Below are positions 1-64,000 of a stretch of DNA of 64,000 bases, piece by piece. The position numbers and the translations under genes were made by a program. Origin of the DNA: Blepharisma stoltei ATCC 30299 (Eukaryota; Protista; Ciliophora); contig CBFDEM010000021.1 of assembly GCA_965603825.1 (NCBI GenBank), positions 496,001 through 560,000 on the forward strand, written 5' to 3'. Within the stretch, counting starts at the first letter, position 1. Every line of letters begins with the position of its first letter. Under the pieces are notes generated by a model. That model did not search any database. It had not been told where the DNA came from and worked only from the letters and a program-made list of their open reading frames with translations.

Positions 1-608
1 AACGAGTTTCTGTGAGGAGTCCGTCTCCCAAAAGCTATTGACGCGTATCTGCTTGGTATTACTAAAGAATGACTCGGATTATAAGTTCCTGGAGGAGGAG
101 TTTCTGATCTGGTCTTAACAAAATTTCTGCCCTTAAATGAAAATGATGGGGAGTTTCCTACAGATCTTACATCATAAGAGCCAGGGCCAGGAGTTGATTG
201 CTGCCTAGAATGAGATGATCTTGACGGTGATATTTTAGTAGAAATCCCTAGCTTATCAAAACAGCTTGAAAGTTTATATGCAGTTGGAGGAGGTGAGTCT
301 TTGCCAAATGCATTAGAAGGTGCCGTGCGCTTTCCATAGCCAATGCCTGCTGCGCGTGCCTTCCCTAAGGCTGATTTTATTATAATATATCCAGGACCTG
401 AATTTGTTTTCTCTCCTTTGAAACGATCAGCTTTAGAGAAGCTTCAACAAACCGAATTTTTTCCAATTGTGCTTGCAACTTCATTTATTAATACAATATT
501 TTCATATAAAGAGCTTTGTGAAGTTCTTCTTTCTCTGGCGATTTTAGAGTTCTTTGGGGATTTTGATTTGTTTTTCTTTTTTAATGAAATCGTGTAAGGA
601 TTCGGCAT
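1..608 (-). CDS. PG-rich (SHIPPO/STPG-type) repeat protein, 3' end outside window
   Basis: Manual translation with UGA=Trp from ATG 608 is open to the window edge. It has repeated PGPGSY / PPPGTY / PPPTAY motifs with FSF/FG+R segments. Confidence 0.7.
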
Positions 609-1081
609 AATATTTGCATGAATTAAAATGGAGTTGTTTTAATTTAAAGTAGAGATGCATTAAAAAATGTAGTGAGCTATTTTTTCAGAATATTTAAGAA
701 TTTATATGAAATTTAAGACACTTAAAACAACATTAATTATGCTAGGCTACCAATATGGAAATATTAAAATCGTAAAAATTTGGAGAGGAGAATTCATAAA
801 ATTTCTTGTTAAAATAAAATGATTACCCTATAAACATTAATTTATAATATTTAGCATAAAATTTGCCAAGATAAAACTTTAAATTTTAATAATTCATATA
901 AAGATTGTACTAAATTCTAAAAGTTTAAAAAGCAATCTCTATTTCTTTAAAATCAAATAATTTCTTCTAAAATATGCTTACTAAATTTTTTTAATTAAAT
1001 TTAATCATGAAATGATTATTTTCAATTGCTTTATTCTTCATTGTTTATAAAAGTTCAAAACCTAAAAAGCCTATAATAAAT

Positions 1082-4000
1082 ATGCTGAACCCAGAAGAAG
1101 TTAACTGGAGTGAAATAGTAATTGATGGATCTAATGGTAGACCCATAAGTATATTTCCAAACAATACAGTAATATCTGCTCGATACCATCCTTTGACCCT
1201 TGTTCCACGAAATCTTTTCGAACAGTTTCAAAGATTGCCAAACATTTGATTTTTATTAATTTCAGTTTTTCAACTCGTCAATTGAGATCTCAACCCTGTA
1301 AACTCATGGACAACTATAGCCCCACTTACATTTTTACTCTTTATTTCCCTTATCAAAGTAGCAAAGAATGAATATAACAGACACAAAGAAGACATTAAAA
1401 TTAATTCAGTAGAATATTTATACTGAAATGGCACAACTTTTGAAAAAATCAAATGCGGCGACCTTGAAGTTGGCATGTTTGTGCTTGTGAACGACGGTGA
1501 AACAGTACCAGCTGATATGATTTTATTAGCTTGTAGCAATGAGTCTTGCAAGGTTTATATTGATACCACAAGTGTAATAGGAAATGGGAATTTAATTGAA
1601 AGAGAAGCTTTGTCAGAAACTCAAAAATTTTTAAGCGCTGGAGTTGAGCTAGGAGCAAAACTTGAGAAAATGTATGGATCAGTTAAAGTTGAAGAAGCCA
1701 ACAGTGATATTTCTAGTTTTCAAGGACTTATGATATTAGCTGGGCATCCAAAAGGAATTGATGTTAATATTCAGCAGTTGCTAGTTAGAGGCTCAGTCTT
1801 GAAAAATACAACTTGGGCTCTTGGATTTGTAGTTTATGCTGGGGAAAACTGCAAAATACAAATGAATATACGATACCAGCTGAAAAAGACAAGCAACTTA
1901 GAGAAGCGACTGAACAAATGGGTTATATATATATTGCTCTTTGAAATCATTTTGGTTATAATATCAATGTTTTTATACTTTTATGCCTCAGAAAGTTCAT
2001 TTGGAAACTACATTTTTCCTGAAGCTTTGGTTGTATTTTTAATACTCTACAGCAATATTTTTCCTATTTCATTATTTGTAGTGATGGATATTATCAGATT
2101 ATTTCAATGCAAATTAATTTCATATGAATTATCTGAAAATGTTGATGTCAAATGTTCAGATGTTAACGAAAATTTAGGACAAGTAGAGTATATAATAACA
2201 GATAAAACTGGGACATTGACTGAAAATCAATTGATGCTTAAAGCATGCTTTATAGGGCTCGAAGAATATATTGATGAAGAGTATCTGTCAGATGTCATTG
2301 AAAATCGTGGATCAGCTGTTTCTGAAGAGCAAAGACTTACACATTTTAAAACTATCAATGAAATTTCGTCCTTTACTAAACATACATATAAAGAGAGTTA
2401 CGGACAAGAAATGCATGATCACGAAAACACCTTTGAAAAATTTCGGGGAATCCTTGAAAAAGAAGATTCAAGCTCTCTTAAAACTCATTTCGTTCGATGC
2501 CTTGCTATGTGCAATTCATTAACAATTCAGTGGAATAAGTATTATGGACCTTCAGCTGATGAAATTGCATTAGCTGAAGGGGCAGTTAGACTTGGATTTA
2601 TCCTGCGTAACAAACTGGACGACCAAATTGAACTAGAGGGTCCAGATGGATCTTTTATATTCACAGTAATAGATAACTCTGAATTTGACCCAGAAACTCA
2701 AATATCAAAAATTATTGTTAAAGAAAATGGAGAAGAGAATGCTTATTTGTACATAAAAGGCTCACAAATTGCAATGAGTGAGCATTTTGAACAGGAAACT
2801 GACCTTCTCAACACAATTAATACCCAAATTGATAGGCTAGGCAAAAGTGGTTTAAGGACTATGATTTTAGCATATAGGAAACTTTCTCCGTCAGAACTCG
2901 CAGAATTTCAAAAAAAGGTCCAAGCTGCTAAAAACTCATTGCTTAACCAAAAATTGAGAATCGAAAATGCTTATAAAGATTTAGAAGAAAATTTGAATTT
3001 TTTAGGAATCACAGGAATTGAAGATGTAGTGCTCCAAGACACAAAAGCAACAATAAATGATTTAAGAGAAGCAGGAATTAAAATCTGAATGGCAAGTGGA
3101 GATAATGAGAATTCTTGCATATCGGCTGCTAGAACTTGCCAATTAATCACGCATGAACCTATTATTAAGCTTCAAAATTTGGCAGCCGCTCATCAGGTAT
3201 ACAGAGCTTTGCAAAATGGGCTAGAGAATTATGTTTTTCACGGAAAACTAAGAAAAGATGAAAGGAGAGATAGCATATCAAATTATATAGTTAGTGATCA
3301 CAATGGAAGAGACATAGATGACAGTTTACAAGAATCCCAACATGCAGATAAGTCGGATGCATGGCAAAGCGAAAAATTAGATGTGCGAAATAGCAGTCAA
3401 GCATTTAAAAACAATGCTTTTAAGAAATTCACAAGAATCGGAGCTGTATATGAAGATATCGATTTAGGAAACTTTACACCAAGCCAGGTTGATTTTGTTG
3501 TATCTTGCGATAGAATGTCGTTTAGAAATGCTGTAGAAGACGATAAGGCAAGAAAATTACTTGTAGCTTTACTTTTTACAGCTAAGTTTGTCTGCTTTTC
3601 TGGGATGATGCCAAAAGATAAATCTGATGTTGTGAAGTTATTAAAAACCAGCTTTGATTTTGATCCAGTAGTGCTGGCAGTAGGTGATGGAAATAGCGAT
3701 ATTGCAATGCTTCAAGAAGCTGATATAGGTATAGGCATTACTGGAAAAGAAGAAAGTCAAGCTAAAAATTACGCAGAGCTTTCCATATCTCATTTTGCTT
3801 TCCTGAAAAAATTATTACTTGTACATGGGCACTGGAACTATAGCAAGATGAGCCAAGTAGTTCTGCTATTTTTATACAAAAACTTTTTAATGACTATGAT
3901 TATTTTTGGATTCTTTTTAGCATCTGATTATTCAGGGTTTTCAATTTTCAATGGAGGGCTTATCGTTGGCTTCAATATCTTCTATACCATTTTGCCTATA

Positions 4001-7000
4001 ATTTCTTTAGGAATCTTTAATCAGCGAGTTTCTTCAGAGCAAATTTTATTATGTCCTCAAATTTACTCAAAAGGGATCAATAATGAGTTCCTTAATTGGA
4101 AAAAATTATTGTTTTATATCATTTTAGGACTTATTCATACAGCAGCTGTTTTCTTGCTTGTGGTTAGTGTTAACCTTTATATTGTTAAAGACTCAGGATT
4201 TACTTCAGATTTGTTTTTGCTTGAGTTCAGCCTATATCCATGTATGGTATTAACAGTATTATGCCAGATTTGAAAGGAAACAAATGTCATAAACTGGATC
4301 ACTATAACTCAATTTATTTTTTCTATCGGGCTAATGATAGGATATTTAAGCATAACAAATGCACATGATTTTACCAGTTCTCAACTTCGAGGTGCTGGAG
4401 ACGAATTAAATGATTCCCCTGCGAATATTGCGGCGATTATTATTATTCCCCTGATTTGCTATGTAATTTCTAGTTCTTATGATTATATTCACAATTTTTT
4501 ACTTCATGGAGATTTTGAAGCAAGCAGAATAATGCCAGAAATTGGAGGCAAGTTTAATCGATTAAAAAATTACGCATCGAACCTTGAAAAAATCTATGTT
4601 GAGTCTTCGGCATGAAAAAATGAAATGGAAGTAAATGGATTTCAAATGAAAAAATATTCTATGCATTTTTATGCAGCACATATAGAAAGAAAGTATAGAG
4701 AAAGATATACAGGTGAACATTTAATGTTTTTTAGGAAAGTATTTTTCCAGATTGCGATTTTATTAGCAGCTTTTACAATCGCTGTAGGAGCTATTGGAAA
4801 AACAAGGGCAGCCTCAGCAGGGGCTATAATAACTTTTAGCCAGCTTGTAGCTTTAGGACTTTCGTTTACTAAGTATTTCAAACAACATTATATTATGGCT
4901 TGCTTATTTTGAATGTGCTGTGCAATTTTAGTAAAGTTCATAATGGAAATGTCGTTTCAAATGGAATTGGCACTGATCACATGTATGCTAACAGAATTTT
5001 CATATTTTGTGTTCGATGTAAACTGAATGGCTATGACTTCCTTAAACATCATTAACGTGTTTCTATATATCATATCTTGTGGCGTCTCCACATATGGCTC
5101 TGGCAATTCATCAGAACATGTAGCTCTTGACATTTTGACCTATTGCACTTTAGTCCTTTCTATTACCATCACATCATCTATTTCTTCTCGAGAAATCGAA
5201 AAATCCAAAAGAATGGAACAAAAGCTCCTTCATGATATTGAGGCTGAATTCGAAAGTAATACCTCCATTTTAAGTCAGCTTTTGCCATCGTTTATTAGAA
5301 ACCGTGTAAAAGAAGGCACAAGATATATTGCAGAAGACCAAGGAGAAGTCACAGTTGTATTTTGCGATATTTGTGATTTTGATAAAATTTGCAAAGAATA
5401 TACCCCTGAAGAATTAACCTCATTCCTTGATTCATTTTTCCAAACACTTGACCAGATGTGTGAAACTAATGGAATAACGAAAATTGAGACTGTTGGGAAA
5501 ACTTATATGGCTTGTGCAGGATTAAGGGATTTTGATACTGACTTAAGTGAAGAGCTGGCGAAAATTCCACACACAAGAAGGGCCATAGAGATGAGCTTAG
5601 CTATTTTGGATCTTGTACAGAATATTGAATTAAAATTTGGCGGAAAGCTACAAGTAAAAATAGGGATCAACAGTGGAAAGGTCACTGCAGGAGTTGTAGG
5701 CCATCATAAGCCACAGTTTTCACTAGTTGGTGACACCGTTAACACAGCATCACGCATGTGCTCTACTATTGATTTACCTAACCAAATCCAAATTACGACT
5801 GAAGCTTACAATAGCCTTGGTGATACCAAAGGACTATCTTTTTTAAGAAATGAGGTAGAAGCAAAAGGCAAAGGAATAATGAAAACCTTCTTTGTTTACA
5901 CAGATAAAAATAGTGAGCAATTCCTTGATTCAAACATAATGGAACCGATGAAAAGTGGCAAAAAATCATCATTTATGGTCCCTTCACTTGGAAATATAAC
6001 CACAGCTGGAACTAGAAATTCTTATTCAGCAAATAATGAAGGCGAAAATTCTACGAAAAGAACTCAAGAAACTTTTCGAGAAAAATTTGAGGTCACATTA
6101 AAATCTCAAAATGAGCAAAATAAAGCTGAAAATAGAGTAATTAATTTCAATTTTCAAGAAACTGAGAACGAAAAAGATCTCAGGCTGGCTAAAACAAAAG
6201 AAAATGCAAGAGTGCTATTTTATGGACTTATTATTGCTTTGGTGACATATTGTTTATTATTGCTATACTATGGATTGAAATATGGATATATAAGTGGGTA
6301 TGATTATAATTCTATACTTATAGGTAGAATCCTTGATGTAGCATTTTTGCTGATTTGCTTATTGGCTCGCAAGAAATGATATAAACTTAGATTTTTTCCT
6401 CTATTAATCGTCCTATGCTTGTTTTGGCTACTCATTGTAGTCATATTTAATATTAGCTATAACACTGCTGCACAAACTGACATGTCGGCATTAGAAATTA
6501 TGTATCTGATTGTAATTTTATCACATGTCTCTGATGGAAATTTCATTACTCATTGCATAGCTCTCATAGTAATTTTTTTCTCATGGCTTGGATTCGCAGT
6601 CGATAATGGTAAGGCTGAAGAATATGCTTTAAATATTGTCATTGTAGCTAGCTCAGCCTTTATTAATATAATTGCAAGCTATACAAGAGAGAAAAAGGCC
6701 AGAATAAATTTTAATCTAGCTAAAGCTGCGAACTTAGAAAACCAGAAAACTGAGCAACTACTGTCATTCATGATGCCAAAGTTCGTCTTAGAAAAATATA
6801 AGCAATTTCGTGCGACAACTGACAGACTATTTCAAGTTACTCTGCTTTTTGCAGATATTGTTGGTTTTACGGCCTGGAGTTCTGATAAAACTCCTATAGA
6901 GGTCGTAGAAATGCTATCCAACCTCTTCACCCGTTTTGATAAAAAATGCATAGAATTTAATGTTTATAAAGTCCACACAATTGGAGACTGCTATGTTGTT

Positions 7001-7405
7001 ATGGGAATCACAAATGATATTCACAGAGATGTGGCTACTGAGTGCTTAAATATGCTAAAAATGGCACAAGCCATGATAAATATTATAAATCAAGTCAATG
7101 AGGAGCATAATTCTAGCTTAAATATGAGGATTGGCCTTCATACAGGAGAAGTTATAGCTGGAATTATAGGGACTACTGTTGTCAGATATGATATTTATGG
7201 TCCTGATATGCTACTGGCTAATAAAATGGAAAGTGGTGGAGAAGCAGGAAAAATCAATGTGAGCGAGGTCACCAGAGAAATTTTAGATGCGAGAATTCCT
7301 GATAAACTGCAATATACATTCAATAGAGAAACTGTAGTAAAAAGCATTGACAGAGTAGTGAAAAGCTATTTTGTAACAACTCCAAGTGATTTATTTTTAC
7401 TCTAA
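1082..7405 (+). CDS. P4-type ATPase (flippase)-guanylyl cyclase fusion, alveolate type, 2107 aa
   Basis: Six track ORFs share one frame and are separated only by TGA. Motifs: NLFEQFQR, DKTGTLT, GIKI(W=TGA)MASGD, GDGNSD, then two class III cyclase domains (KIETVGKTY...GDTVNTASRM and KVHTIGDCY...YDIYG). Confidence 0.95.
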
Positions 7406-7603
7406 AAATTATCTCGAGCCACGCATAAATATACATTTTACCAGAAATATATTACCATTATCAATAAATTCATTAATAGATTTATTTTATATAGCAAATA
7501 ATGCGTCTGATATAGTAAATTAGCTCAGTTTTATATATTTATGATTAATTATGAATGAATTTTCTTGATACCCTAATTAAATTTAAGAATTAAATTATCG
7601 AAA

Positions 7604-9130
7604 ATGATTTTCAGCCCTAAATCTGCTTCTAGATCCAAAAGTTTTGAAATTGACGTGTCTAAATCTCAAACTCTCAAAAAGTCGACATTAAAGACTAGAA
7701 GTATCTTTAGAGCCCAAGAATTCGATATTTTCAATCGATCGCAAGATTTGTCTCCAGACGAGCGAGCGTATTTAAAAACTGCATTGGCTTCTCCAAAGTA
7801 CGAAAAAATGCCCCAGCTGTACTCTGCTATGGAAATTTTGAAAGAACGGCTAAAAAAAGACAAAAATAACTCCCCATCCCAATCGACATCGTTTCATCGG
7901 TTTTCCCACAATTCGCCAAAAAGCGAAAAATTGGGTCCAGGATATTATGAAAAATTTGACAGTAGTTTTGGCCCATCTTATGAATTTTCTAATATTGCTA
8001 GATCTGGAGATCAAGTGAATCACAAAATATTGAGTTTTCGTTACCTTAAAAGAAGTTTAACACCTGATAGACTAGAAAGCATTCTTAAGCACACTGTTGA
8101 TCTGGAAAATTATTGAAAATCAGCAAAAGAAAAGACCAAAGCTCATAATGAAAAAGTTTACTTAAAAAAGATGTGTAAGGTTGAAGGAGAAAGAAAAGAG
8201 TTTGATAAAAAAAGAAGAGAGTTACGTATCAAATATGATCAAAAATTGATAAAAATTCGAAAACTTGAAGCTATGGTGGTTAAGAAGAATTGATTGACTG
8301 TATTTAGTATATACTCGAGCTTAAACACAATTTATTACAGGATTAACAATAGAAAAATATTAAAATCAAATTCAAAAAAATGGCTCTATTTGTTATATTA
8401 TTTCTGCAAACTTTTTGGAAACATTCATAGGAAAATAAAAAAAATCAGAAAAAGGATAGCAAATAAAGTGAAATTTATATAGGCAATCTTAGGAATAACA
8501 AAAATTACAGTAACTTGAATTTACAGGAGAAGGCAAGAATTTTTATGGTGTCTTTTTCAAATCATAGAAAGATGCAAAACAAGAAATACATTATATTTAA
8601 TGATGTTTACTTGGCTGGGGAAAATATCTGAAATCCAAAGATTTTTCAAATTTTATCGCCCAATTTTGGAAGCAAGAAAAAAATGTTTAAAATTATTATG
8701 GGAAAAAGTTTGAAAAGAGCTTGAGTATGATGAATTTGTAGTTCCAAGAAGACTGACATCTAATAATAGAGCTGGATCTACTCAGCAAGCTATTACTCAT
8801 ATAGAATTTTCAATAAAAGAAAAATATATGAACGAATATCTTCACGATCGACTAAAAGTCCAAGCCAGAATGATGAGCAACTATGTTGAAATGAGTCGTA
8901 ATGTCAATAAAAAATTCCGCAGACATATGGGCTTCTGACACAATGAAGCTTCAATACAAGGGTTTGGTAGAAATTTAGTCATGGTTTCATATCCTAAGCC
9001 ATATCTAAAACTCTACTCTTCAGTTGATATTTATTTGACTTACATTAAAAGAGCCAAAGCTGATTCTATGATAGCAAAAGAAATTTCTTTAAGAAAGAAA
9101 AATCCAAGGTACTTTACAGTACTTAACTAA
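7604..9130 (+). CDS. Hypothetical basic protein with one 15-nt intron
   Basis: Open with UGA=Trp after removing intron 8468-8482, which contains the in-frame TAG; ends TAA 9128-9130. Confidence 0.7.
8468..8482 (+). other. 15-nt spliceosomal intron GTGAAATTTATATAG
   Basis: GT-AG with A at -6; removal extends the ORF by about 215 codons. Confidence 0.75.
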
Positions 9131-9183
9131 TATTTTAATTAGTTATTAACCATTGATAATTATCGATTTTAAATGAGAGTATC

Positions 9184-10158
9184 TTAAATAAATAGCATTT
9201 GATAATCCGATAGCAGAGGTATACTTTGGGTCATTTTATAAATTGCTGATACTTGTAGCCCGCTTTTTAATGCGTAGTCACTTCCTGTATACCCCCACCA
9301 ATCCCAACAGCCTTGAGGATTTGCTATTATATCTACCGCTACTTGAGGATAAATAACAATTATATTATTTGCTTCAGCATATCCATTCAGCCCATTATTA
9401 CTCACAAATCTGTCCCCAACCGAGTTATAATTTTGCAAGCATCCATGAATTGCGACATGAACCAAACACTCGTTATTGATATTTTGGCATCCACTCGGTA
9501 TATATATGAATCCAGTATTTTCCATCACTGCTTGGGTGATATCAACATATATGGTCTGGTCAAACTGTCTTAGATTTTCTACTAGAGGAGTAACTGCAGG
9601 TTTTATATTCCCATAAATTTGATATAGAATGTGGCCTGCTGCATCTAAATTGCAATTGTTAATAAACGGCCAGCCAAGATACACACATAGGCCTCCGTAT
9701 GAATTTGTAACCCAAGAATGTTGAGCTGCGACGTTGTAAACAGAGGTTATTTTATAAGAAGGAATAAAGGATTCGTAAAATTTTTGAAGCTGCTTTACAA
9801 TATGCTGGTTCACAACTGTATCTAAAAGCCCAGAAAAAATCCAAATTCCTTTTGTATTGGCTTTCAGGTTATTATAGTCATCAATAGTGCCTTCTCTTGA
9901 TTGCTCCTGGGTATATCGAATAAGTGGGCTTATATCTAGCAAATAAGGAGTTGTTGCACATGCTGTAGATGCAATCACTAAGGAGTTTTTTGCACAGTAA
10001 TAAGGAGGGCCAGCAATAATCCCTGCTCCTGTACAGTCTGCTGAGTGAGCAACATGGAGTTGAACTGCCATAGCTGCACCTGAGCTCACTCCAGATACTG
10101 AAAATTGTTTTGAGTATGCTAAAGTGGAGACGAATAAGATAAGAAAAAGCTTAGACAT
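9184..10158 (-). CDS. Secreted poly(3-hydroxybutyrate) depolymerase-like esterase
   Basis: Signal-peptide-like N-terminus, SGVSSG lipase box, HGC and GCWDWWG motifs. Confidence 0.8.
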   Translation of the reverse strand: MSKLFLILFVSTLAYSKQFSVSGVSSGAAMAVQLHVAHSADCTGAGIIAGPPYYCAKNSLVIASTACATTPYLLDISPLIRYTQEQSREGTIDDYNNLKANTKGIWIFSGLLDTVVNQHIVKQLQKFYESFIPSYKITSVYNVAAQHSWVTNSYGGLCVYLGWPFINNCNLDAAGHILYQIYGNIKPAVTPLVENLRQFDQTIYVDITQAVMENTGFIYIPSGCQNINNECLVHVAIHGCLQNYNSVGDRFVSNNGLNGYAEANNIIVIYPQVAVDIIANPQGCWDWWGYTGSDYALKSGLQVSAIYKMTQSIPLLSDYQMLFI

Positions 10159-10566
10159 ATTTTACAAATCTATAAATATGTTCTAGACTAACCCAGAGCT
10201 AATCTGTAAAGAACTTGATGCTTTACCTAAATCAGAAAACATTGAAATATACAGATCTAACTAAAAGCTTAAGAGGATGATGATCTCTTGGACTGGTTCA
10301 AGGTGTCATGGGCATCTCTCCAACAAGAAACTTAAAGATCTGAACCCCTTTCTTGGAGGAAATTAGGGTGTATCTGTTCAGATTAAATAAATTGATAAGT
10401 CATTTTCAATCTTATAAAATCTTAAGCCAATTTTGTTAGTTAATAATTTTAAAGAATTATTGATGTATCTATACTAAAAGAAATATTAATTTATTTATTT
10501 ATTAAATTTAAGCTATCATTATTAGATTATTTATTTACAGCAGTTGATTAAATAAATTTAATTTAT

Positions 10567-11319
10567 TTAAACTTTTTCATATTCAGAGTTTGCATATTTT
10601 ATTTGTGAATAGGTCTATATAAAGCTTACTGATTTACCCCAACTTTTGCCTTTTCTTACAATTGTTTTCATCTCTTTCCAAACAGGCCCGCTTGGCGCTA
10701 CTTGATTGGTTTCCTCTTCATCTCAATAGTCATCTTCAAAAATGCAAGTCATACATGCAAATAGCGTAGAAACTACTAAAATTGCTCCTAAAATGCTTCA
10801 AACTACTCTAAGTCACACAAAAGGAGTATATTTCTGAGGACAGCCCATATACGTTTTCTTGGAAAATTCTACTTCACAGGTATCAGTGCGACTTGCAAGC
10901 TCAAAATCGTATTCATCATCACTGCAAAGCAATTCAATCGTCGTTTTCTTATAGGTTGCATGCTCATTCCAAGAGTAGCACATTTCTTTAGTCCAATATT
11001 CTATTGCAATTCCTTTATTATGATGATTTATCCACCTAAACGAAACTTTATCAGTTGTCCCTACAACTTCGCAGTAATCCGAAAATTTTGATTTTTTTAT
11101 TGCAGAGGCTTTCTGGCCTTTGCAAGTTTCTTTTAAGTTCGCACCAACATTAAAAATATAAAAGATATCTCCAGCATCCACAATATAAGGGTCACTTAAT
11201 AAACGTTACTTTGGATCTCTCATTAATTCGTCCCAACTAAATTCTTCACTTGTTTCTGGATTCAAGTGATACATAGGGTCTTCTGCTATCACATAAATAA
11301 ACAAGAGTGTGATAATCAT
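10567..11319 (-). CDS. Type I membrane protein, mannose-6-phosphate-receptor-homology (ATG27/MPR-like)
   Basis: Signal peptide, Cys-patterned luminal domain (TTIELLC...TCEVEF...GCP), one TM segment and a C-terminal YEKV sorting motif. Requires introns 11195-11209 and 10615-10629. Confidence 0.65.
10615..10629 (-). other. 15-nt intron GTAAGCTTTATATAG
   Basis: GT-AG with A at -6; removes an in-frame TAG. Confidence 0.8.
11195..11209 (-). other. 15-nt intron GTAACGTTTATTAAG
   Basis: Joins the signal-peptide exon to the main exon and removes an in-frame TAA. Confidence 0.8.
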
Positions 11320-11549
11320 AAATGACTAAAATATTTTTGACATTTTTTATCTCAATTATAATAATAAAAATATGATGAATATTCCATCTGAATCTTGAAG
11401 ATATGGAATTCCCCTCTCTGATCCTTTCATTGCATAAAAATTGTTCTACTTCTATAAATCTAATATAGCATTCCTTAAATTCTTATAAATTCGATTAATC
11501 TCACTTTTTTGCTCAATTGAAGAATGGCCTACCTTATGGATAATACAAA

Positions 11550-14081
11550 ATGTCTAGTCTGGGCGAAATCTTATTAAACGCTCAATCGGCAGATCCCAAT
11601 ATCAGAAATGCAGCCTCAGACTTACTTCAAACCCAAAAACAAGCAAACTCTGCAAGCTACATTCTGGATCTTTCCAATGTGCTAGCTTCTCAAACTGAGC
11701 ATAAAGTCTCTAGGCAGCTTGCAGGAATCAACCTGAAAAATGTGCTTGCAAATACAAATGATGAAGAATTCTTAATTAATGTCTGGGACAAGGTTGACGT
11801 AAATACTAAAACAATCATCCGCAATAATACTTTAGGCACTTTGGCAAGTGAAGATAGAGATATCAGATTAAGTGCATCTCAAGCTGTCGCTGCCATTGCT
11901 AAGCGCGACTTATCTAAAGGTGAATGGACTGATATTGTTGGTATTTTGATAGCAAATGCATCAAACGTGAATCTAAATTTCAGACTCGCCAGCTTAATGA
12001 CGATGGGGTACATTTGTGAGGGGACCTCTCCAGAAACTCTTAGATCAGACTTGTCAAATGCTATTCTTAGTTCATATGCTGCAAATATTTCCTCTGAAGA
12101 AAATAACCAAGAAGTAAAATTAACAGCCCTTAAAGCTCTTAAAAATTCTTTACAATTCGCCAAAGGAATAATGCAAAATAATAATGAGAGAGAATATTTT
12201 TTAAATTTAATTTTCCAAGCTTGCGTTTTTCAGAATCAACAAGTAAAAAGAGAAGGCTTTTCAATTTTATGCGAAATTGTAAGAATTTATTATGATTTTA
12301 TTTCTCATCAACTGCAAGCAATTGGGAATGTCACATTTGAGGCTATTGCAAAAGAAACCCAAGAAATAGGAGTCATGGCCTTAGAAGTATGGTACTTAAT
12401 AGGAGAAACTGAATTAGAAAGATCTGAACAAAATACTCCTGATGCCCCAGTAAGAGGCTATATCATGATGGCTAGCGATTCTATTGTACCTTTACTGCTA
12501 AATAATATAAGTAGGGGAACCTTTGAAGAAGATGAATGGGACCTCAGTAAAGCTTGCGCCTGAACTCTTGGCATAATAACTCAGTTGACAAAAGACAAGT
12601 GCATAAATTATTCAATCCATTATATCACTTCAAATCTTGCTAATTCAGAGTTAAAGCTCCGTCTCAGCTCGATTATGATTTTAAGCTCTATTTTAGAAGG
12701 TCCTAGCCCAAACAAGCTGATATCATTAATAAACCCTTCACTCCAAAAATTACTCACTCTAATGAGTGATGAATCTCCGCTTGTGCGTGAAACCACAGCT
12801 TGGGCAATTTCAAGAATTTGTGAATATCAATCTTTATCAATAACTCAGCCTTCGACGTTTAACACTTTATTGCAAACTTTATTAAACTCACTAAAAGACT
12901 GGCCCAAAATTGCGACTCATTGCTGCTGGGCACTGATTAAACTTATTGAGCATACAGCTGAGCTGGGCTACTTTAAAGCGAATATTTTCGACCACGTTTT
13001 GCAAGAACTCTCAGTTGCTGCAACCAGAAAAGACACGTATTCAGCTGAGCATAACCTCGAATTAGCTTCATATACAGCGATATCAACTTTAATAGAAAAA
13101 TCCAGCAAAGACTGCATCCCTCTTATAGCTGCAAAAATTCCTATTTTTATTAGTATGCTTAAACAGTCTGCAGCCCAGCAAAATAATGATTATTTGCAAG
13201 GAGCGTTAGCGTCTTTACTGGGCTCTTGCTTTTTAAAAATTTCTTCTGAAAATATGACTGAGGAGCTCAGCAATTCATTTATTGAAGCTTTAATACAAAC
13301 TTTTACAGTTAGAAATACAGTTTATGGGGAAGGATTGCAAGCTCTTGGAAATTTCGCGGATTTATTACAACAAAGGTTCGCTGGGTATTTGCAAATGGTT
13401 GGGCCATATCTCGCATGGAGCTTACAGAAAACCGATGCTGAAGAATTGTGCTTGGCAGGTACAATTGTGATTGGAGATATAGCTAGAGCGTTAGGAGACC
13501 AAAGCAAAATCGTGATTGGAGACTTAATTTCACCATTGATAGGCAACTTACAAAATAATTTAGCAAGCTCAAATGTCAAAATCAGAAGCATCGAATCACT
13601 TGCAGACGTCGCTTCCAATACAAAAGAAGCTTTTGTCCCTTATGCTAGTCAAGCTCTAAGCATCATTGAAGCAGCTGCAAACCAATGCATAAAAATCATT
13701 AAAGAGCAAGATGATCCAGATCTTTATGAATATTTTGCAAGCCTAAGAGAAGCAATTTTGATTTTCTACGAGAGTTTTATACAAGGATTATTAAGTGGAG
13801 GCCAAGGTGAAGTTTTATTGCCATATGCTCCTCTTGTTGTTCAATTTGCCCAAACAGTGACTCAAGATATAATGAAACCAACGACAGTAAGTTTTACATA
13901 GGAATGCCATAGAGCTGCTATAGGGATTTATGGTGATATTGCTGATGAATTTAAAGAAAGGTCAAGAGAGTTCATTAAAACTCAAAACATTTTAAACTAT
14001 ATTCAGAAATTTAAACAATCCAATAACCCAAGGATTAGAGATGTTGCCATTTGGGCATCTACAAAGATTAATTCAATCTAA
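11550..14081 (+). CDS. KPNB1: Importin beta-1 (karyopherin beta) family
   Basis: IBN_N-like N-terminus (RQLAGINLKN), HEAT repeats, VRETTAWAISRI. One TGA readthrough and intron 13887-13901; ends TAA 14079-14081. Confidence 0.88.
13887..13901 (+). other. 15-nt intron GTAAGTTTTACATAG
   Basis: Removal restores the importin-beta C-terminus (AAIGIYGDIA...WA). Confidence 0.9.
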
Positions 14082-14115
14082 AATTAAAATTTGATCAGTA
14101 AATTATTATCAAAAC

Positions 14116-14931
14116 TTAGCTTGATATAACATCACTGTATTTTGATAAAATTTTCTTCATATCGTTGTCGATTCTTTCTCTTTCTGTTCGTTTTCTTTCC
14201 AACTCTGCAACCATTTCAGCTCTTTTTGCATTTACAATGTTTTGGGCTTCTTCAGCAGCTTGCTTCTCTATTTCAACTCTAATGGCTTTTTGCTTTTCTT
14301 TATTAAGCTCTAGCTCTTCTTGAATTTCTTTATCCACACTATTAAAAGAACTCCCTTCAATCAAATCTTCTTCTCCAGCCCGAATTCCGAATTTTTTACT
14401 AAAATCATGACTTTCCTCATCAACTTTTGTGAAAAAGTCATTATTTTCTTCGATTTCTTGGGCGTGTTCGTGGCTTTCCTCAAGTTTCTGTACAAATCCA
14501 TAATTTTCTCCGGCTTCTTGGATAGGCTCATGGCTTTCCTCAAATTTCTTTACAAATACATAATTTTCTTCCTGAATCCCTATTTCTTTGTTTGCCTCAA
14601 TTACTTGGTAAATTTCTGTAGGCTTAACTGGAGACTCAAATGCATTTTCTTTTACCTCGATTTTTGTTGGACTATTCGTAATAACTTGCTCACTTAAAAT
14701 TGCTGGAGCCAAAACTTCACTGTCAATTTTTTCTAAAGGTCTTTCAGTGCCTAAACTTTCTTTAGTCTGCTGTAACGTTTGATTTCTTCTTGATGTAAGG
14801 CTTTTACGACTTTTCTTTTTAAGTAATTCTTTTTTAAATGATAATTGAAAGCCGTCTTCGACAGATTTGGGAAGATTAAAGTCAAGCGATATTTGACGCT
14901 CTAAAGGTCTGGTTGGAGCTCCGCATCCCAT
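14116..14931 (-). CDS. Hypothetical acidic/coiled-coil protein with MGC acylation-type N-terminus
   Basis: Track ORF; three imperfect ENxxFxxKxxEESH repeats. Confidence 0.65.
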   Translation of the reverse strand: MGCGAPTRPLERQISLDFNLPKSVEDGFQLSFKKELLKKKSRKSLTSRRNQTLQQTKESLGTERPLEKIDSEVLAPAILSEQVITNSPTKIEVKENAFESPVKPTEIYQVIEANKEIGIQEENYVFVKKFEESHEPIQEAGENYGFVQKLEESHEHAQEIEENNDFFTKVDEESHDFSKKFGIRAGEEDLIEGSSFNSVDKEIQEELELNKEKQKAIRVEIEKQAAEEAQNIVNAKRAEMVAELERKRTERERIDNDMKKILSKYSDVISS

Positions 14932-14975
14932 TGTTAAATTTTAATTAGAAATCATATGTCAGAAAAATAATTATT

Positions 14976-15599
14976 ATGCTCACAAATAAAACTGAATTTA
15001 GACTCAAAATTCTGGGGCTGTGGATTTTCGTGGGGCTGTGCATTTTAACGAGCTCGCTGACGATAAAATATTGGTTTTATTTGGATGAAATAGGATTTAA
15101 TGTGATTGGGACTAATTTATTTCAATTGTCAGATACTGTGTCATTTCATGAAGATTGTATGACTTATCTAAGTTTTTCTAATGGATTTCATTGCTTATGT
15201 GAGAAAGATCTATGTGAGACTTTAGGAAATCTTTATATAATTGGAAAGGTTCAAATTTCGGTGATTTTTTTGGCGATTCCATCAATAATTTGCCAAATTA
15301 TGAATATCAGAAGGAAGATATGGAGAATTGAAGAAAGAGCCCAGCTGCAGCCTTCATTTTTTGATAATGATATCGTGCACTTTATTTCTCCTTTATTTAT
15401 TCTAGGAAGCTTAATTGTTTGGACTGCCTTAGCTTGCTATATAGGTCCAGAAACAGGAAGAAACCTATGAAATTCAGGGACTTTTAGAATCGGTCCAGCT
15501 TGCAAAAACGCTATTGTCTCAGGACTAATGTTGGGATGGGGTTGTTTTTATTATTTTCATACAGTTAGAAAAGATTATCGTAATGAATTTTTTGGATAA
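14976..15599 (+). CDS. Hypothetical four-TM membrane protein
   Basis: Track ORF extended through TGA 15468 to TAA 15597-15599; four hydrophobic segments. Confidence 0.65.
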
Positions 15600-15897
15600 T
15601 ATTATATAAGTCATAAAGGGTAAAATGGTCACTAAAACAAATATTCGAATGAGCACAAAAATATCAAAAATAAGATTTAGAAGAGTCATTTAAGCTAAAA
15701 TTAAAATTTTTTAGATATAGTTGATACATAAGAAAAAATAGTAGCAGAAATTAAGAAGAAAATTTATAAACAATTCTATTTGAGCACCAAATAAAATTCT
15801 TAAATTGTCATTTTTCTATATTCTGTGTTTGCTACTTTGCAATTAATCTTATGGCTTGTTTAATTAAAAAAATTGAATTTAATTAATATTTCACTCC

Positions 15898-17799
15898 ATG
15901 AAAGGATTCAAGAAGCTGTTTAACAAGAAGGATAAAGATCACAACCTTCAGCAAGAGCAAGCACACAATTCGCTCCCTCAAGCACCTCAACAGTCTCAAC
16001 CACCTCAAGAAGGGTATGTAACAATGGATAGCTCATCTCTTTATAATATGCCTGCTTCTGATCTTGTTGAAATCATTTATAAATATGATTCCGAGGTAAA
16101 ACACTTGAATCAGCAAATCTCAACTGATTCGGAGCAGCTTGCACAGTTCAAAAAGGATTTCCCTGATCTACAGGAGAAGCTGGCATTATTTAAGAAGCAC
16201 TCTGAAGAATTGCAAAGCGAATTGAGCAAGGTAGAGGCTGAGCTTGCAGATACACAGACTTCACTTGAAAATAGAAAAGCTGAGCTGGATTTGACAAAGA
16301 GCCAGCTCGTTTCAAAGGACGAGCTTTTAGCTAATTATAGAAAGCAAGTAGAAGACTTTCAAACGCAAATATCAGAACTTGAAAATCAAAGTATACAAAT
16401 TCCAGAATCCACTGGGAATTGTTGCACTGACAGAGAAGCTGAAATCGCAAAACTTCGCTCAGAAATTTCTAAATTAAAATCAAGCTTATCTGAGTCTAAC
16501 AAGCTAGGCCAAGAAGTCCAGGAATTGAGAATCACTAATAAAATGCTTGAATCAGAGATTGCCAAAATGTCGATACAAAATGAAAACAATAGTAGCCAAA
16601 TAAAAAATCTCAATGAAAAAATAGTTCAAATAGAAAAACTAAAGCAAGAAATTGAAATAGAATGCCACAAGAGACAAATTAATTTAGATTCTCTAGAAAG
16701 AGAGCTTTCTAGAATGCAATTTCAAAAAGAATCAATGGAAACTGAAATCCGCGCTTTAAGAGAAAATTTGAGCATAAAAGAAAAAAAATACAATAAAAAG
16801 CAAAGTAAAATCGAGATAATGCAGGATCAGCTTTCAGAGAAAACAAATGAAATTTATAAGCTCAAGCATGAATTAGAGACAGGGAAACATAACAGCCAAG
16901 TTGAAATATATCAAATAATTGAAAGCCATAAAAAAGAAATGACTAGTCTTGAAAATCAATATAAGCAAAAAATAGCCCAATTGGAAAATGCAATCATTGA
17001 GAGTAAAAAAGGAGAAAATAACGGAAATGACAAATACCTGGAAAAAATCAGCATTTTTGAGCAGCAAAATAAAGAATACAACTTGAAACTGACAGAATTA
17101 AACGAAATTCACAGAGATCTCTCATTGAAAATTTTAGATCTAGAAAAAGAAAACAAAGCATTAGAAGAGAGTTTAAAAAAGTCCCAGCACAAGCGAGAAC
17201 TTGCTAGACAAGAAGTGATTAGGTTATCGCAAAAACTAGAACAAAAAAACTCTGAAGTGAAGTCTATGCCATCTCCTACAAAGAATGAAAACTTCGATTT
17301 CAAATTATCTGCATCAGAGTTATCAAAGTACGAATTGAAAGCATTATCCCTATTTAAACTCGAGCTTGAAGCTTTATATAAAATGCTTATGAAAATCATG
17401 ATGAGTTCTAATACAACCCAGAAAAATGGGTCATTTATATACAGTATAAGAAGTGACGAGTTTTCAAATCTAGAGCAGAAGCTTAATAACATTGTCATGC
17501 AAGTCCATGAAGCTTTAGACTCTCCTGAAGCTCATATTCAAACTGCTCCTGCTGAAAATGTAAATTCATGGTCATCTAAGCTAACAAGCGCAGTTTCGAT
17601 TGTTAAGAGGGGAATGAGTGATAGAGGACCTGTAAAATTATTTTCTTGCATGTCTTCGCAAGAAGAATCAAAAGGAAATATGATACCAAAAACTTCCCAA
17701 GGTAGGAGGCTAATAAGCAATACAGGAGGACCACGATCGGCAACCCCTGGATTACAAGAACAAGAAAGAAATGGAAGAAAAAAGCCAGCTGAAGTGTAA
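15898..17799 (+). CDS. Long coiled-coil protein
   Basis: 633-aa ORF rich in E/K/Q/L heptads. Confidence 0.8.
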   Translation: MKGFKKLFNKKDKDHNLQQEQAHNSLPQAPQQSQPPQEGYVTMDSSSLYNMPASDLVEIIYKYDSEVKHLNQQISTDSEQLAQFKKDFPDLQEKLALFKKHSEELQSELSKVEAELADTQTSLENRKAELDLTKSQLVSKDELLANYRKQVEDFQTQISELENQSIQIPESTGNCCTDREAEIAKLRSEISKLKSSLSESNKLGQEVQELRITNKMLESEIAKMSIQNENNSSQIKNLNEKIVQIEKLKQEIEIECHKRQINLDSLERELSRMQFQKESMETEIRALRENLSIKEKKYNKKQSKIEIMQDQLSEKTNEIYKLKHELETGKHNSQVEIYQIIESHKKEMTSLENQYKQKIAQLENAIIESKKGENNGNDKYLEKISIFEQQNKEYNLKLTELNEIHRDLSLKILDLEKENKALEESLKKSQHKRELARQEVIRLSQKLEQKNSEVKSMPSPTKNENFDFKLSASELSKYELKALSLFKLELEALYKMLMKIMMSSNTTQKNGSFIYSIRSDEFSNLEQKLNNIVMQVHEALDSPEAHIQTAPAENVNSWSSKLTSAVSIVKRGMSDRGPVKLFSCMSSQEESKGNMIPKTSQGRRLISNTGGPRSATPGLQEQERNGRKKPAEV

Positions 17800-17921
17800 T
17801 GTGAATTAAATTATTTATTTATTTTGAAGATTAAAATAAATATTATTTATTAGACTGATTCCATAAAGAACTACGCCATTGTTAATTATTCGATCTTTTT
17901 CCTATATCTTAATATTAATTC

Positions 17922-18662
17922 CTACAAATATGAAAGAACTTGCCTTTCCTTCATATCATAGTAGCTAAAATCATCAAGAAGACTTTTATACTTACTCAAT
18001 TTTGTAAACTCCTTAAGAATTTTGCAGCCTAATTTCACTGAGATTTCTTCAGAATCTGGTATTGAATCAAAATTGTTATAATTTAACTTAATTTGTTTCA
18101 GTCTTTTTTCATGCAAATCCTTAACAAATATCCATCTTACACCAAAATACCCCAAATTGCTGAAATTCGGGTACCATCCATTGAATCTCGCAGTAAAGTT
18201 AACGGCTGAAATCATTTCTGCGCATCCTACTAACATTCCTGAATTTATAACTGAAAAAAACAAATAAATCGGCATCATTCCATTTGCTTCTCTAAAAACA
18301 TGGTTCATTTTGTTATTGTTTTCATACGAACTTGTCCAAATTCCATATTTGACTGATTTGTGCACATCGTCTTCGCATTGAGATTTCATAATAAAAAACC
18401 GAGCATTCATAAGATTGCACTCAAAATCTTGAGGATTCAATTGTTGAAGCTCTTGAGATGTGATAGGAGGAATATCTGAAACATCCAAGGCTTGCAAAGG
18501 AGTTTTCGCACGAGAACTAACGGAAAGGAGCTCTGTATCGGCAGGCCCTTGCTGCTGGACATATGATGGATAATAAGGGGGAAACCATACGCCAGAATGG
18601 TATTGAGGAGAGTACCAGGGAACGTAGCAGGGTAAATAATACGCATCTCGAGGGAAATCCAT
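17922..18662 (-). CDS. YTH-domain protein (m6A-RNA reader family)
   Basis: ARFFIMKS, KSVKYGIW, IYLFFSV and FGVRWIFVKD motifs. Confidence 0.9.
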   Translation of the reverse strand: MDFPRDAYYLPCYVPWYSPQYHSGVWFPPYYPSYVQQQGPADTELLSVSSRAKTPLQALDVSDIPPITSQELQQLNPQDFECNLMNARFFIMKSQCEDDVHKSVKYGIWTSSYENNNKMNHVFREANGMMPIYLFFSVINSGMLVGCAEMISAVNFTARFNGWYPNFSNLGYFGVRWIFVKDLHEKRLKQIKLNYNNFDSIPDSEEISVKLGCKILKEFTKLSKYKSLLDDFSYYDMKERQVLSYL

Positions 18663-18950
18663 TTTTAATTGGAAAATGAAAAGAATTTAAAATTTTAATT
18701 AGAAATGCAAGGGCTATTATTAAAGAAACAATAAATATAAGAAAAGGATTCAAATTAGCATAAGATTATTGCTATTAATTATAAAAGAAAAACATTTAAT
18801 TATGATTAACAAAGAATTATGAATCAAGTCTTAGTATCTAGAAGAAATATTTTTTAGTAATAAAAGACCTATTAATGCTATTTTATTAGTAAGATTTGAT
18901 TATTACTTATAAAATTAGACATCTTAATATGCGCTCATAAATAAAGGTAA

Positions 18951-19538
18951 ATGGATTCATATTTGCCTTTAGTCATTCCAAGGGCTAATCCTATTACTCT
19001 TTATTATCGTGTCCACCAGACTAATCCTGAAACCACATTATTTGTATGCTCCCTTGAAAAGCCATTGAAAAAGCCAAGAGTAAAGAAATGGTTTTCCTTT
19101 TGTGGCAAAATAAAATCCATCGAGACAGGAGAAATGACCAAAAAGAACCAACAAATTTACTATGCAACAGTAGAATTTAAGAAAAAGATTTCATTGAAGA
19201 AATCCTTGGATAATGTCTGGCTTAATCAAAAAATTGAAGAATTGTATGGAAACAAAGAAATGGAAGTAGAGCCAGAAATTGATGATAAAATGGCTGAGCA
19301 TATAGCTAAAATGGAAGAAGGTGGGTTTACAATGGTATTACCTAAGAAAACCAAGAAAAATAAATATAATATTGCAGCTGTTCCAGAAAGCATGGATGTG
19401 GAATTAAGCAAAAAGAGACCAAGATCTGAGGCCACAAATTTTTACAATTTCCAAGTAGAAGAAGGAAAATCATTGAAAAGAATGAAAGCTGATGAAGAAG
19501 TTGTAGAAAAGAAGAAAAAGAAAAAAGAAAAAGAATAA
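18951..19538 (+). CDS. Rrp7-like rRNA processing protein
   Basis: N-terminal RRM-like segment; EEGGFTMV and NFYNFQ resemble Rrp7 C-terminal motifs. Confidence 0.6.
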   Translation: MDSYLPLVIPRANPITLYYRVHQTNPETTLFVCSLEKPLKKPRVKKWFSFCGKIKSIETGEMTKKNQQIYYATVEFKKKISLKKSLDNVWLNQKIEELYGNKEMEVEPEIDDKMAEHIAKMEEGGFTMVLPKKTKKNKYNIAAVPESMDVELSKKRPRSEATNFYNFQVEEGKSLKRMKADEEVVEKKKKKKEKE

Positions 19539-19780
19539 ATTTTATCATAATATTTATATTTCATGAATTTCAATTTGTTAATATTTATATCTTTTAAAAT
19601 TATTCCATTTTTTAACATTTTAAGCAATTTATAATTATTGAAAGTTCTTTATCAATTAATTTACAAACACAGACACAAACAATTTTAAGAAATTCTAGGA
19701 TGGTTTTAATGATTTTATTAATAATTATGATAAAATATTACCAAATTTGGTTGAAATAATTCTAATGAAAGTATAGTAAA

Positions 19781-20779
19781 ATGTCTTCAAAGAAAGTAGA
19801 TAATCATCCAGAGGTTTCAGCTCAGCCTCCTAAAGTCTTATTAGATAGACGCACAATTGCTCCAATTTTATCATTAGATTTTGGTATTCAAGTTTTAAAT
19901 CTAGAGTCTGACCTTGAAAAATATCCAAGTGCCATGACAGTGCATGAACTTGTGAATTTATATTCACAAGCAATTGAATATTATGAATATTATAAAGATC
20001 CAAAGCATTTTGATTATGAAAATAAACTTCATACACTTTTAGTCAGGCCAGATATTATCTCACTTGTTGAATCTGATGGCATTGTACGAAAAAGAAGAAT
20101 GACAATAGAATTCCCAGCTCCTTCATCGAAAAATTATGAAGCAGTTAAAGCTCAAAGAAAAGAAGAAAGCCAAGCAAAAGATAATGCCTTGTCTGAAAAA
20201 CTTGATAAAATGATTCAAGCTCCAGAAAAGGCCGAAAAATCTTTAGTTCGTATAGAAAATAACCGAGACAAAAGAGACAAAGAAGCCTCTTCAAAAATTT
20301 TTTCTGATTTTAACTCCCAAGATGAAAATCTTAATAGAAGACTTTCATCAAGGAAAAAATTAAAAGAAAATAAAAAAAATCTGTCAAGGTCACGAATTTC
20401 CTCAGCCAACTCATCAGATTTTGATATAAGCGATCTAATTTCCACTGGAATAGATTCTGTAAACTCAAGCATGGCGATTCCAGCATCAGATAACTCAAAA
20501 ACAGAGAGATCTGAATTGGTATCTCAGTATGAAAGTCTTATAGAAGAAATTCTTGAAAAAGGTTGCCAAGAAGAAGCTCTTGTTATTTCAGAAATTAAAA
20601 TTAAATACAAAAATCAGCTGAGAGTTATGGAAGAATCAGGGAGAATTGGGAAAAGTGTTAAAGATGATATGAAAGAAAAAGTTAGAGCTGAAGTAAAAAA
20701 TTCAATAAAAATCCTGAAGGAAAAAAGAAAAGAAGAAATCCATCAATTAAAAGAAAAATTCCGAAGCCAGCTAAGTTAA
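19781..20779 (+). CDS. Hypothetical protein
   Basis: 332-aa ORF with an LVNLYSQAIEYY helical motif. Confidence 0.7.
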   Translation: MSSKKVDNHPEVSAQPPKVLLDRRTIAPILSLDFGIQVLNLESDLEKYPSAMTVHELVNLYSQAIEYYEYYKDPKHFDYENKLHTLLVRPDIISLVESDGIVRKRRMTIEFPAPSSKNYEAVKAQRKEESQAKDNALSEKLDKMIQAPEKAEKSLVRIENNRDKRDKEASSKIFSDFNSQDENLNRRLSSRKKLKENKKNLSRSRISSANSSDFDISDLISTGIDSVNSSMAIPASDNSKTERSELVSQYESLIEEILEKGCQEEALVISEIKIKYKNQLRVMEESGRIGKSVKDDMKEKVRAEVKNSIKILKEKRKEEIHQLKEKFRSQLS

Positions 20780-20847
20780 AAAAAATTTACTGTGCTAACT
20801 ATATAATTAATGTATTTTGTAAATATAGTTATTAGAATATAATTTTG

Positions 20848-21210
20848 ATGTGGGGTCCGTTATTAAGAAAACTATTGATGACTTATGGGATGAAGTATGC
20901 AAAGACTTTTATAGTTGCAACTGTTAGAGCTTTAGAGAGTAAGATATACTTAGAATCTGGATATCAACCCCAAAAATTCTTTGAAGAAATGCTATCTAAG
21001 ACAACCTTTTCTAAAACTGCTTTTAATCGCCCAATGACAACAGAAGAAGCTCTAAAAATTCTTAATGTCCAAAGCCATTCAACTAAAGAAGAAATTGAAG
21101 AAAACTTCAAAACGTTATATGGAAAAAATAGCTCTGAGAAAGGAGGATCAGTCTATATACAATGCAAAGTTATGAGTGCTAAAGATCATTTGCTAAATAA
21201 TAAGGAATAA
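20848..21210 (+). CDS. PAM16: Pam16/Tim16 mitochondrial import motor J-like protein
   Basis: MTTEEALKILNV...LYGKN..EKGGSVYIQCKV; probable stop-free 15-nt intron at 20939-20953. Confidence 0.8.
   Translation: MWGPLLRKLLMTYGMKYAKTFIVATVRALESKIYLESGYQPQKFFEEMLSKTTFSKTAFNRPMTTEEALKILNVQSHSTKEEIEENFKTLYGKNSSEKGGSVYIQCKVMSAKDHLLNNKE
20939..20953 (+). other. Probable 15-nt intron GTAAGATATACTTAG (in frame, no stop)
   Basis: Matches the intron consensus but is not needed to keep the ORF open. Confidence 0.6.
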
Positions 21211-21226
21211 TTATATGTGATAATTA

Positions 21227-23134
21227 TTAAGTAAAAATATCTGTTTTCCCAATTTTTAGCCAAGTTTTTAAGTCAACTTTCTTTGCGTCCCATCCAATTT
21301 GATTCAATTGCCTATCCATTACTTTATTAAACCCTGATTTAATAATTCCATCGCTTCCTTCTAAAAACGAACTTTCATCACCAATCATCAAACCTTTTTT
21401 AGTTTTTTTGACAGCAAAATCAAAAACATAAGGAAATTCGCTATGATTTTCTATAAAATCGATTTTCTTTAATTGCAAAGTTGTCTTTATTGCTTCTTTT
21501 AATGGGCTATTTTCTGACTTATGTTCTTGCTTATCATAATTATATTTAAAATCAGCCATTTTATCGGTAATACCCCTACTAAAGCAATACTCATTTCCAT
21601 GCTCATGCTTCAACCATATACTTATTTGCTGCATCATAATATGGTTTTTTTCCCCTTGCAATTCTTCTGGATTTAATACTGAAGCAGAAATGCATTTTTC
21701 AATCAAAGGCTTTGAATATCTATCAAAAACGCAGTAGGCCCATAAGTACTCAAGTATTAGTCCTGAATATGAGTCATCTTCATTGTCACTTTCCTCTTCT
21801 TCTTTTTCTAATTCTTCATTTTCTTTGATTTCACTTAAAGACTTTAAAAGCAACTCTTCAGACTTTTCTAACACATTTTGCCATATTTCCAGCTGGTGTT
21901 CTGTGTGAGGCATAGTAGAATTAAATCTGTCTGGGTAGTTCAATATAGCTAAATAGTGCATAAACCTGCATAAATTTTCCATTTCAATTTCAGCCCTTGG
22001 ATTATTTAGTCCTTTCTGCATTTCAGAGACTATAAGATCAAGGAAGACTAATTGGAAAATTTCGAATTTTGCTGCAACTTCTAAGTAAGTATTGATGAAA
22101 TGAAATATTGAATGGCTTTTAATTGACTGCACAATATTACTTTTGTTGAATATATGTGAAACGAAAATCTTTGTGGTAATTTGATAAAAGAGATCTTTTC
22201 CTCTGCTATGCTTGTAATCAAAATTTCTAAGTACTTGTATCAATCTGTCTGGCTGTGAAAACTCGAAACTAGACACATTTTGATTCTCAATATCAACTTC
22301 TATTGCAATTTTATCTGCTAATAAGTTGAGCATGTTAGCCTTAATTGGACCTATAAGATTAGAAAATCCTTCATTTCCAGCAGCTATTAATCGATCTCTG
22401 TTATAAGGGAATTTCATTTTTTTCATAAACGCTTTTATAAGTGCATCTAGGGCTTCTCTATTAAAGTTTGATTGGTCAACTGGGATTTTGTTAAAATTTG
22501 AGTCTCTTTTTAATAAAACTGTTCGAATTAAACAAATAAAATCATAAGTCGTTCAATGATCGAAGCCTGTGTAATTTTTACTGTTTTGCTGATTAAATTT
22601 TTCGGTAGCTGTATTTTGAACCATATTATGTGCTGCAATATCAAATTTTCGGCATTGATTTCCAAAAGTGCAAAGTTCTTGCAGTGAAAATTCATTTAAT
22701 TTTTCTAAGCCAATTTTTATTATATAATCTGTGGAACTCTTTTGGAACATTCATCTATAAACTCTATTCTTATTGGCAAATTTTAAATAATTAATGATAT
22801 TTTCTGGAGTCCACTCAATATCTTTGTCAATTTCAATTCTTTTGTGTAATTTTATGTAAAAATCAGATAGAAAACTACGATCTTTTAGTTTTCGTTTGAC
22901 ATAGCGGTCAACATAACTTGATACTGAAAGGGCTTTTAATAATTCTTGACAATTCATGTCTGTATAATTTGTTTCATACGATTCCTAAGTAATTTTTACA
23001 AGAAAGGTCGAGTAAATTCTATATGGCTCAGATGTATCTTTGAAACATCTCATATAATCGAGCTGGATTGGCTTTTCTTGAGTAAAAAATTTCAATCATT
23101 CTTTTGCGAAAAGCCTTTTTGATAGCCGGAACAT
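21227..23134 (-). CDS. Mitochondrial-targeted protein with C-terminal RAP-like domain
   Basis: Presequence-like start MFRLSKRLFA. Joined via TGAs and intron 22985-22999. C-terminal FDFA...RQLNQIGWDAKKV..W. Confidence 0.65.
22985..22999 (-). other. 15-nt intron GTAAAAATTACTTAG
   Basis: Removes an in-frame TAG. Confidence 0.8.
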
Positions 23135-23695
23135 TATTTACTAATAAAAATTCGATAAAATATTAAAGAAGAATTAATAAACTAAGCTTGAGAGCTTTGA
23201 AGGAGTTTTAAATTGCTATAGTGGATGAGAATATTTTAAATTATTGCATGCGTAAACACAAATATTATAATTTAATCTCTTGGCGAATAAGGCTAAGATA
23301 AGAATTGGTTTAATATTCAATTAATATAATGCAAGATTTAAATGCTTAAAAATATATAATTAATCTTGTTTAAAGAGCAATTCGAGAAATTTGACTATCA
23401 TTTGAAAACCAAATATTATAAATTTTTGATGAATTCCAATTAAAAAATTTGAAAAAAATTCCATAATTTTCCTATAAAATGCAAAAATTTAAATTATTGT
23501 CTTTCTGGGATGCAAATAAAAGTATTTATATGTCTTCAATTTATCAAAACTCGACATTTTTAAAATTATAAATGAAATTTGGGATTGCGGGTTTTTGACT
23601 TTGAAAAAGGAGGGGATTTTGATACACACAATGATATTTTATGAAAAGGGTGGGATTATTGACTTTTTTGCGGTCAGGGGCTTAACAATTAATAT

Positions 23696-24892
23696 ATGTC
23701 CATACAAAACTCTACTTACTCATTGAACAGTGTTTCAACAGATGACAGTATTGCTATGCTTTTAGAGTGCGATGAAACCTTAGAAGACAAGCCTTCATCT
23801 ACAAACATCTTTCGAATCCCGAGTCAAGTCCTGCATCCTCCTTCCGACTATTTATCCTTGCTAAAAGATAAAGAAAGCGAATATTCCGTAAACCCGAAAC
23901 AATGACTGAGCATGCAAACCCAGCTGAATTCAGAAATGAGAGGAATTTTATTAGACTGGCTGATGGAAGTGAGCGGAGAGTATCGATTTAAACGTGAAAC
24001 ATATTATTTAGCTATGTCGTATGTTGATAGATATTTGCTACAGAAACAGGTTGAAAAAGATGTTTTTCAACTCATTGGTTTGGCAGCGCTTGCTATTGCA
24101 GTAAAAGCAGAAGAAATTAAAACACTTAAACTTGAAGATCTTGCTAAAGCAGCTGATTATGCTTTTGATGAAAATGAAATTAGAAAGATGGAAATTCAAT
24201 TACTAGCACAGCTTCAATGAAAAATATATCCCATAACACCTTTTCACTGATTAAGCTATCTTATGACTCAATGAGATATTTATATTATGAGCATGTTTAA
24301 TATGTTTCATATGGAGCAAGATCAATTCATCACTTATGACCGAGAAATATTCCGAGATGTAGCTGAAGAAGAAATAGTGATTCTTTTCAAACAGCCTAAT
24401 AAGTCAGCTTATAAAAGGTACAGAGAAGCGCTATTTCTGCTAGATATGTTGCACATGGAGCTTTCTTCATATACTTTTACCTCTAGAGAATTGGGTATTG
24501 GACTTTTATATATTTTGATAAAAAAATATTTCGAACAGTCAAATTTCTCATTATTTCTACTCCACAACGAATTTAAAACACATTTTTACAATGAAGAAGC
24601 AAGCGATGCAGAAAGATACACGCAAGGCTCTCTAATTTTATATGAAATATTTTCTGATTTTGCTGCAAAAACAGCTGAAATTTATGATCTCCAAGACATG
24701 GGATTTTTGTTTCAGCTAATTTCACTATTTTCTAGTTGTGCTCCGAATTTGAATTTCAGAAGCTTTGATATTAGAAGGGAGTGCGTTGGAAGGGAAAGGA
24801 ATCAATTGAGTTACGAAGAATTTCTTGGCATACAAACTTATAATGCTGAAGTTTGGAAAACTGTAAGCGAAATAATAAAAAGTTCGGTGTAA
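23696..24892 (+). CDS. Cyclin (A/E-like cyclin box)
   Basis: MRGILLDWL, ETYYLAMSYVDRYL, QLIGLAAL.IA.K.EE and LQ(W=TGA)KIYPITP; three track ORFs share one frame. Confidence 0.9.
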
Positions 24893-25004
24893 GTTTAGAT
24901 CAGATAGGAGATTCTGATGTATCATCATAAAAAAGATATAATAATAAATAGAATCTATATATTCCTAATCTGTAAGAAAAAAATTAAGGTGTATAAAATT
25001 AAAT

Positions 25005-27434
25005 ATGCTCTCAGTTCAGCCTAAACGCACAGATTCAGTCAAGTACGTAAAAGAGTTTGAAAAATATATCAGGAAAAACTATGACAAACGAACGCTAGAA
25101 ACTCTTTCTCCTTTTTTGACTGAGCTTGAACAAGCACGTAGCCAGATTACATCATCTCAGGCAAGCTCATCAGAACAAGCATCTTCAAGTCTTCAGAGTA
25201 ATGCTCTTTATTATCGGTATCTCAAAGCAATTGAGTCTAGATTGCCCGTAGCTTCCACAGATATTAAGTTCACATGGTTCGATTCTTTGGGAAAAGGAAA
25301 ATCTCAAGCCTCCAATTACTCATTAGAAAAACTAGGTGTCCTCTATAATATAGGAGCAATTTATAGCAAATTAGGTGCTGATATAGATCTTAAATCACCT
25401 GATGGCCCCAAACTAGGCTTGAACTATTTCCAAGTGGCTGCTGGATGCTTTGATGAAGCGAGAAAGCTCGCTGTTGAGCAGAGGCAAGTGACAACTGCAG
25501 ACACAAGCCCTGAGCATTTAAGTTTCCTTACAAATATTCTTATTGCCCAAGCTTACTTATGCATGTATGATAAATTAGACAAGACAACAGCCAGTAAAGT
25601 CAATTTATCAAAACTTTCTCAGACTGCCTCAAAAAACTTTGGTCAAGCTTATGAACTAGCTTTAAATGAAATTTTATCACGTAGCGTTCCTGATGAAACT
25701 AGATTGTCCCTTCGATATCAACAGCTAGTTTATTCTGCAGCAGCGAGATATTGGATTTCTTTCATTGAAAGGGAGCAAGGCTCAAAAACAGGCAAAGGCT
25801 TTGGAAAAGGTGTAGCGAGGCTGAGATCAGCTTACGATGCCATTCAAAAAGCTATGCAAATAAAAGGAATCCGAGGGCCTATGCTTGATGTTGGTAGAAA
25901 TCTTTTAACCTTAATCGCCAATGAAAAAGAAAGCGCTGAACAAGATAATATGAGAGTTTACATTGACAATATCCCAGATCATTTTACATTGTCAGACCCA
26001 GAAGACGTCAATATGATTCAGCCTAAATTTCCGCCAATGGTTGATATAATGTCACCTATTGCAGGCCAGGATGTCTTAGAAATTTTGGTTTCCCCAGAAG
26101 TTTTGCAACGAATTGCTGAATATAAAGATATTTTGCAAACGATAAATATAGAGGAAAATGAAAAAGCTGGATTAATCACTCGAGAAATTTCGCAAAATTT
26201 AGAAGCGATGAATTTGCCTCATAAATTAGATGCAACATCAGGGGAAAATGGAATTCCTGAAGCTGTATGGAAAAAAATCCAAAACATTCAATCACAAGGT
26301 GGTGTTAATCAATTGGAGCAATCCTTTAACAATGTTATGACATTAAATGCAAATAATGCCAAATATTGTGTCGAACTAGAAGGAAATTTAACTAGAGAAG
26401 CCCAAGAAGATGCCACTCTTAGAAACAATCACGGATCAAAATGGACAAGAATTCCAAGCAATGAAGCAAATGCCCAGTTAAAGCACGAGCTAAACACGCT
26501 CAGAGTAAAACTTGCACAAGCTAACGAAATTGACCAAAAAAATAAACAAATGTTTGACAGGAGTCAAGGGAACTTAAATTTATTGAAAAAGAGCAGAAGC
26601 GAGCTTGATGTCGAGCTCCCAAGTGGGAACTCTTTGAATGGGCAAAGATCTCAGAGTGCTTCTAGTTTAAGTGAAGCATTAAAAACACTGGAAACCCACC
26701 AGAAATTGCTTCATGAAAAAATGACCGAGCTTGGATCAAGTATAGAGCAAGATAATATTACAGAGTCTTTAATTAGAATGGAGGAAACTAAAATGAATAA
26801 AGAAAGCGTGTTCAATCAAGAAATTTTGAAATTCAGGCCAATTAGAGAAGAAATAGATAGGGCGATTGCTGATCTTAGAAATGATTTAGAGCTTGTAAGA
26901 AAATGCAACAGCGTTTTTGATAGTGACCGTACAAATTCCCAGGGAAATCCTGCAAGAATTGAGTTTCTACAAAGAGTTGAAGATGCTAGCAAAGTATATT
27001 ATGAGTTGACAGGAAACATTGCTCAAGGCATCCAATTCCATTCAACTTTATCAAGACATCTATCAGTTTTGCATCAGAAAATCCTTGAATATGTCAATGC
27101 AAGAACTGCTGAAAAAAATTCACTACTTGGAGGTCTTGAGAAACAAAATAAGGGACCAGTTCAGCAAATTCCATATGGAATGAGCCAAGCTCAGCCACAA
27201 GCATATTTCCCTCAGCCATCAGCATATCCATATCAGCAAGGAGCTTTTCAGCAACCGCCTCCTTATTTTCCACCAGGAACTTATGCGCCTCAGCAGCCTG
27301 GATATAATCCATCTGCACCTTTTATGCCTCCAGCTTTTCCTGGATATCAGCAGCCGCCTGGGCAGTTTCCACCTCCTGGAGGATTTATGCCACCTGGTAG
27401 TTATTTCCCGCAGCAGCCTCCATATCATAAATAA
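25005..27434 (+). CDS. BRO1/ALIX-like ESCRT adaptor
   Basis: BRO1 domain (FTWFDS, EKLGVLYNIGA, DNMRVY), V-domain coiled coil and Pro-rich tail. Confidence 0.9.
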   Translation: MLSVQPKRTDSVKYVKEFEKYIRKNYDKRTLETLSPFLTELEQARSQITSSQASSSEQASSSLQSNALYYRYLKAIESRLPVASTDIKFTWFDSLGKGKSQASNYSLEKLGVLYNIGAIYSKLGADIDLKSPDGPKLGLNYFQVAAGCFDEARKLAVEQRQVTTADTSPEHLSFLTNILIAQAYLCMYDKLDKTTASKVNLSKLSQTASKNFGQAYELALNEILSRSVPDETRLSLRYQQLVYSAAARYWISFIEREQGSKTGKGFGKGVARLRSAYDAIQKAMQIKGIRGPMLDVGRNLLTLIANEKESAEQDNMRVYIDNIPDHFTLSDPEDVNMIQPKFPPMVDIMSPIAGQDVLEILVSPEVLQRIAEYKDILQTINIEENEKAGLITREISQNLEAMNLPHKLDATSGENGIPEAVWKKIQNIQSQGGVNQLEQSFNNVMTLNANNAKYCVELEGNLTREAQEDATLRNNHGSKWTRIPSNEANAQLKHELNTLRVKLAQANEIDQKNKQMFDRSQGNLNLLKKSRSELDVELPSGNSLNGQRSQSASSLSEALKTLETHQKLLHEKMTELGSSIEQDNITESLIRMEETKMNKESVFNQEILKFRPIREEIDRAIADLRNDLELVRKCNSVFDSDRTNSQGNPARIEFLQRVEDASKVYYELTGNIAQGIQFHSTLSRHLSVLHQKILEYVNARTAEKNSLLGGLEKQNKGPVQQIPYGMSQAQPQAYFPQPSAYPYQQGAFQQPPPYFPPGTYAPQQPGYNPSAPFMPPAFPGYQQPPGQFPPPGGFMPPGSYFPQQPPYHK

Positions 27435-27541
27435 AAAGAATAATTTCATATACAGCTATTTTTTATTTTTCATAATAAACTTAACATGAGGAGCTCGACA
27501 TTTTATTTTCTTATCAATCCATAGATTTCTATTCTTATTAA

Positions 27542-29122
27542 TTAATGTTGTCTATTTAATTGACGGACATTAATTCCGACCTGCTTGAAATAAGATAAAA
27601 CTTGCTTCGGGATTTCACCAAGAGCTTCTTTTGCTAATAGCATAGGCTCAGACCTGAATTTTCTGAAAGGCACAAATTGAACAATGTCTCTCAAAGCACT
27701 TTTACCATTGGAGTCTTTTAATGCATGCCTATCAGAGTCTAACTCAATTAAATTGGTAAAGTCGTCATAGCCTACACCCACAATAATAATGCTTAATGGT
27801 AAATTGCTTGCTGCTACAATTTGGTCAATTGTTTCCTTTTTATCGTGAATTTCTCCGTCAGTAAGTATTAATAAAACATGATAGACATTTCCTCTGTCAC
27901 TTTGGCATAAGAAGGCAATTCTCTTTAAAATATCACTAAAGTGGGTAGGACCATCTAATGTGATTTCTGATAAAGATCGATGATAACTGCTTAAAATGCC
28001 TTCTAAACCCTCAACATATGGATCACCTTCATTGTGATTTATTGCGAAGCAATGACTTGTTAAGCCAAACCAATTAGGAATTCCGCCAAATCCAAAGACT
28101 GGGAAGCGCTTATCGTTATCATAAGGCTCTAAAATGTCGTATAAGGCTATGATAGCCTTTTCATATTCGTTTTTTTGGCCATCTTCGTGAAGTTTGTGTA
28201 AGCTGTTGTCATTTACTACAAGCCCGTTAGAAGATGTATAGTCTATTGCAATTGAAAGATTCAAGGATATTCCGCCTTTGATGTAGTCGATAAAGCTTTC
28301 AGCTTCTGTGATATTGACTTCGTCGACCTCAATTTGTCCAACATTGACGTTTTTCTTTTTTTCAATATACTTTGGATTAATAAGCTGAAATCTTGCATGA
28401 GGCTGAAGAATATGTTTAGCTTTTGCTTCAAATAATCCAATCAATTCTCTTGTGGACTCATCATCATAATCATAAACTTCAAACTTCATTTCTGTCTCCA
28501 AATTTGACCTGCAGAAATTCGACAACCCCATCAAAATCGGTGCCCATTCCGGATTTAAATTATCCTGTATAACTTCTGACTCATACACAATAATCCACTC
28601 ATTTGTATCACTTTTCCTATAAATCCTGAAAAAAGGGTCACTTTTCGAGAAGGTGTCTTTATCTTCTAAATTCAATCCTTTGAACTGGAGAACTACATTT
28701 TGTTTAGAAATGATGTCTTCTTCGCCTATTATAATAAGTTTTCCAGAAGGCTGCTCTGTTGGCCCATGAATTAATTCTAATTCGAAATGTGGGACTTTGA
28801 CTACGGATCCAATCTTGACTTCAGCGCTTCCAATGATTTTTCTTCCAGTTGCATCATTATCGAAGACTTCGAGCTTTATGAACTGCTTTGAACCAAATTT
28901 ATAATCAACTTGAAGAGGTGTGATCCATTTTGGCTCATGTGTTTCGTTAATGATTTCAGTCGTCCCTAAAAGAACCCACTCTGTGCTGGGTTGCGTTTGC
29001 AGAGCTGCTACGCAGTTGAGGTGAGGGTCTGAGTCCAGTCTTGAGGCATCTATTGAAGCTGCGATGTGAAGCCAGATTTTTATAGAGGGTTCTTCATGTG
29101 TTGCAGCAGGATGTCGCTCCAT
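27542..29122 (-). CDS. Copine (2xC2 + vWA)
   Basis: KSDPF, AIDYTSSNG, FGFGG, LILTDG, PLSIIIVGVG and RDIVQFVPF. Confidence 0.95.
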   Translation of the reverse strand: MERHPAATHEEPSIKIWLHIAASIDASRLDSDPHLNCVAALQTQPSTEWVLLGTTEIINETHEPKWITPLQVDYKFGSKQFIKLEVFDNDATGRKIIGSAEVKIGSVVKVPHFELELIHGPTEQPSGKLIIIGEEDIISKQNVVLQFKGLNLEDKDTFSKSDPFFRIYRKSDTNEWIIVYESEVIQDNLNPEWAPILMGLSNFCRSNLETEMKFEVYDYDDESTRELIGLFEAKAKHILQPHARFQLINPKYIEKKKNVNVGQIEVDEVNITEAESFIDYIKGGISLNLSIAIDYTSSNGLVVNDNSLHKLHEDGQKNEYEKAIIALYDILEPYDNDKRFPVFGFGGIPNWFGLTSHCFAINHNEGDPYVEGLEGILSSYHRSLSEITLDGPTHFSDILKRIAFLCQSDRGNVYHVLLILTDGEIHDKKETIDQIVAASNLPLSIIIVGVGYDDFTNLIELDSDRHALKDSNGKSALRDIVQFVPFRKFRSEPMLLAKEALGEIPKQVLSYFKQVGINVRQLNRQH

Positions 29123-29416
29123 ATTATTTAGAATTATATGGGTGCTGTCAAAAACCCTATTAATTCCAAATATTTATTATGATGAGTATAATGACTATCT
29201 AAGAAAAAGCTAATAAGAACACCAAAAGATAGATAAAAAATAAATCAATAAATTATTACAATTAACTAGTTTAATAATAGAAAAAATCAGCAGAAAATAA
29301 ATAAAACAGTTAAATTGGCATCTTTTTAAATAGTGAAAAATAAGAGAAAGTGAATAATTATTTGAATGATATCACTAATTCAAGGCAAATCGGAACATCT
29401 GATAAAAAACTCATAT

Positions 29417-31594
29417 TTATGGTTTAAAAAATTTAATGTGCCCTTCATTATCAGCTACACATATTTGTGGATGCATTGGATTCCATGCTATATCATTTGT
29501 ATTTTCCCTAAATCCCCTGAGTCTCTGTAAAACTCGCATAGTTCTTATATCTCAAATGTATGCAGATTTATCTTCAGAGCCTGAGGCCACATATCTCATG
29601 CAAGGACTTACGCATGCTCCTAAATTTAATCCTGTGTTTAAATGCCCAACAAAGCAGCCAATGCTCTCATTAGGAGTTCTGATATCATATAAATTTAAAT
29701 AATTATCGCAAGCTCCAGTCAAAAAAATATTAAAAAAATCATAATTTGGCTCAATATAATCGCTGCCATTATAAAACCTTATTGTGTTTATAGGTTTTCT
29801 ATGAATTGTAGGAATTGACAAAATTTCCATATCTTTGTCAACATCCCAGACTGAAATAATTTTATTGCTACCAGCAAAAAGCATTAAGTGTGAATAAAAT
29901 GAATTATGACAAGCAAATTTTGAGATGTTTTGAGCTGATGGATGGACCATATTGTGGACTTCTTTATAGGAGCATTTGGCTTGAAGCCTCTTTATATCAT
30001 CTTTGTAATGAGGATCTCTTAGCTTATAGCGATACAATGATATATGAGAGCCTTGGCTTGCCGCAATAAATTTGTCAACAAAGTAGAATTTCACATCAAA
30101 AAAATCACCAAGGATTGATAATAGGCATTCACCAGGCTTATTACTACTGGTTCCCCATAATTTAATAGTATTATCTAAAGAACTTGTCAGTATATACTTG
30201 CAATCAGAATTTCAATTAACAGATGTAACTGGCCCCTCATGTCCTACTAATGGGATTCTTTCTCCTTTGTATTTTGATATTGGAAGTTTCACTATAAAAG
30301 CAGCATCGTTTCCACAAGTGGCTAATTTTGTGGCATCTTGGCTGTATTGGATATTAAAAATAGGACCATTATGAAGTGGAGCGTCTTTGGGAAATAAATT
30401 TTCTTCTTGAAGATTAGAAGGAGGAGGAAGATGAGTTGGATAAATATATTTTTTTGATAGTAAATTTTTTGTTTTTTTTATTGGCTTTTGCTTGATGCCA
30501 TAACCTGAAGATTTTATTTTCTTATGGAAAGTTACTGGCTTGTCTTGGATCTTTTGCTTTTTTGATTTATTAGGTAGTTTGGGGTTGGATGTATTAAGGA
30601 TACGACTTGTAGGCTCAAAATTCATTACAACTGTTATATCTTGCTGAGGAGTTTCTAGAGATAAAGCTTCTTCCTCAGTTTTTTCATTTTCTTCATAAAC
30701 TGGACTTGGAGATTCTTCTTCAAAATCACTCGAGTAGTTATCTTCTTCAGATTCACTCAAAGTGTATAAAGTTGCTAAAGATTTTAATGGGTGTGCAATT
30801 AAACAATGCGTTTCTATAAAATTTATGTGACAAGCAAAATTTTCTAAAGGAAATGATAGAATAATTTCTTCATTGCAAAATACTGCTATTGATAATGGAA
30901 ATCCTACAAAAATAAAATCCTTAAATGAATAAAGAGAGACTATTGTAAGCTCATTTTCCTCATGGTCCATAATTTCATATAAATTAATCTTCTCATTGAT
31001 TCCATTGTCATAATTTCTTATTTTTCCATCTGCACAGCCAAATAATAAAAAATCACCTTTACCTATTGAAATTGTCAGAAAATTTTCTCATAAAATTTCT
31101 ACTTGTGTACTAATATCAATTATTAAAATACTTTGATCATTCAATAAGGCAACCAATTTATTTTTAGAAATAATTGATTCGATAGGTTTTTCTCTTTGGT
31201 TTGCTATATTGAATATAATGCTACCATCTAAATTATAACCTAAAAAGCAATCATCAGCATAGCCAATAGCTAAATTATTTGATAATGACAAAGCTATAGG
31301 ATTTGATACTCCTCTTCATAGTAATAATTGACTTTCTAAGTGTTTATGCGTTGGTTGATCACAAGTTTCATGAGTCTTTAGATCTCATAGGAGTAAAGAA
31401 TTACCGATTGCTGCTAAAATAAGAGAGTCATCTAATATAGCAGATGAAGGCATTGAAGGTAAATACAAAAATAATTTAAATGAGCTTCCAGAAAGACTGT
31501 AGACAGTTGAATCTATTAGAAAATGAGTCGAAGTTAAAGAGATAAGCTTATTTGAAAATTGAAATGCCCCGGCTTGCTCAATGTTAAATGCCAT
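29417..31594 (-). CDS. WD40-repeat protein, WDR27-like
   Basis: Four track ORFs in one frame; TGA falls at WD Trp positions (AYI-W-D); DKPVTFHKKIKSSGY motif. Confidence 0.8.
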
Positions 31595-31627
31595 TTCTAT
31601 TAAATAGTTGAAATGTGCATTATTTAT

Positions 31628-32269
31628 TTAATTTTTAGTAAACGAAAAAATATAAATATTTTTATCATTCTGTAGCAGCTCCCTGGCAAATCCTTTTGCT
31701 TCACTAATTTTTAATAATTCTTCATATACATTTCTTGCCCTGACGACATAACATAAAATGAATCTCCCATCATTTTCTAATAGCTTTTCAACAGTCCTAA
31801 ACAGTGGTTCAATGCTATGTATTCCATAAATGCACTCAGCGCCAATAATTATTGAATATTTGATTGGCAAATGCTTTTCCTCTAAACATGCTAAATTGTT
31901 TTCTTCATCCCAATCAATTTTGCAAACTTCAGCATTGCATGTAGAAAATTGTTTATTTTTCTCTAAAAGATTTACAACTACATCAATGCCATCAGTAAAA
32001 ACTATTTTGCTGCAAAATCTTGAGGCAACAAGACCACAAAATCCAGAACCTGCCCCAAGTTCAATGACTTCTTTTCCACTTATACACTCTGAATGATTGA
32101 TAAAATAATTAGATAATGCAATTGCACCAGGCCACAAAATTTGCCCAGTAAGATCATAGTCTGTTGTGGCTGAAGGCAATGCATAGAATTTCTGTGTGAA
32201 ATTTCCTAAAGACTCTTCATAAAGCCTATATTCTTCACATATAAAAAAGCCTTCAGGAATTCCTTCCAT
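31628..32269 (-). CDS. Family-16 (METTL21/23-like) protein methyltransferase
   Basis: TGQILWPGA, VIELGAGSG, FTD and IIGAECIY. Confidence 0.85.
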   Translation of the reverse strand: MEGIPEGFFICEEYRLYEESLGNFTQKFYALPSATTDYDLTGQILWPGAIALSNYFINHSECISGKEVIELGAGSGFCGLVASRFCSKIVFTDGIDVVVNLLEKNKQFSTCNAEVCKIDWDEENNLACLEEKHLPIKYSIIIGAECIYGIHSIEPLFRTVEKLLENDGRFILCYVVRARNVYEELLKISEAKGFARELLQNDKNIYIFSFTKN

Positions 32270-32379
32270 TTTAGACTTATTTATATATAATCAATTAGGC
32301 TATTTATGAAATAAAATGATAAATTGGAAAAATATTAGTAAAAAAGCACTATAAGTTTTATTAAATTCAATACGTCATC

Positions 32380-32750
32380 TTTTTCTACTTCTGCTCCCCC
32401 ATATATCCTTATCTAGCTCTGTTCTGGCTCCATTTACTTCCTATCCTTTAACCTTCAAGTCGTAAGACATTGATCTGACTTATGTATGGTCGTCATTAGT
32501 CTGAGCCATCTAGCACTTCTCCAATCTACTTGGTTATATAAGCCAGTAATTTATCTTCGATTTCGTATTTTCCTCTTTCTCAGACTTGTCTTCATCAAAA
32601 TCTTTCTGATCTACCTTATATTTCAAGTCCACCTTCGATTACCATAGTTTTATCTTCAATCTGGTCAATTTCTTTCATAGTATCCTCAAACTATCATAAC
32701 AGCTTATTTCCTCACCAGAATCTCATAATCCTCGATGCTCAGCTCATGGC
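32380..32750 (-). pseudogene. Possible decayed retroelement fragment
   Basis: Purine-rich minus strand, less AT-rich than normal spacers, with a stop-riddled frame; only a vague resemblance to an APE endonuclease. Confidence 0.25.
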
Positions 32751-33338
32751 AAATTTAATTTTGGCTCACCCTTTTGGTTTCATCCACCAAAAAAATTAAT
32801 AGCCCAAAATATGCATCATTTGTCGGAAGATTTATTCGCACACATATGAACCCCAATAGCTAAATTCAGCGCAAAATTAAAATGCTAGTTGATATTTCAA
32901 ATACATAAACTCAAATTTTGAATAAAAATGGCGAACAAGTGCTGCCAAATAATAATTGCAAAGCATTATAGATTTCTCTGGGGACCTGGGGTTTAGCATG
33001 TTGCGATGAAAACTAGTGATATTATTTGGGCAATCAAGCAGCCAAGGGGATGAGGAACAAAATTTTTAGAAGTCCCACAGAACTAGTATAGAAAATTAAG
33101 AAAAAGGCTTGAAAAAAGCGTTGTGAATATAGAGGAGGATTTGCAAAAATATAATAGATTAGCAATTGAAACTTTAAAGCTTTATTTGAAGTAATTGAGC
33201 ACGAGCAATAAAAAAATTTTGTGTAGCTTTATGGAATGTTTGCCATTTTCTTTATAAAAATCTGTCTAGTTAGATGCAATAAATGATTTATCTATAATTT
33301 TCGTCAAAATTAATAGTGAATATTGAATCATATAATAT

Positions 33339-36300
33339 ATGTCAAACCTTGAACAAAGATATCCGTCACTTCAATTAAGAGGCTCAACCGCTTCATATTC
33401 GCATAAGAGTCCAGATTCACATCTCGTTCCCTTTTTACTCCGAAACTCAAACGAAAGTGACACATCAAGATCTAACGACTCTGAAAGCCACCTAATTCGA
33501 GAATGAGTTATTAAAAATCCAAATGTTTATAAAATACTGCAAGAAAAGTCAAACTATCCAAGCTCTAAATCGTCCCTAAATATTTCAAAAGCAGGCAAAG
33601 GTGCAAGCATTTCAAATCACCTCGAAAACTCTTCTCAAATTTCAGAAATTTCTGGAGTTTTGGAATCAGGATTTCTTGACAAACCCGATGAGCCTTTCTG
33701 CACTTATCCGAATTGTTTAGAAAGAGCTGAATTTATTTGCAAATGCACAGATAAAAGCAATCTTATCTAGAATCAAGCGGTCATCCCGCCGACGATCCTT
33801 ATGGATCGATTTTTATTCATGTCGTTATTTTCCTCTGAGTCATCACTGGTGCATCCTTGAATGTGATATGCATTGCAGCTCTTTCCTTGAGTATCTCCAT
33901 ATGGTACAGCTTGACAATTCTATCTATCTCCTGAACTACGTCCCTTTTACCCCTTTCTATTCAACTGTAAGCTATCCTTTCATATCTGCAACTACATAAT
34001 AATATGTCCAGTAATTTAACATTTCCTGCATCTTCTACTTCTTCATCTTCATCTCTTGCTGATCCTGCGTTATCTCCATTTGATCAGTATATTGGTGCGG
34101 CTAGATTTGTCGGTGTACGTTGTGGATCTTCCTGTGTGGATTGCACTGGCCTAGACTGTTTCATCTCCATCTGTGAGTCTGCTACTACTCAGTCCTGTTC
34201 CATCCATCCCTGAATCATGTCTTCCAAGTTCAACTCATCCAGTTCTAAAACTGGTTGTAGTTCCTGCCACGGGTGCAGCGTTACTTGCGTTACCTGCTCA
34301 GTTTGCAGTACTTGTAATGGATGCATCTGCTGTGTTGGATGCGGAGAGTGTGTTGATTGAGATGGAAGTGGTGCCGGATGTGTCGATTGCATCATTAGTA
34401 GTGTTTGTGCTAAGTGTTGTGCCCCTGTCGATTGCAGCGGTTGTGGAGATTCTGAACGTATTGGTTGTTTCAGCTGAGGTGCCTGTATCGGTCGTGCTAG
34501 GTGTGTAGCCTGTAAAGGTTGCGATGGGTGCAGTGGTTGCGGCACTTGTATTGTCGTCTGTGTCGAGTGTAGCGTCTGTGATGATTGCAATGACTGTAGT
34601 ATTCCAGAATGTAGTGTCTGTATCGGTTGTGATACTTGTAATAATTGCAATGGATGTAATGAATGTGGCACATTTTGTTCTTGTATTGAATGCTGTATTT
34701 GTTTTGACTGCAGTGACTCTGAACATAACGATTGTACTGTTTGTGGAGCTTGTAGCGGTTGTGGTGGGTGTAGTGACTGTGATGCACTTGTCGTTTGTGC
34801 TGAGTATTGCACCTGTACTGTTTGCAGTGACTGTGGCGATCTTGAGCGTGATGACTGTACCTGTGTCGACTGCAGTGGTTGTGGCGTTTCTAAGTGTGGT
34901 GGCAGTTGGTCTGATTGTGAAGACTGTAACGTCCGTAAATTTCGTGGAGTTTGTGTTGGGTGTTGCAACTGTATCGCCTGTGGTGTATGTGACGGGGTTG
35001 TAGCCTGCGGTGCAAGCGATGACTGTGCTTGTGTTGAGTGTTGCATCTGTAATGATTGCATTGACTGTAGTGAATCAGAGTGTGGTGTCTGTATCGGTTG
35101 TGATACCTGTAGTAATTGCGAAGGATGCATTAGTACTTGTGTTGAATGCTGTACTTGCTTTGGTTGCAATGATTGTTGTGATTCTAAATGTGACAGCTGT
35201 ATTGTTTGTGGAGCCTGTAATGATTGTGTTGGGTTTAGTGACTGTGATGCACCTATCGCTTGTGCTGAGTGCTGCACCTGTACTGCCTGCAGTGATTGTG
35301 ATGACTTTGGGTGTGATGACTGTACCTGTGCTGAATGCAGTGACTGTGGCGATTTCAGGTGTAGTGGCAGTTGGTCTGATTGCGGGGATTGTAACGACTG
35401 TATATTTTGTGGTGTTTGTGACGGATGTTGCAACTGTACCGCTTGTGGTACATGTGGTGGATCTATAGTCTGTGGTGCAGGGGGTGGTTGTGCCTGTGGT
35501 GAGGTGGGTTGTGGGGTCTGTCAATTTCGCAGTAGCGGGGCTATTTCTTCCTCGGCCAATCCTTGTAACGCCTTTACGATCCCTTCTATCATCTCTTTCC
35601 TGTGGCCAGCGTATAATGGGCAGTCTACGAGTATGTGTTCTTCAGATTCTGCTATTTCGCATGTCGTACATTTGGGGTTGCTACATAAGTGTCTGGTGAA
35701 CGCGCATTCATTGCTGCTATTGAAGCCTGCTCTCATCCTATGCATTGCTCCTATCGCAGTTTCCATGTGTGAGTTCATAACCACATAAAGAGCGATTTGC
35801 GTTGTTTCCATTCCTTCAGTTGCTCATCTGTAGAGCTTTGTTGTTTTGAATGTTTCTTTTCGCAGCCTAGACTCCAGTTCTAATTGGTTCAGCCTTTTCA
35901 TCGCCTCTTTTAGAGTGTTTTTCCACGTCTTTGCATCTATCAGCTTAATTTGTCTACTATTGTATCTGTGCATGTCTAGTTCTACCAGGTACATATTTGC
36001 CCTATTTTCCCAACCGGTCCTAGTGGGACAATTCTTGTTTGGGCTCCGTGTCTGACTGCTATCTTTCCCGAATCTAGCGCCTTCTTCTTTGCTTGACTAC
36101 TGGTGAAGATTACCATCGCATCACCAGATGGCAATTGTCTGCACCGCAAAATCTCCCCCGGTTTGGTTGCTTGTTCCAGCGCAAGCATCAGTGCTGAATA
36201 AAGCTCCCTTTTACTAGCTAGGTCATCCTTCCTTGCATATTTCGATAAGTACACTTTAATGGCATGCTCAAGCAGATGATTTTCTTGTATTTCCGGCAGT

Positions 36301-37618
36301 ATTTCCATAGGAGCCGCATATCCAAAGAAGGTTCCACCACTACTAAGTCCCAAAAACTGGAGATCCTCGTTCTGGGCAGCTTTTAGCGTCACCGTTTTCT
36401 TTCTCTTTTGGCTCATAAAAATGAAAGTCAGATAAAAGCAATCAATGATGCCAGTACCATTTAGGTGGGCATATAAAGTGGCTTTCGAATTCAGAACATC
36501 ATATATGGGCGTTTAATATTATGGTCGATCCTCGTGCAACAGATGCAATTTGTGAGTTCTTGCATGAAAAGAATAGAAAATTATCTGAAGATATTGATAA
36601 GATTAGCAAAGAAGTTGCGTTATTAACAGGCGAACTAAAAAGGCTTGAAGATGAAAAAGCTGAAAATATAAAAATATTAAAATTAGTGGAGTCATGCGAA
36701 AGTGTGCTAAAACAAAATTTGAGTGAATTTGATAAAATTTTAATAAATGAGCCATGAGAAGCCCTAAGAAAATTTTCTGAGCTTTACGAAAACAAAAAGA
36801 TTTACGACTATGCTAAATCTTCATTGCCTTTCACTAAGTCTTTTAGATATTTTTCTGATAATTCAAAAACTGAGATGAGCTATATTGCTTTTCCAAGAGC
36901 AGGCACATCAGAACTTATTTATTTAAATTTAGAAGATATGACTTCACAGTCAGTATCAATTAAGTGGCTCCAAAATCTGCAATTGTTTGGCTATACTCCT
37001 ATCCCTGGCCGCAAGTGTTTATTCTTTTATGGAGGATATAATACCGGCTTAAGACAATCAACTGGAAGAACTTTTTATTTAACCGACGATCAACAAATTA
37101 TAGATTTGCCAGATGGCAAACCTGCTTGTGATCTTGCGATAATTTACCATAAGGATTTTGTATATGCTTTGGGAGGAAATAATGATAAAGTATCAGCGAA
37201 ATTCAATTTGGAACTTAACAAGTGGGAATATTTATGGCCACTTCCTGAAGGGGATTATCGCGAATCTATAATTACTGGTTATAAAAATTATATTTTAATA
37301 ACTGCAAGATATTTAGATAAAGTTATTAGATATAGCATCAAAAACGATTATTATGCTGATATCCAAAATTTGACCCTAAAAGGAGATGCCATAAAACTAT
37401 TAATTTCGAGCGATGACAAAGTGTTTGTTATTGAACTATGTGGAAATATTTATCAGAATATAAATCAATCCTTAAAAAAATGAGAAAGGGTTGGCAGAAA
37501 TGATGTGCTGAATTGTAGCATTCCTACATATACAGTAAGATTTAGAAATAATTTTATTGTGTCAATTTGGAAAATCAGCTGATTAAATTTAATCTGAAGA
37601 AAAGATCATTTAAAATAA
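33339..37618 (+). CDS. Cys/His Zn-finger + coiled-coil + Kelch-like protein, interrupted by an insertion (segments 33339-33762 and 36444-37618)
   Basis: The ATG 33339 frame joins 36444 in frame after removing the element plus one TSD: ...CTYPNCLERAEFICKCTDKSN|QWCQYHLGGH...; Kelch GG/YxxGG motifs lie downstream. Confidence 0.8.
33748..33762 (+). repeat. Target-site duplication, left copy CAGATAAAAGCAATC
   Basis: Exact 15-bp match to 36429-36443. Confidence 0.95.
33799..35994 (-). CDS. Element ORF2-like remnant: LINE C-terminal Zn knuckle + about 440-aa Q/P/S/T repeat + C-terminal tail (731 aa)
   Basis: Track ORFs 35521-35811 and 34189-35433 join via TGA and stay open to TAA at 33799-33801. 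Confidence 0.65.
34004..35788 (+). CDS. Antisense Cys-rich (CxxC-repeat, metallothionein-like) ORF, 594 aa
   Basis: Hand translation finds no TAA/TAG from ATG 34004 to TAA 35786-35788; about 120 Cys codons in 34261-35520. Coding status is unproven. Confidence 0.35.
34255..35520. repeat. Degenerate 9-nt-period repeat with a higher-order ~465-470 bp duplication
   Basis: GTCTGTATCGGTTGTGATAC at ~34616 and ~35087; GGCAGTTGGTCTGATTG at ~34901 and ~35366. Confidence 0.85.
35982..36416 (-). CDS. Element 5' ORF (ORF1/Gag-like N-terminal fragment, 144 aa)
   Basis: ATG is 12 nt from the element 5' end; RQLPSGDAMVIFTS..AKKKAL resembles the degenerate RRM-like region of LINE ORF1 proteins. Confidence 0.55.
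   Translation of the reverse strand: MSQKRKKTVTLKAAQNEDLQFLGLSSGGTFFGYAAPMEILPEIQENHLLEHAIKVYLSKYARKDDLASKRELYSALMLALEQATKPGEILRCRQLPSGDAMVIFTSSQAKKKALDSGKIAVRHGAQTRIVPLGPVGKIGQICTW
36429..36443 (+). repeat. Target-site duplication, right copy
   Basis: Exact match to 33748-33762. Confidence 0.95.
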
Positions 37619-38116
37619 AAGTACAATAAAGTTGAGAAAGCTATTGAACCATCACTGTTAGATGAATAAATATTTAATATAATTTATTATTATAGCTGTT
37701 TAGCGCTCTTATGATCACTTTAAATTAAGCTGAATTGATTTTTTTGCAAGTTTATATCCAATACTGCAATTATATTCTCCTGGGCAATTCTGAGTTCTTT
37801 TTATTAATTTTTCAAGGATATCAAGAATTTTCATTTTCCTTAGGGATTGCAGGCTAAGCGTTTACTCTTCTTTTTAGAGCTAGAGTCAATAGATTCACTT
37901 TCAGAATCATTTGAATAATTAGAGTTAATTAGATACGGTGACCTTTGTTCTAATAAACTATTTTTTTTGGCACTCATTATCTGATTGCTAATTTTCGCTA
38001 TACAATTTTGTGTGCATAATAAACTTGGCACTCAAATGACAGTATCTTTTGTAGATATTGAAATATATATTGAATAATTAATGGACTGTAATTAGGTCGC
38101 TATTAAAATTTTATCT

Positions 38117-39004
38117 ATGAAAGCTCAGGTAGCAATCATGGCACTTTTAAAATTGAAAAACATAAGGAAATCAAATCTACGTGAAATCATAGAGACTTCA
38201 GATTTATTTAACAAAGACTTAAATGAGCTATATGAAATTGTTCGTGAAAAACTAAAAAGTTCCCAAAATTTCAATGAATGGAAAAAGATTTATAAAATCT
38301 CATCAAATGAATTTTTGCAAGCCGAGTTATTTGATATAAAAATAATCACAATCCTAGATAAAGAATTTCCAGATCAATTGAAAAAAATTCCTGATCCTCC
38401 TATGATTCTATTTGGAAAAGGTGACATTTCTCTATTAAAATTTCCTTCTCAGGTTGCAGTTGTAGGCACTAGATACCCAACTTCATATGGCTCACAGCTA
38501 TCATATGAAATAAGCTCACAATTAACACAAAACAGTATCTTAATAGTGAGTGGCCTGGCCTTAGGAATTGATACACAAGCTCATTTGGGGTGCTTACAAA
38601 ATCAGGGTAAAACAATCTCTGTTTTATCTCATGGATTAGACTATATCTATCCACCTGAAAATAAAGTATTAGCTCAAAAAATCATTGATAATGGAGGATT
38701 ATTGCTCAGTGAATATCCTCCAGGAACAAAGCCTAAGAAATTTAGATTTTTAGCCAGAAATAGAATTCAAAGTGGATTGTCGCAAGCTGTTGTGGTGATA
38801 GAGGCTAAAAAAGGTGGGGGAACCACTACTACTATTAAACATTGCATTAAACAAGGAAAAATTTTATATTGTGTAAACCCAGGAAATGAAGGAAATAAAG
38901 CAGATTTCGCAGCAAATTTCTTTTTCATTGAAAATGGAAATGCTAAAAGTTTGGAAAATGGAGAAATCCAAGATTTGTTGCAAGATATCAGAAATACTAA
39001 TTAA
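38117..39004 (+). CDS. dprA: DNA-processing protein DprA/Smf (bacterial type)
   Basis: DPPMILFGKG, VAVVGTR, IVSGLALGIDTQAH, LLSEYPPG and FLARNRIQSGLSQAVVVIEA. Confidence 0.92.
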   Translation: MKAQVAIMALLKLKNIRKSNLREIIETSDLFNKDLNELYEIVREKLKSSQNFNEWKKIYKISSNEFLQAELFDIKIITILDKEFPDQLKKIPDPPMILFGKGDISLLKFPSQVAVVGTRYPTSYGSQLSYEISSQLTQNSILIVSGLALGIDTQAHLGCLQNQGKTISVLSHGLDYIYPPENKVLAQKIIDNGGLLLSEYPPGTKPKKFRFLARNRIQSGLSQAVVVIEAKKGGGTTTTIKHCIKQGKILYCVNPGNEGNKADFAANFFFIENGNAKSLENGEIQDLLQDIRNTN

Positions 39005-39134
39005 TAAATTGGCTATAAACAAAATAATTCTTCAATAGACTTTTCATAAAAATAATTATTAGCATTTAGATCATATTTTTAAGCAAAGCGCTTTCTGACT
39101 ATTTTTTATTCTAAATTTCAGTAAAAATAATAAA

Positions 39135-39944
39135 ATGGAACTTGCATCTCTTAACAGACTAGCTGTACTTTCAAGGCAAGATTCAAGGAAAACTAGCAAC
39201 TGCCGCTATGGATACTCAGCTATGAAATTAATACATTTTTTGCGTTCAAAAAGCAGAGAAGGTAGCAATGTATTTAAGAAAATTCCTCAATACAATTATG
39301 ACTTTTCTAACCATATCAGAGAGAAGCTTAAAATTTCTAGTGATTTTCCCCAAGTTAAGACTAATTTAGTGATTCCAACGTCGTCTTCTATGAAAAATTT
39401 CTTGCCTGGGATAAAGGAAACAAAATTAGCTGCGAATTCTCAAACTAAATCTTCTAAAATAATTCGGATTCCAGCAAAAGAAGAAATCACACCTAATAGA
39501 GTTAGGGTTGATAAAACATCTGCTTATTTTTCTAATGTTATCAAGCCAACAAAAACATTTGAAACTAGTCAGTTATCAAACGTAAAAATGACAGAAACGA
39601 AGAAAAAGTCGTTTTTAAACCTTAATATTAAATCTTTGAGCCCGATTTCTTCAAGAAAAGTTGATGATATTCTTGAAGAATTTACTCCTATTATGAAACG
39701 TTTTAAAAATTACGAAAAACGCATCAAAAAAAAATTGGAAACTTCCTATGATAGACTCTCGCAAAGTAATATTTCATCTTCAAGAAACAAAGTCAGGGAA
39801 ACCCCCATAGTTAAAAAAAGAAAGCCTGATGCAATAATCACAGAACCTTCCGATAGTGAAGAAATCATAGGATGGGATAAAGACACAGATTCAAGTTATT
39901 CCGAAACCCCAACATTGACAAGTAGATTTTCTCACAATGTATAA
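39135..39944 (+). CDS. Hypothetical Ser/Lys-rich protein
   Basis: 269-aa ORF. Confidence 0.65.
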   Translation: MELASLNRLAVLSRQDSRKTSNCRYGYSAMKLIHFLRSKSREGSNVFKKIPQYNYDFSNHIREKLKISSDFPQVKTNLVIPTSSSMKNFLPGIKETKLAANSQTKSSKIIRIPAKEEITPNRVRVDKTSAYFSNVIKPTKTFETSQLSNVKMTETKKKSFLNLNIKSLSPISSRKVDDILEEFTPIMKRFKNYEKRIKKKLETSYDRLSQSNISSSRNKVRETPIVKKRKPDAIITEPSDSEEIIGWDKDTDSSYSETPTLTSRFSHNV

Positions 39945-39977
39945 ATAATTACTGCGAATTCTTAATTAAACCTTATA

Positions 39978-40323
39978 TTATACCTTAACAGGAGTTACGA
40001 GCTTATTCAAAAATTTATAAATTTTTGATTTAATTCAGTCTTTATTGTGAGGTGCAAAAGTCCTTGTTTCTTCATTAAATACCAAGCATATAATTTCTTG
40101 AATGCTGTCTAAATAATCATAGAGCTCACCTAGATTATAAGTAAAAGCAGCACGGTCTTCATAATCAGCTCTGAGTTTATCTTCAAAGCTTTTCAATACA
40201 AATTCAATGCAATTCTCAAGCGAGTTGAAGTCATAAAATAGTCTTGATTCGAATTTTTCGGTTGTTTGTATTAAGAGGAGTGTTTGGCGGTATGACTAAA
40301 TTAGAAAATACCTTTTCAGACAT
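39978..40323 (-). CDS. ERH: Enhancer of rudimentary homolog (missed by ORF track)
   Basis: MSEK|SYRQTLLLIQ...TYNLGELYDYLDSI...CLVF...FAPHNKD(W=TGA)IKSKIY, after the 16-nt intron 40296-40311. Confidence 0.88.
40296..40311 (-). other. 16-nt intron GTATTTTCTAATTTAG
   Basis: Puts ATG 40323 in frame with the ERH domain. Confidence 0.8.
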
Positions 40324-40353
40324 TTTTATTATTTAAGATTAGCTTAAGTCCCC

Positions 40354-42270
40354 CTATCTAGACTCTTCAGTTTTCACAATATCTGACGATTTTTCTTCAG
40401 CTTTTTCTGGCCTCGTCATCGCCCTTGATCTCTTTTTGGCATTACTTCTGGATTTAGTAGGAGAAGCTTTGTCTTCGTTTAAAGAGATATCAACTACGAA
40501 TTTTCTTTCTTCTAAAGTACCAAGTAGCTCTTTAATCGCAAAAGTCCCTAATCCAAGTTGCCCAACTCCATATTTCAGCATAATTTTAACGAAAATTTCT
40601 TTCTCAACCCCAACATCAGGATTTTGAGAAAGCTTTAAGCATTCGTTATAAAGTTCCATAACTTTTGCTGATTGCAGCTCTGGATCAATTCCGTTAACTG
40701 CTTTTGCAAAATCGATAATATTTAATTGCTCTATATTATGCTCTATCAAAGTTTGCCTTAAATAAGCGCCATCCCTTATTTGCCTAAACTCGTAGACATC
40801 CACCAATGCGTTTAAAAATTTTTCTTTCTTTACTACATAGTCCAAGTTTTTGGCTGCTCTTTCGTATTTTTCGAAATTAATAATTGCTTGAAATTCATCA
40901 AGCTCAATTTCTCCATTTCCAGAAGTGTCTACTTCTTGGAAAAATTTAATAATGTTTTCATTTGAAATTCATAAATCCAGCTCATTCTTTGCCCCTTTAA
41001 TAAACTCTTCACCATCGATGCTTCCGCCTTTATCTTTGTCAAGTTTATTAAATATATCTTCCGGTCTTTTTCCTTTTTTCTTCATTTTATTTGTGATGAT
41101 GAAAGCAATGATATCATTTAAATTCACTTTTTCGGGAAAAATTTTTTCAAGGACAATAGTTCCGGATTCAGGGTCGTTTTCGAATAGGCTTTGTATGTGG
41201 TCAAGAACATCAATGATCAAAGCTTCTCCACCAGTGGCAGCCTGCTCAAATTTAGCATCATGATGAGTTTTCTTTTCAGCTTTTATCTGAACTTGAGTTT
41301 TTTTACCTTCTATGACTTCTTTATGCTTATCAGCTTTTTCTATAAGAGGCTGGAATTCATATCTTGCTTTAACTAGATATAAGGCAAGATTATAAGGAAT
41401 TGGGTCTGGGTGGAAAATTTGCAATAATCTTGCAAAAAGGCAAGCATAAGGATGATTTTCACTTACAAGTGCTTTAAGTGTAGGGAGAATTCTTCCAAGA
41501 TTTTTCATTGCTAGTTTTTCAATTCCGAATTTTCTATTTAAAAATTCCATTAAAAATTCTGTCATTGTCCTTGGTTTTCTCCTGTCTCTTAGGTCTTTTA
41601 AATCAGTCTTATATTTGCTGTCCATCATTTCTTCGAAAAATTGGAAAATTTTTGCAGAAGGCATTCCTTTTCTAGCCTTAACTTCAATCTTTGCATACTC
41701 GTCCATTATAAAGTTTTCTTGTAAGAGCCTCCATTTTTCTTCTTTTATTGATTGCTGGGCTTGATATTTATATTCATCACTGATTCTTGCGAAGACTCCA
41801 GCGAATTTATCTCCAAGCCCATAAATGCCTTTGACAAAGCTTCCTGATAAGTTTGAAATATTAGCTTCTTCAAGGATTTTTACGTCCTGTGCAGCTTCGA
41901 CGTGCATATTTATTTCAATTTTATTTTCATTATTGGCATTTGATTGGATCGGGTCTCTTAAATCCTCTACTGGAGGTGCTGATTCAGTTTTTGGCTGGGT
42001 TCTGGCTGTTGAATTTGATTCTAGTACGGAGGAGTTGTCAATTATAGAAGCTTTGGTGTCTATACTTTGATGCAATTTAGTTATTGGGTCTTTCATTTCT
42101 TCAATTTCAGTTTGAGATCAATTGTCGACTGTAATTTTCGCTGGCAATTGCTCTTGGAAATTTAAAGGTTTTTTCATTACATTTAGGCGATCGATTATGC
42201 TAAATTCACTTTCTCTGTCACCTCTCTCTTTCTAAGTAATTTTTACTTCTGTGGCCTCGCAACAACCCAT
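40354..42270 (-). CDS. EF-hand family paralog A (C-module only, MGCC N-terminus)
   Basis: Joined via intron 42232-42246 and TGAs; EF loops DKDKGGSIDGEE and DTSGNGEIELDE. Confidence 0.8.
42232..42246 (-). other. 15-nt intron GTAAAAATTACTTAG
   Basis: Removes an in-frame TAG after MGCCEATE. Confidence 0.8.
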
Positions 42271-42390
42271 TTAATATTAATACAGATGGAAAAACGAGAG
42301 TAAATAATAAAAATGAAAGGAGCCATGTTTGGCACAATAATTTATAGATTAGCACAATTATATGCATAATTCAGTGATATTAAGGAGGCA

Positions 42391-43434
42391 TTAAATAGCT
42401 ACTGCATTAGTACAGTAATATGATGATGCCGGAATAAGTAAAGGGCCATCATCGCCATACAGATCTTTTTTGATTGCAGGAGTAAAACTTTCAACCCTAA
42501 ACCCTGCCTCATTTAAAATTTTTTCCATTTCCTCATTGGTCCTAACTCTTCCTCTTCCCCATGCCATCATCCCCACATCTTGCACAAAGGTTCATTTTCT
42601 AGGATTTGTTTTGTCTTTTATTCCTTCAAACCATTTAATCTTATTACCTGGCTTTAATGAATTTCTGCAATTTTTCAAAATTCTTACACAGTCAGCGTCT
42701 GTATAAATTACTAAAATATTTTTTAATAAAATACAGTCATATCCTTCTGGCACTGAGTCAAAAAAATTCCCAGGCACAGCTGTAAGTCTTTGTTCTAAAG
42801 CATTGTTTTCTATATTTTTTGTAATCGTTGACATATTTTCTGGGATTTCAAAGATTGAGCCAGTGATGTGAGGGTTTTCAAGTGCGATATTTATTAGCAG
42901 AGACCCATCACCTCCTCCTAAATCTAAGACTCTGCTAGAAGAACTTAAATCAACTGCCATTGCTTTTTTTCCTTCTATATTTGTCCATCCTGCCATTGCT
43001 TTTTCATAAAATCCCAAAATGGTTGCATTTTGAGTCAAATATTCATAGAATTTGCAACCAAAGCGAATTTCCTGGGCAGATTCCTCAACTCTGAGGGAAT
43101 CAGTAAAACTGCAGAGCAGCTCGCGTTTGTAAGGCATTAATAGGTATTTTGAAACATTATAGAGAGCCTCTATAAGAAGTTCAGATGATAATCGAGAATT
43201 CGTTCATTCATTTGTTTTAGGGTTATGGGAAAAAAATCCAAAAGATTTTAAAGCTATCATAGTTTTCTCTAATTTTTCTGGAATTGCTCCAGTGATTTCT
43301 GCTAAAATTTCAATGGATTTTGGGGTAGTTAACAACTCAGGAAGGTTGAGCTCTAAAGCCGAATAAAGAATCGCTGCTAAATCAGGACCAATTAGGTCTT
43401 GCATAATTTTGTTTCTGCGACTGATTTTATCCAT
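42391..43434 (-). CDS. SAM-dependent O-methyltransferase (COMT/HIOMT-type fold), copy 1
   Basis: Dimerisation N-terminus, VLDLGGGDG, GNFF and GRVRT; joined via two TGAs. Confidence 0.88.
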
Positions 43435-43529
43435 TTACTATTTTATAAATTCTTTACCAAATAATAGAAATAATTTTATAGTTTTTGGGTTCAAAATAAA
43501 ATTAGTGTATGAGACTCTAATTTTTATTT

Positions 43530-44090
43530 TAGCACGGCTTTCATCTCTCACAAGGTCAATCTTCTCTTATCTTCACTATTTCTCTAAGAAATCTGCTAAT
43601 TTCTTATCAATCTCCTCTAAATTTCAAGGGCACGACACAACCTCCGTGAAGCTGATTTTAAAAAAATCATTTCTAATCAATTCTCCTAGGAGTTTTTTAA
43701 CTTTCTTCGTTCAGACCACAATTCTCTATCATATGAACTTCATCCTCTTTTTCCCCTTTTCAGAAGTAATGTTCTGAGCTCTACGCTAGGCGCCTTGTAA
43801 TTTGCAACTATTCTTAAATTTAGCCTAGCTCGCAGACCAAACACTGTCCTAATGGCTGGGCACCTTTAATTGGCATTTCTTCGAAAAAATGGTAAAATTG
43901 CATTTGCACTACCTTTTCTCAGAAGCCTATATTGGGTCTAGTTGCTTTTGAAACTTCATTCATTATCCGAACTTTCATTATTTCTCTTCTCTTCACATGC
44001 TCTTATTTTTATTCAGCTTTCATGAACTGTATCAGAGCCAAGATTACATTTCTCGCACCTTAGTTCCCAGAGTCACACCGTCTCCTCATT
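43530..44090 (-). pseudogene. Decayed non-LTR retroelement 3' remnant
   Basis: Broken frames give PAIRTVFGLRARLN, EDE/VHMIENCGL and LEEIDKK, in the same order as TAIGAMHRMRAGFN, ESEEHILVDCPL and VQEIDR of the 33763-36428 element. Confidence 0.45.
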
Positions 44091-44192
44091 AGTTTTAGTA
44101 AGCTTTGAATTTTCAAAAATTGAGAAAAATGAAATTTTTTATTATTAAAATATTACTTTAATTTTTAATTAATGTGCAGCTTATTACTTAAA

Positions 44193-45230
44193 TTAAATAG
44201 CGATAGCATTAAAGCATAAGTAAGAAGCTGTAGGATCTAAAGGCGAGTTTGTGGCATCTTGCTGCATTTTTACAATAGGTGTTGCGCTTTCTAATCTAAA
44301 TCCTGATTCATTAAGCATTTTTTCTATTTCTCTTTGATTTCTAACTTTTCCTCTTCCTATTGCCATATAATTAAGATCTTGTAAAGTGCTATAAAGTTCA
44401 TGAGGGTTAATTCCGCTTGTTGTCTCCAAAAGCTTTAATTGATTTCCTCTTTCCATTGAGTTTCTGCAACTATCTAAAATTCTTTTGCAATCCCTATCGT
44501 TTCAATGAGGCAAGACATTTTTTAATATTAAACAATCATAACCTCTAGGTATTTCTCCAAAGAAATCTCCTTCAATTGCAGTAACTCGGTCTTCCATTAA
44601 ATTTTTGGTAATGTTTTCATGAATAAGGCTCATCACTTCAGGTAGTTCAAGAACGCTACCTGTAATTTGACGATTTAGCTTTGCAAGGGCAATTAAAAAA
44701 GCGCCATTCCCTCCTCCAATATCTAAAACTCTTTCAGCGTTACCTAAATTAATTTCAATTAGATTTTCTTCTTCAAAAGTAATTGAGCTATTAGCTTTTA
44801 TAAAGCCATTCAATAATTCAGGCTTTTTTCGTAAATAATTAAAATAGTCTGACCCAAATCTGATTTCTTGAGCTGATTCTTCTTGTTTTAAGGATTCGTA
44901 AAAATTGCAAAGAAGCTCGCATCTGTAAGGCATAATCCTGTATTTTGAGACTTCAAAAAAGGATTCATCAAGAAACTCAGCAGAAAGAGGAGAATTCGAC
45001 CACTCATCTGTTTGCTGGTTGTGTGAAAAATATCCAAATGCTTCAAGTCCTTGCAAAAGTCTTTCTAGTTTTTCTGGTATTGTTGAAGTTATTTGTGATA
45101 AGGTTGCAATAGTTTTTGGAGTGGATAAAAGGTGAGGTAGATTAAAATCTAATGAAGAGTATATCATGGCTGCTAGCTGAGGACCTATGAGGATTTGGAA
45201 GATTTTGGAACGGACAGTAGCTTCGTCCAT
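44193..45230 (-). CDS. SAM-dependent O-methyltransferase, copy 2
   Basis: VLDIGGGNG, GDFF, LKNVLPH(W=TGA)ND and GKVRN; paralog of copy 1. Confidence 0.88.
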
Positions 45231-45303
45231 ATTTACTATCGATAATTTGATACTTATAAAAATGGAGTTATAAGTTCAGTAATCCAGCATTTAGGATTTA
45301 TTT

Positions 45304-48300
45304 TTAGGATAAATTTATTTTTAATTGTCTAATTCTATTTTGGTTGCCTTTATTTATTGGAGACTTTGAACCTTCCCTATTAATTTTATTTGCTGCATTT
45401 TTTCTGTCTCCTATAACTCTTTTTGCAGGCTCAATTTCTCCCTTTTTAATAGACACTGTTTCATCTGGCTTCAATGAAATATCCACAACAAATTGTCTTT
45501 TTCCCAGCACATCTAAGAGCTCTCTTATGGCAAATGATCCAAGTCCATACCCACCTATGCCATGCCTTAAAGCAATTTTCACAAAAGTGTCTTTATCAAT
45601 CCCTTTAAAGTGTTTACAAATTGCAATAGCTTCTTTATGAAGATCTGCAATTTTTATTGTTGATATTTTCGGATCAATTATCTTCACAGTTTCAATAAAG
45701 GTTGTAGGATTCATTAAATTTAATCCATATTCTGCTAGCGATTGCCTTAAAAAAGCTCCATCTCTTATTTGTCGAAATTCATACACATCTATCAGAGCAT
45801 TCAAAAATCGCTCTTTAGTCACAACATAATCTAAACTTTTGGTGCATTTGGTGTATTTTTCTACATTTACAACAGAAAAAAATTCCTCTTGGGTGATTTC
45901 TCCGTGTTTAGAAATATCGACTTCTTGAAAAAATTTGATGATATTTACATCAGAAATCCAAAGCTCTAAATCTTTTTTGGCGCCTTCAATGAATTCTTGT
46001 CCATCAAGAGTTCCGCCATGGTTTTTGTCCAATTTATTAAAAAGCTCTTCAGGTCTTTTCCCTTTTTTTCTCATTTTATTTGCAATCAAAAAACCAATAA
46101 AATCATTAAAAACTACTTTCTCAGGACAAATTTTTTCGAGTAGTAATGTTCCTGATTCTGGGTCTTCTTGGAAAAGATTATAGACATAATCAATTATATC
46201 AACAAGCATAGCTTCCCCTCCAGTTCCAGCATAATCATGTGCCACTTTCCCATAAGTTGTTTGCTTTAGCTTGATTTCTTTATTTGGACGAAATCCTAGA
46301 GTTTCCTTAAATCTGTCAGCTTTTTCTACGAAAGGGTTAAAATCGTATCTAGCTCTTACTAAATAAAGAGACAAATTATAAGGGACTGGGTCTGGATGAA
46401 AAATTTGTAAAAGACGGGCATAGAAGCAGCCATAAGGATGCCGCTCGTCTACTAATGATTTTATAGCCGGGAGAATTTGGCATAGTGTTTTAATAGCAAG
46501 AAATTCAATCCCAAAGCGTCTATTAAGATACTCCATCATGAATTCTGTCATTGATCTTGGCTTTCGCTTGTCTTTTAAGTCTTTTTTGTCAGTTTTATAT
46601 TTATTATCCATCATTTCTTCTAAAAACCTGAAAATGTTGATATAAGACATTGGCTTTTCTAATTTAGTTTCTACTTTTTTATAGTTTTCCATAATAAGGT
46701 TTTCGTTAAGGAGTTTCTGTTTTTCTTGCAGAATTGACTCTTTAGCTTTTGCTTCACATTCTTCACTAATAATATCATTTATAGTAGGAAGCCTGGTGAG
46801 ATTCCTTGTGCTTCTACGAAGAGATACTGGCTTATTTTCAAATTGATTTTCTTCAATCTTATCAATGCTTTCCAAGGAATTATAGCTCTCTTGTATATTT
46901 TTCTTTCATTTATTAAATTTATCTTTTATTGAGTGGAATGCATTTATTTCTTGGTTTTTAATAGCAATTTTTAGTATTGCGTTAACTTTTTCTATGTTCA
47001 AAAATTCTGTAAAAGATCCTTTTCCTGAAGCATTTAATGAGTTTAAAGAATTGCTATTATTTTCAATAGAGTTTCTTGTTGAATTTAGCATTTTTTGACT
47101 ATAAGGAGATGATTCTTCAAGCATCTCGATTTCAAAACTACTTTGGTTTTCTTTTCATATTATAAATGCCCTTCTTATCGCACTAGTATTTGATATTTTC
47201 CAATTTTTGATAGCTTTTCTCAGCGTTATGTCTATTTTATTTTTTTTCCAATTTAATAACTGTTCAGCTGATTCAGTCTTTTTTAAATGTTCTTTTAAGC
47301 TTTTATTAGTTAATACAAATGGGTTCGTGCCATGACTATTTGCTTTTAATGATCCAATGGATTCTTTTTGTTTATTTGAATGTGTGCTACTATCGACACT
47401 ACTAACGCGCTTTAATAAACTATTAGAACTATTTAACTCAGCTATATCATCTTTAGTCTGTGGGTTCTGGAGTATTTTATTATTTTGCATCGAATTTGAA
47501 AAAATATTAATTGCCATGCCATCAAGGTTTTTTATTGAAAATTTGCAAATTTTTTTGCTTTTTAGAGCTGGGTTTATCAATATGCTATTCGCACTAATAA
47601 TCGATCTTTTATCATTCAATTTTATTCCAGGGATCTGTGATAATTTTTCATATGAGATTATAGAAGTTGATTTAATTGCACTATCTCCTTCTATTTGCCC
47701 TAAATTTGTTGAGTTTTGCTTTAAATCAATTCTTGTAAAATTATCTTTGCTTATTAAATCAATGTCTTTTTCATTTTCTGTTTGAGTGCTAGAAGACTCG
47801 ACAAGTTCTCCATTCATTTCTTTTTCATACTCAAATTTTTCAAAGATTTTTAACTTTTTCATCACATTTTCAACTAATTTTATTCCTGAAATTTCCAATA
47901 GATTACTCTCATTTTCAGAGTTTTCAGCTAAATTATGAAGCTCGGCATTTATTTTCTTTAAACTACTTATTAAGCAATCAAAGTTTTTAAGCAATTTTAG
48001 CTCATGTTGGCTTTCTTTATATCTCAGTTCTAAAAATTTTTCGATTCTTTTACTATATGGCAGTTTCTTAATTTCATTACTTTCCTGATTTAATTTCCAA
48101 GCTAAAAATTGGTCTTCATTATTTCCTAGATATTTTGTTAATGTAAAAATTGCTGAAAGAGCTTTAGATTGTTCTTCGTCTATTATTTGCCCAAGCTGTT
48201 CGGCACATAAATCCATAGTTAATTTTGCTCCTTGCAATTTTGGCAAGGTTTCTAATAAAATTTCTGAGCCATTGCAATTTTCTATTATGTGTGTAGAAAT

Positions 48301-48639
48301 TAAAGAATTTCTTAAATTATGCACTTTCAATAAAATTTCTTCTTGTGAAATTTGCTGGATTTTTGCACACAAAGATAAAACAACATTATCAAGATCAAGA
48401 CTAAACGAAATGAGTTCTTCGTTTGAATATTTGTTAAGTTTTGTTAGTGTTTCATAAATGTTTTTTGATATATGTAGGCAAGTTGGTAGAAAATGGGACA
48501 ATAATTCAGTAGTGATGCTCATACTGATGATATGAGACTTCATAGCATCAATTTCTGGATTTTTTGGTTTTTTATCATTATATGACTCAGAAATTTCATT
48601 ATCTTTATGTGTGTACAATAATTGCTTGCTCATATTCAT
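45304..48639 (-). CDS. EF-hand family paralog B (N-module + C-module), 1111 aa
   Basis: Three track ORFs in one frame, separated by TGA. Confidence 0.8.
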
Positions 48640-48705
48640 ATTTAATTTAAATATTTAAAGCTAATTGATACCAAAAATGCTTAATCGTAATTTTAATATC
48701 GAAAA

Positions 48706-51700
48706 TTATAGCTGAGTTCTCCTCTTTCCCTCACTTCTGTTAGGAAATGATAAGTCAGCATCTTCTGGCAAAGGTGAAGGTGTTTTAGCTTCTCTTAATG
48801 AAGACAATGACGCTGTCTTACCGACTTCATAAGGTGTTGGAGGATCACTTTTATCTACCTTTCCAAAAGCATTAATTGCTTTAATTTTTTTCAGGACAAA
48901 TTTTGTCTTTTTCTGCAATTTTGTCGTTAATTTCCGCTTCTTCCCGCCTTCATCTACAATTTCTCTTTGCAAATCTTCTTCAGCTTCATTAATTGGAAGC
49001 TCATTCTCGATGAAATTTTGATTTATTTCATTAGGAGTTAGCATTTCATTTTTGCTCTCAATTGTTGAAGAATCCTTAGGTATGGTTTTTTTCTTAATAA
49101 CTTGCCTAACTCTTTTAGTTAATCTGGTTTTCAACTCGCGAAGAGCATCAAACAGCCCTACCGACTTATTTTCTTCAGGGGTATTTGACTCGGAATTTTC
49201 TTCATCTTGATCTGATGGTTCTGAAGTAGGGATTTCTATTTTAGGCTTATTAATTTGCTTAATTCTTTTTGTCATCAAAGTCTGAATTTTCCGAAGATGA
49301 TCTAATTGGTCGCTTCCAATATTTTCTTCACTTCCTGGGACTTGATTTTCGATTAAATCTTCTTTGGGATTTGATATTTCATCAGCTAGCTTAACTTCTT
49401 CCGAAATGGTAGGAGATTCTGGTATCAATTGAGCTTCTTCATCAAATAGCTGGGACTTCTCATTTTTTGTTTTACCTATTTCTTTTGTAGATTTTGATAG
49501 CTTTGTTTTGATTCCCCTTTTCTTATCCAACTCATTTTCTTTATTTTCTTCTAATTTTTTGTCATAAAGTAATTTTTCAAACTTCGTATCTTCCTTTTCC
49601 TCTTCAAGCGTTGCTTTAACTTTAGAATTTTTCTTTATAGACATTTCAATTGATCTTTGTTTATCTTCTGAGCTACAAAATAATTCATTGCTCCTATTCA
49701 AATCTTCATCTTTTGTTTTTTCGTTTATTTCACAAGGACTTGCTTTGACGTCTGAAGATAGTTTGAGATCAATAATTACGGGATTATTTTCTTCAATAAT
49801 TTCTGCAGTCATACTACTAACATTTTGTGATAAATCATTTTTTTCACTGTTCAAAAGACTTGAATTATGAGTTTTAGATTTTTCAGTGATAAAAGAGCAC
49901 TTCATCTCTACAGTTTTCTTGATTTGGTCATTAAGGTCCTTATTTTTTTCATTAATTATAGGTATCTGGCTATCGTTTAGTAAGGCAGACTCCTCAGTTG
50001 CTTTGATGACTTGCTTTTCATTCCCAGTTTCAGCAGTTAACTTTGCATCTTTAACTTCATTATTCTCTGAGACTTCAAAGGAAGTTTTATCAAATTTTAC
50101 AGTGTTTGTTATTTCAAAGTCCAAAGACTTTTTATATTCTAAACTATCTTGTAATTCACTTTCAGTTTCCTTTTCCTTTGAAGCATTTTCTATCAAATCT
50201 TGGAGTTTATCCTTTTCCAGAATTGAGTCGAATTCCCCTATATGAACATCAACTTCTCTTGCTTCATTTTTTATGGAATCTAAAGATTTATTTTCAGTCT
50301 CTTCTAAGCTGTTTTTAACTATCTCTCTTTTATTTTCAGTCTCTTCTAAGCTGTTTTTAACTATCTCACTTTTATTTTCAGTCTCTTCTAAGCTGTTTTT
50401 AACTATCTCACTTTTATTTTCAGTCTCTTCTAAGCTGTTTTTAACTATCTCACTTTTATCATCTCTCCCTTTATCAACAAAATTTTCACCAACTTCTGAC
50501 TCATCTATTGGAGCATCAATTTCTCTTGTTTGATACTTCTCAAAAACTAAAGGCTTGATCTTGGCCTCTTCTGAATCTTTTTTAATTTCCTTACTTTTTT
50601 TATCTCCTTCTTTATTAGCAAAGCTTTTATCATCTATTTTTTCATCTTCTTCTATCTCCTCATTTATATTATTAGGATCGATATTTTGACTAAAGTTTTC
50701 AGGCTGATTTTCTGACCCCCTAGCTAATCTTGCACTGAAAGACTTTACATTGATATTCATTTTTCTATCTATTTCGCTGCTCTCATTAATATATATTTTC
50801 TTGCTTTCTCCTGTTGAAGCAACAGTTTTATCAATCTGGACTTCATCTTGGTTTATAATGGATTTTACTGTTTCAGGACCCGGACCATCAACATCTAGCT
50901 TGTTTTCCTTATATTTTAATTCAGCTTCAAAATATTTAGTCTTTATATTTGCTTTTATGTTTTTATGAGAACTTGTCTCGTCTTTAACGCATTCTTGAGC
51001 TTTATTATATTCTTGCACATTATTGAATCCTTCTTTGCTTTCTTTATTTTCTTGAGTAGCGATGCTATCACTCAAATTTTCTAACTCTGGGATCTGTGTA
51101 GCTTTTTCACAAAAGTCATTCATATCTTTTTGCATATCCCATATTATTTTTGTGTGCTTGCTCTCCTCAGAAGTTTTTTCTCTCCCACCTTCCTTAAACC
51201 CTATATTAAACTCTTTTTCATGCAGCCTTTCTTTAAAAATCGAGCACTTTTTTCTAATAATTTTATGTATGTGCTTCAATTTCTCTATTTTCTCCAAAAG
51301 TCCTATTAAAATTTTTTCCAGTGATCCTTCTTCATTTGGGTTTTCTAATTCATTTTTTCCTGTGATTTCACATAATTCAATATAAGCCCTTCTTAAATGC
51401 AAAAATAAAGTATCAAAATTATTGAGCAATTTTAATTCTTGGGCGCTTTCTTTGTATCTTAATTTGCTGTAAGGCTCAACTCTTTTATGAAGTGGATATT
51501 TATTTACTTTCAAGCTTTCTTCATTTAAATTTCAGGCTATGCATTGATCTTCGTTATTTCCAAAATATCTTGTTAATATGAAAAGGACTGGCAATCCTTT
51601 AGCTTGCTCTTCTTCAATCATTTGTCCTAAGCTTTCAGTGCGAATTAATACTTCTTGTTTTTCCCCAAATTGCTTTATAGGTATGTCATCTACCATCCTA

Positions 51701-52080
51701 GGACTTTCACATTTATGGGCTCCAATAGAATGAGTAATTTTTGAATTTTTAAGCCTAGTAGCTTTTGATAAAATTTCTGATTGAGGAATCTGATGTAATT
51801 TTGCACAAAAGGATAAGATAACGTGGTCGATACTTTCGCTTAATAAAGAAAGCTTATCATTTGGAATACTAGAGAGTTTATCTAGCTTTAGCTTAATTCC
51901 TTCTATTATATGCTCATCGCCAGGAAGAAAGTGAGAAAGAAGCTCTCCTGACAAATACATGCTGATTATATGAGAAATAGTAAATTCAAAATTCTGTTTA
52001 CAATTGCATTCAATATTATGTCTTTCTGCTGAAAATGTTTGAGACTGAAAACTTGTAGTTTTTGGATTAAGAATATCCAT
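48706..52080 (-). CDS. Family paralog C (N-module + long acidic region, no EF module), 1124 aa
   Basis: Two track ORFs in one frame, joined via TGA 51532. Confidence 0.8.
50287..50459 (-). repeat. Coding minisatellite, 4 x 42 bp (EIVKNSLEETENKS)
   Basis: Near-identical tandem units. Confidence 0.95.
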
Positions 52081-52138
52081 TTATATATTAATTAGACTAT
52101 CCGTTTCCGACATTTTTATTAATAAATTATTGATAGCT

Positions 52139-55100
52139 TTACACAAGAGTATTTTTATTACTATTTTTCCTCATAAATCTTGGAATATTTGAGCTTCCTT
52201 TAGAAGTGGGTGTTTGATCTTTTTCTTTACTAATATTAGATACAGATCTGCTTCTTACTAAGCTTCTCTTTACATCAGAGCCATCAGCTTTTCTTACTGT
52301 GACTGGCTCTCCTTTATCCAACGCAATATCTACAACGAACTGCCTTTCTCTGAGGGCATCTAAAAGCTCTCTAATGGCAAATGATCCAAGTCCATAATTC
52401 CCAATCCCATGCCTTAACGCAATTTTTACAAAAGCATCTGAATCAACACCTATATGCGGTTCTACACTTACTGATAAAGCTTCACTGTGCAGATCTTCTA
52501 TTTTCCTTTGACTAACCTCATTATCAATTAGCTTTATGGTTTCTGCAAAAGTTTCAAAGTCCATCAAAACCAAGCTATTTTGCATCAAAGTTTGCCTTAA
52601 GAATGCCCCGTCTCTTATCTGCCTAAACTCGTAAACATCAATTAGCGCGTTTAAAAATTTTTCTTTGGTTACAATATAGTCTAAATGTGTGGTGCATTTT
52701 GTGTATTTATCAATATTAATTACTGCTGTAAATTCATTTAAATCCACTTCTCCATTGCCTGAACTGTCAAGCTGTTGGAAAAAATTTTGAATGTTCTCAT
52801 TAGAAATTCACAGCTCTAAGTCGTTCTTGGCACCATCTATAAAGATTTGGGCAGAAATACTGTTGGTTCGTTCCTTGTCTAATTTATGGAATAGTTCTTC
52901 AGGTCTCTTGCCTTTTTTCCTCATTTTGTTAGAGATGAGGAAAGCAATGAAATCGTTGAAATTCACTCGTTCTGGACAAATTTTTTCGAAAAATAATGTG
53001 CCAGATTCAGGATCTTCTTCGAAAAGGAGATAGGCGTGCTTAATTACATCTATTACCATAGCTTCACCGCCTGTTCCTGCGTAGTCAAACTGAGCTCTTC
53101 CATGTGTGGTATTTTTCTGTTGAGCTTCTTTACTTAAATTGAAGCCAATTGTTTCTTTTAGTTTATCAGCTTTCTCAATCAATGGATGGAATTCCATTCT
53201 TGCTCTTACTAAATATAGAGATAAATTATAAGGAACTGGGTCAGGATGGAAAATTTGTAATAATCTTGCGAAAAAGCAGGCATATGGATGGTTTTCATCT
53301 ACCAAATTCTTTAAAGTTGGCAAAATTTGAGAAAGTGTTTTCATAGCAAGATTCTCAATTCCAAATCTTCTATTAAGAAATTCCATCAAAAACTCTGTCA
53401 TGGATCTTGGCTTTCTTTTATCTTTTAAGTCTCTTAAATCAGTTTTATACTTGCTATCCATCATTTCTTCTAAGAATGTAAAAATATTTGAATAATTCAT
53501 CAATTTTGCTGTTTTTGTTTCAACTTTTGAGTATTGATCCATAATCAAATTGTTTTTTAGCATTTTCATTTTTTCTTCAAGAATTGATTGTCTTGCTTGA
53601 GCTTTGCACTCTTCACTAATTAAATTAAAATCCTTTGAGGAAAGCTGAATACTGAATCTCATCATCCCTGCATTTATAGGGGTTGATATTGACTTTGTTG
53701 GAGAATAGTCGTCAACTATTGCAAATGGGATTGTGGATTTTTGGGGTCTAGAGAATTTTCATAGCTGGAATGCTTTATCTTTTGCGGAATTTAGGTTTAG
53801 ATCGATATTTTTGAAAAGATTAGCTAATATTTTTTCTGCTTGTGGGTTATTTCATTTAGGGACTCTTTTTCGTTGTGGGGTGCCTGGAGCGCTGCGTATT
53901 TTGGGTTTTGGAGGAAGTGTTGATTTTTTTTTTACTGTTTGTTTAACTTCTTCAGAAATACCTGACCCTTTTTCTGAGCTAGGAACTGGTTTTTGATTAT
54001 TAGCTTGCAATATATCGGGGATCATTGATAGTTTTGACTTTTCATCAATCTTTTTGCCACTTAGTGGCAATCTCAGAGACTTCACCCTTTTCAATGTCAC
54101 TTTCATTATATTTGTTTTTATTTTCCTCTTGCTATCACTTTCATCCCCGCTTTCCAAAATTGATAGCTTTAATTCTTTTTCAGAAAAATCTTGAGATTCA
54201 CTAAATGGAGAATCAAGGTCGCTTATACTGGATTCAGAAGACTTATCTTTTAATTCTTTATTCTCATTGTTTTCTTTGATCGGGCTGCTATCTTTTTCAG
54301 GATGGCTAGGAGCTCTTGGCGGTTTAGCTTTAATGTCACTTTCGAAAATTTTAGATTTTTCTTCTTCCAAGGGAATTTCTGGACGATTTTCTTGGTCTTG
54401 AATTGGAGATTCGAACTCAATTTCACTTTTTGAACTAAAATCTATATTTAATTCTGGAAACTGAGTAAATTTCTCCTCACAACTCCTTTCTCGATTCTCA
54501 TCATTTAATATACTGATATTGGGGCAATTCTGCTTTGTCAAAATTTCAGTTTTCCTTCTCATTTCTCTAAAAATCTTTTCAATCGATTCTTCTTTTTCAG
54601 GATTTTCCAGTTCATCTTTCCCTGCCAAATTGCATAGATCTCCGTAAGACTTTCTCAACAGTCAAATTGAGTTATCAAAATTTGTTAGCAATTTAAGTTC
54701 CTGTGCAGTTTGTTTGTACCTTAAATCGCTATATGGCTCAACTCTTTTATGCAAAGGATATTTATTCACCTTTATACTTTCCTCATTCAAATTCCACGCC
54801 ACAAACTGATCCTCATTATTCCCAAAATATCTAGTCAATGTAAACAAAACTGGCAGGGCCTTTGCCTGTTCTTCTTCGATCATCTGCCCCAAACTTTCGG
54901 TGTGAATTGATACTTCCTGTTTAGTTCCAAACTGCTTTACAGAAATCTCTTCAACCATTCTTGGTGTGTTGCTTCTGCCTGATTTTTGTTCTTCTTTTGA
55001 CAGTAAAGAGTTCTTTAAGCGAGCTGCTTTGGATAAAATTTCATCCGGAGGGATCTGATTCATCTTGGCAGAAAAAGATAAAATTACTTCGTCAAGGTCT

Positions 55101-55357
55101 TCACTAAAGGAAATTAATTTATCACTAGAAAATGTAGAGAGTTTGTTTAGTTTTAGACGGATTCCTTCAATTACATGCTCATCGTCGGGGAGAAAGCGGG
55201 ATAGGAGATCTCCTGCTAGAAACATGTTAACGATGTGAGATTTAGTATTTTCAATTGTACTATCTGATTGGAGGTTCGTAAGATTAAGGGCAGGAACGGG
55301 TCTTGGTTTATTTACAGATGAATCAGTAAGATCGTCAGACGTTTTTAAGTTGTCCAT
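52139..55357 (-). CDS. EF-hand family paralog D (N-module + C-module), 1072 aa
   Basis: Four track ORFs in one frame; start MDNLK at 55357. Confidence 0.8.
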
Positions 55358-55562
55358 TGTTTGGATGTAATTAACTGAGTTAGCATTAAAAATTAGTTTT
55401 AGTATAAATATATTTGAGTAGCCCACTAAAACTAATAAACTCAATAGCAAATGCAATGTATAATTATTGCATAATTATCAAAAATATATGTCATTATTAT
55501 TTTCAATAATAACTTGCTTAAGTCACATATTTTTATTGTCAAGATAGCTAATCACAATTAAA

Positions 55563-56999
55563 ATGCCTGGAATTTTTTCTCTCGAAAGTATTGCTGCATA
55601 TGCAAAATCAGTTGATTTATTTTCTAAGCTGAGAGCAAGATTCCTAAGCAGGTTCCTTTCAGCTGGAGCAGCTCCTGGGTCTGTTTTGGTATTAAAAGGC
55701 ATGAGTGATTCTCAATATTATGATACAGATCAAGATAGAGAATACCGGCTAGAAAGCTTCTTTTTCTACCTTTTCGGAGTTGAGGAACCCGACGTAACAG
55801 GGCTATTAGAAGTCAGCACTGGCTTGCCACATCTTTTTGTTCCAAGACTTCCAGTTAATTTAGGCCTATTTCTAGTTATCCAAACACCAGAAGTCTTATT
55901 TAGGAAATATGGCTACCAATGTCATTATTTAGATGAAATGAGTGCTGTGTTGTCACAAATAAACCCAAGTAAAATTTACTTAAATAAAGGGACAAACAGT
56001 GATAGTGGTGTTGAAACTCCATCAACCTATGTTAAACTTCCAGAGTTCGATTCTTATGAAATTGATGAAAACTTGCTGTATCCTCATCTATCAGAGTCCA
56101 GAGTCACAAAAATTCCTGAAGAATTCGAAATATTGAAAAGAGCAGCACTTGCAGCCTCAGAAGCGCATATAGAAGCAATGAAAATATGCAAGCCAAATAT
56201 GATGGAATACCAGCTTGCAGCAACTTTTTATCATCATGTTCAGTTTAGATACGGGCAGACATATGCATTTACTCCTATTATTGGCTCAGGAAATAATGGT
56301 TCAGTCCTTCATTATCCTAACAAAAATTGTAATATGGAAGATGGGACAATGGTTGTTTCTGACATGGGAAGTTATGTATATGGATTTTGCTCAGATATTA
56401 CCTGCTCATACCCTGTAAATGGTGTTTTTACTCATAAACAAGCTGGAATTTATAATGCTGTGCTTAAAGCTAATAGAGCTGTAATTGAAGCCATGAAGCC
56501 GGGAGTAGATTGGACTGATATGCATATTTTGGCTGAAAAAGTTATTATTCAAGATTTAGTTGATATTGGCTTATTGAGAGGAAATGTTGATGAAATGGTC
56601 GAGAAACGCGTCGGGGCAATCTTTTTCCCACATGGACTTGGCCATTTCTTAGGGATGGACACTCATGATGTTGGAGGCTATAGCACAGGGCACCCTAGAC
56701 ATACTTGTCCTGGGCTAAAGAAATTAAGAACAAGAAGAAATTTAGAGGATGGAATGTACATCACAGTGGAACCTGGCTGCTACTTCATTGATTTCGCATT
56801 AGATCAAGCTTTAGCTGACCCTGAATTAAGCAGATTTTTAGTCCCAGAAAAGATCCAAGAATATAGAGGCTTTGGAGGGGTAAGAATTGAAGAAGACGTC
56901 AGAGTTACCGCAACAGGCTGCGAAGTACTCAGCAAAGTACCTAGAACAGTTCCTCAAATTGAAGCCTGTATGCGTGGAGAAGACTGGACACTCGTTTAA
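55563..56999 (+). CDS. PEPD: Xaa-Pro dipeptidase (prolidase, M24B)
   Basis: VLHY, SDIT, PHGLGHFLGMDTHDVGG, TVEPGCYF and GGVRIEED. Confidence 0.93.
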   Translation: MPGIFSLESIAAYAKSVDLFSKLRARFLSRFLSAGAAPGSVLVLKGMSDSQYYDTDQDREYRLESFFFYLFGVEEPDVTGLLEVSTGLPHLFVPRLPVNLGLFLVIQTPEVLFRKYGYQCHYLDEMSAVLSQINPSKIYLNKGTNSDSGVETPSTYVKLPEFDSYEIDENLLYPHLSESRVTKIPEEFEILKRAALAASEAHIEAMKICKPNMMEYQLAATFYHHVQFRYGQTYAFTPIIGSGNNGSVLHYPNKNCNMEDGTMVVSDMGSYVYGFCSDITCSYPVNGVFTHKQAGIYNAVLKANRAVIEAMKPGVDWTDMHILAEKVIIQDLVDIGLLRGNVDEMVEKRVGAIFFPHGLGHFLGMDTHDVGGYSTGHPRHTCPGLKKLRTRRNLEDGMYITVEPGCYFIDFALDQALADPELSRFLVPEKIQEYRGFGGVRIEEDVRVTATGCEVLSKVPRTVPQIEACMRGEDWTLV

Positions 57000-57018
57000 A
57001 TCTCATAAATTAATTAGC

Positions 57019-58029
57019 TTATCCTGCAAGATATCCATGCTTTTCATAATACTGTGGAATCAAGGCTGGCTTGTCTGTAATAACTCCATCACATTCTTTC
57101 TAAATAAAGATTACGCTAAATGCATAATCAAACTCTTCTTCAGTATTCAAAGTCCAGTATAACACTTTTATACCTCTTTTTCTCAAGTGAATATTTAATG
57201 GCTTGCTAATTGACACAAAAAACTTGACGAACGCAGTGCTAGTTAGATTTTACTAGAAAAAAGCGCGAAATTTGCCCATTTCTTGTTTTTTTAAATTTAT
57301 GAACTCAGGAGTCATTATAGGGACGTCCATGAAATCTTCTGTGATCTTTATAAATCCTATTAACCCAACCAGATAAGACAAATACACTATAAGAACTTTT
57401 CTCATTGGCATGAATGTATAGGCTCCTGGTATCGCTTTTCGAAGTGATTCAGCCAATTTATGTTTTGAGCTTCCAATAATCTGCATATAATTTACTGTTA
57501 ATTCTTCACGATTATATTTTTCTATCAATTTCTTCAAGTTCTCTATCATTTCAGGTGTTGCAATTTTTACATCGATATTTATGTAAACATCAGGACAATT
57601 TTGGAAAATTTCTTCCAAAGCTGAGAATTTATAAGTTTTATCAGAAAATGTGCTTGTTTCAGAAAGAAAGTGTGGAGTAAATGAAGGGAGATAATTTGGC
57701 AATTCATTGAAATTAAGGTCTGTTATCCTGAGATTTTTGCCTGCGAGTCTCATAAGATTATTATCATGAGCTACTACAGGGATGCTATCTTTGGATGGGA
57801 TGATATCAAGCTCGAGAATGTCACAGCCTTTCTTATAACTATTTACATGAGCATCTAGGGTATTTTCAGGTTTTTCTGCACTTCCACCTCTGTGAACCAT
57901 AAACCATTTTGTGAATTTCTTAGAAGGCTTTTTAAGCTCTGGCTTGATGGGGTGAAGAATATGAGGATATTTCAAAGCTATGTAGGCGAGAATGATATAG
58001 GCCAAAGCAGCTATAAGAAATATCGACAT
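57019..58029 (-). CDS. Glycerophosphodiester phosphodiesterase (GDPD1/3-like)
   Basis: HRGG, PENT, LELD, HD and the C-terminal YWTLN...DGVITD; introns at 57481-57495, 57239-57253 and 57100-57114. Confidence 0.88.
57100..57114 (-). other. 15-nt intron GTAATCTTTATTTAG
   Basis: Removes a TAG and restores DGVITD. Confidence 0.85.
57239..57253 (-). other. 15-nt intron GTAAAATCTAACTAG
   Basis: Removes in-frame stops. Confidence 0.85.
57481..57495 (-). other. Probable 15-nt intron GTAAATTATATGCAG (no stop)
   Basis: Consensus match; removal gives ELTIIGS. Confidence 0.65.
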
Positions 58030-58042
58030 ATTTATATGAAAT

Positions 58043-58942
58043 ATGGAACGATCGCAGCTTGCTTCATCAATTGCAGGTTTCACAGCATCTTTAGGCTCTA
58101 TAATCCTATTCCCTTTAGAGATGATTAAAGTGAGGCTTATCGTTTCTGATGCTTTTAATTCAGCGCTGGCTCAAAAATATAAATCTCCGATTCATGCCTT
58201 AAAGTCTTTGTACTCTAATGAAGGAGCTTTATCGCTTTATAGAGGATGGCATATTAGTTTATGCTCAAGCTTTGCATGGACTGTCTATTTTTACTTTTAC
58301 GAATCAGCTAAAAAACGTTATTCAGCCGATTTCAAACAAAATCACCCTGAAATTTACAGATTTGCTGTAGCTGCAGAAGCTGCAGTCATTTCAAGGATAA
58401 TCACCAACCCTTTATGAGTGATTAAAACACGCGTCATGTTGCAAAACCACACTCATCACTGATATGGCGATACAATCGAAGCTATTACAAAAATTTACAA
58501 ACTTGATGGAATTAAAGGCTATTTTTCAGGGCTAGTGCCTGGGCTTATTTTATGTTCAAATGGAGCTTTTCAACTATATTTTTATGAGCTGCTCAAAGAA
58601 ATTATGGACGGATATAATAATTCAGGGAAAATCGCTATCGCTGGAGGCGCCAGTAAGCTTCTGTCAACGATCGCACTCTATCCTATGCAGTCTGTTATGG
58701 TAAAGCTGCAGCAAGAGCAATATGGAAATTTAGTCAGCAAAAGTTCAAAAGAAATAAAAGGAAAAGTTGCAGAGGAAAAACTTTTTGAAGGATTTTGAAA
58801 TTGTATTGTGAAAACGTGAAATGCAGAGGGATATAAAGGATTTTATAGAGGATTATCAGTGCAGCTGCTAAGGATTCTACCTACAAATGCGCTTTTTTTC
58901 CTTATCTATGAGAAAACGTACAAATTTATCATAGATCTTTAA
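58043..58942 (+). CDS. Mitochondrial carrier (SLC25, folate/FAD-carrier-like)
   Basis: Three carrier signatures: PLEMIKVR, PL(W=TGA)VIKTR and PMQSVMVK; also GFYRG. Confidence 0.88.
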
Positions 58943-59139
58943 GTTCCTATCGGTGGTACAATATCATAACAATAAGATTTTCTAAGCTAAACTATAATAG
59001 TATATTATAATAATCGTTCTCGCAGTTTGTCTCTTGCATAGAGCATCTGATTGGAATGGATTTCCTTTTATTTCCGAATTGAGATTTCTGATAAGTTATT
59101 GTAAAATTCAAATTAAATCTATCCGAAAATAAATTTAAA

Positions 59140-60153
59140 ATGTTCAAGCTACAAAATTCATTAAAGAAAACCAATAATTTCACAAGTAGCTCCTCAAAAA
59201 CAGAAGATTTTCAATATGATGTTGACATAAACCCTCCAGAGTTTTACGAAGACCAAACAATTGACTCTAGTTATTTTTCCTATAAGAAAAGTCTTACTGT
59301 AAATTTTCCCGAGCAACTAAAACAGCTTAGAAAATCTCAAATAACTGAAGAAATTGACGTGCTTTGTGTTAATTGCTATGAGTGTATCCCCCTAAGTCTA
59401 GTAGATACTCATTCCAAATATTGCATTTCTCCACAATGTGAAGATGAAGACACAGAATCTTCATATATAAATAACCGAATTAAGAAGATAATTGACTCCA
59501 TAGACTCAAAAATCGAAAAAAGTTCAAATGAAGATATCCTTGATCAGCTAAAAGAAGTTGCTGTTACTTCGCTAGACTCTTCTGCAAATCCTTATGCTTT
59601 ATTAAGCAAGCTTGATGGGATGATAAATTCTGTTTCTCTCCAAAAAGATGGGATTTCTAACACAATTATTGCAAAAAGACTATCAAATCTTATAGAACTT
59701 AAATCTCCATTTTATAATTCTAGGCTTAGTGAAGCAGAAAAGTATTTGAAGTATTATAAAGAAGAGCCGAATTTCCAAGAAAAAGAAGCAAATCGATGAA
59801 TGTATAGGTCAGAAATTTTGATGAAGCTGAAAGAAGACTCATTCCCCAGCAGGTTTTATGATATATCTAGCGATGTAGGGTCAGATGTAGAAGTGCTCAG
59901 CATATCTTTTTCGACTGGATATTCCGAGTTTTCTGATGTGGATAATTTTGAAGATGAAGAAAAGGTGAGGGAAAATATTTCAAGCGAGCAACTGAAAAAA
60001 CACTTTTATTCAATATGTCTTAAGAAGAAGCACCAGATTTCTAATAGCCATAAGGCTAACATGATTTCTGAATCAGAGCTATATATGAGATGCATAGATG
60101 AAAATATACCTGTCAGCAAGTGGGAAGAGTTTATTGTTGAGCAAATTGGATAA
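59140..60153 (+). CDS. Hypothetical protein with CxxC-x12-H-x3-C motif
   Basis: Two track ORFs joined at TGA 59797. Confidence 0.7.
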
Positions 60154-60231
60154 TTTATAGTATGATCAAAAGACAATATTAGAGAAATAATAGGATTAAT
60201 TTCGATTTTTTTCGATTTTAAATAAATTTAA

Positions 60232-62649
60232 ATGGCAGCTGAGACTATATTTCCTTCAACCACCGCTCAGTTAGATGCTGCTTTAAAAATAAGTTGTGAT
60301 TATATTTTAAAACAAATTCCAAGAGCAGAAATTGCAATTATTTTAGGCACAGGTTTATCTCATTTTCACTACAGACTAGACAATCTTCAGTCAATTGATT
60401 ATCAAGAAATTCCTTATCTTCCTACGCCAACTACTCCAAGTCATGAAGGTGTCTTATATTTTGGTCAAATTGACAATAAAAATATATATTGCTTTGCCGG
60501 AAGGCTTCATGGCTATGAAGGATTTGAGCATCATCAAATTTCTTATATTTCTCATTTGTGCGCATATTTAGGCTGCAATACTCTTCTCATCACAAATGCA
60601 TCAGGGTGCTCTATGCCAGGAGTTAAGCCAGGAGATATCGTTTTCCTTCAAGACTATATAAAGCATTACGGAGAAAATCCACTTGATACAGGCTTGAATT
60701 CTCAATTCTCTAAAACTTATGAAAATTATCCAATTGATACTTCGCTTATAGATTATGCACTAGAAATCGCAGAAAATTTGCCAACGGTAAAATGCTATAG
60801 AGGGAACTATTTTTGGGTTAGAGGCCCATCATTCGAGACGCCTTATGAAATTGAATGCTATACAAAATTAGGAGGAGATTTATATGGCATGAGTACAATT
60901 CCTGAGCTTTTAGTCGCACAAGCCTATGGGATGAGAGTGCTTGTAGCATGTGTTGTTTCTAATTTGGCTTGTGGATTAGTGCCTAACGAAACAATCACAA
61001 TAGAAATGATAAGAAAACAAATTGGGAATGTCCAAAATGAAATTGAAGGATACTTTGTGGAACTTATAGGAAATCTAACGAATTTCGAAGGGAAAATAAA
61101 CATTGAGCCAATAAATGAGATTTGCAATAAGGGATTGCATAACAAAAGAAAAGAAGTTAATGGAGAGCATATAATGAAAGGGATTGAATGGTTTAGACAG
61201 ATTGAAGAAGGTTTTCCACAAGCAAAATTAGTGCTAGCAATAAATAGTGGCCAAAAGCCTGAAATGAAGGACGTAAGGAAAGTTTATTATAAAGAAATCC
61301 CAAATTTCCCCTTGCAGTCCTTGGCGGGAAGAAAAGGGCAAGTTATATTTGGGACCATAAACCAGGAAAGGATAGTCTGCCTTTTAAATTGCGATTTTGA
61401 AGGCCTAGACATCTATGAGTCCTATTATTTTGCTCAAGTTTTAATTGGGCTTGGTGTTAATCATCTCCATTATATTTTCCCTACTATAAATCAAATTTCT
61501 TCATTAGAAGGAATCAACGACTATATAAGTTTTCAATTGCAAGGCTGTGCAGAAAAGCCTTCAGATGATGCAGAATCTATAAAAAGCTTAGGAATTAAAA
61601 ACGCAATTTCATTCGCTGGCCCATCTTTGCCAACCCAGGCTGAGCATCTTCTTGCAGATAAATTAAAATGCTCTTTTATAACGATTTCCAACTTCGCTAT
61701 CCTAAGTGAAGTGGGTAATCGAGGCCTATCCCACTCTGCTAGTTGCTTTTATAGTGATTTTCAAGCTGATTCTTTATCATCCCGCGAAATCACAAGTTAT
61801 ATCACTTCTCATAATTTCTTTAGTCAATTTTATAGTCAAGCTACCATATCATTCCCTTTTTTCTATGCAAACTCAGATCTCGAACAACTAGAAGCACCAG
61901 AAGACTCAAAAGATCTTGAAGACTTAACTGTCGAAATTAAAGCTGTCTTTGATCCTCAAAAAGCAGTAATTGTGTCAGATTCAATTGGCGAACTTCTGCT
62001 AAGGCATTTTGAAATAAGAAGGTCTTTTGCATTTGGCTCATTTTTCCCTCAAACTTTTCATTTTACTGCAGAGGGGATTATGATAATTAAAGGATCTCCT
62101 ATTTTGAGGCATAAGGATAATCATCACCGTATGATGTATCCTACATTTATGGTAAATAGATTGGGTATTGATAATATAATTATTATTGAAGAAGTATCTA
62201 CTTGTTCTGAAGATGTCCCAATTGGTACATGGGCAAAAATTAATCAGCAATGCCAATTAGTAAGTTTCAACCCATTATTTGGACCAAATGTATCAAATTG
62301 AGGGATCAAGTTTCCTGACATGAGCGATATTTTTACTCATGATCAGAGATGAAGAGAAGTTTTCCAACAGCACAGGGTTAGTTGCAAAGAAACCAAACTG
62401 ATTTTTACTAGTACTGAAAGAGCTATTACAGGAAAGGCATTAAGTGAAGCTGCAAAAGATTTAGGAGCTGAAGTAATCGGGAAAAGTGGACCATTTTCTG
62501 TTCAAGTCTCACAGCATAGGCTATCTTACCACTCATCTAAGAAAATTTTATACTTGTGCTATGCTGAGCATGATCCTATTTCAGGGATAAAAGTAGGCAG
62601 CCCACCAGTCGAGCATCAACTAGCCATTAAAGAATTAATTCTATTATAA
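60232..62649 (+). CDS. Purine nucleoside phosphorylase with two additional degenerate PNP-like repeats (805 aa)
   Basis: N-terminal ILGTGL, GRLHGYEG, TNASG, GPSFET, GMSTIPE and SN; open through TGAs to TAA 62647-62649. Confidence 0.85.
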
Positions 62650-62661
62650 GGTTAATTATAG

Positions 62662-63733
62662 TTATCTTAAAGATACGGGCAATGACTCATAGTTAATACT
62701 ATTGCTTTCTGGCGACTTGGAGATTGATATTATCGAAGTGCAGGATTTTTTATGCATGCAGGTCTTTTCTAATTCATTGTAAGTCATTGTTGATTGAATA
62801 TAAGAAGGTAAGGGGGACAAAGGATTTTTTTCTCTTGGTAAGTCATTTTTAAAGTCATGAGAAATTACTTTTTTCTCAATCAAATCATATTTCACGTTAC
62901 AATTTGTTCTAATATCCAAAGTTTCATCAAATAAATCTTCTCTATCAGACATTCTATGAAAATCAATTTTTCTAGTAATTTTAGGCAATATTTTTTCTTT
63001 GTTCGGACTGTACTCAGGCAAATATTTTGGAATCCTAAACATCTTATCAAGATTTCTTTCAGAATATTTATTTAAGTCAGGAAATGACTGGCGTCTGAAT
63101 GGAAATTACTTATATTTGCTATTGAATGCAGGCGATAAGTTGCTGACAGTAAATCTTGCCTCATGTCCATTAACTACATCATAAAACGGCTTTCGAGCAG
63201 ATTGTTTACTGAAAGGCACCCCTGGATATTTTGATTTTTTATCTTCTTCCTCTTTTATTTCTTCTGTTTCTAAAATAGGGGAAGAAGATGAAAAGAATTT
63301 GTGATCTCTTTTGATAGGAGGAATTGTAAATGAAAAAGGAGTTTTTGTTACAAGACTATAGCTCGGTTCATAGCAGCCTGTAGCTGGGGTTTCATCTTTG
63401 CTGCCCTAATTTAAGTTTTACTTCGAAAATAGAATAATGCACCCTTTCTGGACTTTTAAAGGCTGCAGAAGGACTTTTCTTATGCTTTTTGTGGGTTCCT
63501 TGATTTGATGATTCCTAAGTGGAAGTTACTTTGAGTAGCTTTTCAAGCTCTTCAGCTACTATTTTTTTGGTATTGACAAAAGATAATGATGGGGCAGAAG
63601 AGGATTTAGACATATGTCTGTATTTTGGTTGGGGTTTATTTGATAATATTGCATCTCTTTCTTGAAGAATTTTGAATTTTTCTAGGCTGTGTTTGCCTGC
63701 TCGCGAAAATAGCTCATGATTTCCTCCTGACAT
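62662..63733 (-). CDS. Hypothetical protein with three tiny introns
   Basis: Open after removing 63515-63529 (15 nt), 63406-63421 (16 nt) and 63095-63109 (15 nt); contains a PATGCYEP PG-like motif. Confidence 0.7.
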
Positions 63734-64000
63734 TGTCAAAGATTGCTTCCAAATTATTGTAAAATAAAAATATAAACTTTAAAATCCTTAAAGAAATACT
63801 TTTAGGCAATTGATAATACTTTAAATTGGGAAAAATATTCTATTCTCTAACAAATTTTAAATTCTAATTAAAATTATTATCTAAAGTTTAAATTAAACGG
63901 CTTAATAATCAATAATTCGAAAATAAAATGTATAAGTGAGCTGTAACATTGATAAATAATGGAATTACTAATTTCAATCATAATAATCAATAATAAACTA

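Follow-up and report, generated by a model that had tools for sequence, protein, structure and literature searches.

In Blepharisma stoltei ATCC 30299, LINE-like sequences have been described as true somatic sequences (Seah et al. 2023; PMC9942856), and the LINE and LINE-RTE-X families rnd-1_family-273, -276 and rnd-4_family-193 are resident in the macronucleus (MAC). In the same study, coverage dips at some LINE loci of this genome were consistent with partial excision, and its RVT_1 genes were found to be near-silent. The Tc1/mariner and Bogo/BstTc1 'mobile IESs' undergo excision at the TA that their own duplication contains and are absent from MAC DNA, with retention of 0.02 or less (PMC9942856).

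The locus analysed here lies within a window of 64,000 nucleotides, which is the whole stretch of DNA under analysis. A previous, sequence-only reading had described in it an insertion of 2.67 kb, possibly a retroelement, with a perfect 15-bp repeat at both ends. This was borne out, as CAGATAAAAGCAATC was found in exactly two copies across the window (33748-33762 and 36429-36443), even when 1 mismatch was allowed. In shuffled versions of the window, 0.03 matches to the 15-mer were expected, and two or more were obtained in 0 of 100 shuffles. The sequence between both copies measured 2,666 bp, in agreement with the size given before, and had a GC content of 45% versus about 31% in the flanks. 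The two repeats constitute the target-site duplication of a retroelement, as had been read, and the TA that had been pointed out in it was located at 33752-33753 of the left copy.

The host gene is interrupted within a Cys/His motif. Its 5' fragment (33339..33770, + strand) starts at ATG 33339, includes the first half of the motif and reads ...KSN-L-I-stop, the TAG at 33768-33770 being the premature stop that had been predicted with the insert present. The second half of the motif lies in the 3' fragment (36444..37618, + strand), along with a coiled-coil and a Kelch-like part. When 33763-36443 (the insert plus one repeat) was deleted, 33339-33762 and 36444-37618 were fused in one frame, giving a host ORF of 532 aa that is open with UGA=Trp and ends at TAA 37616-37618. 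Six in-frame TGA codons were counted in this rejoined ORF, with a UGA=Trp usage as elsewhere in the genome. The rejoined motif, C-x4-C-x7-C-x-C-x7-C-x2-H-x3-H, was contiguous and had the same spacing in four paralogues (L039, L040, L042 and L043), and this uninterrupted form, along with the 532-aa frame, confirmed that precise removal of the insert restores the host ORF.

For the Zn-finger part of the Zn-finger/Kelch description, the Cys/His pattern is present, although no Pfam family matched it, and the Zn-finger label thus denotes the pattern only. The Kelch assignment was borderline, as Kelch_6 reached 25.1 bits on the C-terminal part (cut-off 25.3; E 1.6e-5); on one paralogue, the score was 24.2 bits. 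At least 150 scored paralogues of this Zn-finger/coiled-coil/Kelch family were found in the genome. The remainder of the host ORF has no further stops, which is compatible with a very recent insertion as well as with continued use; most likely, this paralogue is dead or truncated.

The insert itself is a retrotransposon copy of the non-LTR type (33763..36428, - strand), running from a 5' end at 36428 to a 3' end at 33763. An ORF1-like gene of 144 aa (35985..36416, - strand) had no match in Pfam, and about 20 divergent homologues of it were detected in the genome, upstream of endonuclease and reverse-transcriptase (RT) regions. It is followed by an ORF of 724 aa (33799..35973, - strand; UGA=Trp), corresponding to the post-RT end of ORF2. 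Within this ORF, a weak zf-RVT-like CCHC region was located at 35521-35811 and a Q/S/P-rich repeat domain, with repeats of roughly 470 bp, at about 34189-35433, while its C-terminus is conserved. No Pfam family was found for the Q-rich domain, and only a small 24-bp array was reported by Tandem Repeats Finder on the insert, the domain being a degenerate repeat of its roughly 470-bp unit. In the 3' UTR (33763..33830, - strand), both a stem-loop, GAUCC-AUAA-GGAUC, and a CUAGAUAA box are conserved, and the stem is preserved in relatives through changed pairs. The tail at the 3' end amounts to at most one GATT unit, which is indistinguishable from the duplication. Both termini of the element are intact.

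In contrast to its termini, the enzymatic core of the element is gone, and a domain search of the insert yielded no match to RVT_1 or to an endonuclease. On the same contig, a full-length relative (C21:892096-897286), which has a duplication of 18 bp and ends in a (TTGA)n tail, carries Exo_endo_phos_2 at C21:893426-893788 and RVT_1 at C21:894578-895339; another relative has a 12-bp duplication, and the microsatellite tails of relatives are of the (TTGA)n or (ATAG)n type. The ORF1 and post-RT parts of the insert share 50-59% protein identity with the relative at C21:892096-897286, and about 3.2 kb of the latter is skipped between element positions of about 420 and 435. The internal deletion junction was placed at 36006..36014, on a 9-nt microhomology (TTTCCCAAC), where contigs of run X6, one of the DNA libraries, fork into about 3.2 kb of additional sequence, as in full-length copies. 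The insert is therefore a non-autonomous LINE-type derivative that lacks its own endonuclease and RT. The assembly contains just one copy of the deleted form, and the depth specific to its junction likewise corresponds to a single copy.

Full-length copies that are not in the somatic assembly differed from the insert at only 12 of 2,255 positions, so the activity of this LINE lineage is very recent, and the lineage gives rise to non-autonomous derivatives. These near-identical copies were seen only in run X6, in which full-length copies without a counterpart in the MAC assembly were in about three-fold excess. Two 30-mers taken from read contigs, one from an alternative flank and one from internal full-length sequence, had no match in the MAC assembly. 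From this, we infer that X6 is a germline-enriched fraction, and the full-length copies outside the MAC assembly are the likely source of endonuclease and RT.

The same earlier reading had suggested that the element may be a retrotransposon-derived IES, excised during development at its own duplication. The fate of the insert was followed in assembled contigs from three DNA libraries (X1, X4 and X6) and one RNA library (X8), a type of read evidence in which rare variants are lost and only mean depth is kept, so that low-level excision lies below its reach; X1 and X4 may in addition be source libraries of the assembly. The left junction was covered by X1, X4 and X6, and bridging of both junctions came from X6. 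In the three DNA libraries, the left-flank contig continued through 33762 to 33789. In X4, the insert was recovered as one contig of 2,669 nt with a depth of 172, of which 20-55 come from other copies, compared with 160 in the flank. X6 contigs bridged the filled junction on the left (33333-33789) as well as on the right (36399-36794), and a depth of 116 was measured for the contig unique to the deleted form, with flanks at 110-129. A search with a 78-aa ORF beside the right junction retrieved no contig on record from other runs. For the loose ends of the X6 contigs at 33333 and 36794, unannotated IESs were considered and rejected, as the public MAC+IES assembly has no IES there. An assembly artefact was likewise rejected, since both junctions are spanned by contigs of separate libraries.

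The empty-site molecules that excision would produce were looked for at the contig level, and no empty-site contig or joint was found in X1, X4, X6 or X8; as branches with only 12-14% of the depth had been retained and broke contigs, any empty form more abundant than roughly this should have been visible. The empty junction was also absent from the whole 41-Mb assembly with up to 2 mismatches. In X8, neither the junctions nor the 5' part of the host gene were covered by RNA contigs, and the RNA contigs over the element carried the alleles of the window. The public MAC+IES assembly, which is colinear with the window over 31979-37402, has no IES marked at the element but seven nearby, one of them within the host gene. 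The latter is a genuine TA-bound IES of 161 bp at 37401..37402, present in that assembly and absent from the window.

Measured against the IES features of PMC9942856, the element has a TA-containing direct repeat at its boundaries but is not nearly absent from MAC DNA, as its filled junctions are unbroken and its depth is close to that of the flanks. Developmental excision at the duplication is therefore unsupported, with neither an empty-site contig nor an annotated IES at the element. What fits best is that the somatic macronucleus retains the insert at essentially full copy number and does not remove it as an IES, which was the fallback of the first reading, namely a gene-killing insertion kept in the soma. 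Because the element is not removed, the host gene is broken up into two ORFs, annotated in the public record as separate genes of 143 aa (the 5' fragment) and 365 aa (the 3' fragment, with its start at ATG 36521).

An incipient or inefficient IES, excised at the TA of the duplication in a minority of MAC molecules or only in developing macronuclei and leaving some intact gene copies, is unlikely. The TA in the duplication is in its favour, given that about three quarters of the IESs of this species are bounded by TA-containing direct repeats, and so is the partial excision at some LINE loci (PMC9942856); moreover, once the 20-55 from other copies are subtracted, the X4 insert depth could fall somewhat below that of the flank. 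Nevertheless, the three DNA libraries, in which branches of 12-14% were kept, showed neither an empty joint nor an interruption of the contig at 33762, the junction-specific depth of 116 in X6 is close to that of the flanks, the MAC+IES assembly has no IES at the element, and in X8 both the junctions and the 5' part of the host are free of RNA. In its specific form, precise excision at the TA of the element's own duplication in less than about 12% of MAC molecules, or only in fresh exconjugants, such a process is quite unlikely. If it did occur, a trickle of intact gene copies would be maintained, and the duplications of retroelements would fall under the same excisase logic as those of DNA transposons.

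An insertion confined to the soma, by retrotransposition into the polyploid macronucleus over decades of culture and fixation by assortment with an empty germline site, would agree with the more than 50 years that the strain has been in culture, with the very young appearance of the insertion (a perfect duplication in an otherwise intact host ORF) and with transcription of the element from the somatic copy, given that the RNA contigs carry the window's alleles. It is nonetheless highly improbable, as the filled junctions are unbroken at flank-like depth in X6, which is probably germline-rich, and the sole near-identical copies of full length, from which endonuclease and RT were likely supplied, are outside the MAC assembly. 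A heterozygous or population-polymorphic insertion, of which the assembler picked the filled allele, is scarcely credible even though some LINE loci are possibly missing from part of the population (PMC9942856), because an empty allele at 50% would break the flank contig at 33762, which is unbroken, no flank variants were found in any DNA run, the insert depth is close to that of the flank, and the MAC genome is essentially homozygous (PMC9942856).

The locus is thus very probably the product of a recent insertion of a non-autonomous LINE-type element by target-primed reverse transcription (TPRT), now fixed, retained in the MAC and gene-breaking. In this sequence of events, TPRT would have placed the element into the Zn-finger-like motif of one family member and generated the 15-bp duplication. 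Read on the element strand, the duplication begins with GATTG, in agreement with the (GATT/TTGA)n-type tail of relatives, and this match suggests priming through microhomology. The ORF1-like gene would have been kept in the copy, together with the 3' stem-loop and the post-RT end of ORF2, the roughly 3.2 kb with the endonuclease and RT having been lost; the copy may have been mobilised in trans or have arisen by template switching at the 9-nt microhomology. The insertion was probably tolerated through the redundancy of the paralogues, and the copy would have been fixed and kept in the soma with the host paralogue broken.

Internally deleted LINE derivatives that are mobilised in trans are known, for example, among I, L1 and CR1-type elements. 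The insert resembles them in its intact termini, 3' stem-loop and duplication, in the loss of the enzymatic core and in the microhomology at the deletion. It also belongs with the somatic LINE repeats of B. stoltei, sharing their genome and their element class, with APE and RVT_1 in full-length relatives, and, like them, it has normal coverage in MAC DNA with reads that continue into the flanks. It differs from them in lying inside a protein-coding gene and in having neither endonuclease nor RT, so that it falls outside the RVT_1-based counts of PMC9942856; in contrast to the near-silent RVT_1 genes of that study, RNA contigs exist for this copy. Somatic retroelements of this genome have already been published (PMC9942856), and this gene-breaking insertion is of that type, an ordinary disruptive event in a highly redundant gene family. 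It provides a clean, datable case of the general point made in the Blepharisma germline paper, that an element in a gene, if the excision machinery fails to recognise it, remains in the soma, where the gene is broken by it, and the locus offers a convenient PCR-sized assay of whether retroelement insertions can acquire excision.

With transposon-derived IESs, the element shares a TA-containing direct repeat around an intragenic mobile element whose precise removal would restore the ORF. However, whereas those IESs show a retention of 0.02 or less, this element is retained at about 100%, and its repeat is the 15-bp TPRT duplication of a retroelement rather than the TA, TAA or TATA duplication of a DDE transposase. 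Both behaviours are seen in one gene, in which the LINE copy stays while a classical IES 1 kb away is precisely removed.

The 15-mer described in the sequence-only reading as bounding an insertion of about 2.67 kb was found in two places only, at the boundaries 33748-33762 and 36429-36443 (0.03 matches expected from shuffles), with 2,666 bp between them. The GC content of this insert is 45%, versus 31% and 30.5% in the 3 kb on either side; that of the window is 33%, and in-frame TGA is found there at conserved positions of long ORFs. With the insert, the frame of the Zn-finger/coiled-coil/Kelch-like host gene was confirmed to stop early, at TAG 33768-33770, and the expected repair of the ORF by precise removal also held, as joining 33339-33762 to 36444-37618 opened a frame of 532 aa that reads UGA as Trp six times and ends at TAA. 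Its motif C-x4-C-x7-C-x-C-x7-C-x2-H-x3-H is unbroken in the four paralogues that align across the insertion point, so the host state without the insert is ancestral.

A Pfam search of the host returned a borderline Kelch_6 alone, in the C-terminal part, and no match for the Cys/His motif. The host family is very large (387 candidates, at least 150 of them scored as matches) and is one of this genome's large expansions, with paralogues densely clustered in tandem at C44:636000-686000, C3:408000-417000 and C13:917000-930000 of the window's own assembly (G000). Public annotation splits the locus into four separate genes of 143, 724, 144 and 365 aa, and assigns a DNA_processg_A (DprA/Smf) domain to a 295-aa ORF at 38117-39004.

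The insert (33763-36428) lies on the minus strand, with its 5' end at 36428 and reading leftwards. It carries an ORF1-like gene of 144 aa (36416-35985, minus strand) and a 724-aa ORF (UGA as Trp; 35973-33799, minus strand) that begins in post-RT sequence and includes a weak zf-RVT-like CCHC region, a repeat domain (21% Gln, 14% Ser, 12% Pro) and a C-terminus kept among relatives. Cys-rich plus-strand ORFs (34004-35788) sit opposite this Q/S/P-rich repeat; because relatives conserve the minus-strand frame of the repeat, they look like a side effect of codons rich in CAG/CAA/ACA being read on the complementary strand. A 3' UTR stem-loop (GAUCC-AUAA-GGAUC) is also kept, and relatives preserve the stem via changed pairs.

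At the DNA level the insert is single copy in the whole assembly, and the genome holds about 20 homologues of ORF1 and 24 of the tail. The spacing from ORF1 to tail is about 170 bp in the insert versus 3-3.8 kb in full-length relatives. In a translated comparison with one of these, C21:892096-897286, ORF1 matched element positions 1-435 and the post-RT region matched 420-866; the roughly 3.2 kb skipped in between carry Exo_endo_phos_2 (893426-893788) and RVT_1 (894578-895339), whereas a search for these two domains gave zero matches inside the insert. With its endonuclease/RT segment missing and its termini preserved, the insert is a deletion derivative that is non-autonomous and keeps both ends competent. 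Relatives show duplications of other lengths: 18 bp, with a (TTGA)n tail, in the full-length copy just described, and 12 bp, with an (ATAG)n tail, in another; in the insert (GATTG) and both relatives (3/3), the first bases of the duplication equal the tail unit. Such a match is the expected signature of microhomology-primed target-primed reverse transcription, which may be the process behind these duplications.

This C21 relative, on the same contig as the window (L047:2080-7327; C21:892080-897327), is near full length, has a 1,320-codon open frame (UGA as Trp), the 18-bp duplication TGATTAAGGTGTCTAAAC and the tail (TTGA)7, and makes a good reference copy for the element's lineage. At C2:423000-431000, a degraded LINE copy is flanked by two similar host-ORF copies (205-aa ORFs at 1026-1640 and 7385-7999 of that locus, with matching minus-strand ORFs), and this element may lie in, or have been copied along with, a roughly 6.4-kb tandem duplication.

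The assembly holding the window comprises 41.46 Mb in 64 contigs. By exact-protein look-up, the locus was found in GCA_914767885.1 on contig CAJZBQ010000021.1, which measures 1.23 Mb versus 0.95 Mb for the matching contig of the window's assembly. This fits a somatic (MAC) assembly for the window and a 'MAC+IES' reconstruction for the public record (PMC9942856, PMC9942806). Over window 31979-37402 the MAC+IES record is colinear, with a single mismatch at 31981, and its inserted IESs fall at about 31338, 31837, 31985, 37401/2, 37841, 39682 and 40017. The one at 37401/2, TA-bound and 161 bp long (7422-7582 in the reverse complement of the public stretch L050), lies inside the Kelch-like part of the host gene, has long, near-palindromic ends and is cleanly missing from the window. 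Therefore, the excision machinery edits the host gene precisely 1 kb away from the retroelement, which is treated as somatic sequence.

Read evidence consisted of assembled contigs only, from the DNA runs X1, X4 and X6. X1 and X4 are MAC-like in appearance and may be source libraries of the assembly; X6 (82 Mb of contigs, same study as X1) is probably a sucrose fraction from the upper, germline-enriched part of the gradient. In both X1 and X4, one 7,371-nt contig extended from the left flank across the duplication and ended only at 33789, where a short side branch belonging to other copies of the element joins. In X4 one contig of 2,669 nt (33760-36428) makes up the insert, with a depth of 172 versus 160 in the flank. 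X6 bridged both filled junctions (33333-33789 and 36399-36794), and a soma-only origin of the insert is very improbable.

Over the shared element parts, X6 depth was 440-463 versus 110 in the flank, with 12 positions differing from the window, all transitions. At 36006 and 36014 its contigs fork into contigs of 2,830 and 497 nt (depth about 300), which are the endonuclease/RT segment that full-length copies have and the insert lacks; 9 nt, TTTCCCAAC, are common to both sides of this deletion junction, and a contig of 51 nt that represents the deleted form alone reaches depth 116, equal to the flank. Two sequences from the read contigs, one an alternative flank and the other internal to full-length copies, had no match in the MAC assembly, so the near-identical sister copies are probably germline-limited. 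X6 contigs also depart from the window at 33333-33341 and 36794 (28 and 68 unmatched letters), the former just upstream of, and overlapping, the host ATG at 33339, in an ATAATATAT stretch; the MAC+IES record has no annotated IES at either site.

Developmental excision of the insert as an IES, proposed from sequence, was not supported: filled junctions were unbroken, insert depth was about that of the flank, and the MAC+IES record has no IES here. No empty-site joint was listed among the contigs of the three runs. Weak side branches, at 24/173 and 19.5/160, were kept and broke contigs; therefore, an empty form at comparable depth would be expected to break the flank contig at 33762, where no break was seen. 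From this we infer a rough ceiling of about 12% for the empty form, and low-level excision beneath it is unlikely. The insert is probably a deleted LINE that is fixed at this site, stays in the soma and splits the host gene.

Contigs of X8, whose status as RNA is a guess, cover 33827-36183 of the insert and 36724-37259 of the host 3' part. Of the 12 variant sites, 10 show the window's allele in these contigs, and both alleles occur at the other two. Neither junction is covered, nor is the 5' part of the host (33322-33695), and, while contigs cannot show strand or absence, this pattern suggests that transcription of the somatic element copy starts inside the element and that the sample holds no intact host mRNA. 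Retroelement genes containing RVT_1 are reported to be near-silent in this genome (PMC9942856), in contrast to the insert with its probable-RNA contigs; lacking RT, it would fall outside that count.

For this genome, LINE-like sequences are reported to be genuinely somatic; some loci have coverage dips read as partial excision, and others have uniform coverage (PMC9942856). The same study argued that unexcised intragenic insertions would be deleterious, and modelled a duplication with an excisase-recognised submotif as allowing footprint-free excision, which is the same idea as that of the sequence-only reading. Compared with those somatic LINE loci, the insert belongs to the uniform-coverage class, and the locus adds to a kind already known a new individual case that is very young, lies inside a gene and is non-autonomous.
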